DNA from: Gammaproteobacteria bacterium
GTDB taxonomy: Bacteria > Pseudomonadota > Gammaproteobacteria > Tethybacterales > G965206325
NCBI GenBank assembly: GCA_965206325.1
Contig: OZ242208.1
Location: 294,326-358,325 of the forward strand
Reading direction: 5' to 3'
Length of the DNA stretch: 64,000 nucleotides
Position numbers and translations under genes: made by a program
The notes under the pieces: generated by a model
What the model was told of the DNA's origin: nothing
Database searches by the model: none
The model's input: only the letters and a program-made list of their open reading frames with translations
Shown: one piece after another, positions 1-64,000 of the stretch
Layout: each line of letters opens with the position of its first letter
How positions within the stretch are numbered: the first letter of the stretch is position 1

Positions 1-306
1 TGCGACTGCAGCGGCAACGCCCTTTATTTCAGCCGCTCGCCGATTCCATATAACCGCAAAAATCCAAATGCCGCCCCCGCCGAATCGCTCGCACATTTGG
101 GAATTTACGCTTATCGCAGGGCGGCTCTCGACCGGATGAATTCGCTGCCGAAATCGCCGCTTGAAGAAATTGAAAAGTTGGAGCAATTGCGTCTGCTGTG
201 GAATGGGCTCAAAATTGCCGTCGTTATTGTTAATGACGGCGGCGGAATTAGCATTGATACGCCCGCCGATTTAATGCGCGCGCGGAAAATTTTGGAAAAA
301 AAATGA
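1..306 (+). CDS. kdsB: 3-deoxy-manno-octulosonate cytidylyltransferase (CMP-KDO synthetase), C-terminal part; 5' end lies outside the window
   Basis: Open frame from nt 1. C-terminal motif ...SPLEEIEKLEQLRLLWNG.KI.V...IDTPADL matches the KdsB C-terminus. Confidence 0.85.
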   Translation, partial: CDCSGNALYFSRSPIPYNRKNPNAAPAESLAHLGIYAYRRAALDRMNSLPKSPLEEIEKLEQLRLLWNGLKIAVVIVNDGGGISIDTPADLMRARKILEKK

Positions 307-950
307 GCGGCAAAATCGTCGTCAAAAATTTCGGGACGATGGAATACACCGCCGCTTGGCTGCAAATGCGCCGCTTCACCGAAAATCGCGACGAGCAAAC
401 GGCGGACGAAATCTGGCTTTTGCAGCATCCGCCGATTTTTACGCTGGGGCTTTCGGCGAGCGAATCCGACATCCTGCGGATAAGCGACATTCCCATCGCC
501 CGCAGCGACCGGGGCGGCAAAGTTACTTATCACGGACCCGGGCAGATTGTGGCGTATTTGCTGATTGATATTCGGCGGCGAAAAATCGGCGCGAGACGAC
601 TCGTCCGGACAATTGAAAAAGCGGCAGTTTCGCTGCTGGCGGACTGCGGAATCTCGGCATGCGGCGACGAAAATGCTCCGGGCGTCTACGCCGACGGAAA
701 AAAAATAGCCGCCCTCGGCCTCAAAATTTCGCGAGGGGCGACCTATCACGGACTCGCCCTGAATGTAAAAATGGATTTGTCGCCCTTCGCCGACATTAAT
801 CCCTGCGGAATCGTCGGCTTGAAAGCGACTCAAATCGCCGATTTTTTTTCCGCCGCCGACATTAATAAAATCGCGCCGGAATTGGCGATGCGGCTGATTG
901 CATCGCTGAATTCAGCGGGTGATAAAATTGCGAACCATGATTCCGCTTAA
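303..950 (+). CDS. lipB: octanoyltransferase (lipoyl(octanoyl) transferase)
   Basis: 215-aa ORF with TYHGPGQ and catalytic-region motifs of LipB. Sits immediately upstream of lipA. Confidence 0.9.
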
Positions 951-1887
951 GCAGAAAGGCGAATTTAAGACGATGCGCAATCGCATTCCGATTGTGCCGC
1001 TCGCCGATGCCCCGCTCAAAAAACCGACTTGGCTGCGCGCGAAAGCGCCGGGCAGTCCGCGCTTTATGGAAATCAAGCGCATTCTGCGAAAGCATCAATT
1101 GCATTCGGTCTGCGAAGAAGCCAGTTGCCCCAACATCGGCGAATGCTTCGGCAAAGGCACGGCGACTTTTATGATTCTCGGCGACCTGTGCACGCGGCGA
1201 TGCCCCTTCTGCGATGTTGCCCACGGCCGACCGAATCCGCCCGACAAAAACGAGCCGGAAAATTTGGCGCGAGTCATCGCCGATTTGCAACTGCGCTATG
1301 TCGTCATTACCAGCGTAGACCGCGACGATTTGCGCGACGGCGGGGCGAGTCATTTCGCCGATTGCATTCGCGCCGTGCGCAAAAAATCACCGACAATTAT
1401 CATTGAAATTCTTGCGCCCGATTTTCGCGGACGCATGAATCGCGCTTTGGATTCGCTCGCCGAATCGCCCCCGAATGTTTTTAATCATAATCTGGAAACC
1501 GCGCCGCGCCTTTACAAAGAAGCCCGGCCGGGCGCGGATTACGCGCATTCCTTAGAATTGCTTTTGGAATTTAAAAGGCGGCATCCGTCCGTGCCGACAA
1601 AATCCGGCGTGATGGTCGGACTCGGCGAGCGCGACGACGAATTGCTGCAAGTCATGCGCGACCTTCGCCGCCATCAAGTGGATATGCTGACGATGGGACA
1701 GTATCTGCAGCCGAGCCGCCACCACTTGCCGGTGCGCCGCTTTATGCCGCCGGAAATTTTTGATGATTTTCGCCGCCAAGCCGAAGAGATGGGTTTTCGT
1801 CATGCGGCATGCGGGCCGCTGGTTCGCTCGTCCTACCACGCCGACGCGCAGGCCGAAGAAGCGGGCGTGACCGAATCGGCGATATGA
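937..1887 (+). CDS. lipA: lipoyl synthase (radical SAM); start uncertain (ORF opens at 919)
   Basis: [12 protein letters not shown] and CTRRCPFC cysteine clusters, typical LipA length, and lipB-lipA synteny. Confidence 0.9.
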
Positions 1888-2516
1888 ATTTCAAACTGAA
1901 AATGTGCATCGCCTTTATTTTGGCGATGATTTTTTCCGCGTCGGCAATGGCGGAGGTCACGACAGTTGTGGTTGATCCGCCGGAACTTGGGCCTTTCGTT
2001 GAGAAAATTCAGTCGGGAGCTGCCGTGGCGATTACCGTGGCGAAAGTCCTCCTGTTTATATCTGGAGGAGGTTGTCTTCTGCTCGTCATCTTTCTTATTA
2101 TGCGCGCGCTTCCCAAGCGTGACGATTTTGCGGGGATGTTTGAGCGTCGCGACTATCTAATGTCTCCTGCCGAATTGCGCTTTTACAAGCAATTGCGAAT
2201 AGCCGCTGATAAGCATTTTTCGGCGCATGCCAAAGTGCGGATGGAAGATGTCATCGGTGCACGCGGAGGCCGAGGATGGATGAGTGCGCGCGGGCGTGTC
2301 AAGTCCCGCCACTTTGATTTTGTAGTGACGACCAATGAAGGGGAAATCGTCTGCGCCATTGAATTGGACGACTCCACCCACAATCGTCCCGACCGTCGGA
2401 AAATCGACGAATTCAAAGATGATGTGGCGGCGGCGGTCGGCTTGAAGTTGCTGCGATTTGAATCCGGCCGCGATTATTCGCCGGAGTTTATCGTCCGCCA
2501 AATTGCCGAAAATTAA
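1884..2516 (+). CDS. membrane-anchored DUF2726 (NERD-like nuclease-related) domain protein
   Basis: N-terminal signal peptide / TM helix, C-terminal FDFVVT...[13 protein letters not shown] motif typical of DUF2726. ATGA overlap with the lipA stop. Confidence 0.55.
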
Positions 2517-2522
2517 TTCGCA

Positions 2523-3239
2523 TTAGAAATTCGCCGACAAATTGCCGTCTTCTAAAACCGCAAAGCCGCCCTCGTCGCCGAGCCAGTGCGGAAGGACAAT
2601 TCGCTCGCATTCCTTGTCGTCAATTAAAATTCGGTGGCGCGCCGGACGATGGGTATGGCCATGAATTAATGTCGCGCAGCCATATCGGCGAAAAGCATCG
2701 GCGACGGCGGCGGGCGAAACATCCGTAATGTCCGCCGATTTTGCCGATTTTTCTTTTTCGCTTTGTCCGGCAATCGCCGCCGCCTGCGACCGGCGAATCG
2801 GCAGGGGCAATTTAAGAAAACTTTGCATCGCCGACGGATTCCGCGTGCGGACGCGAAATTGCTGATAATCGGCATCGTCGGTGCAGAGCGAATCGCCGTG
2901 CATCAGCAGAATTTTTTCGCCGTCCGCCTCCAAGATAAATTCTTCCGGCAGCAGCGAAAAACCGGCGCGATTGGCGAAGGATTCGCCCAGCAGAAAATCG
3001 CGGTTGCCGTGCTGAAAATAAACGGCGATTCCGCTGTCGGCGATTCTGCGAATTGCATTCGCCGCTTGGTCGGCGAGGGGCGAATCGTCGTCGTCGCCGA
3101 GCCACAAATCAAACAAATCGCCGAGCAGATAAACGGCGTCGGCATTGGCGGATTCGTCTTTAAGGCGGCGAAAAAAACGGCTTGCCGCCGCCGGACGCGA
3201 AAGCGAGAGATGCGAATCGGCGGCGAAAAGAATCCGCAT
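2523..3239 (-). CDS. lpxH: UDP-2,3-diacylglucosamine hydrolase
   Basis: Calcineurin-like metallophosphoesterase motifs (GDLFDLW, GNRDF, HGHTH) and 238 aa length. Confidence 0.85.
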   Translation of the reverse strand: MRILFAADSHLSLSRPAAASRFFRRLKDESANADAVYLLGDLFDLWLGDDDDSPLADQAANAIRRIADSGIAVYFQHGNRDFLLGESFANRAGFSLLPEEFILEADGEKILLMHGDSLCTDDADYQQFRVRTRNPSAMQSFLKLPLPIRRSQAAAIAGQSEKEKSAKSADITDVSPAAVADAFRRYGCATLIHGHTHRPARHRILIDDKECERIVLPHWLGDEGGFAVLEDGNLSANF

Positions 3240-3802
3240 TAAGCGGCGTCGGCGGAATCGTTCTCAGCGGAGGCGTCGACGCTGTTGGAGTCGTTGGCGG
3301 CTTCAATCAATTCAATAGTTTCAATGACGACATCATTTTCCGGGACATCGGGGCATCCCATTCGCTCTTCGGTGGTCAAATTGCCGATAGTGGCGGCGAC
3401 ATCGGCGCCGTCGCGAATTTCGCCGAAGACGCAGTAGCCCCAGCCGTCGTCGGTTTTATCGGCGTGATCCAGAGCGGAATTGTCGGCGAGATTGATGAAG
3501 AATTGCGAAGTCGCCGAATGCGGCTCCGGCGTGCGCGCCATCGCCAGAGTCCATTTGCGATTGGCGAGTCCGTTGTCGGCTTCGTTTTCAATCGGGGCGC
3601 GGGCCGCTTTGAGATACATTCCCCGCTCGAATCCGCCGCCCTGAATTAAATAATTGGGGACGACCCGATGAAACAGCGTATTGTCGTAGAAGCCGGCGGC
3701 GGCGTATTCCAAAAAATTCGCCGTCGTTTGGGGGGCGCGGTCGGCGAACAATTCCGCCGTTATCGCCCCGAAATTCGTTTTAATGCGAACCTGCGGATTC
3801 AC
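3239..3802 (-). CDS. ppiB: peptidyl-prolyl cis-trans isomerase B (cytoplasmic cyclophilin)
   Basis: Cyclophilin motifs FHRVVPNYLIQGGGF and WLAMAR-like; no signal peptide. Confidence 0.85.
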   Translation of the reverse strand: MNPQVRIKTNFGAITAELFADRAPQTTANFLEYAAAGFYDNTLFHRVVPNYLIQGGGFERGMYLKAARAPIENEADNGLANRKWTLAMARTPEPHSATSQFFINLADNSALDHADKTDDGWGYCVFGEIRDGADVAATIGNLTTEERMGCPDVPENDVVIETIELIEAANDSNSVDASAENDSADAA

Positions 3803-4368
3803 GGCTTGTAGGCGGCTTTGATAATTACCGGAGGCTCGGCGGGGACATTGTCAAATTGCCCGACCGATTCATACCGCTGCAGCCCGACGATTTCCGTTAC
3901 AACATCCTGACCGGCGACGAGTTTGCCGAAAACGGCGTAGCCCGGCTGGCCGCTTTTGTAATTCAGAAAATGATTGTCGGCGACATTAATAAAAAACTGC
4001 GAAGTCGCCGAATCGGGGTCGGCCGTGCGCGCCATCGCCACCGTCCATTGAAGGTTGAGAATTCCGTTGTCGGATTCATTCGTCACCGGCGGGCGCGTAG
4101 CCGCTTTGGGTTTTTTGCGCGGGTCAAACGGCGCGACAAAGCCGCCGCCCTGCACCATAAAACCGGGGATGACACGGTGAAAAATCAGTCCGTCGTAAAA
4201 GCCGCTGTTGACATAGTGGAGAAAATTCTCCACCGTCTTCGGCGACTCGTCGGCAAACAGGCGGATTTCAAAGCTGCCGGCGGAGGTCTCAAAGACCACC
4301 GAGGCGGCATCCGCCACGCTAGCACTCATCGCAATGACAAGCGCCGCAAAAAAGCGAATAGGACGCAT
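3799..4368 (-). CDS. ppiA: peptidyl-prolyl cis-trans isomerase A (periplasmic cyclophilin)
   Basis: N-terminal signal peptide followed by cyclophilin motifs FHRVIPGFMVQGGGF. Confidence 0.85.
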   Translation of the reverse strand: MRPIRFFAALVIAMSASVADAASVVFETSAGSFEIRLFADESPKTVENFLHYVNSGFYDGLIFHRVIPGFMVQGGGFVAPFDPRKKPKAATRPPVTNESDNGILNLQWTVAMARTADPDSATSQFFINVADNHFLNYKSGQPGYAVFGKLVAGQDVVTEIVGLQRYESVGQFDNVPAEPPVIIKAAYKP

Positions 4369-4440
4369 CGTTTTCTCGTTCCTGCATAATTAAGAACGCC
4401 AAGTGTAGCATATTTTTGCGGCGGTGATAAAATTCCGCTT

Positions 4441-4677
4441 GTGCCCAATTTTCACAAGGAAATCAATCTCGCCGGACTCAATTGCCCGCTGCCGGTTTTG
4501 CGGACGAAAAAAGCCCTCGCCGAAATTCAATCGGGCGAAGTGCTGAAGATTTTCGCCGACGACCCGGGCGCGCAGGAGGATATTCCCGCTTTCGCGCGGC
4601 AGACCGGACATCGCTTGGAATTAATGGAGCGCGAAAACGGCGGCGACGGCTGCGCGTTTTTCCTGCGAAAAAAATAA
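4441..4677 (+). CDS. tusA: TusA-like sulfurtransferase
   Basis: 78-aa ORF with the conserved LNCPLP (CPxP) motif near the N-terminus. Confidence 0.75.
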   Translation: MPNFHKEINLAGLNCPLPVLRTKKALAEIQSGEVLKIFADDPGAQEDIPAFARQTGHRLELMERENGGDGCAFFLRKK

Positions 4678-4680
4678 GCA

Positions 4681-5232
4681 ATGGAATCGCCGCTGCGAAT
4701 CGGGCTTGTTTCCGTCTCCGACCGCGCCAGCAAAGGCGACTACGCCGACGCCGGAATTCCGGCGCTGCGCGAATGGCTGACGCGCGCCCTCATTACTAAA
4801 TGGGAAGAGCGAATCGCGTTGATTCCGGATGAATTCGCCGACATCAAAAGCGCATTAATTCGGCTGGCCGACGATGAAAAATGCGGACTGATTCTCACTA
4901 CCGGCGGCACCGGCCCGTCGCCGCGCGATGTTACGCCGGAGGCTACGCTTGCCGTCGCTGCGCGCGAATTGCCGGGCTTCGGCGAATTAATGCGCGCGGT
5001 CAGTTTACGCTATGTGCCGACGGCGATTCTGTCAAGGCAGACGGCGGCGGTGCGGGGCGAATCGCTCATCATTAATTTGCCCGGACAGCCCAAAGCCGTC
5101 GCTGAAACGCTGGACGGCATTTTCGCCGCCGTGCCGTATTGTCTGGATTTAATCGGCGCGCCGTATATTGAAACCGACTCCGCCGTCGTCGCTACATTTC
5201 GCCCCAAGTCGGCGGCGAAAAAAGCGCGATGA
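4681..5232 (+). CDS. mogA: molybdopterin adenylyltransferase MogA/MoaB family
   Basis: TTGGTGPSPRDVTPEA motif of the MoCF biosynthesis domain; 183 aa. Confidence 0.8.
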   Translation: MESPLRIGLVSVSDRASKGDYADAGIPALREWLTRALITKWEERIALIPDEFADIKSALIRLADDEKCGLILTTGGTGPSPRDVTPEATLAVAARELPGFGELMRAVSLRYVPTAILSRQTAAVRGESLIINLPGQPKAVAETLDGIFAAVPYCLDLIGAPYIETDSAVVATFRPKSAAKKAR

Positions 5233-5747
5233 ATCGGTGGACGCGATGGCTGGCTTGGCGCGCGCATCAGCAGATTCACCGCGCGCCCTACGGCTTAGCG
5301 CGGCTGGCGCATTCCGATTTAATGTCGTGGAAGCAGGAGCAGGTTTCGCGCGGACTCGCCATCGGACTTTTCTGGGCTTTCGTGCCGATGCCTTTCCAAA
5401 TGGCGCCGGCGGCGCTATTTTGCTGGCTGACTCGCGCCAATTTGCCGCTGGCGCTGGCGGGCGTTTGGATTTCCAATCCGTTTACATATGTGCCGATTTT
5501 TTACGCCGCCTACCGCGTCGGCGCATTTTTTACGGGAGTGATTCCGGATCCAATGCCGTCGTCGATCGGCAATTATTTGTCGGCGCGCGCTTCGCCGTTT
5601 TTATTGGGCTGCTTGATTTTTTCCTGCACGGCGATGACTGTCGGCTATTTTATCGGCTATCCGCTGGCGAAAATCGTGGAAAGCGGACGGAATGCCCGCG
5701 AAACACTTCGCCGAATTAAACGCAAAAAGCGCGCAAAATCGCAATGA
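5229..5747 (+). CDS. DUF2062 family membrane protein
   Basis: Hydrophobic 172-aa ORF with a basic C-terminal tail; pattern of the DUF2062 family. Overlaps mogA stop and trpF start. Confidence 0.55.
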   Translation: MNRWTRWLAWRAHQQIHRAPYGLARLAHSDLMSWKQEQVSRGLAIGLFWAFVPMPFQMAPAALFCWLTRANLPLALAGVWISNPFTYVPIFYAAYRVGAFFTGVIPDPMPSSIGNYLSARASPFLLGCLIFSCTAMTVGYFIGYPLAKIVESGRNARETLRRIKRKKRAKSQ

Positions 5748-6385
5748 AAAAAGCACGGACGCGAATTAAAATCTGCGGTGTCACCCGCCCGGAAGACGCC
5801 ATTCTCGCCGCCGAACTGGGGGCGGACGCCGTCGGCTTGGTATTTTATCCGCCCGCCTCCGCCGCTTTGACCATCGCGCAGGCGGCGGAAATTGCGCGCG
5901 TCCTGCCGCCGTTTGTATCGGCGGCGGCTTTGTTTGTGCAGGCGTCGGCGGAATTTGTCGGCGAAGTGATTGATGCCGTCCGTCCGCAGATTCTGCAATT
6001 TCACGGCGGCGAGGACGCTGAATTTTGCGGACAATTTTCGCAGCCGTATATTTTCGCTTGCCGCGTGCGGGAATCGGCGGATATAATAAAGGCGATTGAA
6101 TCGCATCCTTCGGCGCGCGCGATTTTGCTGGATTCTTTCAGCAAGGATTCACCGGGCGGCAGCGGACGAACTTTTGACTGGAATTTAATTCCGCCGAATT
6201 CGTCCAAGCCGTTTATTTTAGCGGGCGGACTCACGCCGCAGAATGTCGGGGCGGCGGTGCGGTCGGCGAGGCCTTTTGCAGTGGATGTTGCCAGCGGCGT
6301 GCGCGACGATGAAAATCCGCGCCGCAAAAATCCCGACAAAATCCGCGCGTTTATTGAAGAGGTGAAAAATGCCGACGAATCTTAA
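5744..6385 (+). CDS. trpF: phosphoribosylanthranilate isomerase
   Basis: [14 protein letters not shown]-terminus and TIM-barrel PRAI motifs; immediately upstream of trpB. Confidence 0.85.
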
Positions 6386-7571
6386 TTACGCCTACCCCGA
6401 CGCCGCCGGGCGATTCGGCAAATTCGGCGGCGTTTATGTCGCCGAGACGCTGATGCACGCCGTCCATCAACTCGCCGACGCTTATGCGAAATTTCGCGAT
6501 GACGGCGATTTTCAGGCGGAAATAAATTCGCTTCTCGCCGAATATGTCGGACGCCCGAATCCGATTTATTTTGCGGCGCGATTTTCCGTCCGCTGCGGCG
6601 GAGCGAAAATCTTTTTGAAGCGGGAGGATTTGAATCACACCGGCGCGCACAAAATCAACAACGCCGTCGGACAAATTCTGCTGGCGCGCCGAATGGGCAA
6701 GCGGCGCATTATCGCCGAAACCGGCGCCGGACAGCACGGCGTCGCCGTCGCCACAGTTTGCGCCAGAGAAGGTTTGCCATGCGTGATTTACATGGGCGAA
6801 GACGACATCGTCCGCCAGCGGACAAATGTGCAGAGAATGGAATTGCTGGGGGCGAAAGTCGTCCCGGTTTCATCCGGCTCCAAAACGCTCAAAGACGCCT
6901 TAAACGAGGCGCTGCGGGATTGGGTCGCCAACATTGACGATACTTTTTATGTTATCGGGTCGGTGGCGGGGCCGCATCCGTATCCGATGATGGTGCGGGA
7001 TTTTAATGCCGTCATCGGCCGCGAATGCATTTTGCAAATGCCGAAAATCGCCGGACGCCAGCCGGATGCCGTTGTCGCCTGCGTCGGCGGCGGCTCCAAT
7101 GCGATGGGAATTTTTTATCCCTACATTCCGAATGCATCGGTGCGGCTTGTCGGCGTGGAAGCGGGCGGCGAAGGCATTGAAAGCGGCAGGCATTGCGCGA
7201 CTTTGTCCACCGGTCGTCCGGGAATTCTGCACGGAATGCTTTCGTATTTAATGCAGGACGACGACGGGCAAATTCTGCAGACGGCTTCCATTTCGGCGGG
7301 GCTGGATTATCCGGGAGTCGGACCGGAGCATTCGCATTTGAAGGAATCCGGCCGCGCCGAATACGCCGTCGCCAGCGATGCGGAGGCGCTTGACGCCTTT
7401 GACGATTTGGCGCGCTTGGAAGGAATTCTGCCCGCTTTGGAATCCGCCCACGCCCTCGCGCATGCCAAGAATCTCGCGCGCGAATTGGGGCCGGAAAAAA
7501 TCATTCTCGTCAATTTATCGGGGCGCGGCGACAAGGATTTGGATACGGTGCTGAAAATTAAAAATCGCTGA
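6369..7571 (+). CDS. trpB: tryptophan synthase beta chain
   Basis: [12 protein letters not shown]-lysine motif, GGGSNA, and 400 aa length. Confidence 0.95.
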
Positions 7572-7591
7572 ATCTCGGCTTCGTCGGCAAA

Positions 7592-8368
7592 ATGCGGGAG
7601 ATGGAAAAAAGCCCGTTTGAAATTCTCGGCGTGCATCCCAACGCCGAAATGCGCGAAGTGGAGCGCGCCTATCGCAAACTGGCCATGCGATGGCATCCCG
7701 ACCGCAACTTGGGGGATAAATTCGCCGAGGAAAAATTCAAGGAAATTCGCCGCGCCTACGAATCCGTGCGCGACGGCAATTTTCTGCGTCCCGGCTATTC
7801 CATTTGGAGCAGTGCATCAGCCCGCGAAAAAGCGGCGAAGCGGCATCCGCCGACGGCGAAAAGCGAAGAATCGTCCGCAAAAGAATCCGCGCAAAATCAC
7901 GCGCCGGAATTTGCGGAAAGATGGGAAACCGGCAATTGGACTCAGGATATTCCGTGGCTGTCTATTTTGGCATCGGCGATTGGCGTCGCCGTGTGGATTG
8001 CAGTGGGCGGCAGTGCGGGATTCGCCTTGTTTGCGATGGCGGCGGGCGTATCGCATATCGTTTACAAGCGGGCGGAATCGTCTCCGCCGATGGCGGCTTT
8101 GGAGGCGTTTTTCAAAGCGGGCGTAAGGGCAATTTGGACTCTGCTGCTGGCTTACGGCGTGTGGCTGATGGCGCGCGAATTATTTCCTTCGTTCGGCCGG
8201 GCCGCCGACGAATTCGCCGCCCTTACATGGCCGCGTCTGGCGGGCGGCGTGGCGACAATATTCGCCGTTGCTTTGCTGGCGAAATATCACCGCAAATTCG
8301 GACTCGGCAAATTCTGGCTGATGCTGTGGGCTTTCGGAATTCTGCTGCTGTGGATTCTGCTGCTGTGA
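7592..8368 (+). CDS. J-domain (DnaJ-like) membrane protein
   Basis: N-terminal J domain with HPD motif ([10 protein letters not shown]) followed by several hydrophobic helices. Confidence 0.65.
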
Positions 8369-8418
8369 ATGTCAGGCGAAATGCCATTGCCGCATTCGGA
8401 GGCGATTTTTCGCCTCTT

Positions 8419-8462
8419 AAAAAAAGCCGCCGCCCGCAAAATTTGCGGGCGGCGGCGGCGGC
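8419..8462 (-). terminator. Rho-independent terminator for the FecR-domain gene
   Basis: GC hairpin gccgccgcccgc-aaaattt-gcgggcggcggc followed by a 7-T run on the minus strand, 25 nt after the stop at 8486. Confidence 0.5.
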
Positions 8463-8485
8463 AATTGGACGATTTCAATCAGCGG

Positions 8486-10117
8486 CTATTCGTTGGCGAG
8501 CGGAACCTCCAAATTCCCAATCAGTCGCCTTGCTTCATCATCACCAAGACTAGGACGAGTTTCCTCGACATCAAACCGAGAAAATACACGCTCCCGATTT
8601 AATCCAAATGACGCATGACCGTCTATGGCACGGAACAAAATAGCGTTCTGCGTAACTGGGAGGCCTCCCATATTGGTAATTGTCTCGGCATGGTCTTCCA
8701 AAAATCCCGACACCGGGAAAAATGTCTCGCGATGCGTTAATGGCACATTGCCATCTCCCTTGGCAAAATCCCAAATTTCGTTTGGGTTGCCGGCGTTGGG
8801 CGGCGTGTTAGGGTTGAGAAATTCAGCACGAACACGATACTGCGTCAGCATCGTCCGGTCGCCGACACTAAGCGCATAAAAAAGATTGCCTTGTAAGCAA
8901 TCCTCGCACGACGAGGAGCCCGCGAAAATGACCCGGTTATAGCGGCCTTGAACATTCCCAATGAGGAAATCCGTCCCCGGCCCATTATCATAAGCGTCGG
9001 TAGCGAGATTGCCGAAATCCGTCGGCAGAATTAAATCGCCCGGCAATTCCAGAATTGAATCGTCCGTCAATTCGCTCGGCAAATTGCCTAAAATGCCGGC
9101 ATTGGCAAAATCTCCCAAATTGTCGGACGGCGGCGGAGGAGGAGGAGGGGGCTGGTTATCCACAATTTCTTGCTCGATGATCGCCGCTTCCTGCAGCACT
9201 TCTTCTTCTTCTTTCTGCAGAGCGTCCGTCACCGTTTCCGTTTCCACAATTTCCGCAACCGGAATTTCGTTCGCCGTTTCTTCCACACTCGGAACCACAG
9301 CAGGCGGCGATGCTTCGTCATCGGCCACGACGGCGGCGGGAGCATCCGAAATTTCAATTACTTCCTCGCCCCCGGATTCTTCATTGCCGCTGTCGGCGGT
9401 TTCCGTTTCGGCGGCGGCTGTTTCGCTTTCGCTGGAATCGCTTTCGGATTCTTCAGTCGGTGCGACGACAACCGGCCCTTCGGTGGTTTCCGGAATGTCG
9501 GCGACATACTGCGGGGCTTCGCCTTGTGCGGCGAATCCGGCCTGCGAATCCGGCGTAATTTCAATCGCTTTCCCTTCGCTTTGCAGGAAAGTGGCACCCT
9601 TATAAACTTTGTTGTAAGTGCCTGATTTCCCGCCGCCGTAGGACGCTTCCTGTCCTTCCGGAATATAAAAGACGGCGTGGTCGGTTCCACGCAAGCCAAT
9701 CGTCCCTGTGGGAGTGTTCACGCGATAATTGTCCTTTGCCTGCTCTCCGATTTTTCCGGAGAGAGTGCGAAAGCCGCCTTTAATCACAGAAAGGACGCTG
9801 GCGGAGTTATCGCCGTCCAAGCGATATTCCGCAATAATGAAAGCCGAATTCGGCCGCACGGCAATGCGGGCGTCATCCATCATCAGCAATTGGGCCGACG
9901 CTTTCGGGCCGGTTTCAATCGTGTCCGACTCAAAAATGGGGTCGGATTTGTCCAATTGCCGGCGGTCGCCGTCGCTGACGGCAAACACCTCGCCGAGGAC
10001 GAATTGCGCCTTGCCGACGGACTCAACGGCTTCGGCGTTGATGCTCCACATCGTGCAGACGAGGGCGAAAATCACGCCGCGAACGGCGTTTATCGGGAAA
10101 ATTTTGCTGGTAATCAT
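8486..10117 (-). CDS. secreted FecR-domain protein with long acidic low-complexity and poly-Pro linker
   Basis: Signal peptide, FecR-like N-terminal domain (RIAVRPNSAF...GTIGLRGTDH), E/S/T-rich acidic stretch, PPPPPPPPP, and a C-terminal globular region. Confidence 0.6.
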   Translation of the reverse strand: MITSKIFPINAVRGVIFALVCTMWSINAEAVESVGKAQFVLGEVFAVSDGDRRQLDKSDPIFESDTIETGPKASAQLLMMDDARIAVRPNSAFIIAEYRLDGDNSASVLSVIKGGFRTLSGKIGEQAKDNYRVNTPTGTIGLRGTDHAVFYIPEGQEASYGGGKSGTYNKVYKGATFLQSEGKAIEITPDSQAGFAAQGEAPQYVADIPETTEGPVVVAPTEESESDSSESETAAAETETADSGNEESGGEEVIEISDAPAAVVADDEASPPAVVPSVEETANEIPVAEIVETETVTDALQKEEEEVLQEAAIIEQEIVDNQPPPPPPPPSDNLGDFANAGILGNLPSELTDDSILELPGDLILPTDFGNLATDAYDNGPGTDFLIGNVQGRYNRVIFAGSSSCEDCLQGNLFYALSVGDRTMLTQYRVRAEFLNPNTPPNAGNPNEIWDFAKGDGNVPLTHRETFFPVSGFLEDHAETITNMGGLPVTQNAILFRAIDGHASFGLNRERVFSRFDVEETRPSLGDDEARRLIGNLEVPLANE

Positions 10118-10403
10118 TGCGCTTCTCCGCTTTGCTTCTTACTTTTATTATATCTTTTTACCGCTGATAAAGCAATCATTTGGACAAATTCGCCCATAAA
10201 ATCGGCGATGTGTCAAAAAAGTCACAAATCCCAAATATCCCCGTTGCAACGCTCTGCGTCCGCTAATTAATTCCGCCGATGGCTTCGGGACGCAGAGCAT
10301 CCCAACATTCAGTGCATCGACGCGGGGATTTTAATTTTTGGAATATCCTTCATCTCCCGCCCGCCAGCGCGAAGGTTTTGAGATTCTGCGATAATACGCG
10401 GCT

Positions 10404-11213
10404 ATGTCGCGAATTGCCGACGCTTTCGCCAATGCCAAAATTGAATCTTCCGCCCATCGGCGGGCGCTGCTGATTCCGTTTGTCACCGCCGGATTCCCAA
10501 CGCTGGAATCCACCGCCCCCTTGCTGACAGCCCTCGCCGACGGCGGCGCCGACATCATTGAATTAGGCATTCCCTTTTCCGACCCCGCCGCCGATGGAAT
10601 CGCCATCCAGCGGGCTTCCGAAATCGCCCTCAAAAACGGCGCGACGCTTAAATTCGCCCTAAGCGAAATTCGCCGATTCCGCAAAAACGGCGGAACGACT
10701 CCCCTCGTGACGATGGGCTACGCCAACAGTTTTCTCGCATATGGAATTTCCCAATTCGCCCGCCAAGCCCAAGAAGCGGGCGTTGACGGCGCGATTGTGG
10801 TGGATCTTCCCGCTGAATCCTCCGCCGAATGGCGCGAGGCTTTTTCCGCCGCCGGACTTGACCTTATTCTGCTGGTTTCGCCGACGACAACGCCATCGCG
10901 CATGAAATTAATCGCGCAGGCGGCAAGCGGCTATTTGTATTATGTTTCATTGAAAGGCGTGACCGGCGCGAATAATTTGGATGCCGATTCCGTCCGCGCG
11001 CAAATTTCCGCCCTTGCTGAAATTTCGGATTTGCCGATTGCCGTCGGCTTTGGCGTGCGCGATTCCGCCCGGGCGAAAACGCTGGGAAAAATGGCGGATG
11101 CGGTCGTCGTCGGCAGCCGCCTGATTGAATTAATTGAAGAATCGCCGCCGTCGGAATGGGCGAATGCGGCGCGGCAATTTACCGCTAAATTGCGGTCGGC
11201 GATGCAATCATGA
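10404..11213 (+). CDS. trpA: tryptophan synthase alpha chain
   Basis: LIPFVTAGFP...ELGIPFSDPAADG motifs; 269 aa. Confidence 0.9.
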   Translation: MSRIADAFANAKIESSAHRRALLIPFVTAGFPTLESTAPLLTALADGGADIIELGIPFSDPAADGIAIQRASEIALKNGATLKFALSEIRRFRKNGGTTPLVTMGYANSFLAYGISQFARQAQEAGVDGAIVVDLPAESSAEWREAFSAAGLDLILLVSPTTTPSRMKLIAQAASGYLYYVSLKGVTGANNLDADSVRAQISALAEISDLPIAVGFGVRDSARAKTLGKMADAVVVGSRLIELIEESPPSEWANAARQFTAKLRSAMQS

Positions 11214-12082
11214 ATTGGCTCAGCGACATTCTGCCCGGAATTAAAAAACGCCCGCGCGCCAAAAAAACGGTGCCGGAAGGCGTATGGTCCAAATGCGAAA
11301 ACTGCGGACGACCAATTTACGGCGAGGATTTCGCCAAAAATCTGTGGGTCTGCGGCGACTGCGATTTTCATCATCGTATTTCCCCCGAATCGCGCGCGAA
11401 AATTTTGTTTGACGGCGGCGAATGGACGGAAATGGGCGGCGGCGTGCGTCCGCGCGATTTCCTTAAATTCACGGATTCCAAGCCCTACACCGAGCGGCTC
11501 AAAGCCGCCCAAAACGGCGATTCCAAGCGCGAAGCAGTTTCCATCTTCACCGGAAAAATTAAAGGACGCGAATGCGTAGCGGCGATTTTTGATTTCCGTT
11601 TTATGGGCGGCTCTATGGGCTCGGTCGTCGGCGAAAGATTCACGCGGGCGGTTGAAGCCGCCGCCGAGCGGCAGTCGCCTTTTATTTGCTTTTCCGCTTC
11701 CGGCGGGGCGAGAATGCAGGAGGGAGTCGCCTCGCTTTTGCAAATGGCGAAAACAACGGCGGCTTTGGCTTTGCTGGATAAAAATCATCTGCCGTTTATC
11801 AGCGTTTTAACCGACCCGACGACGGGCGGAGTCGCCGCCAGTTTCGCTCTTATCGGCGATATTGTCGTCGCCGAGCCGAAGGCATTAATTGGCTTCGCCG
11901 GGCCTCGCGTAATTGAGCAGACGGTCGGCAAAGAAAACGACAAAACCCCGCCGAATAATTTTCAGCGGAGCGAATTTCTGCTGGACCGCGGCGCGATTGA
12001 CCAAATCGTCGACCGCCGCGAAATGCGGACGACTCTCGCTAATTTTGCGGAAATGCTGATGTTTTCCAAATCGCGCGGCTGA
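11210..12082 (+). CDS. accD: acetyl-CoA carboxylase carboxyltransferase beta subunit
   Basis: N-terminal C4 zinc finger (CENCGRPIY...CGDC) plus carboxyltransferase motifs. Confidence 0.9.
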   Translation: MNWLSDILPGIKKRPRAKKTVPEGVWSKCENCGRPIYGEDFAKNLWVCGDCDFHHRISPESRAKILFDGGEWTEMGGGVRPRDFLKFTDSKPYTERLKAAQNGDSKREAVSIFTGKIKGRECVAAIFDFRFMGGSMGSVVGERFTRAVEAAAERQSPFICFSASGGARMQEGVASLLQMAKTTAALALLDKNHLPFISVLTDPTTGGVAASFALIGDIVVAEPKALIGFAGPRVIEQTVGKENDKTPPNNFQRSEFLLDRGAIDQIVDRREMRTTLANFAEMLMFSKSRG

Positions 12083-12090
12083 GCGGAAAA

Positions 12091-13380
12091 ATGCAAATCG
12101 GCGAAGGTCCCCAACTCGCCGCCGCACTCGCCCGCGCGGAAAAAAATCATCCGCAGGCGGTGGATTTGGGACTCGCCCGCGTGGATGCCGTCCGCCGCGA
12201 AATGGGCTTGTCGCTGAAAATGCCGATTGTCACAGTCGGCGGCACCAACGGCAAGGGCAGCGTTTGCGCGATGCTGGAAGCCATTTTATCTTCCGCCGGC
12301 TACAAGGTCGGCTGCTTTACATCGCCGCATCTTCTGCGATTCAACGAGCGAATTCGCGTCGGCGAAAAACCGCTGGACGACCAGCCCATCTGCGACGCCC
12401 TCGCTCATGCGGAATTCGCGCAAAAAAAAATCGGGGCGACTCTGACTTTTTTTGAATTCGCCGCCCTCGCCGCCGCCGAATGCTTTGTCCGAGAAAAAGC
12501 CGATGCCGCCATTTTGGAAGTCGGACTCGGCGGACGGCTGGACGCCGTCAATATTTTTTCGCCGACAATTTCCATCGTAACGACAATTGATTTAGACCAC
12601 GCCGCCTATCTGGGAAACGACCGCGAATCCGTCGGCAGCGAAAAAGCGGGGATTTTTCGCCCGAATCGTCCGGCGATTATCGCCGAAAAAAATCCGCCGA
12701 ATTCTCTTCTTGATTATGCAAAAAAAATCGGGGCGAAAATAATTCGCTTCGGCGAAGATTTTGATTGGGAAAAACAGGGCGCGCATTGGAATTTTCGCGG
12801 ACAAAAAGGCGTCCGCAGCGGCTTGCCGTTTCCATCTTTGCGGGGAATGCATCAATTGCAGAATGCCGCCGCCGCTATCGCCGCCGCAGAATCGCTTGCC
12901 GACGAATCATCGCTGTGGGTGTCGGCGGGCGACATTCGCAGCGGACTCCTGCGGACGGAATTGGCCGGACGATTTCAATCTCTGCCCGGGCAGCCGGCGA
13001 TTGTTTTGGATGTCGCCCATAATCCGCAGGCGGCGTCGGCTTTTGCGGAATCGCTTTTTCAGATGGGATTTTTTCCGCAAACCGTCGGCGTCTGCGGCTT
13101 GATGGCGGACAAGGACTGCGATGGAATTATCCGTCCCCTGCTGCCGAGAATTGATAAATGGCTGGCGATTCCGTTGGATATTCCGCGCGCATTGCCGGCG
13201 CGGAAACTCGCCGAAATTATTCGCGCGCAGGGCGGCGACGCCGAGGCATGCGAATCGACGGCGGAGGCGTTTTCGCGGGCGCACGCAATGTGCGATAAGC
13301 GTGATAGAATCGCCGCATTCGGCTCCTTCCACACCATCGCGGCATTTTGGACGGAAAGCGATGAGCAATTCCGCAGATAG
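12091..13380 (+). CDS. folC: dihydrofolate synthase / folylpolyglutamate synthase
   Basis: Mur-ligase P-loop VGGTNGKGS; 429 aa; accD-folC-dedD-cvpA-purF synteny. Confidence 0.9.
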   Translation: MQIGEGPQLAAALARAEKNHPQAVDLGLARVDAVRREMGLSLKMPIVTVGGTNGKGSVCAMLEAILSSAGYKVGCFTSPHLLRFNERIRVGEKPLDDQPICDALAHAEFAQKKIGATLTFFEFAALAAAECFVREKADAAILEVGLGGRLDAVNIFSPTISIVTTIDLDHAAYLGNDRESVGSEKAGIFRPNRPAIIAEKNPPNSLLDYAKKIGAKIIRFGEDFDWEKQGAHWNFRGQKGVRSGLPFPSLRGMHQLQNAAAAIAAAESLADESSLWVSAGDIRSGLLRTELAGRFQSLPGQPAIVLDVAHNPQAASAFAESLFQMGFFPQTVGVCGLMADKDCDGIIRPLLPRIDKWLAIPLDIPRALPARKLAEIIRAQGGDAEACESTAEAFSRAHAMCDKRDRIAAFGSFHTIAAFWTESDEQFRR

Positions 13381-13984
13381 CAAAAAAGACACTGCCGGCA
13401 ATTCCGGACGGCGAGGGGCAATTCGCCGCCAATTTATCGGCGCGCTGGCGTTTTTTATTTTGACGCTAATCGCCGTCGGCGCGCTGTTTGACTCCGCCCC
13501 GCCGCCCTCGCTGGCGGATGTGCAGATTGAAATTCCGCCCCGCCCCGCTGAATCCGCCGATGAATTTTCCGCCCCAATTAAAGCGGAGCCGGAGCCGCCA
13601 ATCGCTGTGGAATCCGATTCTGAATCGGAAGCCGAATCCGTCGTCGTTGCCGAAGCAGTTGCGCCCGCCGCCGCTGCGGAAGAATCCGCAGAGAAATTGG
13701 ATTCGGAATCATCCGCCGAATTCATCCCGCTGAAAGAATCCGCACCGGACGATTTTGTCGTGCAGGCGATTGCCGTCAGCGAGAAAGAAAAAGCCGAAAA
13801 AATCGCCGCCGATTTGCGCGCGCAAGGATTGCCGTCGTTTGTGGAGCCGCGGACTCACGACGGCGGCAAAATTATTTATCGGGTGCGAATCGGCGGCTAC
13901 GCGAATCGCGCCGACGCTGAATTGGTCAGGCAAAAAGCCGTCGCCGCCGGAATGAAAAGCGCCATCGTTTTGGATTTGCGATGA
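13361..13984 (+). CDS. dedD: SPOR-domain cell division protein (DedD-like)
   Basis: N-terminal TM helix, Pro/Glu/Ala-rich linker, C-terminal SPOR domain (VVQAIAVSEKEKAEKIAADLRAQG...YRVRIGGY). The longer ORF opening at 13121 overlaps folC in another frame and is rejected. Confidence 0.7.
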   Translation: MSNSADSKKDTAGNSGRRGAIRRQFIGALAFFILTLIAVGALFDSAPPPSLADVQIEIPPRPAESADEFSAPIKAEPEPPIAVESDSESEAESVVVAEAVAPAAAAEESAEKLDSESSAEFIPLKESAPDDFVVQAIAVSEKEKAEKIAADLRAQGLPSFVEPRTHDGGKIIYRVRIGGYANRADAELVRQKAVAAGMKSAIVLDLR

Positions 13985-14871
13985 CGGCGAATTATCTTGA
14001 CATCGCGCTTTTGGGAGCGATGGGCGTTTCCATTTTGCTGGGGGCGTTTTTGGGATTAGTGCGATCCGCCTTGAATCTGGCGGCGATTGCCGGGGCTTTC
14101 ATCATCAGTTACCGATACAGCCAGACGATTGAGTCCGGCCTGCTGGCGATTTTTCGCAACGGCCCGCTGGCGGCGGCGCTTTCCTACGCCCTGATGTTTG
14201 CGCTTGCGCTGATGATTTTCGGACTCCTCGCCGCTTTAATGCGTCGGCTGGTGCGGCGCGCCGGATTCGGCGGATGGGACGCCGCTGGCGGTGCAATTTT
14301 CGGGGCGGCGCGCGGATTTGTCATTGCGCTGGCGATTTTAATTCCGCTGACTTTTACCGCTTTTTCCGAATCGGCGACTTGGCGGGAATCGTCGGCATTG
14401 CCGATTTTCGGGGCGGCGATGAAAATCGCCATCGCGCAGACGCCGCCGAATTCGCCGCTGCGGGCGTGGATAACCTTTGACCGCGACTCCCGCCCTCAGG
14501 CGCCCGCCGCCGAAAAAAGCCGCGCCGCCGAAAAATCCAACGGCATTAAAAGCGAAAAGGAAATTCAAAATGACTTGAAGCAAATCTATGACCGAATCAA
14601 CGGCAAGCAATCGTCCGCGCAAACGCAAAGACAAATTCCGTCCGCAAAAATTCGGCAATTCAGCGGAACGACGATTAGCACCCATTCGCAGGCGGCGCAA
14701 TCCGGCAGCGGATTTAATTCGTCGTCGGAAAAAATACAGCGGCGATTAATTCAATTGGGAATTATGGACAAAGAAACCAAAAAACGCCTTGACCGTCACA
14801 GCAGAGAATTAACGGATTTGAACCGTCAATTAAAAGACCCATCCGGGACGCGAAAGCAGGAGAAAAAATAA
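13981..14871 (+). CDS. cvpA: colicin V production protein CvpA family membrane protein with extended C-terminal tail
   Basis: Four TM helices with the CvpA pattern, positioned between dedD and purF. Confidence 0.8.
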   Translation: MTANYLDIALLGAMGVSILLGAFLGLVRSALNLAAIAGAFIISYRYSQTIESGLLAIFRNGPLAAALSYALMFALALMIFGLLAALMRRLVRRAGFGGWDAAGGAIFGAARGFVIALAILIPLTFTAFSESATWRESSALPIFGAAMKIAIAQTPPNSPLRAWITFDRDSRPQAPAAEKSRAAEKSNGIKSEKEIQNDLKQIYDRINGKQSSAQTQRQIPSAKIRQFSGTTISTHSQAAQSGSGFNSSSEKIQRRLIQLGIMDKETKKRLDRHSRELTDLNRQLKDPSGTRKQEKK

Positions 14872-14873
14872 CC

Positions 14874-16388
14874 ATGTGCGGAATCATCGCTTATTCCGGA
14901 GCGGAATCGTCCGCCCCGCTGATATTTGAAGGACTCTCTCTGCTGCAGCATCGCGGGCAGGACGCCGCCGGAATTGTGACGATGGAAGGCACGCATCTTT
15001 TTATGCACAAGGGCTACGGACTCGCGCGCGATGTTTTCGGGCATCGTCATTTGGATACGCTTCGCGGGTCGGTCGGCTTGGGTCATGTGCGCTATCCGAC
15101 GGCGGGGTCGGCGCGCGCGCTTTCGGAAATTCAGCCGTTTTATGTTAATTCGCCTTTCGGAATGGTGCTGGTGCATAACGGCAATTTAACCAACGCCGCC
15201 GAATTGCGCGATGAATTAAGCCGCGCCGGAATGCGCCACATTAATACGGAATCGGATTCGGAAGTGCTGCTGAATCTTCTCGCGCACGAATTAACCGCCG
15301 CCGCCCGCAGCGGCGAAGTGTCGGCGGAAGTCATTTTTGCGGCAATTCGGCGGGTGCATGCCCGCTGCCGAGGGGCGTATTCGGTGGCGGCGATGATAGC
15401 CGGATTCGGTCTGGCGGCATTTCGCGACCCGCACGGAATTCGTCCGCTGGTTTTCGGCGAAAGAATCAGCGGCGGCCGGCGCGAAGTCATTGTGGCTTCG
15501 GAAAGCGTCGCCCTGCGGGCATTGGGATTTTCGGAAGCGCGCGATTTGTCGCCCGGCGAAGCATTGGCGGTCGGACCGGACGGCATCGCCCAAACCCGAC
15601 TGTGCGCGGAAGAATCCAATCTGCGCCCGTGCATTTTTGAATACATTTATCTGGCGCGCCCCGATTCGGTTTTGGACGGCGCATTAGTTTATGAAACGCG
15701 CATCAATATGGGGCGCGCACTCGCCGATAAAATTCGCCGCGATTATGCGGATGTGAAAATTGATTCGGTGATTCCAGTGCCCGATTCGGCGAGGCCTGCG
15801 GCGATGCAATTGGCGCACGAACTTAATCTTCCCTACCGCGAAGGGCTTGTTAAGAACCGCTATATCGGCCGAACTTTTATTATGCCCGGCGCAAATCTGC
15901 GGCGGCGGGCGGTGCGGCGAAAACTTAATATCGTCGACGCGGAATTTCGCAATAAGCGAATTCTGCTGGTGGACGATTCAGTCGTGCGCGGCACAACCAG
16001 CCGCGAAATTGTCCAGATGGCGCGCGACGCCGGCGCCCGCAAAATTTACTTTGCATCGGCGGCGCCCCCGGTGCGCCATCCGAATGTCTATGGAATTGAT
16101 ATGCCCACTTCGGACGAATTAATCGCCGCCGGACGGGATGATTCGCAGGTCGCCTTGCGCATCGGCGCGGACTTGATGATTTATCAGAATCTTGACGCAT
16201 TGATTAAATCGGTGCGCGCCGTCAATCCGCAATTGAACGGCTTTGAAACTTCATGCTTTGACGGCGAATATCTCGGCGACGAGGTGACGGCGGAATATCT
16301 TGCCAAACTCGCCGAAAAACGCCGCGCCGATCGCGACGACGAAATGAGCAACTTCCAGCGCGATTTAAGTTTTCACGCCGCGCCATGA
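14874..16388 (+). CDS. purF: amidophosphoribosyltransferase
   Basis: MCGIIAY N-terminal nucleophile Cys, PRTase motif, 504 aa. Confidence 0.95.
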   Translation: MCGIIAYSGAESSAPLIFEGLSLLQHRGQDAAGIVTMEGTHLFMHKGYGLARDVFGHRHLDTLRGSVGLGHVRYPTAGSARALSEIQPFYVNSPFGMVLVHNGNLTNAAELRDELSRAGMRHINTESDSEVLLNLLAHELTAAARSGEVSAEVIFAAIRRVHARCRGAYSVAAMIAGFGLAAFRDPHGIRPLVFGERISGGRREVIVASESVALRALGFSEARDLSPGEALAVGPDGIAQTRLCAEESNLRPCIFEYIYLARPDSVLDGALVYETRINMGRALADKIRRDYADVKIDSVIPVPDSARPAAMQLAHELNLPYREGLVKNRYIGRTFIMPGANLRRRAVRRKLNIVDAEFRNKRILLVDDSVVRGTTSREIVQMARDAGARKIYFASAAPPVRHPNVYGIDMPTSDELIAAGRDDSQVALRIGADLMIYQNLDALIKSVRAVNPQLNGFETSCFDGEYLGDEVTAEYLAKLAEKRRADRDDEMSNFQRDLSFHAAP

Positions 16389-17596
16389 AAAAATCATCCG
16401 CCCCCCCCCCCCCCCCTGCGGAATGCTTTCGCGATTCGGCGACGGCGGCGATTCGGCTTTCAGCCGGCGCCAGCGAATTCGGCGAACATTCGGAGGCGCT
16501 GTTTCTCACTTCCAGTTTCAAATTCCGCACGGCGAAGGAAGCCGCCGACAAATTCGCGCAGACGGGGGGCGGCTATATTTATTCGCGCTTTTCCAATCCG
16601 ACGGTGCAAACTTTTCAGGCGCGGCTTGCCGCTTTGGAGGGGGCGGAATTCTGCTTGGCGACCGCCAGCGGAATGTCGGCGATTTTGTCGGTGATAATGG
16701 GCGTATGCAGAAAGGGGGATAGAATTGTCGCGTCGCAGAATTTATTCGGCGCGACGGTGCAATTGCTTAATAACTTCATCGCTAAATTCGGCGTTGATGT
16801 TTGCTATGTGCCGACGGCGAATCCGCGCGCATGGAAAAAAGCCGCTCAGGGGGGGGCAAAATTACTCCTTGTGGAAACGCCGTCAAATCCGCTGATAGAA
16901 GTGTTTGACATCGCCGCCTTGTCTAAAATCGCGCATGATGCCGGGGCGATTCTGGCGGTGGATAATTGCTTTTGTCCATCGCTGCAAAAGCCGCTTTCCT
17001 TGGGGGCGGACTTGGTGATTCATTCCGGCACCAAATACTTGGACGGACAAGGCCGCGCTTTGGGGGGGGGGGTCGCAGGAAAAAAGGATTTTTTAATGGA
17101 AGCGATATATCCTTTTTTGCGGTCGGGCGGACCGTCGCTGTCGCCTTTTAATGCTTGGGTTTTGGCGAAGGGATTGGAGACGCTTTCTCTTCGCATTCAT
17201 GCGCACAGCGCGCGCGCATTGAAAATCGCCCGCTGGCTGGAAAAGCAAAGGAAAGTGCGGCGCGTGCTGTATACCGGATTGAATTCGCATCCCGCCCATA
17301 GCTTGGCGATGCGCCAGCAGGGGGGGGAGGGGGGGGGTATTATTTCCTTTTTTGCGGAGGGAGGAAAAGAAGCGGCATGGCGATTTATTGATGCGACCCG
17401 CTTGCTTTCCATCACGCCTAATTTCGGCGACGCAAAATCCACGATTACGCATCCGGCCAGCACGACTCATTCGCGGGTGCCGGAAGAGATGCGAAGAAAA
17501 ATCGGACTCGGCGACGACCTTCTGCGAATTTCCGTCGGCTTGGAAAGCGAGCGCGACATTCGCGACGACTTAAAGCGCGGCTTGTCGGCGATTTAA
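16385..17596 (+). CDS. metZ: O-succinylhomoserine sulfhydrylase / cystathionine gamma-synthase family PLP enzyme
   Basis: Cys/Met-metabolism PLP fold with SGTKYLDGQG lysine motif. purF-metZ linkage is typical of beta-proteobacteria. Contains several in-frame poly-C/G tracts. Confidence 0.8.
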   Translation: MKKSSAPPPPPAECFRDSATAAIRLSAGASEFGEHSEALFLTSSFKFRTAKEAADKFAQTGGGYIYSRFSNPTVQTFQARLAALEGAEFCLATASGMSAILSVIMGVCRKGDRIVASQNLFGATVQLLNNFIAKFGVDVCYVPTANPRAWKKAAQGGAKLLLVETPSNPLIEVFDIAALSKIAHDAGAILAVDNCFCPSLQKPLSLGADLVIHSGTKYLDGQGRALGGGVAGKKDFLMEAIYPFLRSGGPSLSPFNAWVLAKGLETLSLRIHAHSARALKIARWLEKQRKVRRVLYTGLNSHPAHSLAMRQQGGEGGGIISFFAEGGKEAAWRFIDATRLLSITPNFGDAKSTITHPASTTHSRVPEEMRRKIGLGDDLLRISVGLESERDIRDDLKRGLSAI

Positions 17597-17607
17597 TTAA
17601 AAAGCCA

Positions 17608-18984
17608 ATGACGATGCCCGAAGATTCATCCGCCGCGCAAGCGTCCTCGCAGGATTTAACCGTCGGCGATGTCTCATGGCATCTGCGCCGAATGGCATTG
17701 CCGGCGGCGATCGGACTTTTCTTCAACACGCTGTTTAATATCACCGACACATTCTTCGCCGGATTGATTTCCACCGATGCGCAGGCGGCGCTGGCATTTT
17801 CTTTTCCGCTGTTTTTTATTGTCCTTTCTTGTTCGGTCGGACTCGCGCAGGCGACTACGGCTTTGATCGCTTCCGCCTTGGGCGCCAAGCGGCGAATTCG
17901 CGCGCGATATTTCGCCGGACAAGCGGTAATTCTTTCTATGATAATGTCAATTGTAATCGCTGTTATTTGTCTTCCGGCAGTTGACCCGATGCTTAATTTA
18001 TTGGGCGCACGCGGCGACGCCTTTACTTTCGCCGCCGATTATTCGCGCGTGATATTTATGGGCGGCGCGACTTTCCTCGCCGCATTTACTCTGCACGGAA
18101 TGCTGAATGCAACCGGCAACACCAAGGCATTCCGCAATAGTTTAATCGGCGCGACAATTCTTAATATATTCTTGGATCCGGCTTTTATTTACGGATGGTT
18201 CGGCCTGCCCGCACTCGGCGTAACCGGAATCGCCTTGGCGACTGTGGCGGCGCAATGCTTTTCGGTCGCTTATCTTTTATTTGCGCTGCGCGGGACGGAA
18301 ATCATCCGCCGCTTTCGGATATTGTTTTTAATTCCGCAGCCGAAGATTCTATTCCGCATTATTTCGCAGGCAACGCCGCCGACGGCCAATATGCTTTCCA
18401 TCGGCGCGGGATTTTTCATCATCACTTTTTTTCTGGCCGATTTGGATTCCTTCGCCGTTCCCGCTTATGGAATTGCATTGAGAATTGAGCAATTGTTTTT
18501 GCTTCTAACAATCGGATTAAACATCGCCCTGCTGGCGACGGCGAGTCAAAATTTCGGCGCGCGCCGTTTTGACCGCGTGCAGACGGCTTATCGCTCGGCT
18601 TTGCGCTACGGATTTATCATAGCCGCAATCGGCGGAGCCGCAATGGTCGGCGCGGGCGACTGGCTGATTTCACTTTTTAACCGCGACGCCGATGTCATTC
18701 GCCTTGGCTACGGCTATTTAATTGCGGCGGCGATTTTAGGCCCTTTTTATATTGTCATGCACATGTGCGGCTCTATGCTGCAGGCGATAAAAAGACCGGC
18801 GATAATAGCCGCCGTCGGCGCATTAAGATTAGTGGTTGCGCCGCTTCTTTTATTCTGGTTTTTTTCGCGCGCGCTGGCCTTGGGCGTCCCGGGAATTTGG
18901 GTCGGACTTATTCTTGCCAACGCCGCCGCTACAATGATGATATGGCTTCGCATGAAAACATTAGTGCGCCGCGCCGCCAATTGA
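17608..18984 (+). CDS. MATE family efflux transporter
   Basis: 458 aa, 12 predicted TM helices, MATE N-terminal motif (LALPAAIGLFFNTLFNITDTFFAG). Confidence 0.8.
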   Translation: MTMPEDSSAAQASSQDLTVGDVSWHLRRMALPAAIGLFFNTLFNITDTFFAGLISTDAQAALAFSFPLFFIVLSCSVGLAQATTALIASALGAKRRIRARYFAGQAVILSMIMSIVIAVICLPAVDPMLNLLGARGDAFTFAADYSRVIFMGGATFLAAFTLHGMLNATGNTKAFRNSLIGATILNIFLDPAFIYGWFGLPALGVTGIALATVAAQCFSVAYLLFALRGTEIIRRFRILFLIPQPKILFRIISQATPPTANMLSIGAGFFIITFFLADLDSFAVPAYGIALRIEQLFLLLTIGLNIALLATASQNFGARRFDRVQTAYRSALRYGFIIAAIGGAAMVGAGDWLISLFNRDADVIRLGYGYLIAAAILGPFYIVMHMCGSMLQAIKRPAIIAAVGALRLVVAPLLLFWFFSRALALGVPGIWVGLILANAAATMMIWLRMKTLVRRAAN

Positions 18985-18997
18985 AGATTGAATTAAA

Positions 18998-20008
18998 ATG
19001 ATGCAAAGAAGGCAATTCATTAAAGCCCTTGCGATTGCAATGGGGGGGGGCATTCCTTCCATGGCGGTTCGCGCCGACGAATCCGCCTTCGCCGGACGCG
19101 CCGATGTCGCTGAATTCATCCGCCGCATGCATGCGATGCACGGATTCGATTCGCAATTCCTTATGCGAATCTTCTCAATGATTTCGGTGAACGCGCAGGC
19201 GCTGAAATTAATTAATCCGCCGAGCGAGCCTTCCCGCAAAACTTACTGGCGCGATTATCGCCGCCGCAATGTATCGCCCAAAAACATTCGGCAGGGCGCG
19301 CGATTTATGATTCGCCTGCGCGAATCGCTGATAAAAGCCGAAGCGCAATTCGGCGTCGCCGGCGAAATTATCGCCGCCATTATCGGCGTGGAAACCCGCT
19401 ACGGAACTTATCTCGGCAACTTCCAAACCGCCGAAGCATTGGCGACCTTGGGATTTGAATATCCCCGCCGCGCGAAATTCTTTCGCAAAGAATTGGAGGC
19501 GTTTTTTCTCTATGCCCGCGAAAACAATATAGACCCCCTGTCGGTGCGCGGCTCTTATGCCGGGGCTTTCGGCATTCCGCAATTCCTGCCGAGCAGTTAC
19601 CGGCAGTTTGCAGTGGATTTTAGCGGCGACGGAGTCGCCGATTTATTTTCCGCCAAAGATGCGGTCGGCAGCGTCGCTAATTTTCTTGCCGCCCACGGCT
19701 GGCAAAGAGGAATCCCCGCCGCCTATCCGGTTCAATTAACTGGCGACCCTTCTCCTTTGCTTGATGCCGGAATTATCCCGTCGCTGTCGCAGAAGCAATT
19801 CGCCGACGCCGGAGCGGTAATAGGGGGGAATCCTCTTCCTGATATTAAGTTTGCGTTGGTGGATTTGGAGGGGCGTCGCATTAACGAATATCGCGCGGGG
19901 ACGATAAATTATTACGCCTTGACTCGTTATAATCGCAGCAACAAATACGCGATGGCTGTTTTTGACCTCGCCGCCGAAATCAAAAAGCAACTGCCGCCGG
20001 AGAATTAG
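18998..20008 (+). CDS. mltB: lytic murein transglycosylase B
   Basis: Tat-type signal (RRQFIKALA), GVETRYG and AGAFGIPQFLPSSY motifs. Confidence 0.85.
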   Translation: MMQRRQFIKALAIAMGGGIPSMAVRADESAFAGRADVAEFIRRMHAMHGFDSQFLMRIFSMISVNAQALKLINPPSEPSRKTYWRDYRRRNVSPKNIRQGARFMIRLRESLIKAEAQFGVAGEIIAAIIGVETRYGTYLGNFQTAEALATLGFEYPRRAKFFRKELEAFFLYARENNIDPLSVRGSYAGAFGIPQFLPSSYRQFAVDFSGDGVADLFSAKDAVGSVANFLAAHGWQRGIPAAYPVQLTGDPSPLLDAGIIPSLSQKQFADAGAVIGGNPLPDIKFALVDLEGRRINEYRAGTINYYALTRYNRSNKYAMAVFDLAAEIKKQLPPEN

Positions 20009-20080
20009 AACAAAATGCGGCTTGTGCCGCGTGTCCAACTCACCGTGCATTTTTTTGAGTATTCGCACATTGTGGATTAC

Positions 20081-21595
20081 TTATTTGCGTTCCTTCTTGA
20101 TTTCCTGCTCGAGCAAGTGTAGCGAAGTTATTGTCGCTTTCTTGTCGGATTTCGGTAGTCTCTTGACAAGACTCTTCGCTCTTTCCAGCAGGGAATGCCA
20201 ATCATTGGTTCTGTGACGAAATTCCTCACGAGTCCAATTGATGTATGCACTTGCAAGATAAGTGTCACGATTGTCCTTGTCGCCCTTAAGTTGAGAGACG
20301 ACCTCCTTGTATGCATCTCTGCCCTCGGGTATTTTGCCTCTCCTGAAGTCAAGCAATCCTCGATTAGCGATAAGGCAAATCTTGGAAATCGGATCAAATT
20401 TGATAGTGCCGGATTTTGACAGCACTTCGCTGGCTTTTTCACACTTATCATCTCTTAAAAGAGAATACACGCGATTATTGAAGAGTGAATTATCTTGAGG
20501 GTATTTCTTCAACCCTTCCTCCGAGATTTTTCGGGCTTGTTTGAAATCCTCAAGCAGCTCGCAAGCGAGATACGACACTGCCTGATATGGTTTGAGAGCA
20601 AATGGTTGATCTTTTTTCCATGAAATGGCATTTTTCACCGCCGCGCGCCATTCTCCTTCATTAAAGAAATTGTTAAAGTTTGCCTCATGAGCATTCCTGT
20701 TCTCGCGCAAAATAGGGGATAGGTCATCAGCAAACCGCGCATTACTTTTTGCCCAAACAAGTTGGGCAATCGTGTTATCGTTTGGTGCTTTGGCTGATTT
20801 TCTGAAAAGCTGGTTCCCTTTTCTATGGCTACCACTTTTGCTTTCTAATGTTGCAATGCTCGCAGCCAACTCCGGTATGTGAGACAGGGGATAGCGATCA
20901 AGCATTTCAATCCCACGCTTGATAAATCGCGACGACTTTCCAAAGTGGTCAGAAGCGGCTATTTCTGTCGCTAAAAGCCATGGATTCCGGAGGATAATAT
21001 CCTTTTTTTTACGAAGGATATGGAGTCCGTATTTTTCTTGTTCAAGCGGTTTCTTCGGATCTGATATCCAAAACCTGACAGCGGCACGAATGATATGTCG
21101 GTCATAAGGTGCCAGTTGCAATGCCACTTTCATAGGGCGTTCTGCCTTTTTCCAAAGGCCATTTTGCGCATATAAAAGCGACAGATCCACCCAATAGTAA
21201 GGATTAAGTGGGAATCTGGCTAGGGATTTTCTGATTATCCCAATTTCTTTTGGAGGTAGAGATTCTTCCTCTATCCTATCGGAATCGCCCAATATTTTTT
21301 TGGAGGCACGGCGCACCAAGGGCGAAATGAAACGCCCCTCATTCAGGATAAAAGTGGCCGCATCTTTCGCCAACTCATGGTTCCCGTAAACGATGGCCGA
21401 CCCTATCAGATCCAGCGCAAAAGACAGTCCGCGATTCTCTCGCCATTCCTCGGCACGCTGTTCAAGGAATCTTTCATCAAAAACGATCGGGTTTTTGATT
21501 GCGTTGACCGGCTCCAGTTCCAGCGACTTAAGGGCGAATGTCACACTTCGCCAATAAGGGATTACTTTCCGATCCTGTGGTTCATTCGTAATCAT
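20081..21595 (-). CDS. alpha-helical (TPR-like) repeat protein of unknown function, downstream partner of the Ser/Thr kinase
   Basis: 504-aa ORF in a low-GC region, helical-repeat composition, 4-nt ATGA overlap with the upstream kinase gene; no recognisable catalytic motif. Confidence 0.5.
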   Translation of the reverse strand: MITNEPQDRKVIPYWRSVTFALKSLELEPVNAIKNPIVFDERFLEQRAEEWRENRGLSFALDLIGSAIVYGNHELAKDAATFILNEGRFISPLVRRASKKILGDSDRIEEESLPPKEIGIIRKSLARFPLNPYYWVDLSLLYAQNGLWKKAERPMKVALQLAPYDRHIIRAAVRFWISDPKKPLEQEKYGLHILRKKKDIILRNPWLLATEIAASDHFGKSSRFIKRGIEMLDRYPLSHIPELAASIATLESKSGSHRKGNQLFRKSAKAPNDNTIAQLVWAKSNARFADDLSPILRENRNAHEANFNNFFNEGEWRAAVKNAISWKKDQPFALKPYQAVSYLACELLEDFKQARKISEEGLKKYPQDNSLFNNRVYSLLRDDKCEKASEVLSKSGTIKFDPISKICLIANRGLLDFRRGKIPEGRDAYKEVVSQLKGDKDNRDTYLASAYINWTREEFRHRTNDWHSLLERAKSLVKRLPKSDKKATITSLHLLEQEIKKERK

Positions 21596-22653
21596 TCGAT
21601 CAATCTCCGCTCGAAAGATGTTGCAAGGCGATCAAAAATAGATTCGTAACGCCCGGCATCGAATTTCTTCAAATGCCTTTTATCACCCCGACGCTCCGGA
21701 TTGGGGTGACAGAGCTCTTTGACCAGCGAAATTAAATCACTAGCGGAGTTCCCCTGAACTGTTAATAAATCTTGTGGCGCCTTTTCCTCAAGGTTATCCA
21801 GAATGTCGCCGAACGCCATTTCCAGCCCTGGCAGAATTTCTTGAAAAGTCCCCTGCCATTGTTGGGGAGTTCGGTTGTATGGCAATTTTTGAAGCAATAA
21901 GGGCGTTGTCCCCTGTCCCATGAGCAAGAAAAGGGCCATGCTTCCGAGCAGATAGAAATCGATATCGAATTTTAGTGGAGCGTACCCGGATCGATATAGC
22001 ATCTCCGGCGGTTTATAAGCAGGATCGCCTGCTTCTTTCTCGGTTTTAACGAGAGGATGCTTTTTTCCGGTAATTTCGGCATGTCCCAAATCGCCGATTT
22101 TTATCGAGGTTACCGGATTTCCTCGATCCATAACAAGAATATTGGACGGCTTCATATCTCGATGAGAAATTAATTCTCGGTGCAGCTCTCTGATTCCGCC
22201 CGCAATTCGGTGGAGTGCTCTCATGCTGAGAGCGTTATCCCAAGTCGTATGCGGATCAACAGACCGGAGGTCGCCATCGGCCCTTTCGAACAAGATATAC
22301 GAGACATCGGGATATTGGAATCTCTCCTTTCTGAGAAGTCCATCCCCCATGATTTGGATGACTCTTTTCACTTGAGTGGATTGGCAGCTGCGCAGCAAGT
22401 CCACTTCGTAGTTAAACGCCGAAGTAACCTGTTCCATCTTGCGAGGAACGGAATCAAAATCATCAGGAATCCGGAAAATGGCGGCATAATCCAGCACTTT
22501 GACGAAGCATCGTGCATCGCCTTTCTCTGCGGCATAGCCAACAGAAAAAACGCCACCCGAACCGGTCGGCGGCATTTTTTGGGTTATTCGCCATCCATCC
22601 TTAAGGGTTTCCCCCAAAAGATGGTGGGCGGGGTGTTGAGTGATGCTTGTCAT
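21592..22653 (-). CDS. eukaryotic-like (Hanks-type) Ser/Thr protein kinase
   Basis: Gly-rich loop GSGGVFSV, VAIK-like FVKVL, HRDMKPSNIL catalytic loop, DLG (DFG-equivalent) and PPE motifs; low-GC region. Confidence 0.7.
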   Translation of the reverse strand: MTSITQHPAHHLLGETLKDGWRITQKMPPTGSGGVFSVGYAAEKGDARCFVKVLDYAAIFRIPDDFDSVPRKMEQVTSAFNYEVDLLRSCQSTQVKRVIQIMGDGLLRKERFQYPDVSYILFERADGDLRSVDPHTTWDNALSMRALHRIAGGIRELHRELISHRDMKPSNILVMDRGNPVTSIKIGDLGHAEITGKKHPLVKTEKEAGDPAYKPPEMLYRSGYAPLKFDIDFYLLGSMALFLLMGQGTTPLLLQKLPYNRTPQQWQGTFQEILPGLEMAFGDILDNLEEKAPQDLLTVQGNSASDLISLVKELCHPNPERRGDKRHLKKFDAGRYESIFDRLATSFERRLIE

Positions 22654-22930
22654 TTCAGAGAAATATAGCAGATAATTGTCAAGCAGTCAAATTTTCTGGA
22701 ATTTGGCGAATAAAACAGTCCGTTGCTGTTGTTTTTTTGTCACCTCGCCGGACGCGGATAATCGGGTTGCCTTTCCGCAAGCAGATCTTCCACGGTGAGG
22801 ATTTGAATCTTCGGCGGCGTGTCCGCCAAACCAGATTAAAACGCCCATCGCCGCCCTTTGGTTATTGACGGCGGTGACGAAATCGCGTAATTTGCCAACG
22901 CCCACTTACCGCAAATGGAAAGCGCAATAG

Positions 22931-23032
22931 GATTGTTCACACCCGGAATTGGGGATTACCCCAACGAGACCGAAAAATGAAAAAAGCACTCACCGGGATT
23001 GTTCACACCCGGAATTGGGGATTTACCCCAAC
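22931..23032. repeat. two 35/36-bp direct repeats (gattgttcacacccggaattggggatt(t)accccaac), each with a 6-bp hairpin ttgggg/ccccaa, separated by a 31-bp unique segment; begins 11 nt past the tnpB stop
   Basis: Exact repeat copies at 22931-22965 and 22997-23032, read directly from the sequence. CRISPR-like repeat-spacer-repeat or IS right-end / omega-RNA region. Confidence 0.5.
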
Positions 23033-23042
23033 CCGACCGCGT

Positions 23043-24398
23043 CTAAGTATTACTCAGGGCGGGTGATTCGCGCTTCACAGGCCGGGCAACCCCGCCACCA
23101 TCTCTGCGCGCAACCGCTTTGGATTTCTCCAATGCGGCATCGACCAATCCGGCCGTTAAAATGTTCACCGCCGCGTTAACATCCGCGTCGGCTTCATAAC
23201 CGCAGGCAACGCACTTAAATGCCTCGCGTTTGCGGTTTTCCGCCGCGACCATCCCGCATTTAGGACAAGTCCGGCTGGTGTTCTTGGGATCGACGAGTTT
23301 GACTTTCCCGCCGCGCTCTTCTACTTTGTAGATAATCATCGTCCGCAGCATTCCCAATCCGGCGGCAAGCAGCGCGCGATTCAGCGCGGCTTTGGTGCGG
23401 ACATTCCTGCCCGGATTATCGGCGTCGCCTTTCGCCGACGCCGTCATATTCAAAAGTTTCAAATCCTCCATCGCGATAAAGCCGTGCTTGACAGCGACGG
23501 CTTTGCTCAAATGATGCAAAGCATTATGGCGGCAGTCGCGAATCTTGTGCGACGCTTTCGCATGACGCTGCTGCGCGATTTCATAGCGGCGGCTGTATCG
23601 CGGCTTGCGCTTTTTCCACGACTTGCCTTCGTTTTGCTGTGCGCGCAATTCTTTGAGTCGCTTTTCGGCTTGGCCTCGCGTTTCGCTTTTGCCGTCCCAG
23701 CCGACTTCGCGGCGCAATGCGGCTTCGCGCTTGCGCGCCATCGCCCTTTCATACCGACGCTTGCGGGCGGCGTGGCGCTTTTGATTCCGCTCGGCGTAAT
23801 GCTGCGAAATGCGATACAAAGTGCCGTCGCTCGCCGCCGCCGTTTTCTTAATGCCGACATCCAAACCGACCGGCTCGCCGTTATGCATCGGCGCATCCTT
23901 TTCAAAAGTAAAAGGAATGCAGACAAACCAGCGGTCGCCATCGCGAGTGACATTCACCGTCCCCTGCTTGCCATCGGGCAAAGGAAGATGCATTCGCATT
24001 CGGACGAGTCCGATATTCGGCAGGCGAATGCGATTGTTATAAATCGGGCATTTGCCCGCATCAACGCGGAAGTAATCCGGCGTAATGCCTTTTGCGGAAA
24101 AGCGGGGGAATCCTTTCTGTCCTTTGAAAGCGGCGACAAAATCGCCGTTCAATGCGCGGGCGGCTTGCCCTTGCGCGTCCGCGGATACCGCGCAAAACCA
24201 ATTGATATTGCCGCGCAATTCCGTCCGCATTTGATAGCCGCGTTTGCGGTCGTATTTTTCGCCCGCCTCAAACCGCGTTTTATTGTCGGCGATTAATTGA
24301 TTGCGAAACCATCGGCAAGCCCCCGCCGTGCGGGCCAGCCGACGCCGCTCGCCAACTCGCGGCATCAGCGGAAATTTATAAGTGCGGGTGATTTCCAT
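23043..24398 (-). CDS. tnpB: TnpB (IS605 OrfB family RuvC-like RNA-guided nuclease)
   Basis: RuvC-I GLDVGIK, RuvC-II IAMEDLK, zinc finger CPKCG...CVACG, RuvC-III DADVNAAVNI; 451 aa with a basic insertion. Confidence 0.85.
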   Translation of the reverse strand: MEITRTYKFPLMPRVGERRRLARTAGACRWFRNQLIADNKTRFEAGEKYDRKRGYQMRTELRGNINWFCAVSADAQGQAARALNGDFVAAFKGQKGFPRFSAKGITPDYFRVDAGKCPIYNNRIRLPNIGLVRMRMHLPLPDGKQGTVNVTRDGDRWFVCIPFTFEKDAPMHNGEPVGLDVGIKKTAAASDGTLYRISQHYAERNQKRHAARKRRYERAMARKREAALRREVGWDGKSETRGQAEKRLKELRAQQNEGKSWKKRKPRYSRRYEIAQQRHAKASHKIRDCRHNALHHLSKAVAVKHGFIAMEDLKLLNMTASAKGDADNPGRNVRTKAALNRALLAAGLGMLRTMIIYKVEERGGKVKLVDPKNTSRTCPKCGMVAAENRKREAFKCVACGYEADADVNAAVNILTAGLVDAALEKSKAVARRDGGGVARPVKRESPALSNT

Positions 24399-24407
24399 TT
24401 CGCGGAT

Positions 24408-24436
24408 ATTATAACCTCCTGTTTTTAATTTGTCAA
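24408..24436 (-). promoter_or_regulatory. consensus sigma70 promoter of tnpB (TTGACA - 17 nt - TATAAT), leaderless-like 14-nt spacing to the ATG
   Basis: Reverse complement of 24408-24436 reads ttgacaaattaaaaacaggaggttataat. Confidence 0.5.
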
Positions 24437-24442
24437 GGGAGG

Positions 24443-25231
24443 TTATTCTTCGCGGTGTTCAATTTTATTCTCGGCGAGATAATTTTCGCATTCGCCCAAG
24501 GCGGCGGCGACGCGGGAAGAATCCGGCGAAGTGAAAACCAAAGAACAAAAAAAGCGTCCGCCCTCCGCTCTAATATCTCCCCCACCGCCAATACCCCCCC
24601 CCCCCTCGCTGCCCGGATAACTGCCAATCTCCACATCATCATAGCGGCTCTGCAAATCAAAAAGAAATTCGGCGACGACGCTTTCCCCCGCATAAACGCG
24701 CACCGACCGCGAAAGAGAAGGCATCCCCCCCCCCAAAGACGGCGCGACAGTTTCCGCCATCGCGCGAAAAATTGCCGGCACGCCCGCCATTACAAAAACA
24801 TTTCCAATGCGATACCCCGGCGCGCCGGATATGCGATTGTCAATTAGCGTCGCCCCCTTCGGCAGCCTTGCCATTCTGATTCGCGACGGCGTTAATTCTT
24901 CGCCGCGCGGCGCGTAGAATCGGCGCAAACACTCGGCTGCACGAGGATCGACGGACGCCGTCACGCCGAATGCGGCGGCGACGGAATCGGTTGTAATGTC
25001 GTCGTGAGTCGGGCCGATGCCGCCGCTGGTAAAGACAAAATCCGCGCGCGCGCGCAATTGGTTTATGGCATCAACTATCGCCGATTGTTCGTCGCGGACG
25101 ACCCGCACTTCGGTTAATCGCACCCCCCCCCCTGTTAGAATTTGCGCCAGACAATGCAGATTGCATTCGGCGGTTCGCCCCGACAAAATTTCATTGCCGA
25201 TAATTAACAGCGCGGCGGTCGGATTTTTCAT
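24443..25231 (-). CDS. CinA-like molybdopterin-binding (MoCF biosynthesis domain) protein
   Basis: LLIIGNEILSGRT...FTSGGIGPTHDD motifs of the CinA N-terminal domain. Confidence 0.75.
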   Translation of the reverse strand: MKNPTAALLIIGNEILSGRTAECNLHCLAQILTGGGVRLTEVRVVRDEQSAIVDAINQLRARADFVFTSGGIGPTHDDITTDSVAAAFGVTASVDPRAAECLRRFYAPRGEELTPSRIRMARLPKGATLIDNRISGAPGYRIGNVFVMAGVPAIFRAMAETVAPSLGGGMPSLSRSVRVYAGESVVAEFLFDLQSRYDDVEIGSYPGSEGGGGIGGGGDIRAEGGRFFCSLVFTSPDSSRVAAALGECENYLAENKIEHREE

Positions 25232-25263
25232 TATAAGATTCCTTGCCGACTTAAATTCGCCGC

Positions 25264-26154
25264 CTATTCCTCCGCCTGAAGAATTTTGAAGACGGCGGAG
25301 GAATCCAGATCCCCCCCCCCTCCTTCTATTAATTTGTCAAGGCGATGCAGAAAGATTTCCGCGCCCGGCAGGGGGGCGGAAAATTGTTCGGCGTTTTCCA
25401 ATGCGATTTTCATATCCTTGCGATGCAAAGCGGCTTTGAATCCGGGGGCGTAATCGCCGGAAAGCATTCGCGCCGCATGAATTTCCATCACCTTGCTGGC
25501 GGCGAATCCGCCCATTAATGCTTGGCGGACGCGCGCCGCATCAACGCCGTTTTTCTGCGCGAGGCGAAACGCTTCGGCGATTCCTTCTATGGTCGCGCCG
25601 ATGACAATTTGATTGCACGCTTTCGCCGTTTGTCCGGCGCCGCTTTCGCCGACAAGCGTGACGGTCTTTCCCATTGCATTAAACAAAGGAAGCGCGCGCG
25701 CAAATGCTTCTGCATTGCCGCCGACCATAAAAGAAAGCGCGCCTTCTATCGCGCCTTTTTCGCCGCCGGAAACAGGAGCGTCAAGGAGTTCAATTTTTTT
25801 TTCGGCGAGAGTCGCAGCCATTTGGCGGGTCGCCGCCGGGGAAATTGTGCTCATATCGGCGACGATCGCTCCTTCTTTTGCGCCGTGAATGACGCCGTTG
25901 CCGCCGAGCAGAATCTCCTTCACATCAGGCGTGTCCGAAACATTAGTGAAGATGAATTCGCATTGGCGGGCGAGGTCGGCCGGAGTCGCCGACGCCTGCG
26001 CGCCCTGCGAAATTAAAGATGCGGCCTGCTCCGGTCGGCGCGCAAAAACAATCAGCGGATAGCCCGCGCGCAGAAGATTCGCCGCCGCCGGCTTTCCCAT
26101 AATGCCGAGCCCGATATAGCCGACAGTCGGCTTTTTATTTTCCGTCATCATCAT
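25264..26154 (-). CDS. NAD(P)-dependent 3-hydroxyisobutyrate / 2-hydroxy-3-oxopropionate reductase family dehydrogenase
   Basis: GYIGLGIMG Rossmann motif and the 6-phosphogluconate-DH-like NAD-binding fold pattern. Confidence 0.8.
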   Translation of the reverse strand: MMMTENKKPTVGYIGLGIMGKPAAANLLRAGYPLIVFARRPEQAASLISQGAQASATPADLARQCEFIFTNVSDTPDVKEILLGGNGVIHGAKEGAIVADMSTISPAATRQMAATLAEKKIELLDAPVSGGEKGAIEGALSFMVGGNAEAFARALPLFNAMGKTVTLVGESGAGQTAKACNQIVIGATIEGIAEAFRLAQKNGVDAARVRQALMGGFAASKVMEIHAARMLSGDYAPGFKAALHRKDMKIALENAEQFSAPLPGAEIFLHRLDKLIEGGGGDLDSSAVFKILQAEE

Positions 26155-27308
26155 TCCTTTGAATTGCGAATGCGCGATTGTAGCGCATTTTTTGCGGCGG
26201 GATATCGGGAGAATTTGTGGCTGTCGCCAATCACTAAATCCCGATATTTGCGATGAATGAAAAGGACTTCGCGGCCGGCTTTAATTTCTTCCAAGACGCC
26301 GATGGCGCGCAATTCGCGCAGATATTTTGCCGCAGTAATGCGCGAGCATTTCAAAGTTTGCATTAAATTTCGAATGCGGCAGTAGGGCTGCATAAAAATG
26401 CAGTTGGCGATGGATTCCGAAGTCGACGGCGGCCAAGAATGCCGGCGAATATGCTCGGCGGTGTGCGACATTAAATTGCAGACCGCGTCAATGCGGGCAA
26501 TCATCCATCTTGATGTTTTTTCAATTGCGTCCAGCATGTAGAGAATCCAAGGTTCCCATTCGGCGCGGCGGGTGACGCCGTCCAAGAGTTTGTAATACTT
26601 TTCGCGGTAATTCAAAATGTGCCGGCTGAGATACAAAATCGGAATGTCAAGCAGTCCGCGCTCCATCAAATGCAGAATGTTGAGGATGCGCCCCGTGCGG
26701 CCGTTGCCGTCGGCGAAGGGATGAATGGCTTCAAATTGATAATGCGCGACCGCCATTCGCACAAGCGGATCAAGGGCGGGCTTGTCGGCGTGAATGAATC
26801 GCTCCCAGTTATCCAGAAGGTCAAGGAGCAATTTTTCGCCCTGCGGCGGCGTGTAGATGGGGCGTCCGTTTTTTCCCTGCAGGAATGTCCCCGGAATTCG
26901 GCGGACGGACATTGGCGCGCCTTTGATGATTTGGCATATTTCAATCGCCGTTTTTTTGCTTTGCGGATGGCCGCCGCGAATCAAATCGTGTCCGCGCCGC
27001 AGGGCGGTGCGATAGCGCAGCGCTTCTTTGGTGGCGGGATCGGTTTTGGAATCGTCCTCGCCGGAGTGGCGAAAAAGCGAATCGGCGGTGGTGACGATGT
27101 TTTCAATTTCAGAACTGGCCTGCGCTTCCAGCAGCGGAATTGTGTTAATCAGAACCGTCTGGTCGGGCAGGCGTCGTCCGGCCTGTTTTAATTCGCCCAA
27201 GGCGGCGCGGGCGGCGATGCATTTTTTCAGCACGGCGACGGTTTCCAGCGGCTTGCGCGGCGGCAGGAGCGGGAGATCGTCGTAGGGCTTGCGGGGATTC
27301 ATTCGCAT
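26151..27308 (-). CDS. fic: Fic family adenylyltransferase with N-terminal inhibitory helix and C-terminal winged HTH
   Basis: Fic motif HPFADGNGRTGR, inhibitory motif SSEIEN, C-terminal HTH-like region. Confidence 0.85.
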   Translation of the reverse strand: MRMNPRKPYDDLPLLPPRKPLETVAVLKKCIAARAALGELKQAGRRLPDQTVLINTIPLLEAQASSEIENIVTTADSLFRHSGEDDSKTDPATKEALRYRTALRRGHDLIRGGHPQSKKTAIEICQIIKGAPMSVRRIPGTFLQGKNGRPIYTPPQGEKLLLDLLDNWERFIHADKPALDPLVRMAVAHYQFEAIHPFADGNGRTGRILNILHLMERGLLDIPILYLSRHILNYREKYYKLLDGVTRRAEWEPWILYMLDAIEKTSRWMIARIDAVCNLMSHTAEHIRRHSWPPSTSESIANCIFMQPYCRIRNLMQTLKCSRITAAKYLRELRAIGVLEEIKAGREVLFIHRKYRDLVIGDSHKFSRYPAAKNALQSRIRNSKE

Positions 27309-27330
27309 CGCTGCGGTGCATTGTAGCGCA

Positions 27331-27435
27331 ATATGTATAAAATTTCCAATTTTTTATACATATCTCAGCAATATGTATACGCGCTATACACATTGGAAAA
27401 ATATGTATAAAAAACGCCGAATTTTATACATATCA
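27331..27435. promoter_or_regulatory. array of three palindromic operators sharing ATATGTATA(AAA) half-sites, in the fic / proS divergent intergenic region
   Basis: atatgtataaaa-N9-ttttatacatat at 27331-27363 and 27401-27435, and a shorter atatgtatacgcgctatacacat at 27371-27393; AT-rich island. Confidence 0.45.
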
Positions 27436-27466
27436 TTTTGCCGCTTAAATGCCGTAAAATCCGACC

Positions 27467-29173
27467 ATGCGCGCGAGCCGCCTTTTTCTGCACACCGCCA
27501 AGGAAACCCCCGCCGACGCCGAATTAGCGAGCCATCGGCTGATGCTGCGCGCCGGCATGATTCGCCGACAAGCCAGCGGAATTTATTCGTGGCTGCCGCT
27601 CGGCTGGCGGGTCGTCGCTAAAATTGAGCGCATCGTCCGCGAAGAAATGGACGCCGCCGGCGCCGCCGAAATGTTTATGCCCGCCGTCCAGCCCGCCGAA
27701 TTATGGCGCGAATCCGGCCGCTGGACTCAATACGGACCCGAACTCCTGCGATTCCAAGACCGCCATCGCCGCGACTTCTGCATGGGTCCGACCCACGAAG
27801 AAATTGTCACCGAAATCGTCCGCTCCTGCATTACCAGTTACCGCCAACTGCCGGTGAACTTGTATCAAATTCAAACAAAATTCCGCGATGAAATTCGCCC
27901 CCGCTTCGGCGTTATGCGCGCCCGCGAATTCATTATGAAAGACGCCTACTCCTTTGACGCCGACCAAGAAGGAATGCGCGAAAGTTATCGCATTATGCGC
28001 GACGCCTACCGCCGAATCTTCGACCGCATCGGCCTTCGATACCGAATGGTGGAAGCGGAAAGCGGAACCATCGGCGGCAGCCATTCGCACGAATTTTTAG
28101 TGCTGGCGGAATCCGGCGAAGAAGTCATCGCTTATTGCGACGAAGACAACTACGCCGCCAACATTGAACGCGCCGCCTGCCTTCCCGTTGATGCCTCCCC
28201 CCCCCCCCCCTCTGAGGAAATGAAAAAGATACATACGCCCGGCGTCCGCACAATTGATGCGCTGGATAAATTTCTCGGCGGACTCGCGCCGGAAAAATCA
28301 ATAAAGACGATGATTGTCAAAGGCGATTCCGGCGTCGCCGCCATTCTTTTGCAGGGAGGCCATACCCTTAATTTAATTAAAGCCGCAAAGATTCCGCAGA
28401 TTGGAGATAATCCTCAATTCGCATCGCCGGACGAATCCAAGCAACTTGTCGGCGCGGGATTTGGTTCGCTTGGCCCGGTGAATATGCCGCTGCCTGTCGT
28501 CGCCGATTACGGACTCGCCGCCGTTTCCGATTTTGTCTGCGGCGCAAATGAAGACGACCATCATTTTACCGGAGTCAACTTCGGACGCGATTGTCCCCCC
28601 CCTCCCTTCGCTGATTTGCGCAACGCCGAATCCGGCGACCCTTCGCCGAAAGGGGGGGGGGTATTATCCATTTGCAAAGGAATTGAAGTCGGGCATATCT
28701 TTCAATTAGGCGATAAATATTCGCGCGCGATGAATGCCCAAGTCGCTCTTAAAGAAGGCGGCAGCCGTCCTATTATGATGGGCTGCTACGGCATCGGCAT
28801 AACGCGAATCGCCGCCGCCGCCATTGAGCAGGGACACGATGAATCCGGCGTTATCTTTCCCGATGCCATCGCCCCTTTCACCGCCGCCGTTTTGCCGATA
28901 GGATTCGCAAAAAAAGAAGTGCGCGAAGCGGCGGAAAAACTTTACCAAGAATTATGCGATGCCGGAATTGACGCCCTGCTTGACGACCGCGATCTTCGCC
29001 CCGGCGTAATGTTTTCGGAGGCGGATTTGGCGGGCATTCCGCATCGTTTAGTTGTCGGCGAGCGAGTCATTAAAAACAATCAAGCCGAATATAAAAGGCG
29101 CGGCGAAAAAGAATCGCAAAACATTCCGCTGGATAATGCGGCGGATTTTGTCGCAACCAAAATTCAAAAATGA
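27467..29173 (+). CDS. proS: prolyl-tRNA synthetase
   Basis: Class II aaRS motifs, GIEVGHIFQLG, 568 aa with editing domain. Confidence 0.95.
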   Translation: MRASRLFLHTAKETPADAELASHRLMLRAGMIRRQASGIYSWLPLGWRVVAKIERIVREEMDAAGAAEMFMPAVQPAELWRESGRWTQYGPELLRFQDRHRRDFCMGPTHEEIVTEIVRSCITSYRQLPVNLYQIQTKFRDEIRPRFGVMRAREFIMKDAYSFDADQEGMRESYRIMRDAYRRIFDRIGLRYRMVEAESGTIGGSHSHEFLVLAESGEEVIAYCDEDNYAANIERAACLPVDASPPPPSEEMKKIHTPGVRTIDALDKFLGGLAPEKSIKTMIVKGDSGVAAILLQGGHTLNLIKAAKIPQIGDNPQFASPDESKQLVGAGFGSLGPVNMPLPVVADYGLAAVSDFVCGANEDDHHFTGVNFGRDCPPPPFADLRNAESGDPSPKGGGVLSICKGIEVGHIFQLGDKYSRAMNAQVALKEGGSRPIMMGCYGIGITRIAAAAIEQGHDESGVIFPDAIAPFTAAVLPIGFAKKEVREAAEKLYQELCDAGIDALLDDRDLRPGVMFSEADLAGIPHRLVVGERVIKNNQAEYKRRGEKESQNIPLDNAADFVATKIQK

Positions 29174-29790
29174 CCTCCCCCCTCTTAACTTGGCGGCGCA
29201 TATTAATTATCGCGTCGCTGTTTTTTGCGGCGGCGGCTTTGGGCGGCGAGCAGCGCGAAGAAGAATTGTCCTCGTCCACGCGCGCCGCTTTGCATGGACT
29301 CGTCGCCGACTACCCCCCCCCCCGACTTTACTTTGAAAGCCGCGAAAAGGGGTTAAGATGGATTAATGAAATGTCGGCGCGGCTCGCCAGACTGCTGCCT
29401 TCCGATTCCATTTTAAGCGACGCCAATCTGCGTCGGGAATTCCTTATCGCCTTGCATTACGAAGCGAGCCGCGCCGGATTGGATCCACAATTAATGCTTG
29501 CTGTTGCGCAGGTGGAGAGCGCGTTTCGCAAGTATGCTATTTCCATCGCCAGCGCGCGCGGCTATATGCAGGTGATGCCGTTTTGGATTGATAACATCGG
29601 CGAGCGGCATCATAACTTATTTCATTTGCGCACAAATCTGCGGTATGGCGCGGTTATTTTGCGCCATTATCTTAATGTAGAAGACGGCGATTTATTTCGC
29701 GCCTTGGGACGCTATAACGGCTCCTTGGGACGCGCGCATTACCCTAACCTTGTCCGCTCAAAATGGGATAAGTATTGGCAGTGGAAGTGA
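29170..29790 (+). CDS. lytic transglycosylase (SLT-domain) protein
   Basis: Signal peptide and SLT catalytic motif (AVAQVESAF...GYMQVMP). Confidence 0.75.
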   Translation: MTSPLLTWRRILIIASLFFAAAALGGEQREEELSSSTRAALHGLVADYPPPRLYFESREKGLRWINEMSARLARLLPSDSILSDANLRREFLIALHYEASRAGLDPQLMLAVAQVESAFRKYAISIASARGYMQVMPFWIDNIGERHHNLFHLRTNLRYGAVILRHYLNVEDGDLFRALGRYNGSLGRAHYPNLVRSKWDKYWQWK

Positions 29791-30059
29791 TTTCGCCTGC
29801 GAAAAAAGCGGCGAGGATTTTTTCGCCGACGGCGAGAATTCCCGTCAAGACAAGGGGGGAAATCGCCAAAATGCGGGCGATGGTGGTGGTGTTTTCCATT
29901 TGAATCCTTTGGTTGGTTTGATTGGAAAAAGGGGATTATACGCGAATTTCCGAATTTTCGACACAAAACAACAAGCAATGGCAATTTTTTCCAGAATCTT
30001 TTCTTCGTCGATGGTTAATTAAGCATGCTATAATTTTGCAAAAACTGGAGCATAATCCC

Positions 30060-31889
30060 ATGAAAAAAAGTGCCAAGGCGAATTTTGACCACGCCGATTC
30101 CTTTGTGTTTCGCAACGAGCGTCCGTGGCCTGTTCCGCGCCTCAAGCGGGCGGCGATTGTCGGCCACACGACCCCGGTGTCATCCAAAATCTGGATTCGC
30201 ACCGGCGAGCTCGGCGATTATAAATTTATCGCCTGCCCCCCTAACGCCGTGCAAAATCCCATTGACAAGATCGGAAAAACGGTCACGATGGACAATGCCG
30301 CCCTGAATCGCATTTTGCAGCGAAACCCCGGCAGCAAGATGGAGGACTTTCGCATCGCCGATTTCAATGATGACACCACGCATGTCGTGCGATTGAATGA
30401 TCTCAGTCCCGACACGCTGTATCGCTACATGGTTCTTCAAAGGGGACCGAAAGAGGGCGGGGATGAATGGCGCGCAATCATCGGCGCTGACAAAGTGGGA
30501 GTGGGCAAAGCGCGACGGCGCGGCTTGTCGTTCAGGACTCTGAGTGACGACCAAATGCGGCCTTTCAGTTTCGCGTTGTTCAGTTGTCATAATCCGTTTG
30601 TGGAGGAGGGATTTTTCTCTTTTTCCAAACGAATTAAGGTTGAACGCATGGAAGCATGGGCTGCGCTTGCTCAAACTCTTCGTCGCCACAGCGAACGCGA
30701 TGAAAAGCGTTTGGCATTTGTCATCGCTGGCGGCGACCAAGCGTATACCGACGGTCGCCCCGGCATTGACATTTGGGAATTCCTTTACAAAAAAATGAAA
30801 GAGGCGAAGGAACGCGGCAAACAACTCCCTGAAGAAGGAACGATGCTAACTTGGTTCCGCGACATTTTTCGCGCATATTGGGGGTTTCCAGATGTCCGCG
30901 AAGTCTTTGCAAATTATCCGACCTACATGATTTGGGACGACCACGAAATCGGCGATGGATGGGGATCTTTTGATTCTCTTAACAGCCGCCGCAAAAATCC
31001 CCGCCGTCACCCGATTTATGAAAAGGCGGATGAAATCGGCCTGTCTCATAAACAGGCGGATGAATTGCTACACCGAATGTTTAATGCCGCCAAGGAGGCA
31101 TATACGGAATACGAGCACAGCCATAATCCGGACACGAATGGCGAATTTCATTACAGTTTCAAGCACGGCAGCTGCGCTTTCTTTGTTCTGGATGGCCGCG
31201 GACACCGTGATGTGAATCGGCCGGAATACCGAATACACGGCGAAGGGCAAATGAAAGAATTTGCGAAATTTGTCGATGGATTGAATCCGGACAAGGATAA
31301 ATTTCTGTTCATCGTTTCTGCTGTTCCGGTCTTGCACACCACTGATCTTATCGTCGGTCTTGAAGACCAAAAGGCATTCGGTTTGATTCGGGGTGGCGAT
31401 CGCGATGACTTACGCGATGGCTGGGAGCATTCTCTGCACGATGCCGAGCGTAGAGAATTTAAGCGCATTCTTTGGCAAGCTGCGGATAAAGGCATTCGCA
31501 TCGCCATACTTTCCGGCGATGTCCACGCATCCGCTGCGTTTCGGCTCGAGAAAAAAGGAATTGATCTTCCCATCTATCAATTGACATCAAGTGCCATCAC
31601 TTATCACCTCACTTTGGTGCAGGAGAAATTTGCGAAGCATTTATTGCCGGCAGCCGAAGAAGGGAAAACCCAAGATGGCGAATATTTTACCCGCTTGGCA
31701 TTAAGCGTAAAAAGCCCTTATGCTATTGTGCAAGTTGATCCCAAGAATGGAAAGGCGGTTTTTCAACTGTATGGTGTTGAACAAACCCCTAGCCACAACG
31801 ATTCATCAAAAGCGGATTTGCGAACCAATTCCGCTCAAAGGATTGAGCTTTGGTCTCAGAGTAATGCGAAAACTCTTGGGAATGGTTAG
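30060..31889 (+). CDS. PhoD-like metallophosphoesterase / alkaline phosphatase D family protein
   Basis: GGDQAYTDG and WDDHEIGDGWG motifs; low-GC; SD ggag 10 nt upstream of the ATG at 30060. Confidence 0.7.
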   Translation: MKKSAKANFDHADSFVFRNERPWPVPRLKRAAIVGHTTPVSSKIWIRTGELGDYKFIACPPNAVQNPIDKIGKTVTMDNAALNRILQRNPGSKMEDFRIADFNDDTTHVVRLNDLSPDTLYRYMVLQRGPKEGGDEWRAIIGADKVGVGKARRRGLSFRTLSDDQMRPFSFALFSCHNPFVEEGFFSFSKRIKVERMEAWAALAQTLRRHSERDEKRLAFVIAGGDQAYTDGRPGIDIWEFLYKKMKEAKERGKQLPEEGTMLTWFRDIFRAYWGFPDVREVFANYPTYMIWDDHEIGDGWGSFDSLNSRRKNPRRHPIYEKADEIGLSHKQADELLHRMFNAAKEAYTEYEHSHNPDTNGEFHYSFKHGSCAFFVLDGRGHRDVNRPEYRIHGEGQMKEFAKFVDGLNPDKDKFLFIVSAVPVLHTTDLIVGLEDQKAFGLIRGGDRDDLRDGWEHSLHDAERREFKRILWQAADKGIRIAILSGDVHASAAFRLEKKGIDLPIYQLTSSAITYHLTLVQEKFAKHLLPAAEEGKTQDGEYFTRLALSVKSPYAIVQVDPKNGKAVFQLYGVEQTPSHNDSSKADLRTNSAQRIELWSQSNAKTLGNG

Positions 31890-31920
31890 GACGGAGTTAA
31901 AAACTCCGCCCCGCTTTTTT
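31890..31920 (+). terminator. Rho-independent terminator after the phoD-like gene
   Basis: ggagtt-aaaa-aactcc hairpin, GC-rich clamp, then TTTTTT. Confidence 0.55.
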
Positions 31921-31921
31921 C

Positions 31922-31987
31922 AATCCAGCCGCTGATACGCCGACAAGGTGAGAAAATCGGCAAGCGAATCCGCAAGGACAAATCTTC
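31922..31987. repeat. 66-bp direct repeat (left copy) duplicating the 3' end of aceB; left boundary of the Nudix-kinase islet
   Basis: Identical to 33414-33480 apart from a 1-nt indel. Confidence 0.75.
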
Positions 31988-32658
31988 TACGCCCAAGCCA
32001 GCGATTTTTGGACGATAAAGTCGCGTCCGAGTATTTGTCGGGCGGAATCGCTTGTTAATAGCAGCGATGACCATGGATCAAGTTCGTCGCCCTCCAAATC
32101 GCCGATTTCGGCAAGAGAATGAATAGCGGCGCGGTCGGCGTTGACGAATTCGCCGCCGTCGCATTCGCGGTTAATGGAGAGGTCGTCGCCGGCAAAGCGG
32201 CATTCAAAAACGACTCCGAAATGACGGCTGCTGGAAAGCGTGGACGGGTCGGCGACGACTCCAATCGGGTCGGGAAAAACTTTCGCGCTGAGTCCTAATT
32301 CTTCGTGCAGTTCGCGTTCTACGCAATTTTTCAGGAGGTCGCCGCTGTTTGCGTCGACTTTGTTAATATGTCCGCCGAAAAGCAGCGTATGGCGCAGGCG
32401 AAGATCGTCGCGTCCGTTTTTGGCGCGCCTTAAACGCAGCAAGCGTCGCGCATCATTGCGGACAATGGCGCAGGGAATAATTTGGCGCACCGCTTCCGTT
32501 TGTTCGGCCCATGCGCGAGGATAAAAATTTCCGCAGCGTCGCACTTCGCTTAATGTGTTCCGCAAAATGGCGGCATCGGCGCAGAATTGCGGACGAATAT
32601 AAAAGTCCGCCAAAATTCCTTCGGGGACGGCGAAAATTGTGGATTCGGAATCAGGCAT
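31987..32658 (-). CDS. Nudix hydrolase
   Basis: Nudix box G(x5)E(x7)REVxEExG present as GGHINKVDANSGDLLKNCVERELHEELGL. Confidence 0.75.
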   Translation of the reverse strand: MPDSESTIFAVPEGILADFYIRPQFCADAAILRNTLSEVRRCGNFYPRAWAEQTEAVRQIIPCAIVRNDARRLLRLRRAKNGRDDLRLRHTLLFGGHINKVDANSGDLLKNCVERELHEELGLSAKVFPDPIGVVADPSTLSSSRHFGVVFECRFAGDDLSINRECDGGEFVNADRAAIHSLAEIGDLEGDELDPWSSLLLTSDSARQILGRDFIVQKSLAWA

Positions 32659-33367
32659 CGCGCGCTTTTTCTTCCAGCAAATTCATAATATCGCCGACAA
32701 TTTCGCCTGCGGTTTTTCGGGGGTCATCGCCGTTGTCGGTGCGAAAGTAGGAGATGCGTGCTTCGTTTTTCAATGATTCGTATTGCTTGAGCAATTCGCC
32801 GAGCATTTCCGGATTCATCGCGGTGCCTTCACTTTTGATAAGTTTGTGTTCATGCTCGCGCCGCATGGATGTTTCAGGTGAGCAAGTAAACAGGTAAATA
32901 CGACCAACGATGCCCGCCCATTTCGGATGCTGAGCGAAGCGGTCGAAGCGGTCGTATTCATCGTCTGACAATTCTTTGCGGTCGCGCAACAAGCGCATCC
33001 ACGCGAGTGAGTCAAATGGCCCGCGATCCAAAATAACGAGATCACAGGGTTCCGCGCTGTGGCAGGCGACCAAGATTTCGCTGACGGCGTAGTTCAGCGC
33101 CCACGCATTAAATGCCACCCAATCGCTGCGCAATTGGGATGGCGTTCGCTTGCTGGCGCCTTCGGTCGGCGACCACACGCGGAATCCGGTGCGTTTAAAA
33201 AAGTGGGCGACGGTGTCAATGGTTGTGCTTTTGCCCGCTTTCGGGCTGCCGGCGAATTCCACCACCAGCGGCTTAAAATCGTCGCCGCGCTCGGAAATAG
33301 CGGGCATCCGCTTAGAGAGAGATTCCGCTTGCCGTCGCAGATTATCGCTGTCGGTGTTGTTTGTCAC
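32651..33367 (-). CDS. P-loop NTPase, nucleotide/deoxynucleotide-kinase-like
   Basis: Walker A GSPKAGKST, DRGPFDS (DRx-like) motif and Arg-rich lid region; 8-nt overlap with the Nudix gene. Confidence 0.6.
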   Translation of the reverse strand: MTNNTDSDNLRRQAESLSKRMPAISERGDDFKPLVVEFAGSPKAGKSTTIDTVAHFFKRTGFRVWSPTEGASKRTPSQLRSDWVAFNAWALNYAVSEILVACHSAEPCDLVILDRGPFDSLAWMRLLRDRKELSDDEYDRFDRFAQHPKWAGIVGRIYLFTCSPETSMRREHEHKLIKSEGTAMNPEMLGELLKQYESLKNEARISYFRTDNGDDPRKTAGEIVGDIMNLLEEKARDA

Positions 33368-33411
33368 GCCACGCTTCTGAGTATGATTCGCATTCTACAC
33401 GACCCGAAGAT

Positions 33412-35010
33412 TTAATCCAGCCGCTGATACGCCGACAAGGTGAGAAAATCGGCAAGCGAATCCGCAAGGACAAAATCTTCCAGCAACTCGGCGGCGGAAT
33501 TCAAATGTTCGGCGGCAGCCCCCCCCCCCCTCGACGCATCGCCCCATTCCTTTGCGATGGAGTCGCGCGCAAAAGCAAGACGCGATAAAAACATTTCGCG
33601 CGTGATGTTTTCGCCGCTCTGCAGAACACCCTTTGGATATCTCACCCATTGCCACAATTGAGAACGGGCGATTTCGGCGGTGGCGGCGTCTTCCATCAAA
33701 TTAAAAATGGGAACCGCACCCCCCCCCCCAAGCCACGCCGAAATATATCGCAATGCGACTTGAATGTTATTGTCAAGTCCTTCTGCGGTAATGTCGCCGA
33801 GGGGAGTGGCGATTAAATCGTCGGCGGAAATTTCTTGGGAAGGGAATGCATCCTTTTGATTCGCCGAAGGCATTTGTTTATTAAAAACTTCCATCGCCGT
33901 TTTGATGAGGTCGGGATGAGCGACCCAAGTGCCGTCGTGGCCGTCTTGGGCTTCGCGCATTTTATCTTCGCGCACTTTGTTTAAGGCGGCGGCGTTTGCT
34001 TTTTCGTCGGCGCGAATTGGAATAAACGCCGCCATTCCGCCCATTGCATGCGCGCCCCGCCGATGGCATGTTTGAATTAATAAGCGCGAATATGCGCGCA
34101 AAAACGGCTGCGTCATGCCGACGGCATTGCGGTCGGGCAGAACGCGCGAAGGGTCGGCGCGAAAGGTTTTAATGTAACTGAATATGTAATCCCATCTTCC
34201 GCAATTCAGGCCGACGATTCGCCCGCGCATCGCGTGCAGAATTTCGTGCATTTGAAAGACCGCCGGCAGGGTTTCAATTAAAAGCGTGACCTTGGTTGTT
34301 TCGCGCGGAATATCCAATTGGGATTCGGAGAAAGCGATGACATCATCCCACAGCGACGCTTCCTCCCAATGCTCAACCTTGGGAAGATAGAAAAACGGCC
34401 CGCGATTCTTTTGATGAAGAATCTTCGCGCCGTGAAAAAAGAACAGGGCAAAATCCACCAGCGAAGCCGCAACCGGCTTTCCGCGAAAGATGAGATGCTT
34501 TTCCGGCAGATGCCATCCGCGAGGGCGGACGATTAATTGGCATTCGTGATTCGGATTAAGGGCGTAATGCTTGCCGCTGGCGGGGTCAATGAATTCGCAT
34601 TCGCCGCGGACGGCGTCGTAAAGATTAACCTGTCCGGCGGCGACGCGCGCCCAAGTGGGCGAAAGCGAATCTTCGCAGTCGGCCATAAAAACGCGCGCCG
34701 ACGAATTAAGGGCGTTGATGAGCATTTTGCGGTCGACCGGCCCGGTGATTTCCACGCGGCGGTCTTCCAAAGCCGACGGCGGCGGCGCGACTTGCCATTC
34801 GGATTCGCGGATGCTTCGCGTTTCTTCAAAAAAATTCGGCGATTGGCCGGAGTCAAATTCCGCCTGCCGCACTTGCCGATTCTGCAGCAGTTTGTCGCGG
34901 CGGTCGGAAAAGCGCGACGCAATGTCCGCCAAAAAAGCCATCGCTTCCGGCGTGAAAATTTTTCGCGCCGATTCGTCGATGGGAGCGGTGATTTCGATTT
35001 TGTCCGTCAT
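33412..35010 (-). CDS. aceB: malate synthase A
   Basis: 532 aa with malate synthase A motifs (LNCGRWDYIFS, catalytic Arg/Asp regions). Confidence 0.9.
   Translation of the reverse strand: MTDKIEITAPIDESARKIFTPEAMAFLADIASRFSDRRDKLLQNRQVRQAEFDSGQSPNFFEETRSIRESEWQVAPPPSALEDRRVEITGPVDRKMLINALNSSARVFMADCEDSLSPTWARVAAGQVNLYDAVRGECEFIDPASGKHYALNPNHECQLIVRPRGWHLPEKHLIFRGKPVAASLVDFALFFFHGAKILHQKNRGPFFYLPKVEHWEEASLWDDVIAFSESQLDIPRETTKVTLLIETLPAVFQMHEILHAMRGRIVGLNCGRWDYIFSYIKTFRADPSRVLPDRNAVGMTQPFLRAYSRLLIQTCHRRGAHAMGGMAAFIPIRADEKANAAALNKVREDKMREAQDGHDGTWVAHPDLIKTAMEVFNKQMPSANQKDAFPSQEISADDLIATPLGDITAEGLDNNIQVALRYISAWLGGGGAVPIFNLMEDAATAEIARSQLWQWVRYPKGVLQSGENITREMFLSRLAFARDSIAKEWGDASRGGGAAAEHLNSAAELLEDFVLADSLADFLTLSAYQRLD
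33414..33480. repeat. 67-bp direct repeat (right copy), the genuine 3' end of aceB
   Basis: Matches 31922-31987; encodes ...ADFLTLSAYQRLD-stop of malate synthase. Confidence 0.75.
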
Positions 35011-35124
35011 TTTTTGTCCTCGCGGTTAGCGGAGAATTATATTATGATTCGGCGGATGAAAGAATGGCTGATTTCCATCGCCGATTTGCGGCGAAAAAAC
35101 AAGGACAATTCTTAAACCCCGCCG

Positions 35125-36096
35125 TCATGTTTCGCGCTTTGCGCGCGGATGCGATTTGTCGTAAGTGGCCGCAAGCGCCTGAAAATCAAGATGCGTATAA
35201 ATTTCTGTGGACGCCACGCTGCGATGCCCCAGCATTTCCTGAACCGCGCGCAAATCGCCGCTGGATTGCAGCAAGTGCGACGCGCAAGAATGCCGTAATT
35301 GATGCGGTGTAACGCCGCGTTCAAATCCGGCCTGCCGCGCCCATGCTTGTATCCGCCGCTGCACCGCGCGAGATGAAAGCCGCCCGCCGCGGCGATTAAT
35401 AAAAAGCGCCGGCGATTCGCCCGCCGACCGCGCGCGCGCGGCAAGCCAGCGATTGAGTGATTCCGCCGCGCGTCCGCCCATCGGTGCTTCGCGTCCGCGT
35501 CCGCCCTTGCCGATTCGGATTCGCACCGCGCCGCCGACGATGTCCGCATCGCCGAGATTGAGCGAGATCAATTCGCCGACCCGCAAGGCCGACGAATACA
35601 TCAACTCAAACATCGCTGAATCGCGGCGATGAAGAAAATCCTTTTTTAATTTATCAGGCGAATTTGAATTGGGATTATCGCCCGCGCTTTCCGACCCCCC
35701 CCCCCCCCGTTCAAAAAAGCGCGCGGTTTCATCCGGCGAAAGCGCCTTGGGAAGACGCTTTTTGCCGCGCGGCGCGCGCATCGTCCGCGCCGGATTTGTT
35801 TGGGATTCGCCGCGCTCTTCCATAAAATTAAAAAACATTCGCCACGCCGACAAACGCCGGGCGAGAGTCGCCGCGCTCAGATTTTTTTTGACGGCGCTTT
35901 CAAATGCGACGCGCACAAAATCGCCATCCTCCTCCCCCTCCTCCTTTTCTTTGGAAAGAGATTCGGCGGCATTAATAAGTTGGGTAAGGTCGCGATGATA
36001 AGCCGCGCAAGTGTTCGCGCTTAAGCGGCGGACATCGCGCAAGTGCGAAAGAAATTCGCCGGTCAATTGCCGCAGCGATTCGGCGTCTTTTATCAT
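35125..36096 (-). CDS. xerC: tyrosine recombinase XerC
   Basis: Phage-integrase family, R..HSCASHLL...LGHRSVASTEIYTHL with catalytic Tyr; dapF-DUF484-xerC synteny. Confidence 0.85.
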   Translation of the reverse strand: MIKDAESLRQLTGEFLSHLRDVRRLSANTCAAYHRDLTQLINAAESLSKEKEEGEEDGDFVRVAFESAVKKNLSAATLARRLSAWRMFFNFMEERGESQTNPARTMRAPRGKKRLPKALSPDETARFFERGGGGSESAGDNPNSNSPDKLKKDFLHRRDSAMFELMYSSALRVGELISLNLGDADIVGGAVRIRIGKGGRGREAPMGGRAAESLNRWLAARARSAGESPALFINRRGGRLSSRAVQRRIQAWARQAGFERGVTPHQLRHSCASHLLQSSGDLRAVQEMLGHRSVASTEIYTHLDFQALAATYDKSHPRAKRET

Positions 36097-36644
36097 TTTT
36101 CAGTGCGCGGCTTTTCGCGGCGAGGCGCGGCGGCCAGCAATTCGGCGAGACGAATCGCGTAGTCATCGGCGGCGTAATCAAAGGCATCGGCGGTTTTGTC
36201 GGCGAGAATTATCGCGCCGATTGTCCGGCCTTTGCGAATAATCGGCAAGTGCAGAAAGTCGCGCATATTTTTTGCATTCGGAAAATCAATTCCCGACAGC
36301 AATGCGGCGGCGCGGCGCGGCTTTTTTAATTTGCGAATCGCATCGAAAGATTCGCGCGGCGCATCGTCGAAAAAAATGATGCGGCAAATCGCAACGCCGA
36401 GTCCGGTTTTTAATATGCGTTCCGCCGAAATGCGCCAGTCCGAATTCGGCGGCGATTCTAAAAGCATTCGCGCGACCTTGTGAGTCGCCGACAGAATGCG
36501 ATCGCTGTGGCGGGAGTTTTTCAGCCATTCCGCGAGTCGCCGCCGCAACGCGCGATTTTCCCGCGCCAGCGAATCTGCGCGATGGACATTCAAATTCACC
36601 ACGCCATCGGCGGAATTTTCCTTTAATGTTTTGCGGGTCGTCAC
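36093..36644 (-). CDS. DUF484 (YigA-like) protein
   Basis: Conserved position between dapF and xerC; 183 aa GAF-like protein. Confidence 0.7.
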   Translation of the reverse strand: MTTRKTLKENSADGVVNLNVHRADSLARENRALRRRLAEWLKNSRHSDRILSATHKVARMLLESPPNSDWRISAERILKTGLGVAICRIIFFDDAPRESFDAIRKLKKPRRAAALLSGIDFPNAKNMRDFLHLPIIRKGRTIGAIILADKTADAFDYAADDYAIRLAELLAAAPRREKPRTEK

Positions 36645-36706
36645 GGTGACTTTGTTAGGATATGCTCTTCACTGCGAAGCAGTGCATAATTACTTCATCT
36701 TCGGAA

Positions 36707-37567
36707 TCATATCACATCCGCAGGCAAATCCAAATCAATTTTGCCGTCAAAAACATAAGCAACCGCGCCCTGCAGAATCGGGGGCGAATCCCCCCCCCCC
36801 CAAATCACCCGCAATTCTCCGCCGCTTGCATAAACCGTCAGCGAACTTTGCGCCCCCGCATCGCGCGCCGCAATAATCGCCGCCGCACAGGCGCCGCTTC
36901 CGCACGACGGCGTTTCGCCCGCGCCGCGCTCATATACCCGAAGACGAATTGCATCGCCCGAAATCAATTCATAAAAGCCGACATTGACTCCCTCCGGAAA
37001 ATCCGCCGACGCATTCAAATCTGCGCCGACCTTTTCCACCGGCGAGTCATCAATATTTTCCGCGCGAATTACCGCATGCGGATTTCCCAAAGACACGGCG
37101 GCGAATTCAATTTCTTCGCCGTTAATTTTCGCCGAATAAAGACGCGATTCGCGCGGACGATTAAGCGGAATTTTCTCCGGCGCGAAAAGGGGGGGGGGAA
37201 GCCGCGCGCCGCCGCTTTTTTCATCACCGAAAACAGAAAGAATTCCGCCGTCGGATTCCAATTGAATTTCCTTTTTTGAGTCGCCGTCAAACAATCCGTG
37301 CCGCCGCAGAAAAGCCGGAATGCATCGCGCGCCGTTGCCGCATTGTCCGACTTCATTGCCGTCGGCATTAAAAACGCGAAAGCGAAAATCGGCGGCGGCG
37401 ATTCGCGGCGGCGCAATTTGCAGAATTTGATCGCAGCCGATTCCTTCGCGCCTTGATGCGAGCCGACGAACTAAGGTGGAGGTCAAATTCAATTCGCGCG
37501 CGAGCGACGCAACAACGATAAAATCGTTGCCGAGCGCATGCATTTTAGCAAAGGCGATTTCAGTCAT
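36707..37567 (-). CDS. dapF: diaminopimelate epimerase
   Basis: FAKMHALGNDF N-terminus and the two catalytic Cys regions (GNGARC...CGSGACA). Confidence 0.9.
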   Translation of the reverse strand: MTEIAFAKMHALGNDFIVVASLARELNLTSTLVRRLASRREGIGCDQILQIAPPRIAAADFRFRVFNADGNEVGQCGNGARCIPAFLRRHGLFDGDSKKEIQLESDGGILSVFGDEKSGGARLPPPLFAPEKIPLNRPRESRLYSAKINGEEIEFAAVSLGNPHAVIRAENIDDSPVEKVGADLNASADFPEGVNVGFYELISGDAIRLRVYERGAGETPSCGSGACAAAIIAARDAGAQSSLTVYASGGELRVIWGGGDSPPILQGAVAYVFDGKIDLDLPADVI

Positions 37568-38558
37568 AAAGCGAAGATGCGCCGGGAGGCCGCGTTTTGA
37601 ATCGGCGATGCACCCAGTAATACTGCGCGATGGATTCCATTATACGCTCCTCAATGAATTGATTCATTCGGCGCGCATCGGCGGCGGCGTCGCCGCTCGG
37701 AAAATTTTCCCAAGGCGGATGCAATTGCAAAAGATACCCTCCCCCCTCCTGCAGATAAGTCGCGCACGGCAAAACGCGCGCGCGTCCGACACGCGCAAGA
37801 CGCGAAAGAGCATCGGTCGTCGCCGCATCATCAACCGCAAAGAATTGCGAAAACAAAGGCCGCCGCTTTTCGTTTAAATCGGGAAGATAATATATCCCCC
37901 CCCCCCCCCTAAGCCAGCGGCAAACGCCAAGCGATTCGCGATGCGAAAACAATTGCATATCCGAAGGCAAATGCCGCGTGCGCGCGCGATGCAGTAATTC
38001 ATTCCAAAAGCCGCTGTGCTGCTCGCGATAAACGGCGGAAAGACGCGACGATGATTCGCACATAAGACGCACGCCGCCGAAATCCATTCCGACAAAATGC
38101 GGCGCAAAAACAATTGTCGCCTGTCCTTCCAAAGATTGCCAATGCTCCAATCCGGCGACAGAAACAAGGCGGCGAATCTTTTCGCCGTCGGCGGTGAGCA
38201 GATGCAGCCGGTCAAGCAAACTGCGGCCGAGCAGGCGAAAATGATTTTTGACATGAGCAATTCGCTCGGCTTCGGACATTTGCGGAAAGCACAATTCCAA
38301 ATTGCGAAGCGCGATGCGGCGGCGGGACGAAAATCGCATCGCCGCCGCGCCGAGAAATTCACCTATGCGAATCCGAATCGCCGGGGGCAATTGTCCCAGC
38401 AGTGTGCAGAAAAAAAACGCCAGCCGATTAAGCATATTCATCAAGGAAGATTCTACCGCAGCATAACCGCGGATGAATTTAATAAAAGCGCGCAACAGGA
38501 ATGCAATGCCGAATTGCGCTTTTGTTTTTTGATTCGCTCCAATGCTCCGCACCCGCAA
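37560..38558 (-). CDS. lpxL: lipid A biosynthesis lauroyl/myristoyl acyltransferase (LpxL/HtrB family); start uncertain
   Basis: HtrB-family length and motifs (N-terminal TM, NLELCFPQMSEAER, HRARTRH...); several internal ATG candidates. Confidence 0.75.
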   Translation of the reverse strand: MRVRSIGANQKTKAQFGIAFLLRAFIKFIRGYAAVESSLMNMLNRLAFFFCTLLGQLPPAIRIRIGEFLGAAAMRFSSRRRIALRNLELCFPQMSEAERIAHVKNHFRLLGRSLLDRLHLLTADGEKIRRLVSVAGLEHWQSLEGQATIVFAPHFVGMDFGGVRLMCESSSRLSAVYREQHSGFWNELLHRARTRHLPSDMQLFSHRESLGVCRWLRGGGGIYYLPDLNEKRRPLFSQFFAVDDAATTDALSRLARVGRARVLPCATYLQEGGGYLLQLHPPWENFPSGDAAADARRMNQFIEERIMESIAQYYWVHRRFKTRPPGASSLYD

Positions 38559-38560
38559 AT

Positions 38561-39905
38561 TTATTTCTTCGCGCGCAATTCGGCGGCGCGAGAATGAGCA
38601 TATAAACCTTCACTCCGCGCGAGCGTCTGCGCGGTCGGCGACAATTCCATCGCGCCTTTTTTTGATAACTTGACGACGCCGATTCGCTTGATAAAATCGC
38701 CGACTCCAAGCGGCGAAAAAAATCGCCCGCCGCCGCCCGTCGGCAAAACATGATTGCCGCCCGCGCAATAATCGCCAAACACAACAGCGGAATTTTCGCC
38801 GATAAAAATGGCGCCCGCGCTTTTGATTTTTTCCGCGACCGCATCAGCATCGCGCGACATAATCTGCAAATGCTCCGGCGCAACGCGCTCGGCAAGTTGA
38901 ATCGCCTCGTCCAAATCGCGCGTCTTAATTAATGCGCCTTGTGAATTAAGCGACTTCATTATTATTATTTTTCGCGGCGTGTTTTGCAATTGCGATTCTA
39001 TTTCCGCCGCGACCGAATCAAGCACAGCAGAATTCGGCGACGCTAAAATAACGCGAGCGGATTCGTCATGCTCGGCCTGCGCGAGCAAGTCGGCGGCGAC
39101 AAGGGGGGGGGGGGGGGGTATCGTCCGCGATAATAAAAACTTCCGACGGCCCGGCAACCGAATCAATTCCAACCGCGCCGAAAACCTGCCGCTTGGCTTC
39201 GGCGACATACCCCCCCCCCGGTCCGACGATTTTGTCCGCGCGCGGAATTGTCTTTGTGCCGTAAGCGAATGCGGCGATTGCATGCGCGCCGCCGACGCGA
39301 AAAACCTTCGTCGCGCCCGCAAGTTTCGCCGCCGCTAAAATCATCGGCGATACCCCCCCCCCCCCCTCTAAATTATTCTGCGATGAATTTGTGACGGGGG
39401 GAGTCGCGATGATAATTTCCTTCACGCCCGCGATGCGCGCCGGAATCGCGCACATTAAAACCGACGACGGATAAGCCGCCATTCCGCCCGGCGCATAAAC
39501 GCCGACGCGCGACAGCGGCAGAATTCTCTCGCCAAGGACGCTGCCGAATTCATCTTCAAATTGCCATCCCCCTCCCCCCCCCTGATTGAATTGACGGCAA
39601 TGATAATCTTCTATCCGGGTCGCCGCCGTTTGCAAAGCGCGGCGGTCATCTTGGGAAATGCGCGCGAGCGAATCCGAAAGCATCTCCGGCGCAATCTCAA
39701 AACCATCGGCGGAAGAAGGCGCGAATCCGTCAAAGCGGGCGGCGAATTCCAGCAATGCGGAATCGCCTTCTTTGCGGACGCGCGCAATAATTTCCGCGAC
39801 GCGATTTTTAATTTCCGCCGCCGATTCCGAATCTTCGGAAATCAATTGCTCAAAGCGCGAATCAAAATCGTCCGCGCTTGAATCCAATCTTGCGATATTA
39901 ATCAT
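38561..39905 (-). CDS. hisD: histidinol dehydrogenase, split into two overlapping ORFs (39066-39905 N-terminal part, 38561-39322 C-terminal part) by a frameshift at a 16-nt poly-G tract (~39103-39118)
   Basis: N-terminal part carries the HisD NAD/substrate motifs, the C-terminal part carries ...AQAEHDE...; combined length about 448 aa matches HisD; hisG sits directly upstream. Confidence 0.8.
39103..39118. repeat. 16-nt G homopolymer at the hisD frameshift site
   Basis: aagggggggggggggggta read directly; the reading frame changes here. Confidence 0.8.
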
Positions 39906-40551
39906 TCTTGTCGTCTTTGCATTTCATCGCATCGGCGAATCGCTGCTGCAGCGATTTCATTTCCATTCGGCGGCGTTTTGCGGCGGCGCGATTAAAGATG
40001 AGATGCGCCGAGACCTCCATTATTTTTTCCACTTCGCGCATTTTGTTGGCGCGCAAAGTATCGCCGGTGTCGACGAGATCAACGATGACATCGGCCAGTC
40101 CGACCAGCGGCGCCAATTCCAGCGCGCCGCGCAATTCCACAAAGTCGGCGTGAATGCCCTTAGCGGCGAAATGCGCGCGCGCAAGCGATAAATGCTTGGC
40201 GGCAACGCGAAATCGCGCACCGCGCCGGGCGGCGGATTCGTAGTCAAAATTTTCGCGGGCGGCGACGGCGAGTCGGCATCGTCCGATTCGCAAATCCAGC
40301 GGCTGATAAACGCCTTCCATCGCGCGTTCGGCGAGGACATCGCGCCCGGCAATTCCCACTTCGGCGGCGCCGCAGGCGATATATGCCGGCACATCAAACG
40401 CGCGCACGACAATCAATCGCACCGACGAATCCGCAGTCGGCAAAATAATGCTGCGCGCGTCGGCGGCGGAAACAGGCGCGATTCCCGCCCGCTGCAGCAG
40501 CGGCAGCGTCTCGCGCCAAATGCGCCCCTTGGAAACGGCAAGCGTAATCAC
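39898..40551 (-). CDS. hisG: ATP phosphoribosyltransferase (short form); start approximate (probable GTG, no in-frame ATG at the conserved N-terminus)
   Basis: ITLAVSKGRI...LPLL N-terminal motif and hisG-hisD arrangement. The longer ATG-initiated ORF would overlap vsr. Confidence 0.7.
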   Translation of the reverse strand: MITLAVSKGRIWRETLPLLQRAGIAPVSAADARSIILPTADSSVRLIVVRAFDVPAYIACGAAEVGIAGRDVLAERAMEGVYQPLDLRIGRCRLAVAARENFDYESAARRGARFRVAAKHLSLARAHFAAKGIHADFVELRGALELAPLVGLADVIVDLVDTGDTLRANKMREVEKIMEVSAHLIFNRAAAKRRRMEMKSLQQRFADAMKCKDDKND

Positions 40552-40559
40552 AGGGCGAA

Positions 40560-41000
40560 TTATAGCGCGGAAGATTCGGGCAGAAGATTCCGCAGACGGG
40601 AAAGTTTGCGGCTGATGATTTTTTCGTTTTTTAATTCGCACTCCCAAATGCGAATCACTTTCCATCCCATTGCGCGCAATTGAGTGCCGACTTCGCGGTC
40701 GCGGTCGTAGTTGCGCTCCAATTTGGGAATCCAATGCGCCCTGTTTGATTTTGGCATAGTGCCATGAACCGGACAGCAATGCCAAAAACAGCCGTCAATA
40801 AAAACCGCAATTCGCCCGCGAACAAAAATAAAATCGGGCTTTCCAACCAGAGGATATTTCCGCCGCCAGCCGATGATTCCGCATTTGCGGAAAATGCCAA
40901 CGAGTTTAATTTCCGTCGCCTTGTTGCCGCCGCTCCTTATGCGCGACATTATCCAAGATCGCTTTTTCTTGGTGAAGATGTCGCCCATCGGGAAAATCAA
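40560..41000 (-). CDS. vsr: very short patch repair endonuclease Vsr
   Basis: FIDGCFWHCCP and Vsr fold motifs, 146 aa; adjacent to a C5-cytosine MTase. Confidence 0.85.
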   Translation of the reverse strand: MIFPMGDIFTKKKRSWIMSRIRSGGNKATEIKLVGIFRKCGIIGWRRKYPLVGKPDFIFVRGRIAVFIDGCFWHCCPVHGTMPKSNRAHWIPKLERNYDRDREVGTQLRAMGWKVIRIWECELKNEKIISRKLSRLRNLLPESSAL

Positions 41001-41002
41001 GG

Positions 41003-41983
41003 TTAGGCGGAAAAATCCATGAAGTAATTTTCCTCGTCTACCTTAATGAAAGTGACTTTCGTTCTGTTATATGCTATCAAGTGATCTTTGAGGATGAGTT
41101 CACCGAGTGGCACTTCCAGTCGTCGGCGAAAATATTCGCCGATTAAACTATTATTTTCGGTGGAGTGAATTGCTTTTCCGGTATCTTGGCGACGGGCGCA
41201 AATCATTACTTGGCCATCGTCGGTATGAAGGGTGAAGTGAACGCCCCGAGCGGGGAAAAAGGAATTTACTTTTGCTCCCATTTCTCCACCCGTTGGAAGA
41301 CGAATATATGCTTGATTGGGTTCTCTATGCGCTTCAGGACGCTGACCCCAATTCAACCCAGAGCGAGAAGGAAGCCGTCCCGACCGATCCAGCAAGGAAA
41401 TTGTCAAAGAATCTCCATTGTTGGAAATTTTCCTTACGCCATAGGGTTTCCTGCCGAGATGTGACTTAATTCTCTCCCTCTCCCTATCTGGCACAACCAA
41501 ACCGTTCACATCAGGGTGATTGCAGAAGATCGCGCGAGCTTCGACATCGCGATAAAACTTCATCAATTCAACAGGATCATGGACAGTTGCTACCTCAACT
41601 TGCCTTTTGCCATAAGCGGTCTGCGTATAATTTGCCGAACCGACAAATCCGGCTATTGGGTTTTGCTGACGAAACCAAGCGTATGTTTTTGCGTGGACAG
41701 GAGCCCCCTCAGTGACATAACTGCACTGAAAACGACGGCAGAATTTTTTCGCCTTGCATAAGTGTGCCAGCCCCTTATGATTGGCTTCGGCTATCCCATC
41801 GGACGCAACCATCCCGACAATCAGGTTGATTTTAATGGATTGCGTTACCTTGCTGTCGAGCTCCCGCAAATGCCAGTCCGCCATTCCAGCGGACGCGTAG
41901 CCGGAAACGATGTAGAGCGTATCCGCACCTTCAAGGGCGGGAGATTCCAATATTTTCCGATACAATGGATTCGTCAAAAGCAT
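41003..41983 (-). CDS. PLD-family (HKD motif) Type II restriction endonuclease, NgoAVII/BfiI-like with C-terminal B3-like DNA-binding region
   Basis: HxK(x4)D...GSxN motif present as HAKTYAW...FVGSANYT; 10-nt overlap with the MTase gene; low GC. Confidence 0.65.
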   Translation of the reverse strand: MLLTNPLYRKILESPALEGADTLYIVSGYASAGMADWHLRELDSKVTQSIKINLIVGMVASDGIAEANHKGLAHLCKAKKFCRRFQCSYVTEGAPVHAKTYAWFRQQNPIAGFVGSANYTQTAYGKRQVEVATVHDPVELMKFYRDVEARAIFCNHPDVNGLVVPDRERERIKSHLGRKPYGVRKISNNGDSLTISLLDRSGRLPSRSGLNWGQRPEAHREPNQAYIRLPTGGEMGAKVNSFFPARGVHFTLHTDDGQVMICARRQDTGKAIHSTENNSLIGEYFRRRLEVPLGELILKDHLIAYNRTKVTFIKVDEENYFMDFSA

Positions 41984-43053
41984 GGATGGTGGACTCCATT
42001 TATTCCCAAATCCATGTTAGATTGCACGACAGGATAGTGCTTGCCCGCAAAGGTTTTGAGCACCGCCCGAAAAACCACCTTTGCTGCTTGCGGCGGAACA
42101 GCCATGCCGATTTGCTTGCGAACACTTTCCTTTTGTCCGACAAAAATGAATTTGTCGGGAAAGCTTTGCAACCGCGCCCTTTCGCGATTCGTCAGCGCAC
42201 GATCCTTTTTCCAGTGATAAACATGAGTGCCGCCGCCGCCGCTACCGGTGATGGTATATGAGGGGTGGTCGGGGCGCAGACGACGATAAATTAAACTGAG
42301 CTTTGCGCCGTTTACATTAAGGCGCAGATCATCCGGCATTGACGCATTAAAAGCATTCTCGCCGGGTTTGATATAACGCAACCGTTCAATAACGGTTTGG
42401 GATTGGCGCGTAAATTCGTGATTTGGCGAATCAGCACGGATATTTTTGAGCGCGGTCTGCGCAGTCACATCAATCTTTTGATATGGAGACGGCGAGGGAA
42501 TGCCAAAGGCAACATTTTGGTCACGCCGAATCCCGACCACGATGATTCGTTGCCGCTTTTGCGGCACGCCATATTTGTCAAATTTGTAAAGGTGTGGATA
42601 AATTTTATAGCCGTCTCCCGCTGCGGCAAATTCGCGGAGGATTTTGCGGAGTGTGTTCCCGTCATCGGAGTTTTTAAGTCCGCCGACATTCTCGGCGACG
42701 AACCACTTGGGATTGAAATGGTGAACGCCCGCAACGCAGTAAGTATAAAGCGAACCGTAAGAGCCGGAGATTCCGGCTTTTTTGCCGACAACGCTGAAAT
42801 CGTTGCACGGAAATCCGAATGCCAGTGCGTCAATTTCTCCCGCTTTTTCCAAAGTGGAAAAGTCAAGTTTCCGCACATCGCGGGGAAAGATTTTCTCAGG
42901 CATGAGATTCTGCTCGTAGGTGTGGCAGGAATCGCGGTCAAAGTCAGTCGCCCAAACATGGGCGATCGACAAATCGCCTGTTGCGGCGAGGCGGGCACCA
43001 AGCCCGAGTCCTCCCGCTCCGCAAAATAATTCTCCTAGTCGGAATCGGCTCAT
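41974..43053 (-). CDS. dcm: DNA (cytosine-5)-methyltransferase
   Basis: Motif I FCGAGG, motif IV PCNDFS (catalytic Cys), ENV, and QKRQR motifs. Confidence 0.9.
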   Translation of the reverse strand: MSRFRLGELFCGAGGLGLGARLAATGDLSIAHVWATDFDRDSCHTYEQNLMPEKIFPRDVRKLDFSTLEKAGEIDALAFGFPCNDFSVVGKKAGISGSYGSLYTYCVAGVHHFNPKWFVAENVGGLKNSDDGNTLRKILREFAAAGDGYKIYPHLYKFDKYGVPQKRQRIIVVGIRRDQNVAFGIPSPSPYQKIDVTAQTALKNIRADSPNHEFTRQSQTVIERLRYIKPGENAFNASMPDDLRLNVNGAKLSLIYRRLRPDHPSYTITGSGGGGTHVYHWKKDRALTNRERARLQSFPDKFIFVGQKESVRKQIGMAVPPQAAKVVFRAVLKTFAGKHYPVVQSNMDLGINGVHHPCF

Positions 43054-43166
43054 CGTCGTTTATTATAGCAAAAGAAGCAATAAATTAAGAAAAACCCGAA
43101 AAAATAAATTCCCGAAAAATCAACAGGTTCGGATAAAAATTGAATTTTTCCCACCACCCGCAATTT

Positions 43167-44381
43167 TTAGACGGATTCGCCATCTTTGGGGACGGGCAAC
43201 AAATAAGGCGACAAGTCAATATCGACAAATCCCTTTTTGCGATAAAAAACCCATCCTTTATTACGGCGATACATTTCGAGATGCCAATACTGCCTGTCAC
43301 CGTAAGACATCCGCAACGAGGTCAGCAACGGCAGGAAATCCGTGCCCGGAATCAAGTATACCATGTCGTCCGAGCCGCAACCCAGAATCAGATAGGGACG
43401 GCTCACACTCTCCAAAAATTCCTTTTGGTGCGGACGGAAAGAAAACCAAAAATAACCCTTGCCGCGGTCGTAACTCCTTGACACAAGGCAAACCGCGCCG
43501 CATTGACCGTCGGCGGTGGAATAAGTCGTGCGCGAGCGGCGAATCAAATTAGAGGCGATTTCGCCCTCCGCCGCGATTCGGGCTTGCGCCCGCAAAACGC
43601 AGGATTCGTGAAAAGAAACCGGCGCTTCCTCTTTTTTTTGACGATGAATTTCCGCATCGTCCTCGTCGCCGATGGCGTCATCTACCGAGATTTCCTCGCT
43701 GGAATCCTCGGCGGCGGAAAGAACCAAATCGGCGATGTCGTCCAATTTGGTGAATTCTTTCGGCAGCAAAACTTCGTGGAATCGCTCAAAGGTCGGCTCT
43801 TCCAATTTCTCTTTCAACTCGGCGATTTTTAACAGCGCGTCCACGCTAATCAGCCGCATATCCCAAGCGTAGCGAGAACCGCGAATTTGCGCCTCCAACC
43901 CGCCAGTGTCCTCGCGCCCGACAATCACGAGAAGCGAGACGGACTCCATCGTCAAGTTATCGCGCGCAACAAGACGACGGCGATAATCAACCACCGTCCC
44001 AAGGTCAAGACGATAAGCATCGGTCGTTTTTACTTCAATGACAATCGCCCGACCATCGGACAATTTCCAAACGCCGTCAAAGCCGATTTCACTGCGCGTT
44101 CCGCGATACCGCCCTTCTTCCACCGCAAAACCGAGTCGCTTGCCGATTTGGTTGACGATGTCCTGTAAGGCGAGTCCGGAGTCGGCAAAATCTTTAATCC
44201 CCGACAGGCATTCTTCCGCGCGTTTGCGAATTTCCGTCAACGGAATGTGTGCAAGCCATTCGCGAAATTCGCGCGAAGTAACGCCGTCGTCTTTTAACGA
44301 ACCATCGCCCGCAAAGCCGACAATCTGTTTTAGATTTTTGTCGCGCAATTCGCCGGAATTAAAATGATCAATCAGCGGCAT
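43167..44381 (-). CDS. PD-(D/E)xK (Mrr-like) nuclease-domain protein with an uncharacterised about 200-aa C-terminal domain
   Basis: GFDGVW...IVIEVK D...(E)xK signature, acidic linker, conserved-looking C-terminal block (GYFWFSFRPHQ...YLILGCGSDDMVYLIP); low GC; preceded by a very AT-rich 110-bp spacer. Confidence 0.5.
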   Translation of the reverse strand: MPLIDHFNSGELRDKNLKQIVGFAGDGSLKDDGVTSREFREWLAHIPLTEIRKRAEECLSGIKDFADSGLALQDIVNQIGKRLGFAVEEGRYRGTRSEIGFDGVWKLSDGRAIVIEVKTTDAYRLDLGTVVDYRRRLVARDNLTMESVSLLVIVGREDTGGLEAQIRGSRYAWDMRLISVDALLKIAELKEKLEEPTFERFHEVLLPKEFTKLDDIADLVLSAAEDSSEEISVDDAIGDEDDAEIHRQKKEEAPVSFHESCVLRAQARIAAEGEIASNLIRRSRTTYSTADGQCGAVCLVSRSYDRGKGYFWFSFRPHQKEFLESVSRPYLILGCGSDDMVYLIPGTDFLPLLTSLRMSYGDRQYWHLEMYRRNKGWVFYRKKGFVDIDLSPYLLPVPKDGESV

Positions 44382-44919
44382 TTTGTTTGCCTCTTTTCAA
44401 CGATTGCAAAAATGACGGCACTTGGTCGGGGGTGAGTTTGGAATGCATTCGCTCGTTGTTGATGATTGCCACCGGCGCATCGCCGCATGCGCCAAAGCAT
44501 TCGCCCTCCTTCAATGTGAATTCGCCGTCGGGAGTCGTGCCGCCAAACTCCACGCCCAGCGATTCCTTCAACGCCGCCGCCGTCTTTTCCGCGCCCATCA
44601 AAGCGCACGGCAAATTTGTGCATAAGCAGATTTTAATTCTGCCGACCGGCCGCAAATCATACATATTGTAAAAACTCGCGACCTCAAACGCGCGAATGGC
44701 CGGAATGCCAAGATAATCGGCGACAAATTCAATGGTTTCGCGCGGCAGCCACCCCCGCTCCTTCTGCGCGATTCGCAAAGCGGACATTACCGCCGACCGC
44801 CGCCAATTGCGCGGATACTTTTTAACTTCGCGCTCAATCGCCGCCAGCGATTCCGCCGACAACTGCGGCTCGTCTTTTTTCTCCGGCGCAGAAGAAAGAG
44901 GGGGGGGGGGGGTCGTCAC
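44368..44919 (-). CDS. nuoE: NADH-quinone oxidoreductase subunit E
   Basis: Thioredoxin-like [2Fe-2S] motif CxxxxC...CGACGDAPV. Confidence 0.9.
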
Positions 44920-46169
44920 CGATCTATCTCGCCGAAGACAATATCCATCGTGCCGATAATGGCGACGGCGTCGGCAATCATGTGCCCGCGCGCCATTTCG
45001 TCCATCGCGGCCAAATGCGGAAAGCCGGGGGGGCGAATTTTTAATCGGTAAGGTTTGTTGGCGCCGTCGGATACCAGATAGATTCCAAACTCGCCCTTGG
45101 GATGCTCCACAGCGGCGTAGGATTCGCCGCGCGCGATATGCATTCCCTCCGTGTATAATTTGAAATGATGAATCATTTCCTCCATATTATGCTTCATATT
45201 TTCGCGCGAGGGGGGGGCGACCTTGTGGCTTTCCGACATCACCGGCCCGGGATTTTCGCGCAGCCACTCCATGCATTGGCGAATGATACTGTTGGACTGC
45301 CGCATTTCTTCAATGCGGACAAGATAGCGGTCGTAGCAGTCGCCGTTTGTGCCGACCGGAATGTCAAACTCCATTTTATGGTAAACTTCATAAGGCTGCG
45401 TTTTGCGCAAATCCCAAACGACGCCGGAGCCGCGCAGCATCGGCCCGGTAAATCCCAATGCCTTGGCGCGGTCGGCGGAGACAACGCCAATTCCCACTGT
45501 CCTTTGCTTCCAGATTCTGTTTTCAGTGAGAAGGGCTTCGTATTCGTCGACTTTTTTGGGAAAGCGCGAAACAAAGTCGGCGATAAAATCCAGCAGGGAA
45601 CCTTCGCGGGCGGCGTTTAATTCCTTAACTTCGCGCGCGCTTTTGAATTTGGACGGACGGTATTTGGGCATTTCGTTCGGCAAATCGCGATAGACCCCCC
45701 CCGGCCGATAATAAGCCGCATGCAGTCGCGCGCCGGACACCGCTTCGTAGCAGTCCATTAAATCTTCGCGCTCGCGAAAAGCGTAAAGAAATATTGACAT
45801 CGCCCCCACATCCAAAGCGTGCGCGCCGAGCCACAGCAGATGATTCAAGATGCGGGTGATTTCGTCAAACATCACGCGAATATACTGCGCGCGAATCGGG
45901 GGAGCAACGCCGAGCAATTTTTCAATCGCCATCGCGTAGGCGTGCTCGTTGACCATCATGGAAACATAATCCAATCGGTCCATATACGGCACCGACTGCA
46001 GATAAGTTTTATGCTCCGCTAATTTTTCGGTGGCGCGATGCAGCAGTCCGATATGCGGGTCGGCGCGCTCAATGACTTCGCCGTCCAATTCTAAAACGAG
46101 GCGCAGCACGCCGTGCGCCGCCGGATGCTGCGGACCGAAATTCATCGTGTAATTGCGAATTTCAGCCAT
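44916..46169 (-). CDS. nuoD: NADH-quinone oxidoreductase subunit D
   Basis: [25 protein letters not shown]-terminus; 417 aa. Confidence 0.9.
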
Positions 46170-46761
46170 CGGATTCTTCTTTGCCGTATTCGGATTCGCG
46201 CACAATTCGCGGGACGACCTCGCGCGGGGGAATAGTCACCGGCTGATAAATCACCCGCCGCTTAACCGGATCGTAGCGCACCTCCACTTTTCCCGACAGC
46301 GGAAAATCCTTGCGAAACGGATGCCCCACAAAGCCGTAATCGGTGAGCAAACGGCGCAAATCGGAATGTCCGTGAAAGACGATTCCATAAAGGTCAAACG
46401 CTTCGCGCTCAAACCAATTCGCCGACGGCCAAACTGGGACGACGGAATCCAAAGCGGGAAAATCGTCGTCTTCGCAGTAGGCGCGCACGCGCAATCGGCG
46501 ATTATGCGAAAGCGACAGCAAATGATAAACGACCGCAAAACGCGCGCCTTCCCAGCCGCTGTATTCGCAGTAGTCAATGCCGCAGAGGTCAATCAACTGC
46601 TCAAAGTGAAAGGCGGAATCGTCGCGCATAATCGTCATAAATTCAATGAGGCGCGACGGCGGGACGCGCACCGTCACTTCGCCGACGGCGAGTTTTCCGC
46701 GAAAGCCCTGCCATTCGCCGAAGCGGTCGGCAAGCGCATCTTTTAATTCTGCGGCGGACAT
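46162..46761 (-). CDS. nuoC: NADH-quinone oxidoreductase subunit C
   Basis: 30-kDa subunit motifs; separate from nuoD (not fused). Confidence 0.9.
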
Positions 46762-46776
46762 GGCGCGTTTATTTTA

Positions 46777-49125
46777 TCATCCCGCGCGGCGGCGCACTTG
46801 ACGCTGCAATCGCAGCAAATCTTTGGGAATGTCCTCCGCCTTGGGAAAGAATTGCCGCATCAGCGAAAGAAAAGAATCGTCATCGTTTTTTTGGTAGTAA
46901 TAGGCCAGCAATGGGCGCAGAGCGGGATTGTCGCTTTCCGGAAAAACCCGCAAAGCCGTTTTCAAATTATCGCGGTATTTTTCGCCGTTCCCGTTCGGAT
47001 CCAAAGCATAGGTGATATTCGCGCGCAGAAGATAAAAGTGGCCGAATCCCTGCGCGCCCAATTGCGGATAATCTTCGCGCTTGACGCCGTCCGACCATTT
47101 TAGTTCGCGCCTTAATTCATTTTCGGACATTCGCCCGGAAGCGAGCAATTGCGAATTGGCGATAATGCGCGCCAGAATGTTGCGCTCTTTGGCGCGGTCA
47201 ATCACTTCGTCCCATTCGTCGGTCAAGGCGAATCCGTGCAGCGATGCAATGACAATCGCATTTACCAAAGTCGCCACTGTATTAAAATGCTGATGGCGAG
47301 TCCATTGATCGGGAAAGACCAGGGCGGGATCCAAATTCGCGTCCAGCCAGCGGCGCAAAGCATCGCTGAGAATGACGCGGTCATGCGGGCCGTCGCGATT
47401 AACGCGGCGCAAAAATCCGAGAAAGTCCGAGCCGAATTTAGGATTGCCAAACAAGGTCGTCCGCAGGGGATGATAATAAATCGGACGCTGAACTTTGCGG
47501 ACATATTCGGTGAGAATGCCGCGCTTTCTGTCGTCCGAAGTCAGCGGACTGTATAAGCGATTGCCGAAAACCAAACCTTGATCGTTGAAGACAATTAAGT
47601 CGGGGCGCACTTCTTCCACAAAATGCAGATAGCCGACCGGCACATCCAAATCGTCAAAGGTAAAGAGGACGGCGTTCGGCTCCAAACTGAGCAATTTGAA
47701 ACTGGCGAAATCATGCGCCCAGCGATAATCGCGGCGATTGTTTTCTCCCCAATGCAGTCCGATGCTGGCGGCGGCCAAAGCGGCGACGGCCATTCCGCAA
47801 ATTGGCCCGCGCACTGTCGGCGAAAGCCGCAATCGGTCGGCGCACCACGCCATTCCGACCGCAAGCCAAATCGCCATTAATCCATAAGCAAGAAGAGGAT
47901 AAACGCGAAACGCCGAAAACCAAATGTATTCGGCTTTGAAATCTATCATAATGACAAGAAGGAATCCGCTCATAAACCAACTGACGAGCATTCCAATCCA
48001 AACCCATTGATGGCGGGAGCGCGCCATAACGGCGAATCCGACGGCGGAAAACGCCGCCCCTATCGGCGTGAATTGCCATGCCATCTGCCGCAATAAAGAA
48101 AGCGAAAAGGCAATCTTGTCGTCAAGTCCGACATTGGACTGCTTGTCCACTCCGGCGTATCCTTTTCGCAAAACATAAAAAAGGAATTGATCCAAAGTCT
48201 CAATAGGTCCGTAGAAGGAGGCAATCGTCCCCGAATGCGAGCGAAAAACCAGCCAAGCATAAGGAAGGAGTCCAATCGTTAAAAACAACGCGCCCGCCGG
48301 AAGCCGCCGAATAATGGAGCCGGTTTGACTCGCGACAATAATCGCCAGACCTATGCTGCCCAATCCCATAAGCGGCCAGTGATTGGCAAGACCGAGTCCA
48401 TAGACCAATGCAATGACGCAGAATAAGCGGAAATGGCCGGAGTCGCGCTTTACGCCGCGATGCGATGCGTATTTCAAGCACAAGGCAAAGACGATAAAAA
48501 ACATCATCGCGTTTAATGCATAAACTTCGGTGATAATCGCCTGCGACCAGAAAGTTTGCGAGCAGCCGTAGGCGACTCCGGCGGCGTAGGCGAAAATTCG
48601 CCCGCGCAGAAGCATCGCAGTAATCGCGTAAATGGCCGAGCAGGCTACGGCGGCGGCGAAGCCGCTGAATAAATGTCCGCGCAGGGCGGGTTCTCCCCAG
48701 AAAAAGATTCGCCAAAACAATCCCCCCAAAAGCGTATGCAGCGGATATCCCGGCGGATGCGCGACGCCGAAGAATTTCATATTCATCAGGAAGAGTCCGT
48801 CGTCTTCCAAAGCGACCAGCCGCGGGGCGGTGTAGCAGTAAAGGGCAAACACCAGCAAAAAAACGAATGCGAGATGGGGCAATTCGCTTTTCCATTCGCG
48901 CTTAATTAACAGCGGCGGCTTTTTCGCCGCAATCAAAAATGATTCCAGCGAAAACGGACGACGCTCCGGCGGAAAATAATTAAGAAGCGCGCCCTCGCCG
49001 ACGGCGGAATTGCCTTCATGAAATGCGGCGGACGAATTCGCGCCGACGAATTCGCGAGGCGAATCGGCAATGCCGGCGGACAATTCGATTCCGCCGCCGC
49101 GGATTTTTTTGCGCTTTCTGGCCAT
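46777..49125 (-). CDS. large polytopic membrane protein, DUF2723 / PMT-like glycosyltransferase family, inserted within the nuo operon; start uncertain
   Basis: About 780 aa, many TM helices followed by a soluble TPR-like C-terminal region. The longest ORF start (49248) would overlap nuoB by 115 nt, so an internal ATG at 49125 is preferred. Confidence 0.55.
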   Translation of the reverse strand: MARKRKKIRGGGIELSAGIADSPREFVGANSSAAFHEGNSAVGEGALLNYFPPERRPFSLESFLIAAKKPPLLIKREWKSELPHLAFVFLLVFALYCYTAPRLVALEDDGLFLMNMKFFGVAHPPGYPLHTLLGGLFWRIFFWGEPALRGHLFSGFAAAVACSAIYAITAMLLRGRIFAYAAGVAYGCSQTFWSQAIITEVYALNAMMFFIVFALCLKYASHRGVKRDSGHFRLFCVIALVYGLGLANHWPLMGLGSIGLAIIVASQTGSIIRRLPAGALFLTIGLLPYAWLVFRSHSGTIASFYGPIETLDQFLFYVLRKGYAGVDKQSNVGLDDKIAFSLSLLRQMAWQFTPIGAAFSAVGFAVMARSRHQWVWIGMLVSWFMSGFLLVIMIDFKAEYIWFSAFRVYPLLAYGLMAIWLAVGMAWCADRLRLSPTVRGPICGMAVAALAAASIGLHWGENNRRDYRWAHDFASFKLLSLEPNAVLFTFDDLDVPVGYLHFVEEVRPDLIVFNDQGLVFGNRLYSPLTSDDRKRGILTEYVRKVQRPIYYHPLRTTLFGNPKFGSDFLGFLRRVNRDGPHDRVILSDALRRWLDANLDPALVFPDQWTRHQHFNTVATLVNAIVIASLHGFALTDEWDEVIDRAKERNILARIIANSQLLASGRMSENELRRELKWSDGVKREDYPQLGAQGFGHFYLLRANITYALDPNGNGEKYRDNLKTALRVFPESDNPALRPLLAYYYQKNDDDSFLSLMRQFFPKAEDIPKDLLRLQRQVRRRAG

Positions 49126-49132
49126 CGCCGCG

Positions 49133-49705
49133 TCAGCCGCGCGCGATAGTGTTGGTGCGGCGGATTTTTTTCTGCAATTGAATAACGCCGTAGAGCAGCG
49201 CTTCCGCCGTCGGCGGGCAGCCCGGCACATAGATGTCCACCGGCACAATGCGGTCGCAGCCGCGCACCACCGAATACGAATAATGGTAGTAGCCGCCGCC
49301 GTTGGCGCAGGAACCCATGGAAATCACCCAGCGCGGATCCGACATTTGATCATAAACCCGCCGCAGCGCCGGCGCCATTTTATTGCACAAAGTGCCGGCG
49401 ACAATCATTACATCCGACTGCCGCGGACTCGGCCGAAAAATAACGCCGAAGCGGTCTAAATCGTAGCGGCTTGCCCCGGCGTGCATCATCTCCACGGCGC
49501 AGCAGGCAAGCCCGAATGTCATCGGCCACATAGATCCGGTTCGCACCCAATTGATGAGTTCATCCAGAGTCGTCGTAACAAAGCCGCGCTGAATGGCGCC
49601 TTTGGCGAGCGTCGTCGCCCTATCGGACGGCATCGGCACGCCCGGGGCAATTTCGCGCGCGGCGATGGGCGAAGTCAATCCCATTCCAATGCCCCCTTTT
49701 TCCAT
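49133..49705 (-). CDS. nuoB: NADH-quinone oxidoreductase subunit B; start approximate
   Basis: CCAVEMM and [10 protein letters not shown]...VPGCPP [4Fe-4S] motifs. Confidence 0.9.
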
Positions 49706-50031
49706 TCGTAGACGAATCCGACCACCAGAATGGCCAGAAAAATCATCATGGAGACAAAGCCGAATGTTCCGATTTCGCCGAGCGCGACCGCCCACGGAAA
49801 CAAAAACGCAATCTCCAAATCAAACAGAATAAAGAGAATCGCCACCAGATAGTAGCGCACATCAAATTTCATCCGCGCGTCTTCAAACGCTTCAAAGCCG
49901 CATTCGTAGGGCGCATTTTTGGCGGGATCGGGGCGATGCGGGCCGAGAATCCATCCCGCCATAATCGGCACGACGCCCACCGCTGCGGCAACGCCGAGAA
50001 ACATTAAAATCGGAAAGTATTCCGCCAGCAT
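49675..50031 (-). CDS. nuoA: NADH-quinone oxidoreductase subunit A; start approximate
   Basis: Three TM helices and the NuoA C-terminal motif ...[12 protein letters not shown]. Confidence 0.85.
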
Positions 50032-50273
50032 CAGACCGCCTTCGGCGACTTGCACCCGTGAATCGCCAGCATAAAACGATAGTGCGAAGACGCCAGCGCG
50101 CCCGCCTGCTGCTCGCCGAATCCGCCCGCGCGAAATTCATCGGCGAGATTCTCCTCCGTTACCGTGTCGCTTTTCATTGCGCAACGATACATCGCATGCG
50201 CGATAGCAGTCGCCTGCCGCTCGTCGAATCCGACGGCGCGCATGTCGTTGTAAATGTCAAGCGTGCCCAGCAT
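50031..50273 (-). pseudogene. DUF1640-like fragment with internal tandem duplication of the N-terminal motif
   Basis: MLGTLDIYNDMRAVGFDERQA... and an internal ...[16 protein letters not shown] repeat; paralogous to the adjacent gene. Confidence 0.3.
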
Positions 50274-50572
50274 CAGCCGAAAAATATCTTGAGAAACATC
50301 GGCACCATCAGCACGATGAAAAGCCCGATGAGGAGATTCAGCTGAAACCGAATCATCTTGAGTTCGGCCCGAATTTCGATGATCGCCCTCTCCACTTTGT
50401 TGAGCCGCAATTCCACATCGTCCGTTTCTTTCTGTATCTTGGCGATTTCGCTTTTCATCGCCGCGACGATTTCTTCCGCAGCGCGGTCCTGCACGGACGC
50501 CAGTGCGCCCGCCTGCTGCTCGCCGAATCCGGCGGCGCGCAAGTCGTTGGCGATTTGAAGCGTGTCCAGCAT
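50273..50572 (-). CDS. DUF1640-family coiled-coil protein with C-terminal TM helix
   Basis: MLDTLQIANDLRAAGFGEQQA N-terminal motif, coiled coil, hydrophobic C-terminus. Confidence 0.5.
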   Translation of the reverse strand: MLDTLQIANDLRAAGFGEQQAGALASVQDRAAEEIVAAMKSEIAKIQKETDDVELRLNKVERAIIEIRAELKMIRFQLNLLIGLFIVLMVPMFLKIFFG

Positions 50573-50786
50573 ATCGCTATTTTACGCCAATTTCATCGCA
50601 ATTGCATCCGCATCCTTTTTCTTTGTCCGCGCCGATGCAGGCCCATTTTCCGCCGCTTTGCCGATGTCTTTCACGCGCCTGCGGACTCGGCCACGGACAA
50701 TAATCGCCCGACGGCAAAACCGCCCTTTTGCCGATTAAATTCGCCGCCGAATGCGGACTATGATTTTTCGCTTTCGTCATCTTTCC

Positions 50787-50870
50787 GGTGCCGATGCCCA
50801 GATTCGAACTGGGACGGGTCGCCCCACTGCCCCCTCAAGACAGCGTGTCTACCAATTTCACCACATCGGC
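50787..50870 (-). tRNA. tRNA-Leu (anticodon GAG), type II with long variable arm; CCA not fully encoded
   Basis: Reverse complement folds as acceptor GCCGATG/CATCGGC, D arm GTG-AAATTGGTAGA-CAC, anticodon stem CTGTC/GGCAG with loop TTGAGGG, 13-nt variable arm, T arm CCCAG-TTCGAAT-CTGGG; secG-tRNA-Leu linkage as in E. coli. Confidence 0.85.
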
Positions 50871-50891
50871 GCATGCGGTTATTTTAATGCC

Positions 50892-51263
50892 TCATTCCGG
50901 AATTTGCGATGCGCCGCCCGATTCCGAATTGGATTCAGCGGGCAATTCCGCCGATGATTCCCCCGCCGTGCCGCCGTCCGGAGCGATAATTTCTTCCGCC
51001 CGCAATTGCTCAATGACTCCCTCTTCCGGACGGTTGCTTTGAATCAGCGTGAGCAAAAGCGCCGTCACAAAAAAAATCGTCGCCAAGGCGGCTGTCGTGC
51101 GCGTAAGAAAATTCGCTCCGCCGCCGCCGCCGCTGAAAAGTCCGCCCGCTGCTCCTCGTCCGAAGCCGGAGCCGAGTTCCGCCCCTTTGCCCTGCTGCAT
51201 TAAAATGACTCCGACCATCAGCAGGGCGGAGATGATGTTTATCGTCAGCAAAACGACCTGCAT
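50892..51263 (-). CDS. secG: preprotein translocase subunit SecG
   Basis: MQVVLLTINIISALLMVGVILMQQGKGA N-terminus and Gly-rich loop. The longer ORF start is rejected. Confidence 0.85.
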   Translation of the reverse strand: MQVVLLTINIISALLMVGVILMQQGKGAELGSGFGRGAAGGLFSGGGGGANFLTRTTAALATIFFVTALLLTLIQSNRPEEGVIEQLRAEEIIAPDGGTAGESSAELPAESNSESGGASQIPE

Positions 51264-51265
51264 TT

Positions 51266-52021
51266 TTATTCTTTCGCAGCCGCCGATGCATGCGCGCAAA
51301 TGGCGGCGAATTCGGCGGCGTCCAGTGATGCTCCGCCCACTAACGCTCCGCCGACTTCCGGCGCGGAAAAAATTTCGCGGGCGTTTTCCGCCGTCACGCT
51401 GCCGCCGTAAATCACCCGAATTTTTTTGCCGACGGCGGAATGCGATGAAATAAATTGATGCGCCGCCGCAATGTCCGAAACCGCCGCCGGTTCGCCCGCT
51501 CCAATCGCCCACACCGGCTCGTAGGCGATGACCGGCGACTTCGGCGGATTTTCGCCGCCCAAGGCGAATTCCAATTGCTTGGCGAGGACGGCTTCGGTTT
51601 GATTATTCTTGCGGTCGCTTGAAGATTCGCCCACGCACAGAATCGGCGTCATTTTGCACGCCTCCGCCAGCCGAACTTTTTTGGCGATGCGCGAATGACT
51701 TTCCTTCATAAAATCCCGACGCTCCGAATGGCCGACAATGACAAAGCGACAGCCGAATTCCACCAGCATCGCCGCCGATACTTCGCCGGTGCGGGGGGCT
51801 TTTTCCCACGCCGCTATATTTTGCGCGCCCAGAAAAATTCCGGAATCGCCCAAAACCTCCGACATTATCGGCAAATGCACAAACGCCGGACACGCTGCCA
51901 CCCGCACATTCTCTAATTTTTCCGCGCGCGCAACGGCGGCGACTTCGCCCGGCCATTTCTTGGCAAGAGCGGAATCGCCGTTCATCTTCCAATTAGCAAC
52001 AATCAAAAAATCGCGGGACAT
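51266..52021 (-). CDS. tpiA: triosephosphate isomerase
   Basis: ANWKMNG, catalytic region motifs, 251 aa. Confidence 0.9.
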   Translation of the reverse strand: MSRDFLIVANWKMNGDSALAKKWPGEVAAVARAEKLENVRVAACPAFVHLPIMSEVLGDSGIFLGAQNIAAWEKAPRTGEVSAAMLVEFGCRFVIVGHSERRDFMKESHSRIAKKVRLAEACKMTPILCVGESSSDRKNNQTEAVLAKQLEFALGGENPPKSPVIAYEPVWAIGAGEPAAVSDIAAAHQFISSHSAVGKKIRVIYGGSVTAENAREIFSAPEVGGALVGGASLDAAEFAAICAHASAAAKE

Positions 52022-52028
52022 TTGCGCA

Positions 52029-53987
52029 TTATACCCGCAAAAGAAAATTTTCGGCGACGGCGGAATCCCTGCACTCTTTCATCGGCGGCAGTGAATTCAA
52101 AATTATTCGGCCGTAATTTTTCGTCAGCAGGCGGGGGTCGCACAAAGCCAGAACGCCCTTGTCGGTGGAATCCCGAATCAGCCGTCCCGCCGCCTGCTTC
52201 ATCAGCATTACGGCGACCGGCAATTGCGTCCGCATAAATGGACTCTCGCCGCGTTTTTTCCACATTTGCTCTCTCGCCCGCATCACCGGATCGTCCGGCG
52301 GAATGAAGGGAATTTTATCCACGACGACCAGCGACAATGCTTCGCCTTTGACATCCACGCCGACCCAAAAAGAATAACTGCCCAGAAGAACCGCCTTTTC
52401 GCGTCGGCGAAATTGCCGCAGCAATTCGGCGGGCGACGAATCGCCCTGCGTCAGAAAATAAAAATCGTCGCCTAAATTTTCCCGCAGAATTTCCGCTCCC
52501 CGACGCATCGCCCGCAAACTGGCAAACAGCAAAAAAGCCCGTCCGCGGCTCGCCCGAATTAATGGCGCGGCCGCTTTTATCACCGCCTGCGTGTGCTCGT
52601 CCGAATTCGGCGGCGGCAAATTCGGCGGCAAAAACAGCAGGGCGTTTTTTTCATAATCAAACGGACTTTGCCATGCAAGGGCGTTAACATCATCCAGACC
52701 GAGCGAGCGGCGGAAATCGTCAAATTCGCCGTCCACCGCCAGCGTCGCCGAAGTGAATATCGCCGCCCGCTCCTCGCCGGCGGCTTCGCGCGAAAAAATT
52801 TCGCCCGCTTCCAGCGGCGATGAATGCAGGGAGATTCCGCTTTTGCGCTGCTCCATCCAGCGGACCGTCCCCGCCGGTTTTTCGCCGCCTTCGGATTCGG
52901 AATCAGAATCGGCGGCGAGCCAGCGCGATAAAATTCCTTTTTCCGCCAAGGCGCGATCGCGGCATCTGGCGAGTCGTTCGGACAAATCCGATTCCCCCCC
53001 CAAAGCGGCGGCGAGCGATTCGGCGGCGTCCAGCAATTCCGCCAGCGACCGGCACAGCGAAGAATTTTGCAAAGCGTCGTTGCGCGGAATTTTTTCGCCC
53101 TCCAAATTTTCCATTTCCGCCGCCGTCTGCGCCGCCGAATTTCCCAGCATTCGCGCCGCCGACTGCAGGGCGATTTTTTCCGGGCAGTCCAATTTGGCGG
53201 CTTTTTCGCAATCGCGCGCCAATCGCGACAACTGCATCGTGGACGCCTGCTCGCCGAAAAATTGAGTCGCCAATTCCGGCAGAAGATGCGCCTCGTCGAA
53301 AATAACCGCATTGCGTCTCGGCAGAATTTCGGCGACGCCTTCGTCGCGCAATCGCAGGTCGGCGAGAAATAAATGATGATTTACCACTACGATGTCGGCC
53401 CGGCGGGCGCGCTCGCGGGCGCGATAAAAAAAGCATTCCTTGTAATGCTCGCATTTCTGTCCGACGCAATTTTCGCGGGTGGAAATAACGGCGTCCCAAA
53501 TTCGCCCTTTCGCCGCGTCCGCTTTGCTGATGTCGCCGTCTTCGGTGCGGCGCGCGAATTGATTCACTTTCGCCAATTGCTTGTCGCCGAAGAATCCGCC
53601 CATCTGATTCGCCTCCTGCAAATGAAGACGGCAGAGATAATTCGCGCGCCCTTTTAAGAGCGCCGCCGACGCCGAAATGCCGAGGGCTTTTCGCATCGCC
53701 GGCAAATCCCGCTGAAACAATTGATCCTGCAATGCGCGCGTGCCGGTGGAAATTAACGCGCTGCCGCCGGACAGCAAAATCGGCGCAAGATAAGCGAATG
53801 TTTTGCCGACGCCCGGCCCCGCTTCCAAGATAATTCGCTTTCGCGAATCCAAAGCCGCCGCCACTTGCTGCGCCATTTCAATTTGCGCCGGACGCGGCTC
53901 ATAGCCCGGCAAAGCGCGCGATAGCGGACCGTCCTTGGCAAAGGCATCCGCCATTTTCGGCGGCGATTTTTTTTCGGCGGCGGTCAT
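52029..53987 (-). CDS. ATP-dependent DNA helicase, DinG/YoaA family
   Basis: Walker A GPGVGKT, DEAH-like box VIFDEAHLL, Fe-S Cys cluster region, helicase C-terminal motifs. Preferred start is an internal ATG at 53987. Confidence 0.8.
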   Translation of the reverse strand: MTAAEKKSPPKMADAFAKDGPLSRALPGYEPRPAQIEMAQQVAAALDSRKRIILEAGPGVGKTFAYLAPILLSGGSALISTGTRALQDQLFQRDLPAMRKALGISASAALLKGRANYLCRLHLQEANQMGGFFGDKQLAKVNQFARRTEDGDISKADAAKGRIWDAVISTRENCVGQKCEHYKECFFYRARERARRADIVVVNHHLFLADLRLRDEGVAEILPRRNAVIFDEAHLLPELATQFFGEQASTMQLSRLARDCEKAAKLDCPEKIALQSAARMLGNSAAQTAAEMENLEGEKIPRNDALQNSSLCRSLAELLDAAESLAAALGGESDLSERLARCRDRALAEKGILSRWLAADSDSESEGGEKPAGTVRWMEQRKSGISLHSSPLEAGEIFSREAAGEERAAIFTSATLAVDGEFDDFRRSLGLDDVNALAWQSPFDYEKNALLFLPPNLPPPNSDEHTQAVIKAAAPLIRASRGRAFLLFASLRAMRRGAEILRENLGDDFYFLTQGDSSPAELLRQFRRREKAVLLGSYSFWVGVDVKGEALSLVVVDKIPFIPPDDPVMRAREQMWKKRGESPFMRTQLPVAVMLMKQAAGRLIRDSTDKGVLALCDPRLLTKNYGRIILNSLPPMKECRDSAVAENFLLRV

Positions 53988-54022
53988 TCGCGCAATTGTA
54001 AAGCAGCCGCTAAAATTGACGA

Positions 54023-56145
<2,123 letters not shown>

Positions 56146-56190
56146 GCATCAAGGCGGGGCAAGCGCAGTGCATTCCGCCTTCTCGGCGGC

Positions 56191-56241
56191 TTGACAAATT
56201 AAAAACAGGAGGTTATAATAAGCGCGAAATGGAAATCACCC
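56191..56241 (+). mobile_element. solo remnant of the IS605-family left end: promoter (TTGACA-17-TATAAT) plus the first 4 codons of tnpB, truncated at a poly-C tract
   Basis: ttgacaaattaaaaacaggaggttataata-gcgcgaaatggaaatcacc matches the reverse complement of 24391-24440 with 2 mismatches. Similarity ends at 56241. Confidence 0.55.
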
Positions 56242-56268
56242 CCCCTCTCTTCCATTTGAGCATTTTTA

Positions 56269-57600
56269 TCATACTGTCAGCAGCAGAAATTTCCGCTCCC
56301 ATGGAGTGACGACTTTGCGGTAATTTTCCAATTCGGTTAATTTCACCGAAACATACAAATCCACAAAGTGACTGCCGAAGTATTCGCGCAGGGCTTGGGA
56401 TTCGCGCAGATTAGTGATGGCGTCTTCAAAGGTTGTCGGCATGCCGGTGGGACGCGGCCAGGAAACCCCCTTAACCTGCGGCGCGGGCGATATTTTATTT
56501 TTAATTCCCAAGTAGCCGCACAGCAGCGAGGCGGCCATCGCCAGATAAGGATTCGCGTCCGCCCCGCAGATTCTATTTTCAATGCGGCGGGAATCCGGGC
56601 TGCCCATTCCGGGCACGCGGAATCCGACTGTGCGATTGTTCACTCCCCAATGCATATTAGCGGTGGGATGCGGGGTTTTAATCCGCCGAAAAGAATTGAT
56701 GTTGGGCAGATAAAGCGCGGCCGCCTCCGGCAGATACTGCTGCAGTCCGCCCAAATAAGCGCGAAAGAAATCGCTCTGGGAGCCGTCGGGGGCGGAAAAG
56801 AGATTGCCGCCGTCGCGGTCCCAAATGCTCTGGTGAATATGAAAGGAGCTGCCCGGTTCGGTTTCCACCGGCTTGGCCATAAAAGTGGCGGTAACGCCGT
56901 GCTTGATGGCGGCTTCGCGGACGCATCTTTTATACATCAGCACTTGGTCGGCCATCGCCAGCGGTTCGCCGTGCTTAAAATTGATTTCAAATTGAGCGAC
57001 GCCTTCTTCGTGAATCAAAGTATCCACTTCCAATTCCTGCGCTTCGGCGAATCGGTAGATATCTTCTATGATCGCTTCAAATTCGTTGATGGCGTCCAAA
57101 CTGAAGGGCTGCCTGCCGAATTCGGGCCGGCCGGTGCGTCCGACCGGAGGGCGAAGGGGATTATCCGGATTATTGTCGCGGGCGGCGAGATAAAATTCCA
57201 ATTCGGGGGCGACTATCGGACGCCACCCTTCCCGCTTGAAAAGCCGCAGAATTCGCCGCAAAACAGTGCGGGGGGCGTAGCGAATTAAATGTCCGCCGCG
57301 CGTGAGGCAGTCGCAGATAATTTGCGCCGACGGCTCCAGCGCCCACGGAATCGGAAAGCAGCCGGCGACATCGGGGCGCAGAATCATATCGGCGTCGGTT
57401 TCGTCCAAAAAATCCTCCTGCAGTCCCCAGTCGCCGGTGACGGTCTGCCCGATAACATTCTCCGGCATGCGCACGGCATCCAGCAGAAATTTATCGGCGG
57501 GAATAATTTTTCCGCGCGGAATGCCGGTGAGGTCGGGAATCAGCACTTCCACTTCCGCGATGCCCCGCGCGCGCAGCCAGTCGGCAACGGCTTTTTTCAT
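56269..57600 (-). CDS. glutamine synthetase family protein (GlnA / gamma-glutamyl-polyamine synthetase-like)
   Basis: GS catalytic-domain motifs (SFHIHQS, NRxxxxR, ANPYLA); 443 aa. Confidence 0.8.
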   Translation of the reverse strand: MKKAVADWLRARGIAEVEVLIPDLTGIPRGKIIPADKFLLDAVRMPENVIGQTVTGDWGLQEDFLDETDADMILRPDVAGCFPIPWALEPSAQIICDCLTRGGHLIRYAPRTVLRRILRLFKREGWRPIVAPELEFYLAARDNNPDNPLRPPVGRTGRPEFGRQPFSLDAINEFEAIIEDIYRFAEAQELEVDTLIHEEGVAQFEINFKHGEPLAMADQVLMYKRCVREAAIKHGVTATFMAKPVETEPGSSFHIHQSIWDRDGGNLFSAPDGSQSDFFRAYLGGLQQYLPEAAALYLPNINSFRRIKTPHPTANMHWGVNNRTVGFRVPGMGSPDSRRIENRICGADANPYLAMAASLLCGYLGIKNKISPAPQVKGVSWPRPTGMPTTFEDAITNLRESQALREYFGSHFVDLYVSVKLTELENYRKVVTPWERKFLLLTV

Positions 57601-57639
57601 CTTGTGATTCTATCAGAAATGCGCTAAAATTAATAGGCG

Positions 57640-57930
57640 ATGATGGAGGACAAGCGCGAAAAATTCCGCGTCGTCGGCGCGGTGCAGAATATCGGCTATC
57701 GCCATTGGGCGGCGACGGCAGCGTCGCGGCTGGCTATTCGCGGCTGGATTAAAAATGAATCCGACGGCAGCGTAACCGCCCTTCTCATCGGCGAATCAGC
57801 GGCGGTGGAAGAAATGGCAGGCGCGCTTCGCCAAGGCCCGCCGCAGGCGCGCGTGCTGGAATCCATCGCCCTCGCATTGGACGGCGACGACCTCCAATTC
57901 AGCGGCGGACAATTTGAAATTCGACAGTGA
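57640..57930 (+). CDS. acyP: acylphosphatase
   Basis: V.G.VQN.GYR and GW..N..DGSV motifs; 96 aa. Confidence 0.8.
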   Translation: MMEDKREKFRVVGAVQNIGYRHWAATAASRLAIRGWIKNESDGSVTALLIGESAAVEEMAGALRQGPPQARVLESIALALDGDDLQFSGGQFEIRQ

Positions 57931-57932
57931 TT

Positions 57933-58955
57933 TTAATTCTTCGCCGCCTTCGCCGTTTCCACCAAAACGGCGATGTTTTCCGGCGGAGTCGACGGCAAAA
58001 CGCCGTGCCCTAAATTAAAGATATAGCCGGAATCGCCGCCTTCGGAAATCACCCGCTTCGTTTCCGCAGCGACGGATTCCGCCGACGCCAGCAAAGCCGC
58101 CGGATCCAAATTTCCCTGCAAGGCGACTTTTCCGCCGATTCGCCGACGCGCGTTTTTGAGATCGGTCTGCCAATCCACGCCGACGGCATCGCAGCCGCAT
58201 TCGGCAATTTCTTCCAGCGATTCGCCCGCCCCGCGCGCGAAAACAATTATCGGCGCATTCGCTGTGCTTTTAATATCGGCGACAATTTGGGCGATTTTCG
58301 GCAGCGCGAATTGCCGAAAAGCCAAAGGCGGCAATGCGCCCGCCCAACTTTCAAAAATCATTAATGCATCGGCGCCGGATTCTAATTGCATTCGCAGATA
58401 ATCGGCGACGGCTTTGGCGTTTATATCCAAGATTCGGCGCATTAAATCAGGGCGGTCGTAGAGCATTTTTCGCGCGCGCAGAAATTCGCCGCCGCGTCCG
58501 TCAATCATATAGCAGGCGAGAGTGAAAGGCGCGCCGGAAAATCCTATCAGCGGCGTTTCGCCGAGCGCGCTTTTGGTTTGGCGGACGGCGTCAAAAACAT
58601 AGCGCAAATTTTCCATCGGCGGAATCGCCAAAGCAGCGGCGGCGGATTCGTCGGCAAGCGGATTCGCAAAGCGCGGGCCTTCGCCCTCAATAAATTCCAA
58701 GCCGAGACCCATCGCATCGGGAATGGTCAGAATGTCGGAAAACAAAATTGCGGCGTCCATGCCGAATCTTTCAATCGGCTGCAGGGCGGCTTCGCAGGCG
58801 AATGCGGGCGTTTTCAGCAGCGACAAAAAACTGCCGGCGCGTTTTCGCAGTGCGCGATATTCCGGCAGCGAGCGGCCGGCCTGCCGCATCAGCCACACCG
58901 GCGGACGCGAAAGCGATTCGCGCCGCAATGCTTTTAATAAAAGAGAATCCGCCAT
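57933..58955 (-). CDS. hemE: uroporphyrinogen decarboxylase
   Basis: PPVWLMRQAGR N-terminal motif; 340 aa. Confidence 0.9.
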   Translation of the reverse strand: MADSLLLKALRRESLSRPPVWLMRQAGRSLPEYRALRKRAGSFLSLLKTPAFACEAALQPIERFGMDAAILFSDILTIPDAMGLGLEFIEGEGPRFANPLADESAAAALAIPPMENLRYVFDAVRQTKSALGETPLIGFSGAPFTLACYMIDGRGGEFLRARKMLYDRPDLMRRILDINAKAVADYLRMQLESGADALMIFESWAGALPPLAFRQFALPKIAQIVADIKSTANAPIIVFARGAGESLEEIAECGCDAVGVDWQTDLKNARRRIGGKVALQGNLDPAALLASAESVAAETKRVISEGGDSGYIFNLGHGVLPSTPPENIAVLVETAKAAKN

Positions 58956-59033
58956 TAAAATTCCGCAGTGTGATGAATTGCCGCCGCCTTTGCAATATAA
59001 AAAAATCCAACTCCCCGGCGGAGCGCATTTGGG

Positions 59034-60092
59034 TTAATCACGGCCGCCCCTGCTAATTGGCGAAGAATTTTCCGCAAATGCGGGGATGATTTCCCTGATG
59101 AATAAATCCAGCGACCGGCGCTTGGCGACGCCGCCGAATCCGCCGTCCAATCCCAAGCAGAATTGATCCACGCCCAGCGATTTGTAACGCTTTAATCGGG
59201 CGATGATTTCGTCCGGATTGCCGACCATGTGAGCGGCGCGAATTTCTTCCAGCGGACGCCCGCCGCCGTCGGCGGAATCGGGAAAGCCCCGCCGCACCGA
59301 GGCGATATTTTGAAAAAGCGTTGCAAAGCGTTTTTCGTATTTGGCCAATGCGCGCGCGCCGTCGGCGATTTCTTTTTCATTTTCGCCGATAAAGGTCTGC
59401 CGCATCATCATTAATCGCGGGCGGGCGGCGGCGGAATTTTCGGCGACCGCCCGGCGAAATTTTTCGGCGAGCGATTCCACTTCGTCGTCGGATTTGCCGA
59501 GCGGAGTCGCCATAACATTGCAGCCGGCGGCGACGGCAAAGCGATGCGTATCCATATCGCGCGCGGCAATCCACAGCGGCGGATGCGGATTCTGCAGGGG
59601 CTTGGGCACGGAAGTTGCGGACGGAAATTTCCAGCATTCGCCGTCGGCGGAAAAATCGCCCTGCCACAATCCCTTCAAGGCGGGAATTAATTCGCGCAGA
59701 TATTTGCCGCCTTCGCCCTGCGGAATGCCGCCCGCCATTCGGTCAAATTCGTATTGATAGGCCCCGCGGGCGATTCCCAATTCCAGACGCCCGCCGCTGA
59801 TAATGTCGGTCAGGGCGGCTTCGCCGGCGAGTTTAATCGGATGCCAGTAAGGAGCGGTGACAATCGCCGTGCCGAGCCGAATTCGCTTGGCTTTTCCCGC
59901 CAGATGCGAAATCAAATTCAGCGGAGCGGGCGACGCCGTAAATTCAATTCCATGATGCTCGGCGAGCCACGCGGCTTCAAATCCGCCGTTTTCCGCCCGC
60001 AAAACGAGGTCGGTCAATTCCGCCAGCAATTCGCTGTGCGGCGGGTCGGCGGGCGAATATCGCTCCATATTGGCGAGGATGGAAAATTTCAT
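59034..60092 (-). CDS. LLM-class (luciferase-like) flavin-dependent oxidoreductase
   Basis: TIM-barrel LLM pattern (WLAEHH, ...); 352 aa. Confidence 0.75.
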   Translation of the reverse strand: MKFSILANMERYSPADPPHSELLAELTDLVLRAENGGFEAAWLAEHHGIEFTASPAPLNLISHLAGKAKRIRLGTAIVTAPYWHPIKLAGEAALTDIISGGRLELGIARGAYQYEFDRMAGGIPQGEGGKYLRELIPALKGLWQGDFSADGECWKFPSATSVPKPLQNPHPPLWIAARDMDTHRFAVAAGCNVMATPLGKSDDEVESLAEKFRRAVAENSAAARPRLMMMRQTFIGENEKEIADGARALAKYEKRFATLFQNIASVRRGFPDSADGGGRPLEEIRAAHMVGNPDEIIARLKRYKSLGVDQFCLGLDGGFGGVAKRRSLDLFIREIIPAFAENSSPISRGGRD

Positions 60093-60116
60093 TTTTCGCT
60101 TTTCGCTTTTCGCTTT

Positions 60117-61010
60117 TTATTTTGCCAGCGAACGAATGTCGCCGCTTTCGTAGCCGCCCGCGTAAACGCCGAATTTCGCCCCGTCGCGCTCGCGCAAATA
60201 GCGGGACAGCATTGAACGCTCGGCGGAATCCATTTGCATCCATGGAATTTTGTCGGCGGAAAAAAAATGCGCGCCGCTTTGGGATTTTATCCCGCGCGAT
60301 TCGCCCCGATAAAAAACGCTGACGCCGCCCCCGGCGTTTTCAAAAACCGCAAATAAAAATTCCAGCCGCGCCGCCGCGCCGAATTTATCCAGAGTCGCCG
60401 ACAATTCATCCCGCCGATTCGCCGTCGGCAGAGCGATTGAACCGCCTTTTTCCATCAGCAGAATTTCGCCGATTTCGTTTTCCACAATCGCGCCGACAAC
60501 CGCCGTCGCGCCGACCGCTTCGCGAGTCAAAGTCGGCGAGAAAAATCGCCCGCGAAAAAATCCCAGCGGGGGGCGCGAATCGGCGGAAAAATCCCGCACC
60601 CGCCCGACCAGAATTAAATGGTCGCCGCCGTCAAATTTATCGCGCATTTCGCAGTCCAGCCAAGCGGCGGCATTTTGCAGAATCGCTCCGCCGAATCCTT
60701 CCCGCCATTTGCCGTGGGCGAATCGATCGCCGCTGCGCGCGGAAAAAACGGCGGCAAGGTCGCCTTGATTTTCGGCGAGAACGCTCACCGCAAATCCGCC
60801 GCCATCAGCGAATGCGGAAAATCCGCCCGCCCGCCGCCCAATGCAAACCGACACCAGCGGCGGCGACAGCGAAACGGATGAAAATGAATTCGCCGTCATT
60901 CCGCGATTTTCGCCGTCCGCCGTCCGCGTCGTGACGATGGTAACGCCGGTCATAAAACTGCCCAAAGCGTCGCGCAATTGCAAATCCGGCGGCGGCGATT
61001 CGGCGGTCAT
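60117..61010 (-). CDS. flavin reductase-domain protein with C-terminal extension
   Basis: HpaC-like flavin reductase motifs (GSFMTGVTIVTT...ANSFSSVSLSPPLVSVC). Confidence 0.65.
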   Translation of the reverse strand: MTAESPPPDLQLRDALGSFMTGVTIVTTRTADGENRGMTANSFSSVSLSPPLVSVCIGRRAGGFSAFADGGGFAVSVLAENQGDLAAVFSARSGDRFAHGKWREGFGGAILQNAAAWLDCEMRDKFDGGDHLILVGRVRDFSADSRPPLGFFRGRFFSPTLTREAVGATAVVGAIVENEIGEILLMEKGGSIALPTANRRDELSATLDKFGAAARLEFLFAVFENAGGGVSVFYRGESRGIKSQSGAHFFSADKIPWMQMDSAERSMLSRYLRERDGAKFGVYAGGYESGDIRSLAK

Positions 61011-61813
61011 TCGCCCGACTCCAAAAATTTCAGCAGCGTTGAATTCGCTTCTTCCGAAGAAACAAAAGCCGCCAAATGCCGCTGTCCGGGAAAAATTTCG
61101 CAGATTCCATTCGGAGCGAATTGCGCCATTTTTCGCGACATTTCCGGAGTGGAATGCGTATCCAATTCGCCGGTCGCAAACAAGGCCGGCATCGGCAAAT
61201 CGGCGAGGCGATTAGCAAAAGCGGAATCGCATTCCGCAAACAGCCGATATGCCCGCGCATAGCCGACGGCATTCGCCGCCGCCAGCCAAGCGCGAATTTG
61301 CGCGCGCCGAGCCGAATCGCCGGCATCTTCGCCGAACCAGCGATTTAAGGTTTTTTCCATTGCGATGGAATCCATCGCGCCGTTTTTCGCCAGCGAATCA
61401 GCGCGCGCCATCGCCGCTTTTTTCGCTTCCGAAGAGCGGCAAAACACGCCATTGAAAACGGCGATTTTCCGCGTCCGCGCGGGATTCCGCAGAGCAAAAT
61501 CCAACGCGACAAATCCGCCGAAAGAATGCCCGACAATATCCGCCGACGCGAATTCCAATTCATCCAGCAGCGACAAAATCGGCGCGCTGTAATCCGCCAG
61601 AGTCGGATTTTGCGGCGGCGGCGGACTCTCGCCGTGGCCGGGCAAATCGCAAACTATCGCCGTCCGGCGCGAGGAAAAAAATGATTCCTGCGGACGCCAA
61701 ATTTCCTTATTCAATCCGACGCCGTGCAGAAAAACGACCGCCGCCCCGCTTCCCGATGCGCGAAAAGAAATGCCGACATTTGCGGCCGCCTGCGGAGCGA
61801 ATTCCGCCGTCAT
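61007..61813 (-). CDS. pcaD: alpha/beta hydrolase, 3-oxoadipate enol-lactonase-like
   Basis: HG box VVFLHG and nucleophile elbow GHSFGG; adjacent to pcaC. Confidence 0.7.
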   Translation of the reverse strand: MTAEFAPQAAANVGISFRASGSGAAVVFLHGVGLNKEIWRPQESFFSSRRTAIVCDLPGHGESPPPPQNPTLADYSAPILSLLDELEFASADIVGHSFGGFVALDFALRNPARTRKIAVFNGVFCRSSEAKKAAMARADSLAKNGAMDSIAMEKTLNRWFGEDAGDSARRAQIRAWLAAANAVGYARAYRLFAECDSAFANRLADLPMPALFATGELDTHSTPEMSRKMAQFAPNGICEIFPGQRHLAAFVSSEEANSTLLKFLESGE

Positions 61814-61820
61814 TTTGCAA

Positions 61821-62201
61821 TTAGGGAGATTCGCTTTCGGCGAAAATTTCGCGCGCGAGGCGAAAGCATTCCACCGCCGCCGGGACGCCGCAGTAAATTC
61901 CGACAATATGAATCGCCGCCCGCAATTCTTCGCGCGATACGCCGTTTTGGAGCGCGCCGCGGCAGTGCAATTTCCATTCTTCCATTCGTCCGAGCGCGGC
62001 TATCATCGTCAGATTCATCAGCGACCGCGTTTTCGGATTTAGCGCGTCGTCGCCCCAGCCGAATCCCCAGCAGAATTCCGTCAGCGCCTCTTGAAAGGGA
62101 CGGGTGAAATCGTCCGCATTTTCCAGCGCGCGATTAACATAATCCTCACCCAGAGTCGCTTTGCGGCGGGCGAGTCCTTTGGCGTATCTTTCCCGGTCCA
62201 T
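61821..62201 (-). CDS. pcaC: 4-carboxymuconolactone decarboxylase family protein
   Basis: CMD-family motifs (VNRALENADD...TEFCWGFGWG). Preferred start is an internal ATG at 62201. Confidence 0.75.
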   Translation of the reverse strand: MDRERYAKGLARRKATLGEDYVNRALENADDFTRPFQEALTEFCWGFGWGDDALNPKTRSLMNLTMIAALGRMEEWKLHCRGALQNGVSREELRAAIHIVGIYCGVPAAVECFRLAREIFAESESP

Positions 62202-62203
62202 TT

Positions 62204-63358
62204 TTACTGCGCGGGAAAATCCAAGGCGCGGCAATCTTCGGCGTGCCAGCCGACTTTAATGTCGCCGCCGACTTTCAAAGTCGCGCGCGAGGGGTCGCTT
62301 CGCCAATGGGCGGCGTCGTTGGGGACTTTGACGATAAAATCGCTGTGCCCCAAAAGCATAAGCCGCACCCGAATGTGGTCGCCGAGATAAATTAATTCTT
62401 CAATTTTCGCCGAGACCATATTCGTCATTTCGCTTTGCGGATTCAATTCCACCCTTTCCGGACGCAGGGACAGCATTGTTTTTTCGCCCGCTTTGACGGC
62501 GATTTTGTTGGCGATAACTTCGGTATGCCCGTCCACTTCCACGGCGCACAGCGGATCTTTGCAATCGCGGTCTTTGCCTTTGCCGAATCCTTCGGCGCTT
62601 TCATCGCGCACAACTTTGCCGATAAGCCGATTGTTTTCGCCGATGAATTGGGCGACAAAGGCGTTTTCCGGATATTCGTAGAGATCGTCCGGACTCGCCA
62701 ATTGCTGAATGATTCCGTCGTTGAAAACGGCGATGCGGTTGGACATCGTCAATGCTTCGCTCTGGTCGTGCGTGACATAGACGACGGTCACGCCCAAATT
62801 TTCGTGGATGTGCTTCAATTCATACTGCATTTGCTCGCGCAGATTTTTATCCAACGCCCCAAGCGGCTCGTCCATTAAAACCAGCGAGGGCTCAAACACC
62901 AAAGCCCGGGCGACGGCGACACGCTGCTGCTGTCCGCCCGATAATTGCAGCGGACGCCGCCCGCCGAATTCGCCCAGCTGCACCATGTCCAACGCCCGAT
63001 TGACTTTGGTGAAAATATCGCTCCTGTCCATGTGCCGCACCGACAGCGGAAACGCCAGATTCTCAAACACCGTCATGTGCGGAAACAGGGCGTAATTCTG
63101 AAACACCATTCCGATGCCCCGCTTGTGCGGCGGAATGTTGTTGATGGGTTCGTCGCCGATGAAAATTTCGCCGTGCGTGGCGGTCTCAAACCCGGCGAGC
63201 ATCATCAGGCAGGTCGTCTTGCCGGAGCCGGACGGCCCCAGCATCGTCAGGAATTCGCCGTTTTCAATGTGCAGATTGAGGTTTTTGACGACCAGCGATT
63301 CGCCGTCGTAACTCTTCTGCACATTGTCAAATCGGACATGAATGTTTTGTTCAGGCAT
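62204..63358 (-). CDS. ABC transporter ATP-binding protein, PotA/FbpC-like with C-terminal TOBE domain
   Basis: Walker A GPSGSGKTT, signature LSGGQQQRVAVAR, Walker B LVLMDEP, C-terminal regulatory domain. Confidence 0.85.
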   Translation of the reverse strand: MPEQNIHVRFDNVQKSYDGESLVVKNLNLHIENGEFLTMLGPSGSGKTTCLMMLAGFETATHGEIFIGDEPINNIPPHKRGIGMVFQNYALFPHMTVFENLAFPLSVRHMDRSDIFTKVNRALDMVQLGEFGGRRPLQLSGGQQQRVAVARALVFEPSLVLMDEPLGALDKNLREQMQYELKHIHENLGVTVVYVTHDQSEALTMSNRIAVFNDGIIQQLASPDDLYEYPENAFVAQFIGENNRLIGKVVRDESAEGFGKGKDRDCKDPLCAVEVDGHTEVIANKIAVKAGEKTMLSLRPERVELNPQSEMTNMVSAKIEELIYLGDHIRVRLMLLGHSDFIVKVPNDAAHWRSDPSRATLKVGGDIKVGWHAEDCRALDFPAQ

Positions 63359-63476
63359 TATTGTTCCTCCGCGTGAATGGGGGGAATTTATCACATTTCG
63401 GCGGGCGGGGCTGCAAATGGTCGGATTTTTCACTATAATCCCCCGCAACGCGGAAAGCGACCATTGGCAATTTATT

Positions 63477-63505
63477 TTGTTAAAAGTCGCAAATTCTGCT
63501 ATAAT
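63477..63505 (+). promoter_or_regulatory. candidate sigma70 promoter (TTGTTA - 17 nt - TATAAT) for the terminal ORF
   Basis: Read directly; an SD aaaggag follows 8 nt upstream of the ATG at 63542. Confidence 0.4.
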
Positions 63506-63541
63506 AATTTTCGCTTATCATCAGAAAGGAGCATGCAAGCA

Positions 63542-64000
63542 ATGGAAACGAGAGGCGAGAGGAGCAATACCTTTCCCCACCAGCAGGAGCACTCGGCGAT
63601 GCAAGCCGCGGAAAATGCTCAAATTCCCTTGTGGGAGAACCCGGGGTTCCCCTGTGATGCGGAAAGGTTTTCCGAAGCCGAATTGAATGAGGCATTGGAA
63701 TCTCTCGGCAAGGCACAGAAAGCGGCGGCTGAGGCCATGTTCAGAGTCCTATCCATTGCTCCCGTGAGGCAATTGGATGACGAGATCGCGGCACTCAGGC
63801 GGGCTCAGGCGGAACGCTACGAAGCGTATACACGCCCGGACATTTTGGGGGCAATCGGCTCGTCGTCACCGTTTCTTCCTGTTTTGCCGGAAGACCAGCA
63901 TGAGTCGATCGTGCAAGCAATAGAAAACGACTGGCGGCGTGTGGGTTGTGATCTGTGGATTTCCTTGCTTGACCATGTCAGGAAAGGGAAATCCCGGGCA
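63542..64000 (+). CDS. hypothetical protein, N-terminal 153 codons; continues past the window end
   Basis: Open frame to nt 64000 with promoter and SD upstream; codon usage (AGA/AGG Arg, lower GC) unlike the core genes. Confidence 0.35.
   Translation, partial: METRGERSNTFPHQQEHSAMQAAENAQIPLWENPGFPCDAERFSEAELNEALESLGKAQKAAAEAMFRVLSIAPVRQLDDEIAALRRAQAERYEAYTRPDILGAIGSSSPFLPVLPEDQHESIVQAIENDWRRVGCDLWISLLDHVRKGKSRA

Follow-up and report, generated by a model that had tools for sequence, protein, structure and literature searches.

The window, a stretch of 64,000 nucleotides from contig OZ242208.1 of a Gammaproteobacteria bacterium, carries two adjacent genes on the reverse strand between mltB and a cinA-like gene, beside a TnpB element. 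The features are listed below with their strand in brackets, L001 and L068 being two conspecific genomes that were used for comparison.

21592..22653 (-), kinase gene of the PDC-M71A family, 353 aa, a Hanks-type Ser/Thr protein kinase
20081..21595 (-), partner gene of the PDC-M71B family, 504 aa, a TPR-like all-helical solenoid
21592..21595 (-), ATGA stop/start overlap of 4 bp for translational coupling of kinase and partner, read on the sequence
22662..22690 (-), candidate sigma-70-like promoter, TTGACT-17-TATATT with TG, 10/12 matches in a consensus scan, predicted only
20017..20030 (-), terminator-like GC hairpin with a T-run, from a consensus scan
22743..22935 (-), 3′ remnant (pseudogene) of an N6/N4 DNA methyltransferase, from tblastn with the L001 methyltransferase
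22930..24440 (-), TnpB-only element, probably of IS200/IS605 type, with its tnpB ORF at 23043-24398, from family matches
20022..22929 (no strand), strain-variable cassette slot from mltB to the TnpB/cinA side, from blastn against L001 and L068

The initial annotation described a two-gene operon of low GC, joined by an ATGA overlap and lying next to an IS element in housekeeping synteny, and this description holds. The ORF coordinates were found to be exact and the junction reads ...atc gaA TGA tta..., and a GGAG is located some 10 nt 5′ of the partner ATG. GC is 0.466 in the pair versus 0.546 in the 12 kb flanks and 0.548 in the whole window. The flanks comprise purF, a Cys/Met-metabolism enzyme, a MATE transporter and SLT_2/mltB on one side, and the cinA-like gene, a dehydrogenase and proS on the other. 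Amid these housekeeping genes there is one defence-flagged gene, a SoFic-like Fic gene at 26151-27308. The candidate kinase promoter is part of the divergent cassette, with its end 9 nt 5′ of the kinase ATG. The terminator-like hairpin separates the stop codons of the partner gene and mltB, the two genes being convergent. A search of Rfam in and around the operon and the TnpB element gave no credible match.

The kinase matches the PADLOC model PDC-M71A with 6e-84 and 280 bits (residues 1-349 on model positions 1-347 of 352) and Pfam Pkinase (PF00069) with 3.1e-23 and 83 bits against a gathering cut-off of 31.7, and the partner matches PDC-M71B with 5.5e-106 and 353 bits (residues 3-492 on 4-501 of 515) and a second M71B model with 1.5e-35. 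Because both proteins have such strong full-length family matches, chance ORFs are excluded and the two are genuine genes. The kinase has no second domain; its kinase domain is accompanied by a family-specific stretch at the N-terminus that bears an invariant W21 and by a C-terminal helix at aa 333-352. Its catalytic residues K52 (FVKV), E83, H164-R-D166-M-K168-P-S-N171, D188-L-G190 and P-P-E217 are all present, and K52, E83, H164, D166, K168, N171, D188, G190 and PPE217 are invariant or nearly so among 34 relatives. Thus the earlier statement that every ePK motif is present is right for the Lys, HRDxKPxN, DLG and PPE motifs and wrong for a strict GxGxxG, as the loop reads G31-S-G-G-V-F36-S-V (family consensus TGGxFSVGY) and has an invariant Phe at the position of the third Gly. 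The loop is a variant glycine-rich loop and not a lost one. The catalytic loop is HQD in 44 of 52 family members, making the family mostly non-RD, and HRD in the window kinase. The AF2 model has an ePK fold at pLDDT 89.7, with CDK, MAPK and PknB kinase domains as its best Foldseek matches; with all catalytic residues intact and the ePK model confident, the kinase is predicted to be active.

The partner, previously read as a helical-repeat protein lacking an enzymatic motif, is modelled by AF2 as an all-alpha solenoid of 28 helices (pLDDT 92.6), and domain and structure searches returned no enzymatic domain. It has one canonical TPR match (TPR_14, 31 bits against a cut-off of 23.5, residues 135-174). 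Its Foldseek matches are the TPR superhelices of OGT, APC/C, BBS4, Tom70 and IFIT5, which are generic (TM <= 0.44), and sequence-profile searches of the PDB gave no specific solved relative; homology to a housekeeping family was not found either. The signature motifs of the partner are DPWLLAAE (204-211) and P[TN][ED]NxxAQ (271-278). Conserved polar residues, placed mostly on every second helix, line a groove that contains R166/R170/R174, D/N204-P-W206, E242, N274/Q278/W281, E304, W326, N373/N374 and E457. This groove is conserved across the family and is not hypervariable, which is easier to reconcile with a conserved ligand or the kinase as its binding partner than with diverse phage proteins being recognised directly.

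With both models matched and the genes in the order A then B on one strand, the window pair is, by its sequence, a member of PDC-M71, which is one of 145 "phage defence candidates" of Payne et al. 2024 (10.1101/2024.01.29.577857). The family is listed in PADLOC-DB v2.0.0 as cassette CAS_00219, as a bioinformatic candidate only, for which the authors' table gives a count of 31, and was nominated from copies lying within BREX, DISARM or type I RM systems (10.1101/2024.01.29.577857). The pairing was earlier held to be undescribed, which this catalogue entry contradicts. Our literature search found no experimental work on PDC-M71 and no characterised defence pair of a Hanks kinase with a TPR protein. 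Roughly one in three to one in two of the other PDC candidates were validated on testing, and some PADLOC candidates were negative. The window pair shows no structural difference from PDC-M71, as the same models are matched over nearly the whole length and the order and strand of the genes agree. What is new here is the size of the partner family, the strict pairing, the methylase/helicase and mobile contexts, the strain-variable hotspot and the methyltransferase remnant, while the candidate family itself was already known.

On collecting full-length relatives of the partner (E<=1e-30) we obtained 1,477 clusters at 50% identity, spread over at least 11 phyla going by record titles. The pattern scan for the partner was built from a 29-sequence subset, the 79-sequence alignment being too diverse for scanning. 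Every family locus with upstream DNA has a kinase gene immediately 5′ of the partner gene in the same orientation, and A-then-B adjacency on one strand was found in all 54 of the family loci analysed. The junction gap is between -20 and +15 nt in 53 of the 54, including 17 with the identical -4 overlap. The pair is GC-poorer than its own flanks in 49 of 54 loci; low GC is thus a family-wide property and is not evidence of recent transfer here, which removes it as a specific sign of recent acquisition. Plasmid copies lie next to MobF/IS30 or integrase/TniQ/NACHT genes, another locus is a Mob_Pre/PriCT element with two methyltransferases and a Schlafen-AlbA protein, and 10 IMG/VR viral contigs carry the pair together with a Mu transposase, capsid or D5 primase gene. 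None of the cultured phage genomes encodes the partner or the pair.

Methylase/SNF2-helicase systems were found beside or around the pair in about a third of the loci (~17 distinct loci, within 10 kb). In four of these (L010, L017, L018 and L053) the pair is embedded in such a system, with an SNF2 helicase on one side and a large methyltransferase on the other, and in L006 and L057 it adjoins Hma-like genes. At the family level, gene neighbourhoods thus associate PDC-M71 with methylation-based defence loci, and the embedding seen here is equivalent to the BREX, DISARM or type I RM embedding by which the family was nominated. At the window locus itself the methylation link consists of the methyltransferase remnant only, and the methyltransferase is intact in L001. 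The original reading of the pair as a conflict or defence system is therefore backed by the PDC-M71 membership, strict pairing in at least 11 phyla, mobile contexts and methylase/SNF2 proximity, and neither a housekeeping homologue of the partner nor conservation of the pair at this locus, either of which would have contradicted it, was found. The methylase/helicase neighbourhoods also bear on another possibility, that the pair is not autonomous and serves a neighbouring methylase/helicase system (Hma, BREX, DISARM or MADS-like) as its modulator or guard, much as the PglW and Mad6 kinases belong to such systems, in which case it would be an orphan in the window. The nearby methylases and helicases, the intact N6/N4 methyltransferase directly upstream in L001, the first discovery of PDC-M71 through embedding in methylation-based systems and a weak similarity of the kinase to the mad6 and PglW models are in its favour. 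Yet about two thirds of the loci have no methylase or helicase nearby; the methyltransferase type differs between loci (N6_N4, Eco57I-like, C5 or type III), which leaves no constant third component; the window pair is still intact under its own candidate promoter after the loss of the methyltransferase; and the scores for the NCBIfam models MAD6 and PglW fall far under their cut-offs. We regard such an accessory role as unlikely. A fixed third gene of the system was rejected, the neighbours being heterogeneous, and with about two thirds of the loci having no recognisable defence neighbour within three genes the enrichment in defence islands is moderate.

At the window locus the neighbour of the kinase is the TnpB element. 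The TnpB protein matches NCBIfam guided_TnpB (1.6e-69) and Pfam OrfB_IS605 and Cas12f1-like_TNB, and its HTH, OrfB and zinc-ribbon TNB domains are all present. No ORF for TnpA was found in 22930-24440 and Rfam gave no RNA match for the element. A perfect TTGACA-17-TATAAT was found by consensus scan at 24436..24408 within the element, and a tandem 33-nt repeat is present at its right end. The element is missing from L001, and homology with L068 resumes exactly at 22930. In L001 an intact methyltransferase of 466 aa (Pfam N6_N4_Mtase 1.6e-45, PADLOC MTase_II 5.8e-49) lies directly upstream of the kinase. Its aa 436-466 are 100% identical at 22835..22743 of the window and its aa 380-418 are 56% identical at 22935..22828 in a different frame, and the DNA is 100% identical to L001 over 22802-22743. 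The TnpB element has replaced codons 1-380 of the methyltransferase and forms the right border of the variable cassette, and the window locus has lost its adjacent methylase.

The flanks of the slot are 94-99% identical to those of L001 and L068 by blastn. The interior, which in the window holds the kinase/partner pair and the methyltransferase remnant, is 75% identical to L001 and unrelated in L068. In L001 the pair is present as a mosaic allele of deep divergence, together with the intact methyltransferase, and L068 has a Sel1-DUF2971 gene in place of the pair. Three conspecific genomes thus show three states at the mltB-cinA site, two of them coming from a single metagenome sample, and the site is a strain-variable hotspot. 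The next relative, whose MltB is 54% identical, has nothing at this site, and the pair is accordingly not conserved at this locus. MltB-based scans of a genome collection, where the patterns did match, and of JGI metagenomes gave no confirmed host relative, the species being apparently absent from both, and exact-sequence look-ups of the window MltB, CinA-like protein and partner found none on record. The divergent parts of the alleles have saturated dS (>1) with dN/dS ~0.27, which points to old functional alleles exchanged by recombination. Rapid evolution in situ was rejected as the source of the divergence because dS is saturated, and the import of old alleles is the better explanation.

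A segment of the kinase C-lobe has a dN/dS of 1.4. This value is compatible with relaxed constraint, and one may ask if the window system is a decaying, non-functional remnant after the TnpB-associated methyltransferase loss, en route to replacement. That the methyltransferase survives only as a remnant, that the cassette is replaced in L068 and that the near-invariant DPW motif of the partner carries D204N (Asp in 77 of 79 relatives) would agree with such decay. But both ORFs are intact and full length with every invariant family residue present, the promoter-like and terminator-like sites are retained, the overall dN/dS is ~0.27 and another family member (P0142) also carries N at 204, and we consider decay very improbable. 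It may be noted that with N204 and the lost adjacent methyltransferase the window copy could be impaired.

The same strain comparison bears on a role in ordinary cellular signalling, whereby a Ser/Thr kinase and a TPR adaptor would serve metabolism, envelope or stress and their location would be by chance. A kinase with a TPR protein is a common signalling architecture, and PknG has kinase and TPR in one chain. The housekeeping flanks and the lack of obvious defence neighbours at most family loci would suit this role. It is at odds with the absence of the pair from the site in one conspecific strain and in the next relative, with the patchy and mobile distribution across phyla, with deeply diverged alleles in one species between nearly identical flanks, with the atypical GC of the family loci and with the absence of a conserved substrate or regulator gene nearby. 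Such a role seems quite improbable to us.

Among known systems, the staphylococcal abortive-infection kinase Stk2 and the E. coli single-gene defence PD-T4-6 resemble the window pair in having a Hanks-type kinase as the presumed output without a separate toxic effector. They differ in being single proteins with extra regions of their own, as opposed to a kinase with an obligatory 500-aa TPR partner. The similarity is to the kinase core: Stk2 in PADLOC gives 1.2e-7 and 28.9 bits over residues 74-247 only, and the best PD-T4-6 model 5.3e-13 and 46.8 bits over residues 113-247. Membership in either was rejected, 29-47 bits being compared with 280 for PDC-M71A. Mad6 of MADS, PglW of BREX type 2/Pgl and MkoA of Mokosh likewise tie a kinase domain to methylase-containing defence loci, and weak PADLOC matches to mad6 (7.6e-15) and MkoA (5.4e-16) were found. 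These are large multidomain proteins in fixed multi-gene systems, whereas the methylase neighbour of PDC-M71 is variable and often absent. Membership in Mad6 or PglW was rejected, the NCBIfam scores being 37 against 460 bits for MAD6 and 18 against 990 for PglW. The partner resembles the TPR-sensor immune proteins (Avs/STAND NTPases, BcTir/Tpr and eukaryotic IFIT1/5), in which a long TPR solenoid is the presumed recognition module, and IFIT proteins are among its structural and sequence matches. A two-gene anti-phage operon of TIR and TPR proteins has been reported (10.1101/2023.05.26.542521). In contrast to Avs/STAND and BcTir/Tpr, the window pair has no STAND NTPase or TIR domain, its matches are of the generic kind given above, and its groove is conserved.

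HipBA and the DS-6 system of DefensePredictor also consist of two genes for a kinase and a non-enzymatic partner. Kinase activity of DS-6 is needed for phage defence and DS-6A is HipA-like (PMC13092281). HipA-type systems differ in having another kinase superfamily and a DNA-binding antitoxin; the window pair has a TPR solenoid and its kinase gene comes first. Membership was rejected, since no HipA family appears in the Pfam matches at E<=0.1 and the domain is Pkinase. This comparison raises the option of an addiction module of toxin-antitoxin type, in which the kinase would be a growth-arresting toxin neutralised by the TPR protein and the pair would be kept for stabilising mobile DNA and not primarily against phage. 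In its favour are the tight coupling and constant co-inheritance of the genes, their presence on plasmids and integrative elements, the lack of a separate effector gene and the existence of kinase toxins such as the HipA-like DS-6A. However, the kinase is a Hanks-type ePK outside the HipA families, and labile antitoxins do not usually take the form of a conserved 500-aa solenoid. In L012, L017, L019 and L049 the kinase is split or interrupted and the partner intact, and an orphan intact kinase was not seen among the family loci, neither observation being decisive. An addiction module is in our estimate a minor possibility; addiction and defence roles are not mutually exclusive.

Taking these together, we favour with moderate confidence the reading that this PDC-M71 pair is a two-gene module for biological conflict, accessory and exchanged horizontally, and that it most likely acts against phage. 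Translational coupling on a single mRNA would supply kinase and TPR protein at a constant ratio, and the two would associate into a complex, in which the solenoid with its conserved polar groove may act as a sensor or regulator. The window pair has no canonical toxic effector. The kinase itself is the probable output or effector, because it is catalytically intact, has no other domain and is accompanied by no other effector gene. On an infection cue it would phosphorylate host or phage proteins and infection would be stopped, probably through growth arrest or abortive infection. The module would be autonomous, yet often travel with DNA-methylation-based defences, and in this species it would have arrived next to a methyltransferase that was later lost in the window strain to the TnpB element. 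A more specific and rather doubtful version is a phospho-signalling immune receptor, in which the mostly non-RD Hanks kinase docks by its C-lobe and C-terminal helix on the N-terminal TPR repeats and guards DNA-methylation-based immunity. An infection or anti-restriction cue in the TPR groove would then set off kinase-driven abortive infection, and specificity would be retuned by recombining the kinase N-lobe and the C-terminal TPR repeats at a fixed hotspot.

With ~1,500 clusters at 50% identity in many phyla, PDC-M71 ranks among the larger two-gene families that are associated with defence loci and still uncharacterised. If anti-phage, it would be an immune module with kinase output and a dedicated TPR partner, a design so far validated only as single proteins (Stk2, PD-T4-6). 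The hotspot provides a natural experiment in one species, and partly in one sample, with two mosaic alleles, one with and one without the methyltransferase, and a strain with another cassette. These alleles point to the kinase N-lobe and the C-terminal TPR repeats as the parts that are exchanged, and to the kinase C-terminus and the TPR N-terminus as the parts that are kept together.

Of the operon proposed by the initial annotation at 20081-22653, both genes were recovered by ORF calling, in the following surroundings (window positions).

Left side: housekeeping genes purF, Cys/Met enzyme, MATE and SLT_2/mltB
In the gap separating the stops of the partner and of convergent mltB: GC hairpin and T-run
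20081-21595, minus strand: TPR-like partner, ORF of 504 aa
21592-22653, minus strand: kinase, ORF of 353 aa
Ending 9 nt upstream of the kinase ATG, minus strand: sigma-70-like site TTGACT-17-TATATT, promoter candidate
22743-22935: frame-shifted 3′ remnant of a DNA methyltransferase (MTase), its last ~87 codons
22930-24440, minus strand: TnpB element without TnpA; tnpB ORF at 23043-24398
26151-27308, minus strand: Fic-domain protein, PADLOC SoFic match 8e-111
Right side: housekeeping genes cinA-like, dehydrogenase and proS

The kinase stop and the partner start share ATGA (…atc gaA TGA tta…, read on the sequence) as had been described, and GGAG lies about 10 nt upstream of the partner ATG. The lower GC also held, with totals of 0.466 for the pair vs 0.546 for the flanks (0.44-0.48 along the pair and 0.53-0.60 on either side in the window profile), and the mobile element noted beside the pair is the TnpB gene. 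The housekeeping character of the surroundings stands for most neighbours, the exception being the SoFic-like Fic gene flagged by PADLOC 3.5 kb from the pair. All three conspecific genomes have it at this position, and it therefore behaves as a core gene of the species, outside the variable cassette.

The kinase is of Hanks type (Pfam Pkinase 83 bits vs a cut-off of 31.7), and its AF2 model has a confident kinase fold (pLDDT 89.7) resembling the CDK, MAPK and PknB domains. No further domain was found in it, the last 100 residues being the kinase C-lobe and a terminal helix. An alignment with 33 relatives shows K52, E83, H164, D166, K168, N171, D188 and G190 to be invariant, and the window kinase has each of them. 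Thus the claim that every catalytic motif is there stands for the invariant catalytic residues but not for a strict GxGxxG, in place of which there is a glycine-rich loop GSGGVF (family consensus TGGxFS). In the family DLG replaces DFG and the non-RD state (HQD) predominates (44/52 and 25/34), while the window kinase and the allele of the conspecific genome L001 fall in a rare HRD subgroup; no conserved Ser/Thr is present in the activation segment in the kinase alignment (family loci L007-L065). The window kinase is predicted to be active.

For the partner, domain, structure and sequence searches detected no enzymatic domain, in agreement with the earlier remark that it has no recognisable enzymatic motif. 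They gave one canonical TPR match (TPR_14, residues 135-174) and generic TPR superhelices only (OGT, APC/C, BBS4, Tom70, Ctr9, IFIT; TM ≤ 0.44), and the AF2 model is a continuous 28-helix solenoid (pLDDT 92.6). Across 79 diverse members 12 residues are invariant (R9, P13, R170, P205, W206, E242, N274, Q278, E304, A305, W326, Y429), and there are two signature motifs, DPWLLAAE and P[TN][ED]NxxAQ. Since the conserved polar residues recur on every second helix of the model for the most part (H166, H205, H241, H273, H303, H369, H402, H443), they may line one continuous face, a putative binding groove. Conservation peaks in the middle of the protein and drops to its minimum towards the C-terminus and in a single loop, and no hypervariable sensor domain was seen in this profile.

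Both proteins match PADLOC-DB v2 models nearly end to end, the kinase PDC-M71A (6e-84, 1-349 of 352) and the partner PDC-M71B (5.5e-106, 3-492 of 515), and by this similarity the locus is a further member of the catalogued candidate family PDC-M71. The description of the pair as not a known system is therefore superseded as to cataloguing, but holds as to function, as no mention of PDC-M71 or of a characterised Hanks-kinase and TPR defence pair was found in the literature searched. It may be noted that the source table lists the cassette FAM_02024>>FAM_01393 with the entry "Assign as candidate PDC-M71" and a count of 31, and that PDC-M71 and its fellow PDCs are candidates only by their authors' own statement (Payne et al. 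2024, 10.1101/2024.01.29.577857). Among other PDCs, PDC-S05, PDC-S70 and PDC-M05 were protective and the remaining candidates of the same study were not (PMC12881386); PDC-M63 and PDC-S04 were negative when tested (PMC12409345).

An exhaustive search gave 2,684 representative clusters (at 50% identity) of the partner family at E ≤ 0.001, of which 1,477 reach E ≤ 1e-30; the top 150 are about 500 aa long and align over their whole length. When genomes were scanned with the pattern DPWLLA[AT]E[IL], 49 loci emerged, whose record titles point to Nitrospirota, Latescibacterota, Acidobacteriota, Planctomycetota, Pseudomonadota, Bacteroidota/Rhodothermota, Spirochaetota, Actinomycetota, Chloroflexota, Gemmatimonadota and Vulcanimicrobiota. 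Wherever DNA upstream of the partner is available, the adjacent gene there, on the same strand, encodes a kinase of this family. Gaps at the junction run from -20 to +15 nt in 53 of 54 loci, most commonly the -4 overlap that is also found in the window (17 of 54). The pair is poorer in GC than its flanks in 49/54 loci (mean difference 5.8 points); therefore low GC is a property of the family and not a mark of recent arrival here. Occasional kinase inactivation is indicated by four genomes in which truncation, a frameshift or an inserted stretch disrupts the kinase gene (L012, L017, L019, L049; the halves lie about 1 kb apart in L017 and L049), with the partner gene whole in the first three and split into two ORFs in L049. 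In the window the pair is intact with every invariant family residue kept, and the sole oddity is N204 of the partner (20984-20986), which is the Asp of the DPW motif in 77/79 members including the L001 allele and is shared as Asn with one other member, P0142. That the window holds a decaying copy is very improbable.

The most informative result on the locus came from comparing the mltB-cinA site between genomes. The host is an isolated betaproteobacterial lineage whose best non-conspecific MltB relatives are only ~54% identical, named matches at ~50% being from Rhodocyclaceae, Azonexus and Propionivibrio.

Content of the mltB-cinA site
Window (reference): kinase and TPR partner (allele 1), MTase 3′ remnant, TnpB
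L001 (conspecific, flanks 98.8% and 96.3% identical to the window): pair allele 2, intact 466-aa N6/N4 MTase, without TnpB
L068 (conspecific, flanks 97.5% and 94.2%): 620-aa Sel1-repeat and DUF2971 protein, then the same TnpB; without kinase or TPR partner
L069 (next relative, not conspecific, MltB 54% identical): nothing comparable; synteny stops at mltB

The site is a strain-variable hotspot with three states, two of them (L001 and L068) from one shared ENA sample. A clade-wide conserved pair of core-like GC was looked for and not found, L068 and L069 being without it, which favours an accessory reading; ordinary signalling is quite unlikely for a pair distributed in this way. The 620-aa protein of L068 (10997-12859; Sel1 1.3e-43, DUF2971 4.1e-5, weak PADLOC PDC-S31 7e-5) carries six or more Sel1 repeats, with DUF2971 at its C-terminus, and is another candidate of the repeat-plus-unknown-domain kind.

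Allele 2 is 75% identical to the window in DNA and 67% and 65% in protein, and the difference is unevenly spread.

Identity of the window to L001 (60-nt profile)
22802-22743: 100%, MTase tail
22742-21930: 40-82%, promoter and kinase aa 1 to ~240
21929-21090: 87-98% (dip to ~75% at 21329-21210), kinase aa ~245-353 and partner aa 1 to ~160
21089-20020: 37-75%, partner aa ~170-504 and a short spacer past its stop
Below 19960: 97-100%, mltB side

Since dS is saturated in the divergent segments (>1, with dN 0.2-0.4; mltB dS is 0.035) and dN/dS is ~0.27 overall for kinase and partner alike, the alleles are apparently old, selectively maintained and joined by recombination rather than products of rapid change in situ. 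The breakpoints lie inside both genes, and the co-inherited central block, joining the kinase C-terminus to the partner N-terminus, hints that these two parts may form a protein-protein interface. Within this young block, of otherwise low divergence, kinase residues 245-330 (21664-21921) have 20 non-synonymous and 4 synonymous differences (dN/dS 1.4, not different from neutrality, p = 0.8), and in this comparison of two sequences the ratio departs from that of the neighbouring partner residues 1-80 (9 and 12; Fisher p = 0.006). The changes are often radical (W to R, G to W, G to R, A to E, D to H), and as a two-sequence lead the region may form a surface for specificity or docking, or be under relaxed constraint.

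The MTase of L001 (7438-8838, with an unassigned ~150-aa C-terminal extension) lies directly upstream of the kinase. In the window, 22835-22743 encodes its residues 436-466 with 100% identity, and 22935-22828, in a different frame, its residues 380-418 with 56% identity. The remnant adjoins the right end of the TnpB element at 22930, exactly where homology to L068 restarts, and the element is at the same site in L068 and absent in L001; the loss of the MTase is TnpB-associated. The element has a perfect promoter just upstream of tnpB (TTGACA-17-TATAAT, 24436..24408) and, at its right end, tandem 33-nt repeats (22930-22962 and 22996-23028, 66-nt spacing), each holding a TTGGGG...CCCCAA hairpin; no Rfam match to an omega-RNA was found for it. 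The tnpB promoter and first four codons (ATGGAAATCACC) recur alone, as a 52-bp stretch of 96% identity, at 56190-56241 beside a glutamine synthetase gene (56269-57600); the stretch is apparently an orphaned left end of the TnpB element. The Rfam scan of the whole window at gathering thresholds gave no family, tRNA included; ARAGORN placed a tRNA-Leu(GAG) at 50787-50870.

Among the three nearest ORFs on each side of the family loci the company is heterogeneous, with no fixed third gene, and MTases and SNF2 helicases recur. Downstream neighbours match mad2 (eight), MTase_II (five), PglX (four) and type III MTase, HmaB or DUF1156-MTase models (three), and the upstream neighbours include three helicases of HmaA/DrmD type and three N6_N4 MTases. 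In a local phmmer search ~17 distinct loci had an MTase, an SNF2 helicase or both within 10 kb. The pair is set between a helicase and a large MTase in L010, L017, L018 and L053, the same type of embedding that nominated the PDC-M71 candidate. By chance about 1% of loci should have an MTase within a few genes, a rough estimate from general MTase gene density, and because of this low figure the association looks real. An accessory of a methylase system would fit such company; we hold it to be unlikely, as the window pair has outlived its MTase and about two thirds of the family loci are without any, which argues for an autonomous pair and against a restriction-like activity needing self-methylation.

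Mobile contexts are common and include a Mob_Pre/DUF3987/PriCT element with two MTases and a Schlafen-AlbA protein, a PLD-SNF2 helicase with an Eco57I-type MTase, and nearby integrases and IS66. Ten IMG/VR contigs carry the pair, with a Mu-type transposase, capsid protein or D5 primase among the neighbours, and the partner was found in none of the cultured phage genomes searched. Three plasmids also carry it (Arthrobacter, by MobF and IS30; R. etli, by an integrase, TniQ and a NACHT protein; Deinococcus), where RefSeq labels the proteins "hypothetical" or "LPS kinase InaA family".

The initial observation is thus confirmed and its interpretation partly supported, to which we add the size and strict pairing of the family, its methylase/helicase association, the three-state hotspot with mosaic alleles and the TnpB-associated loss of the neighbouring MTase. 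The genetics are those of an accessory, mobile, hotspot-resident pair with methylase/helicase defences as frequent company, and such a pair is probably a conflict or defence module. A TA-like addiction module could share this mobility, and is unlikely. No third component or classical toxic effector was found with the pair. The defence module would consist of a predicted active kinase without other domains and an obligatory, translationally coupled TPR solenoid. The two proteins may form a complex in which the partner senses or gates, and the kinase as effector would phosphorylate host or phage proteins and halt infection. Stk2 and PD-T4-6 serve as the working analogy for this kinase role, the pair being a member of neither family. 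The specific sensor-kinase abortive-infection scheme is tentative and on its own less likely than not, and the combined statement of defence module and scheme is one towards which we lean slightly.

Follow-up and report, generated by a model that had tools for sequence, protein, structure and literature searches.

A gene for a TnpB-family nuclease that is followed, almost without a gap, by two direct repeats raises the question of whether the locus is an insertion sequence (IS) with an unusual right end or a transposon-derived effector equipped with a small array of guides. The gene lies in a 64,000-nt stretch of gammaproteobacterial DNA, hereafter termed the window, and a first-pass annotation had described it as an IS605-family element whose repeats might be either a nascent CRISPR-like unit or an IS right end that had been duplicated in tandem. 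The analysis presented below establishes that the effector locus is not an active IS and that the repeats belong to a genuine small CRISPR-like array. With good probability, the gene descends from an IS200/IS605 TnpB, has been domesticated and fixed in the chromosome, and now encodes the effector protein of a minimal type V-like CRISPR system within the TranC/type V-U class.

The effector gene, its promoter and the adjoining array

The 451-aa product of the open reading frame (Table 1) matches the Pfam families HTH_OrfB_IS605, OrfB_IS605 and Cas12f1-like_TNB, and it scores 235 bits against the NCBIfam guided_TnpB model, for which the cut-off is 100. In an alignment of 60 sequences, the catalytic residues D180, E311 and D406 and the four cysteines of the CxxC...CxxC zinc finger (C378/C381/C396/C399) are invariant; the ORF, the Pfam matches and the alignment thus agree with the initial description of a TnpB that retains a full RuvC D-E-D triad and zinc finger. 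The AF2 model of the protein (pLDDT 88.5) finds its best structural matches in the ISFba1 and ISDra2 TnpBs (TM 0.78-0.83), and LaTranC is also among the significant structural matches. With a dN/dS of 0.25-0.5, the gene is under purifying selection.

The promoter that precedes the gene is, as had been claimed, a perfect consensus promoter. Both of its hexamers are kept in all syntenic loci; L007 and L008, which occupy another chromosomal site, read TTGACA...TATCAT at this place, L009 retains the -10 hexamer alone, and the stretch of homology between the window and L008 opens precisely with the -35 hexamer (position 24436). By contrast with the promoter itself, the “left-end hairpin” in which it was said to be embedded is not conserved among relatives: the inverted repeat is degraded in L005 and L006 and absent in L007-L009, and the hairpin was accordingly rejected as an IS left end. 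A further motif that was proposed to point into the repeats from the opposite side, TTGACG-17-TAATTT, is present at 22865-22893 on the plus strand, but it matches the consensus at only 8 of 12 positions and went unreported by the promoter scan; this antisense promoter is weak and need not be invoked. Homology to omega-RNA and the lack of a terminator argue instead that the array is read from the gene's own strand, and a single transcript would run from the consensus promoter through the gene, with no terminator on the way, into the array, where it would be processed.

The array starts 10 nt past the effector stop codon. Its two repeats, spaced 66 nt apart (plus strand), differ on the gene strand by one loop nucleotide, and a 28-mer common to both is found at these two places of the 64-kb window and at no other (0 occurrences in 100 shuffles). 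The direct repeats and their hairpins therefore stand as first annotated, while several dimensions required correction: the repeats measure 37 and 36 nt instead of 35/36, the spacer 30 instead of 31 nt and the gap after the stop codon 10 instead of 11 nt, and the stem of the hairpin folds as 7 rather than 6 bp. The array is minimal in that it has two clear repeats; a third repeat, expected at 22899, is indistinguishable from shuffled sequence (p = 0.12-0.27). Further downstream, the best repeat-like 36-mer beyond repeat 2 lies at a distance of 3 x 67 nt from where repeat 1 begins (empirical p = 0.016, uncorrected) and might be a fossil repeat. A 12-mer common to this candidate (at 22831) and to the repeat of L010, a related locus whose effector is 41% identical, was discounted since gidA coding DNA has the same 12-mer. 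No second array was found within the 64-kb window, and nothing relevant came from Rfam, whether positions 22000-25000 were searched at permissive E-values or the full window at gathering thresholds.

Table 1. Positions of the effector gene, its array and the adjoining cargo in the window
Feature	Coordinates	Strand	Sequence	Remarks
Effector promoter	24408..24436	-	TTGACA-17-TATAAT	12/12 consensus positions
Effector gene, TnpB-family RuvC nuclease, 451 aa	23043..24398	-		Pfam, NCBIfam, invariant catalytic residues, AF2 fold
Predicted omega-RNA/tracr-like scaffold	22996..23150	-		ORF tail (last ~106-110 nt), 10-nt linker and repeat 1
Repeat 1, 37 nt	22996..23032	-	GTTGGGGTAAATCCCCAATTCCGGGTGTGAACAATCC	7-bp 5' hairpin; homology to other strains stops at its 3' end
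Spacer 1, 30 nt	22966..22995	-	CGGTGAGTGCTTTTTTCATTTTTCGGTCTC	unique to the window's strain
Repeat 2, 36 nt	22930..22965	-	GTTGGGGTAATCCCCAATTCCGGGTGTGAACAATCC	direct repeat of repeat 1
Terminal guide (putative spacer 2)	22900..22929	-	TATTGCGCTTTCCATTTGCGGTAAGTGGGC	guide position after repeat 2
Possible fossil repeat	22799..22831	-	GTTTGGCGGACACGCCGCCGAAGATTCAAATCC	in phase with the array; weak evidence
Strain-specific cargo after the array	20081..22690	-		PADLOC candidate defence system PDC-M71; low G+C
Cargo promoter	22690-22662	-
Cargo protein kinase	21592-22653	-		Pkinase domain
Cargo TPR protein	20081-21595	-		TPR domain

Array turnover among related loci and a conserved RNA structure

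All 12 of the related loci carry an array in the same place, composed of two to five repeats of ~36 nt and of spacers of 27-34 nt, mostly 30, so that, with the window included, all 13 loci in the clade have a downstream array. The distance of 10 nt from the stop codon is shared by the window and 11 closer relatives; in L010, the first repeat overlaps the stop codon and the repeat sequence is different. Among ordinary TnpB relatives at 29-35% identity, two of 77 have a comparable downstream direct repeat, neither of them array-like. Apart from L010, the 13 loci come from a single species, in which they occupy three chromosomal sites, and the species assignment rests on ProRS, an NAD-binding (HIBDH-like) dehydrogenase and CinA, which are 95-99% identical and mostly 98-99%; Fic is likewise 95-99% identical across strains, one strain excepted. 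The relatives found are all from ENA metagenome assemblies, NCBI holding in addition only the window's own protein. Searches by repeat sequence yielded two chance hits inside coding regions for an exact repeat 19-mer in GTDB genomes, and 34 loci, all unrelated tandem repeats, for the pattern GTGAACAATCC-N48-62-GTGAACAATCC in JGI metagenomes and IMG/VR.

The number of spacers per locus ranges from one to four, and the spacers differ between strains that have the same flanks. Those nearest the gene are all different among conspecific strains. At the far end, a spacer (CTTTCCGAATTCGGAAAGsGGTCGTTCGCG) and a decayed terminal repeat of ancestral type are common to L003, L046 and L047, and another old spacer is common to L005 and L007. 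Unique proximal spacers combined with a shared far-end spacer and a decayed last repeat constitute the polarity of a CRISPR array. Repeat variants also follow array position; for example, the first two repeats of L046 are identical and the third is different, as expected if the proximal repeat gets duplicated. New 30-nt spacers would accordingly be envisioned to enter the array at its gene-proximal end. The 12 loci support the original suggestion of a TnpB-linked type V repeat-spacer-repeat unit, intermediate between a TnpB/omega-RNA pair and a Cas12; “nascent” was too strong a word, however, as the arrays of relatives reach four or five repeats and turn over.

The array is also joined to the gene at the level of RNA structure. 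The predicted scaffold (Table 1) folds with an MFE of -70.4 kcal/mol (z = -3.8; 0 of 200 shuffles as good), and the same architecture was obtained in independent folds of 11 orthologues. RNAalifold identified six scaffold pairs with compensatory changes. These include a CGGG/CCCG to CGAC/GUCG exchange inside the coding tail, and another hairpin encloses the stop codon; both the coding-tail and the stop-codon hairpins show covariation alongside radical replacements in the encoded protein (GVA to DNS). The hairpin of the repeat covaries as well, with a G-C to C-G swap in four of eight sequences. A closing stem is predicted between GGAUU(G) at 23150-23145 and (C)AAUCC at the repeat 3' end. The pairing GGAUU:AAUCC is invariant and hence contributes no covariation, and the codons in its 5' arm specify a Gly-Leu pair that hardly varies; conservation of this stem may reflect a constraint on the protein rather than the RNA. 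The proposed repeat:anti-repeat contacts are likewise short and invariant. Output of an RNAduplex scan for anti-repeats was too noisy, and the alignment fold and per-sequence folds were used instead.

On the basis of these folds, we propose that the 3' end of the ORF and repeat 1 form an omega-RNA-like scaffold that would be guided by spacer 1. Later repeats retain the 5' hairpin and a conserved 3' tail, GGTGAACAATCC, and may dock in trans on the ORF-encoded scaffold by way of CAAUCC:GGAUUG and a second short pairing; with such docking, the scaffold would play the part of a tracrRNA and every repeat-spacer unit that of a crRNA. Guides of ~20-30 nt would direct the RuvC nuclease to cleave complementary DNA beside a 5' PAM/TAM, presumably protecting the cell from mobile elements. 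As to where the spacers come from, no cas1 or cas2 gene was detected in the window, either among its 58 ORFs (best 25 families) or in individual scans of 20 suitably sized ORFs, and an adaptation module elsewhere in the genome would be the likeliest source.

A defence-island setting and alternative readings

The effector gene sits in a defence island. SoFic and PDC-M71 are its defence neighbours here; other strains have TIR, AbiC and CBASS nearby. The PDC-M71 cargo matches both PADLOC profiles over their full length (PDC-M71A, E = 6e-84; PDC-M71B, E = 5.5e-106) and has a G+C content of 0.44-0.50 vs mostly 0.51-0.60 in the flanks; other strains have different genes at the cargo position. One alternative is that the array might guide the TnpB-like protein for purposes other than immunity, the targets being the host chromosome or the neighbouring cargo and the possible roles including control of downstream defence genes, island maintenance or homing, and RNA-guided exchange of cargo cassettes. 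A same-strand gene, mostly of a defence type or encoding a repeat protein, directly follows the array in 13 of 13 loci, the left junction of the cargo falls inside the decayed terminal repeat, and the point where strains cease to be homologous coincides with the 3' terminus of repeat 1. There is also precedent in the TldRs, TnpB relatives that were domesticated as regulators (bioRxiv 10.1101/2023.11.30.569447). Furthermore, the spacers lack matches to known phages or plasmids: 19 of them were compared by BLAST with phage or plasmid records and gave no match at E <= 1, and six spacer 22-mers, including the first 22 nt of spacer 1 and of the terminal guide, had no exact match in IMG/VR; neither a protospacer nor a PAM emerged. 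The databases probably lack the phages of this host, however, because it is an uncultured gammaproteobacterium without a close named relative. A non-immune role is, in our estimation, unlikely. The RuvC triad is intact and conserved, unlike that of the nuclease-dead regulators; no spacer target was found at <=6 mismatches in the 64-kb window or the fetched loci, the cargo and its promoter included; rapid proximal gain of unique spacers suits immunity better than regulation of a fixed target; and defence genes cluster in islands anyway. A long shot is that the effector-array pair forms one functional unit with the variable gene invariably located behind it, in which the array end would be an entry point for defence cassettes or the effector would control or trigger the downstream gene, and/or that the 30-nt spacers are acquired without a dedicated Cas1-Cas2. 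A unit of this kind, or acquisition free of Cas1-Cas2, would be something new among TnpB-derived systems.

A second alternative retains the original IS interpretation, namely a TnpB-only IS200/IS605 (IS1341-like) element in which a tandem duplication of the right end (the 3' segment of the omega-RNA) would flank a unique segment that is only filler. All sequence and fold measures do indeed identify the protein as a TnpB, the closest relatives with an annotation are TnpBs of IS200/IS605 elements and adjoin tnpA, and repeat 1 is continuous with the omega-RNA-like scaffold. Nevertheless, the effector is present in one copy per ~2-Mb genome (the window's 1,985,600-bp contig gives only this protein among the 120 best homologues listed) and at the same syntenic site in eight strains; a rough tblastn probe and a scan for motifs gave no TnpA-like ORF within the 64-kb window, and IS ends are not definable at the locus, where the proposed left-end hairpin lacks conservation and the right side of the gene is an array and not a single IS end. 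The label “IS605-family element” was therefore abandoned. The first-pass annotation had itself supplied a test of the duplication, in that an identical intervening sequence at every copy would mark the unit as a structural part of the right end. Across the 12 related loci the repeats are conserved but what lies between them is different in each case, and the intervening segments mostly keep a length of 30 nt; moreover, arrays extend to four or five repeats with a decayed distal repeat, and the polarity described above rules against a duplicated right end. We regard this reading as extremely improbable and reject it. Scarcely credible, finally, is an orphan array of another CRISPR-Cas system in the genome that came to lie beside the TnpB gene by chance, since, despite a 36-nt repeat and 30-nt spacers that are common CRISPR geometry and no adaptation genes nearby, the array adjoins the 3' end of the gene in 13 loci and four genomic contexts (12 at 10 nt, L010 overlapping), its repeat sequence co-varies with effector lineage and belongs to a conserved structure reaching into the ORF, and the window holds no second array.

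Relation to known TnpB-derived systems

An effector with its own array, probably RNA-guided and immune, bears on the origin of type V systems from TnpB transposon nucleases, which has been documented only recently (V-U*, TranC). The locus in the window is a clean natural example of an early stage, having TnpB size and fold and a first repeat that is still fused to the scaffold. About a dozen conspecific genomes with near-identical flanks and differing spacers, effector alleles and defence neighbours are a rare asset, which makes testable both spacer gain without local cas1/cas2 and the speed at which proto-CRISPR modules turn over. Additionally, a 451-aa nuclease, a ~155-nt scaffold and multiplexed guides together make a candidate compact genome editor.

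Three assignments were set aside. The effector is not a TldR, a nuclease-dead repressor, given its intact and invariant RuvC triad. For Cas12f (type V-F), the NCBIfam Cas12f2 model gives 79 bits and its cut-off of 450 is not reached; PADLOC Cas12f profiles, for which there is no curated cut-off, match at 1.4e-60, and the TM of the effector model to AsCas12f is 0.52-0.58. Cas12n (type V-N, formerly V-U4) supplies the best PDB sequence match (RdCas12n, 9j09, E = 4e-26) and in PADLOC the Cas12u4 profile hits the effector with E = 8e-60; the tracrRNA region of Cas12n overlaps the ORF, where it encodes a disordered C-terminal loop (PMC12216341), and the low-confidence C-terminal tail of the window effector likewise encodes structured RNA. 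However, the 9j09 sequence match is confined to the RuvC half (residues 269-416), RdCas12n ranks 50th in the fold search (TM 0.27/0.44, 258 columns), far behind TnpBs, and the enlarged REC/WED domains of Cas12n are missing from the window effector; membership was rejected on fold.

With a protein of TnpB size and fold, the locus therefore matches the TranC/type V-U class. Effectors of TnpB-like type that have an array downstream, lack cas1/2 and use a tracrRNA overlapping the tail of the ORF are described in several sources (PMC10691335; PMC12216341; bioRxiv 10.64898/2026.03.27.714800; Jin et al. Cell 2025 via PMC13565253). The V-U* types (V-U6 to V-U45) comprise TnpB-derived effectors that have recurrently come to be linked with a downstream array and have no cas1/2/4; their short arrays are thought to arise by duplication of an omega-RNA segment, and the effectors are immobile as opposed to IS-borne TnpB (Altae-Tran et al., PNAS 2023, PMC10691335). 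The TnpB-derived effector and short downstream array of the window resemble these. TranC (Jin et al., Cell 2025, cited via PMC13565253, PMC13639567 and bioRxiv 10.64898/2026.03.27.714800) has a downstream array of few repeats (median ~5), each of 32-38 bp; it is a compact TnpB-like effector without adaptation genes, some clades of which keep TnpB size and fold, and its guide RNA is understood as an omega/reRNA split into tracr-like scaffold and crRNA. The window locus shares the compact TnpB-like effector, the short downstream array, the lack of adaptation genes in the window and the structural match to LaTranC. It differs in sequence from LaTranC (PDB 9jfo/9jfq), the sole TranC compared (phmmer E = 8e-11, ~21-23% identity), and in that the window and 11 closer relatives keep repeat 1, 10 nt past the stop codon, fused to the scaffold.

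With the IS200/IS605 TnpBs (ISDra2, ISFba1), finally, the effector shares protein size, domain order and fold, a scaffold located in the 3' end of the ORF and a guide on the 3' side of that scaffold. Unlike these, the window locus lacks TnpA, multiple copies and recognisable ends, and it resides in a defence island. Whereas the IS-borne TnpBs have one guide that is fixed by the flanking DNA, the clade of the window has several guides that change between strains.

The effector and its array

A TnpB gene followed by two repeats and a unique segment, as the first-pass annotation had described, is confirmed with slightly corrected lengths, and the perfect consensus sigma70 promoter upstream of the gene is likewise present (see table). 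The effector matches the Pfam families HTH_OrfB_IS605, OrfB_IS605 and Cas12f1-like_TNB; its top NCBIfam model is 'RNA-guided endonuclease TnpB family' (235 bits, cut-off 100), and the Cas12-specific NCBIfam models all stay below their cut-offs. The RuvC triad (D180, E311, D406) and zinc finger (C378/C381/C396/C399), claimed earlier to be kept, are invariant across 60 aligned homologues, and a dN/dS of 0.25-0.5 in all comparisons indicates that the gene is kept by selection. The AlphaFold2 model (pLDDT 88.5) is closest in fold to the ISFba1 TnpB (8iaz, TM 0.69/0.80) and the ISDra2 TnpB (8h1j and 8exa, TM 0.64/0.78-0.83), with AsCas12f and LaTranC after them, whereas RdCas12n, the best sequence match over the RuvC half, ranks 50th; the effector is thus a TnpB in size and fold. 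Its nearest annotated plasmid and phage relatives are ordinary IS200/IS605 TnpBs at no more than 35% identity. Two short proteins of the effector's 90%-identity cluster, P0121 (126 aa) and P0122 (142 aa), are fragments from an 18,311-bp contig and suggest a disrupted gene in one strain or more.

Features of the effector locus and its surroundings, with the genes that follow the array in other strains
Feature	Coordinates	Strand	Details
Effector promoter	24436-24408	minus	TTGACA-17-TATAAT, perfect; promoter scan
Effector ORF	23043-24398	minus	451 aa
Repeat 1	23032-22996	minus	GTTGGGGTAAATCCCCAATTCCGGGTGTGAACAATCC
Unique segment between repeats	22995-22966	minus	30 nt
Repeat 2	22965-22930	minus	identical to repeat 1 except for one loop nucleotide
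PDC-M71 promoter	22690-22662	minus	TTGACT-17-TATATT
PDC-M71 candidate defence system	20081-22690	minus	two genes; PADLOC, full-length matches
Fic-domain protein, upstream of effector locus	26151-27308	minus	PADLOC SoFic, 8e-111
Post-array gene, other strains			gene pair including PIN-domain protein
Post-array gene, other strains			Sel1/DUF2971 proteins
Post-array gene, other strains			TIR protein (PDC-S35)
Post-array gene, other strains			AbiC-like protein adjoining CBASS operon
Post-array gene, other strains			ankyrin protein

The array begins 10 nt past the effector stop codon, on the gene's strand, and is small, with two clear repeats; a 28-mer common to both has two exact copies in the window and none in 100 shuffles. 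The 30 nt after repeat 2 are probably a terminal guide, and a possible fossil repeat keeps the array's phase at 22831-22799 (p = 0.016, uncorrected). The 12-mer GGCGGACACGCC is common to this minus-strand candidate and the repeat at L010, a locus whose effector is 41% identical (L010 6410-6644); the 12-mer is also present in gidA coding DNA, and the sharing may be chance. The 64-kb window yielded no second array, and neither cas1 nor cas2 was found in it (58 ORFs, best 25 families; 20 suitably sized ORFs scanned singly).

Spacer turnover among relatives

The protein search returned eight relatives at 66-91% identity and L010 at 41%, and the loci of these nine were compared together with three more from the effector's 90%-identity cluster. 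Among the 120 best homologues listed, each relative lies on one contig only, several belonging to ~2-Mb genomes. The array begins 10 nt after the stop codon in 11 of 11 close relatives, in which it comprises two to five repeats of ~36 nt, spacers of 27-34 nt (mostly exactly 30) and a decayed last repeat; L010 carries a different, 37-nt repeat, the first copy of which overlaps the stop codon, at the same 66-nt period as in the window. In a control set of 77 ordinary TnpB relatives (29-35% identity, viral contigs), only two have a downstream direct repeat of at least 22 nt at 45-100-nt spacing, neither of them array-like; the array is thus a derived trait of the effector clade.

Synteny with the window (ProRS, Fic, NAD-binding dehydrogenase, CinA, effector, array, variable genes, SLT_2, MatE) is seen at seven loci; these represent strains of one species, most flanking proteins being 98-99% identical to their counterparts in the window. 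Each gene-proximal spacer is unique among these strains, the opposite of one fixed sequence between the repeats of all copies, which the first-pass annotation had named as evidence against a spacer. At the far end, the spacer CTTTCCGAATTCGGAAAGsGGTCGTTCGCG and the terminal repeat next to it are common to the loci L003, L046 and L047; this shared repeat is of the ancestral sequence type (GTTTCGGTCAACCGAG...), while proximal repeats carry a newer hairpin. L005 and L007 have an old distal spacer in common despite different chromosomal sites. The repeats of L046 are what copying of the proximal repeat during spacer addition would give: the first two are identical and the third is not. Such a polarity is that of a CRISPR array whose leader side is occupied by the effector gene. 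A simple tandem duplication of the IS right end, the alternative originally offered for the repeats, is excluded by this combination of unique gene-proximal spacers with a shared far-end spacer and terminal repeat. The spacer diversity supports the main reading of the first-pass annotation, a TnpB with a repeat-spacer-repeat unit of type V geometry, by the very test proposed for it; 'nascent' is too strong a word for arrays that turn over and reach 4-5 repeats in relatives.

Perfect palindromes occur in old far-end spacers and trailers (TTTCCGAATTCGGAAA, TTTCCGTTAACGGAAA, TTTTTCACCGGTGAAAAA; L003 6457-6486, L004 6463-6558, L008 6550-6570) and could represent terminator-like elements or what is left of the ancestral flank; spacers 2 and 3 of L004 resemble duplicates of each other. 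Seven JGI metagenome contigs from a repeat-pattern search (L013, L014, L015, L019, L023, L024, L038) hold 64-84-nt tandem units ending in ...GTGAACAATCC and then a hairpin, e.g. ACCAGCTTCCGCTGGTGG; these units have no unique spacers and share an 11-nt 3' motif with the effector-array repeat family, being otherwise unrelated. No protospacers were found for 19 spacers in phage and plasmid records, for six 22-mers in IMG/VR, or among self-matches with up to six mismatches; the segment first measured as 31 bp is one of the spacers with no phage or plasmid match. Because this search was empty, we infer the PAM, targets and immune role of the system from context.

A predicted guide RNA scaffold

In the RNAalifold prediction from an eight-locus alignment (final ~170 nt of the ORF and repeat 1), a closing stem pairs GGAUU of the ORF tail (23150-23146) with AAUCC, the 3'-terminal 5 nt of the repeat. 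The prediction also has one hairpin within the coding tail, one whose loop holds the stop codon, and a repeat hairpin lengthened by the 4 nt preceding repeat 1. Compensatory double changes occur at six pairs, most clearly in the tail hairpin (CGGG/CCCG vs CGAC/GUCG), the stop-codon hairpin (three versions) and the repeat hairpin (G-C to C-G). Selection on the RNA is suggested by the tail hairpin, whose pairing is preserved across a switch of the encoded residues from G-V-A to D-N-S. The same architecture recurs in 11 independently folded scaffolds, with one additional hairpin in the window's lineage corresponding to a ~9-residue insertion in the protein tail; the 155-nt scaffold of the window folds at -70.4 kcal/mol (z = -3.8). 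Since the closing stem does not vary and the codons in its 5' arm specify a nearly invariant Gly-Leu, later repeats can only be presumed to pair in trans with the ORF-tail anti-repeat. No terminator-like site lies between gene and array on the gene's strand, and the plus-strand promoter once proposed to read into the repeats agrees with the consensus at only 8 of 12 positions and is not supported as an antisense promoter.

Mobility, neighbourhood and affiliation

The label 'IS605-family element' is not supported. No TnpA was found in the window by a rough probe and a Y1-motif scan, and the effector is its genome's sole representative among the 120 best homologues listed. Nor is the 'left-end hairpin' supported: this inverted repeat is not conserved in relatives, though the promoter within it is. 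The TnpA scan, the hairpin, the dN/dS range and the single listed copy argue against an active IS. The promoter-effector-array module is nevertheless mobile over a longer timescale. L007 and L008 adjoin gidA, and the L009 copy is flanked by ilvA and ilvD. Genomes of cinA-site strains are represented in the 90%-identity clusters of the ParB/IlvA proteins beside these copies, the ParB cluster also containing the window's own genome. The stretch homologous between the window and L008 begins precisely at the -35 hexamer (24436) and finishes where repeat 1 does (22996); among syntenic strains, homology ends at 22995 and restarts at 20021, immediately beyond SLT_2. At the cinA site, effector alleles share only 71-98% identity, against mostly 98-99% for their flanks, a divergence typical of allele turnover in defence islands. 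One module occupies three sites in strains of one species (cinA-SLT_2 in the window, gidA, ilvA-ilvD), with each listed effector allele on a single contig and a different defence-type gene behind the module at each site.

At every locus the array is followed by a variable, same-strand gene, usually of defence type. In the window this is PDC-M71, a protein kinase (353 aa, 6e-84) and a TPR protein (504 aa, 5.5e-106) with a G+C of 0.44-0.50 vs mostly 0.51-0.60 in the surrounding DNA; unrelated genes take its position in other strains. With Fic upstream and PDC-M71 downstream, the effector sits between two defence-type loci. The succession of array and variable gene may simply reflect the clustering of defence genes in islands, and real functional coupling between the two seems improbable. 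The left junction of the cargo falls inside the (decayed) terminal repeat (L003 6487-6518; L004 6559-6591; L045 ~6501-6520; L046 6565-6596; L047 6553-6584), after ...GGGTGAAAT in L003 (PIN gene pair) and likewise in L004, L046 and L047 (Sel1 gene), and after GTTTCGGTCAACCGGGAAC in L045; at the Sel1 and ankyrin loci a TTGACT -35-like hexamer stands immediately past it. The Fic protein of L046 is 79% identical to the window's, those of other strains 98-99%. Other features of the window include a type II restriction enzyme-like ORF (41003-41983) that overlaps a neighbouring 359-aa ORF (region 41003-43053, minus) and one further ORF that matches cytosine methyltransferase models; another, matched very strongly by the PADLOC 'typeIV_DinG' model (1.6e-137), is probably a housekeeping DinG helicase. 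The host is an uncultured gammaproteobacterium whose nearest named ProRS is 70% identical.

About 40 independent branches of TnpB-derived effectors with downstream arrays and without adaptation genes have been described as V-U*, their arrays proposed to originate from duplicated omega-RNA segments (Altae-Tran et al., PMC10691335). TranC clades have 32-38-bp repeats, with a median repeat number of ~5, and no nearby cas accessory genes of their own, and one has a TnpB-size effector (2026 preprint, 10.64898/2026.03.27.714800); the tracrRNA of Cas12n overlaps the ORF tail (PMC12216341). The main value of the present locus lies in what it shows of spacer and allele turnover across a population, to which is added a compact 451-aa effector with multiplexed guides. 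On each feature tested, the locus fits the already described TranC / type V-U-like class.

What the first reader, a model, noticed from the sequence alone, without database searches (positions are those of the whole stretch)
31922..33480. 1.5-kb islet bounded by 66-bp direct repeats that duplicate the aceB 3' end, carrying a Nudix hydrolase and a P-loop nucleotide-kinase-like gene
Sequence 31922-31987 is a near-perfect copy (one 1-nt indel) of 33414-33480, which is the last 22 codons of malate synthase A. This is the signature of site-specific integration into a gene 3' end with target reconstitution (attL/attR). The cargo is only two overlapping genes: a Nudix hydrolase and a kinase-fold P-loop protein (Walker A GSPKAGKST, DRx motif, Arg-rich lid). 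No integrase is present, so the islet is a remnant or is mobilised in trans. A Nudix hydrolase plus a nucleotide kinase could form a nucleotide-based toxin/antidote or an anti-phage nucleotide-depletion or nucleotide-modification pair.
Basis: partly seen in the sequence, partly recalled or inferred. Interest (0 to 1): 0.6.

Follow-up and report, generated by a model that had tools for sequence, protein, structure and literature searches.

The report
Strain-variable kinase–Nudix cassette behind aceB
A 1.5-kb two-gene insert sits behind the malate synthase gene in about half of the closely related strains of an uncultured bacterium and brings its own spare copy of that gene's last 22 codons; it is a real but fairly ordinary accessory islet with no recombinase of its own, and its cargo is an uncharacterised kinase–Nudix enzyme pair.

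Summary
Bases 31922-31982 and 33414-33474 are identical over 61 nt. Counting the stop codon the match is 64 nt with one mismatch, and chance predicts none. The right copy is the real 3' end of aceB. The two copies bracket a 1,492-bp unit holding a dNK/TMPK-fold P-loop kinase and a TM1382-type Nudix hydrolase.

Ten conspecific genomes from one metagenome settle the insertion question. Five carry the cassette at exactly this site. Five have a precise empty aceB–phoD junction with a single copy of the repeat.

The aceB-proximal copy (TAA stop) never varies and travels with the cassette. The phoD-proximal copy (TGA stop) varies like the resident aceB alleles. The cassette sits in at least four different phoD-side haplotypes.

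No integrase lies in the islet. The neighbouring recombinase is housekeeping XerC. Nothing related was found in phage, plasmid or viral collections. The cassette is as diverged among strains as the core genome.

Whether a recombinase acting in trans or host recombination made and moves the insert cannot be decided from sequence. I slightly favour host recombination.

The two genes are adjacent in nearly all relatives and fused into one protein in most, so they work as one enzyme unit. That argues against a toxin–antitoxin pair. Interest is moderate to low.

The parts
33412..33480 (-). aceB-proximal repeat copy ('R'): the functional last 22 codons of malate synthase A plus its TAA stop (33412-33414). 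It is cassette-linked and invariant in all five occupied strains.
   Evidence: strain comparison
31920..31987 (-). phoD-proximal repeat copy ('L'): a non-coding duplicate of the aceB 3' end with a TGA stop (31920-31922), as in every empty site, and one T missing at the junction with the Nudix stop codon. Its alleles vary among strains like resident aceB alleles.
32651..33367 (-). 238-aa P-loop kinase with a deoxynucleoside-kinase/thymidylate-kinase fold. Motifs: Walker A GSPKAGKST, DRGPFDS, and invariant TEGASKRTP.
   Evidence: AF2 pLDDT 90.7; Foldseek PDB top hits dCK, dNK, TMPK and AbmG, E about 1e-7, TM 0.6-0.69; BFVD hits to viral dNK/dTMP kinases; Pfam AAA_28 at 24.5 bits, below the 27 cut-off; alignment A4
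31987..32658 (-). 223-aa Nudix hydrolase of the TM1382 type. It has an N-terminal extra domain and the Nudix-box residues RELHEELGL, and it overlaps the kinase gene by 8 nt.
   Evidence: PF00293 at 31.3 bits; profile hit to PDB 3E57, E 6e-20; AF2 pLDDT 87.5 and Foldseek 3E57 E 1.6e-9; alignment A5
33368..33411 (-). 44-nt cassette-borne spacer between the aceB stop and the kinase GTG start. It contains a TGTAGAAT extended -10-like motif (33393-33400). Relatives have TGTATAAT just upstream of their start codons.
   Evidence: read directly from the sequence; not found by the consensus promoter scan
33412..35010 (-). aceB, malate synthase A, the target gene. It is intact.
29922..31889 (+). PhoD-like phosphatase, convergent with aceB (the start codon is uncertain). 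Its alleles are hyperdivergent among strains.
31892..31919 (+). Hairpin GGAGTT-AAAA-AACTCC followed by a T run: a terminator-like element between phoD and the L copy. It is present in the same place in the empty-site strain L175.
35125..36096 (-). XerC-type tyrosine recombinase in a dapF-DUF484-xerC operon. It is a housekeeping gene, not part of the islet, and is present in both empty and occupied strains.

Best explanation
SHOWN: the islet is a 1,492-bp presence/absence polymorphism within one bacterial species. Relative to the empty allele (aceB, stop TGA, phoD flank), the occupied allele contains an inserted block. The block consists of a spare copy of the last 22 aceB codons ending in TAA, a 44-nt spacer, the kinase gene and the Nudix gene. 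It is joined to the host at GATTT(T)GT, 66 bp before the aceB stop. This is what a single reciprocal crossover between the chromosome and a small DNA circle carrying an aceB-end copy would produce. INFERRED, and my commitment: the cassette is not an autonomous or currently hopping element. It arose once, or rarely, by an illegitimate or homology-facilitated event; the Nudix-side junction shares the microhomology GAAGATTT with aceB. Since then it has been kept, moved between haplotypes and lost by the host's own homologous recombination. On one side that recombination uses aceB. On the other it uses the 61-64-bp repeat, which is the only conserved sequence next to the hyperdivergent phoD alleles. 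Recombination between the two repeat copies gives a precise empty site. The cargo is one functional unit: a nucleoside/nucleotide kinase coupled to a Nudix pyrophosphohydrolase, probably acting on the same nucleotide-type substrate in salvage or housecleaning of a nucleotide pool. It is probably expressed from its own -10-like element and by read-through from aceB.
For: Five occupied loci (window, L001, L176, L177, L178) and five empty loci (L088, L089, L090, L174, L175) come from one metagenome; several are circular 1.95-1.99-Mb contigs at 21-107x coverage. The insert length and both junctions are identical in all occupied strains. Cassette divergence among strains is 1.1-2.2%, the same as the aceB body at 1.0-2.9%, so the cassette is an old resident and not a recent invader. 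Cassette GC (0.50-0.57) equals that of the flanks. There is no recombinase in the islet, and apart from XerC none in the window. Relatives of the pair lie in ordinary chromosomal contexts without flanking repeats. None was found in phage or plasmid records or in IMG/VR. The population is visibly mosaic at this spot: L090 is a hybrid of two aceB-end alleles, and phoD alleles are so divergent that blastn fails over about 2.1 kb. Functional coupling of the two genes: of 71 JGI loci with room, 43 are fused and 25 are adjacent with the kinase first, often overlapping. About half of the top 150 family representatives are 430-480 aa, the fused length.
Against: The phoD-proximal copy carries resident-type alleles right up to 2-3 nt from the junction in L176, and a hybrid in L177. 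The aceB-proximal copy never varies. The cassette also sits in at least four flank haplotypes. Under host recombination alone, this pattern needs several crossovers or conversion tracts inside 64 bp. It is more simply produced by repeated site-specific integration with a fixed crossover point. No donor arrangement (aceB-kinase-Nudix without the second copy) was seen. The substrate and pathway of the enzymes are unknown.
Confidence: 0.45

Rival explanations
1. The repeats are true attL/attR sites. The cassette is an integrase-less mobile cassette (CIME-like or integron-cassette-like). A tyrosine recombinase encoded elsewhere in the genome or on a helper element inserts and excises it, with strand exchange at GATTT(T)GT at the left edge of the repeat. 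The rest of the 64 bp is an element-borne replacement for the aceB end.
For: The gene end is precisely reconstituted with a different stop codon (TAA on the cassette side, TGA in all ten resident copies). The junction is identical in five strains. The L copy equals the resident allele over its whole length in L176 and is hybrid in L177, while R is invariant. The cassette occurs in at least four phoD-flank haplotypes, and three of them are also seen as empty sites. In L155 a fused kinase-Nudix gene lies directly next to a tyrosine integrase in a mobile-element context, so the family can be MGE cargo.
Against: No candidate recombinase lies in the islet or the window. No larger element occupies this site in any of ten strains. 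The att sequence is absent from IMG/VR. The cassettes are as diverged as the core genome, so there is no sign of recent transfer. Only 1 of 84 related loci has an integrase nearby. Other loci have no flanking repeats. Only a weak 5-bp dyad lies within the repeat.
Confidence: 0.33
2. The islet is the decayed remnant of a larger integrase-bearing island or prophage that once integrated into the aceB 3' end.
For: The overall architecture (direct repeats duplicating a gene's 3' end) is that of integrated elements. CIMEs are defined as such remnants (PMC5704250, read).
Against: The 1,492 bp are completely filled: repeat, 44 nt, kinase, an 8-nt overlap, Nudix, and a stop codon abutting the other repeat. 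There are no pseudogene fragments. A deletion would have had to end within a few nt of both att sites. All five occupied strains have the same minimal form.
Confidence: 0.07
3. On function: the pair is a toxin-antidote module or an anti-phage system that depletes or modifies nucleotides.
For: It is an accessory gene pair at intermediate frequency in a population. Its diversity is as old as the core genome, which fits balancing selection. The module stands alone and changes chromosomal context between lineages. In L006 and L007 it borders a variable region with an R-M system or an HNH protein, with DarT nearby. One instance sits in an MGE. My own knowledge: defensive dCTP deaminases carry an N-terminal nucleotide-kinase domain.
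Against: PADLOC gives no significant hit (best E 0.013, over the Nudix box only). Fusion into a single polypeptide in most relatives is atypical for toxin-antitoxin pairs. Among 145 neighbouring proteins, most are housekeeping. The only recurrent families are HD (4), Metallophos (3) and single hits such as NT5C, which points to nucleotide metabolism. Defence-type domains are sporadic. In one lineage the fused gene is embedded between nuoG and nuoH. It is absent from phage and plasmid collections.
Confidence: 0.12
4. The duplication is an assembly artefact.
For: The genomes are long-read metagenome assemblies with homopolymer problems: L089 aceB is frameshifted in a poly-G tract.
Against: The same structure appears in five independent contigs, including circular chromosomes at 39x and 97x coverage. 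The phoD-proximal repeat copies carry strain-specific alleles. The clean empty alleles come from the same sample.
Confidence: 0.01

Closest known systems
CIMEs (cis-mobilizable elements), e.g. those left at the 3' end of target genes by streptococcal ICEs/IMEs (definition read in PMC5704250)
   Same: No integrase or transfer genes. Bounded by direct repeats that include the 3' end of the target gene. The target gene is kept intact. Presence/absence varies among strains.
   Different: CIMEs are decay products of ICEs/IMEs and are mobilised by a related element that integrates at the same site. Here there are no decay remnants, no cognate element at the site in ten strains, and no demonstrated recombinase.
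Integron gene cassettes
   Same: Very small (1.5 kb), tightly packed, recombinase-less. Inserted co-directionally downstream of an expressed gene.
   Different: No attC-type imperfect palindrome, no integron integrase or attI, and no cassette array. The repeat is a copy of a host gene's end, not a cassette-borne recombination site.
Products of homology-facilitated illegitimate recombination or Campbell-type single-crossover insertion (own knowledge; no paper on bacterial HFIR was read)
   Same: One side is anchored in a homologous gene (aceB). The other junction lies at a short microhomology (GAAGATTT). The result is a duplication of the homologous segment flanking the foreign DNA.
   Different: A donor with the aceB-kinase-Nudix order was not found. 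The same junction in several flank haplotypes needs later recombination inside 64 bp.
Deoxynucleoside kinase / thymidylate kinase family (dCK, dGK, Dm-dNK, TMPK, AbmG)
   Same: Predicted fold (Foldseek probability 1.0, TM 0.6-0.69), Walker A motif, DR-x motif, basic lid region.
   Different: Only 12-18% identity. No Pfam dNK or TMPK hit for the window protein. The family-specific invariant motifs (EFxGSPKxGK, TEGASKRTP, DRGPFDS) and the obligatory partnership with a Nudix protein are not features of those enzymes.
TM1382 of Thermotoga maritima (PDB 3E57), an uncharacterised putative Nudix hydrolase
   Same: Homologous over the N-terminal extra domain and the Nudix fold (profile E 6e-20; Foldseek E 1.6e-9).
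   Different: About 20% identity. TM1382 has no known function, so it gives no substrate. Its gene neighbours were not examined.
NadR and NadM (bifunctional NAD-salvage enzymes; PMC9503650)
   Same: They combine a P-loop kinase (NadR) or a Nudix domain (NadM) with another nucleotide-metabolising domain. AAA_28, the NadR-kinase-type Pfam family, is the best Pfam match, although weak.
   Different: No NMN adenylyltransferase domain is present. The kinase-Nudix combination is not the NadR or NadM architecture. The fold matches favour dNK/TMPK.

Membership tests
CIME / integrase-less integrative element | [quoted passage not shown] | tested here: met
   61 nt exact and 64 nt with one mismatch; the copies bracket 1,492 bp; the right copy is the aceB 3' end. 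Whether they act as att sites was not shown.
CIME / integrase-less integrative element | Lacks its own integration and transfer genes | tested here: met
   Only the kinase and Nudix ORFs lie between the repeats.
CIME / integrase-less integrative element | Derived by decay from an ICE/IME (remnants of such genes) | tested here: not met
   There is no spare sequence: 44-nt spacer, an 8-nt gene overlap, and a stop codon abutting the repeat.
CIME / integrase-less integrative element | A cognate integrase-bearing element uses the same att site | tested here: not met
   None was found at the site in ten conspecific loci. There is no exact att match in IMG/VR. The complete genomes could not be searched.
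IMEX (Xer-exploiting element) | Flanked by dif-like XerC/XerD sites | tested here: not met
   The best match to the 28-bp dif consensus at either junction is 13-14 of 28, equal to the background mean of 13.7.
Integron gene cassette | attC imperfect inverted repeat; integron integrase and attI nearby | tested here: not met
   Only a 5-bp dyad (GCCGA/TCGGC) lies within the repeat. The adjacent recombinase scores best as XerC, at 292 bits against 111 bits for the integron integrase model.
Transposon / IS with target-site duplication | Terminal inverted repeats, a short (2-15 bp) duplication, and a transposase | tested here: not met
   No inverted repeat pairs the cassette ends. The duplication is 64-66 bp. 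The only transposon-type gene is a TnpB at 23043-24398, about 7.5 kb away.
Nudix hydrolase superfamily | Nudix fold and Nudix-box catalytic residues (REUxEExGU) | tested here: met
   PF00293 at 31.3 bits against a cut-off of 21.1. R115, E116, E119 and E120 are invariant in 29 homologues. The fold matches 3E57 and other Nudix structures. The loop before the box is longer than canonical.
dNK/TMPK-type nucleoside or nucleotide kinase | P-loop NMP-kinase fold with Walker A, DRx motif and lid | tested here: met
   Foldseek hits to dCK, dNK, TMPK and AbmG at E about 1e-7. GSPKAGKST and DRG are invariant. Membership of a specific kinase family is not met: AAA_28 is below its cut-off and the TMPK/dNK models are not hit.
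Type II toxin-antitoxin pair | Two separate small proteins, toxin and neutralising antitoxin, from known TA families | tested here: not met
   The two are fused into one polypeptide in 43 of 71 related loci. No TA family was hit. Toxicity was not testable.
Known anti-phage defence systems (PADLOC-DB v2) | Significant match to a defence-system protein model | tested here: not met
   Best hits were E 0.013 and 0.0032 to PDC-S07, over the Nudix box only. Nothing matched the kinase.

The most novel reading that the evidence does not exclude
The cassette is a recombinase-independent or trans-served 'gene-end replacement' cassette. On this reading it homes by carrying a spare copy of the 3' end of its target gene. 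That would explain the same 'gene X - kinase/Nudix - X 3' fragment' layout at aceB here and at an integrase gene in L155. Its kinase-Nudix unit would be a nucleotide-pool conflict (anti-phage) module kept at intermediate frequency by balancing selection.
Probability: 0.1. Interest if true: 0.7.

Novelty: new member of a known kind. Interest (0 to 1): 0.38.

Why it matters
The locus is a clean natural example of how a minimal accessory cassette is held in and moved around a recombining population. There are ten alleles from one sample, with empty and occupied forms, hybrid repeat copies and several flank haplotypes. If a recombinase acts in trans, this would be an unusually small mobilisable unit targeting a protein-coding gene end. 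The cargo also points to an uncharacterised and fairly widespread bifunctional enzyme family: 651 clusters at 50% identity with E below 1e-10, mostly fused kinase-Nudix proteins. The only structural representative is the unannotated TM1382 structure. The fusion evidence gives a direct lead for biochemical substrate screening.

Tried and rejected
1. A GTDB species-representative scan with aceB found nothing closer than 56% identity. The empty sites came instead from the 90%-identity protein cluster and the contig look-ups.
2. I looked for the att sequence and for kinase relatives in IMG/VR, in phage records and in plasmid records. All were negative.
3. I looked for flanking direct repeats around the kinase-Nudix pair in 43 other loci. 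Only L001 (same species) and L155 have them. The 11-14-nt matches elsewhere are at chance level.
4. I tested whether two other strain-variable features nearby show the same end-duplication pattern. These were the cupin gene between xerC and aceB, and the Ank gene in L176. Neither does: the first is a simple internal deletion and the second is an insertion or replacement inside a small ORF.
5. I considered XerC and a dif-type site as the recombination system and rejected it.
6. Neighbourhood analysis of 145 flanking proteins gave no conserved partner. A 174-aa protein recurs upstream of the fused form in 20 loci but has no family match.
8. A literature search for TM1382 found nothing relevant.
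Full report
**Observation.** The repeat is real. The repeat finder gives 31919-31982 and 33411-33474 as 64 nt with one mismatch, 1,492 bp apart. A 61-mer is exactly identical at 31922-31982 and 33414-33474, and none is expected in shuffled sequence. It is the only long near-perfect direct repeat in the 64-kb window. The right copy is the last 22 codons plus the stop of malate synthase A (ORF 33412-35010, minus strand). The one mismatch is the middle base of the stop codon: the functional copy ends in TAA and the left copy in TGA. After a 1-nt gap in a T run, five more bases match, up to the stop codon of the Nudix gene.

**Anatomy.** Reading along the minus strand, the order is as follows.
- aceB, ending in the right copy (R, TAA stop).
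- A 44-nt spacer.
- The kinase-like gene, 33367-32651.
- An 8-nt overlap.
- The Nudix gene, 32658-31987.
- Immediately after it, the left copy (L, TGA stop).
- A hairpin with a T run.
- The convergent phoD-like gene, 29922-31889.

No sequence is unaccounted for. The recombinase gene just upstream of aceB (35125-36096) scores best as XerC. It sits in a dapF-DUF484-xerC operon and is present in all related strains whether or not they carry the islet. It is the only tyrosine recombinase in the window. A TnpB gene lies 7.5 kb away. The att region has no dif-like site. Cassette GC content does not differ from the flanks.

**The decisive comparison.** The source lineage is not among the GTDB species representatives; the best aceB match there is 56%. 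However, the aceB protein belongs to a 90%-identity cluster of 19 sequences, and every contig retrieved for its members came from one long-read metagenome, ENA ERZ25069326. Several of these contigs are circular chromosomes of 1.95-1.99 Mb. DNA was retrieved for nine of these loci.
- Four are occupied like the window: L001, L176, L177, L178.
- Five are empty: L088, L089, L090, L174, L175. In these, aceB is followed directly by phoD and there is one copy of the repeat, always ending in TGA.
- Contig lengths of the kinase cluster members suggest at least three more occupied genomes.

So the islet is a genuine insertion/deletion polymorphism at intermediate frequency. It is neither an ancestral fixed feature nor an assembly artefact.

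**Repeat alleles.** In all five occupied strains the insert is 1,492 bp and both junctions are identical.
- The R copy is invariant: GTCCTTGCG, then a 36-nt core, then CAGCGGCTGGATTAA.
- The L copy behaves like a resident aceB allele. In the window, L001 and L178 it equals R. In L176 it differs from R at four positions, two of which use variants also seen in empty strains (GTGCTGGC...). In L177 its stop-proximal part and flank are those of the empty strain L088 (GAGAAGTTGGATTGA...).
- The empty sites are themselves mosaic. L090 combines the L088-type distal half with the common proximal half.
- The cassette is found next to at least four different phoD-side haplotypes, and three of them are also seen as empty sites. 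The phoD alleles are so divergent that blastn fails over about 2.1 kb.
- Cassette divergence among strains (1.1-2.2%) equals that of the aceB body (1.0-2.9%) and does not track it.

**Mechanism.** What is shown is the topology. The occupied allele equals the empty allele plus a block of the form spare aceB end (TAA) - 44 nt - kinase - Nudix, joined at GATTT(T)GT. This is the product of one reciprocal crossover with a circle carrying an aceB-end copy. Which enzyme made it is inferred, and two readings remain.

- (a) Host recombination only, which I rate at about 0.45. A rare founding event, either illegitimate or homology-facilitated, with GAAGATTT microhomology at the Nudix junction. After that came allele shuffling, gene conversion between copies, and loss by RecA-type recombination using aceB and the 61-64-bp repeat. 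In favour:
  - There is no recombinase and no helper element at the site in ten strains.
  - The cassette is old and compositionally native.
  - Relatives of the pair are not mobile.
  - The population is highly mosaic.
- (b) A recombinase acting in trans at a fixed crossover next to the T run, which I rate at about 0.33. In favour:
  - R is invariant while L carries the resident allele.
  - The junction is the same in several haplotypes.

A decayed remnant of a larger island is unlikely (about 0.07), because the cassette has no spare sequence.

**Cargo.**
- The kinase has a confident predicted structure (pLDDT 90.7). Its closest solved and viral matches are deoxynucleoside kinases, thymidylate kinases and AbmG. 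Pfam gives only a sub-threshold AAA_28 match.
- The Nudix protein has intact catalytic residues and an extra N-terminal domain. It is homologous to the uncharacterised TM1382 structure, PDB 3E57.
- Both have many homologues that share contigs.
- In 80 JGI metagenome loci, 71 have room for both genes. Of these, 43 carry a single fused kinase-Nudix ORF, 25 have the two genes adjacent with the kinase first, and 3 lack a detectable Nudix gene. Pfam confirms both domains in one fused protein.
- The kinase family comprises 651 clusters at 50% identity with E at or below 1e-10. About half of the best 150 have the fused length.

The two proteins therefore act as one unit. That argues against a toxin-antitoxin pair. 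PADLOC, NCBIfam and PHROGs give no informative family. Gene neighbourhoods are heterogeneous and mostly housekeeping. The only recurrent neighbours are HD and Metallophos phosphohydrolases, plus a single deoxynucleotidase. In one lineage the fused gene lies between nuoG and nuoH. My inference is a nucleotide-pool enzyme for salvage or housecleaning. A defence role is not excluded (about 0.12).

**A second look-alike.** In L155, from a soil-type JGI contig, the fused gene (5971-7380) follows an intact tyrosine integrase (4829-5977). It is followed in turn by a copy of that integrase's 3' end, about 400 bp long and 81% identical (7467-7850). The setting is a mobile-element context with a resolvase, a small terminase subunit and an HNH protein. 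This is the same 'gene X - cargo - X 3' fragment' layout. It could equally be tandem accretion and decay of two elements. It is the only one of 84 related loci with an integrase nearby.

**Verdict.** Site-specific integration is plausible but not shown. The toxin/antidote idea is weakened. This is a new member of a known kind, an integrase-less accessory islet at a gene's 3' end, carrying an uncharacterised but widespread bifunctional enzyme family. Interest is moderate to low.

Noticed in passing
window-wide, e.g. 16401 (16 nt), 28197, 33519-33530 (inside aceB), 35695, 39103: There are 27 G or C homopolymer runs of 9 nt or more (up to 16 nt) in 64 kb, against 2 A/T runs of that length. About one would be expected by chance. 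Many lie inside ORFs and encode GGGG or PPPP. In strain L089 the aceB reading frame is broken at this tract, which is either an assembly error or phase variation.
   Followed up: partly
window 35011-35124 (between xerC and aceB); L089 and L090 5611-5967: A 118-aa Cupin_2 gene is intact in L089 and L090. In the window, L088 and L001 it has an internal deletion of about 285 bp, leaving only its start. This is a simple deletion with no flanking duplication.
   Followed up: yes
window 29922-31889 and the phoD genes of L001, L088-L090, L174-L178: The PhoD-like phosphatase has at least four hyperdivergent allele classes among strains that are otherwise 97-99% identical. blastn finds no alignment over about 2.1 kb between classes. 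This looks like allelic replacement or diversifying selection.
   Followed up: partly
L155 4171-7932 (JGI contig Ga0075030_100000441): A fused kinase-Nudix gene lies between an intact tyrosine integrase and an 81%-identical copy of that integrase's 3' end. A resolvase, a small terminase subunit and an HNH protein are nearby.
   Followed up: partly
L136, L146, L159, L165 (e.g. L136 4260-8385): The fused kinase-Nudix gene is embedded between nuoG and nuoH of the NADH dehydrogenase operon, with 7-nt gaps on each side.
   Followed up: no
L132, L133, L137, L139 and about 16 further loci: A 174-aa protein with no family match recurs directly upstream of the fused kinase-Nudix gene in 20 loci. In some of them a 518-aa unknown protein lies upstream and an HD-domain protein downstream.
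   Followed up: partly
window 33393-33400 (-); L002 about 9977-9990; L091 about 5317-5330: Kinase genes of relatives are preceded by TGTATAAT only 7-8 nt before the start codon, which looks leaderless. The window has TGTAGAAT 25 nt before its GTG. The window also shares a 13-nt exact match (AGAATGCGAATCA) with the region upstream of the closest foreign relative, L002.
   Followed up: partly
window 23043-24398 (-) and 26151-27308 (-): An IS605-type TnpB (Cas12f-like) gene and a SoFic-type Fic adenylyltransferase lie 5-8 kb from the islet. Both are also present in related strains.
   Followed up: no
L176 6759-7802: One strain has an ankyrin-repeat gene inserted into or replacing part of a small 51-aa ORF between phoD and the SLT gene. 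It has no flanking duplication.
   Followed up: yes
window 50787-50870: ARAGORN finds a tRNA-Leu(GAG) here, but the Rfam gathering-threshold scan of the window returned no match at all.
   Followed up: no
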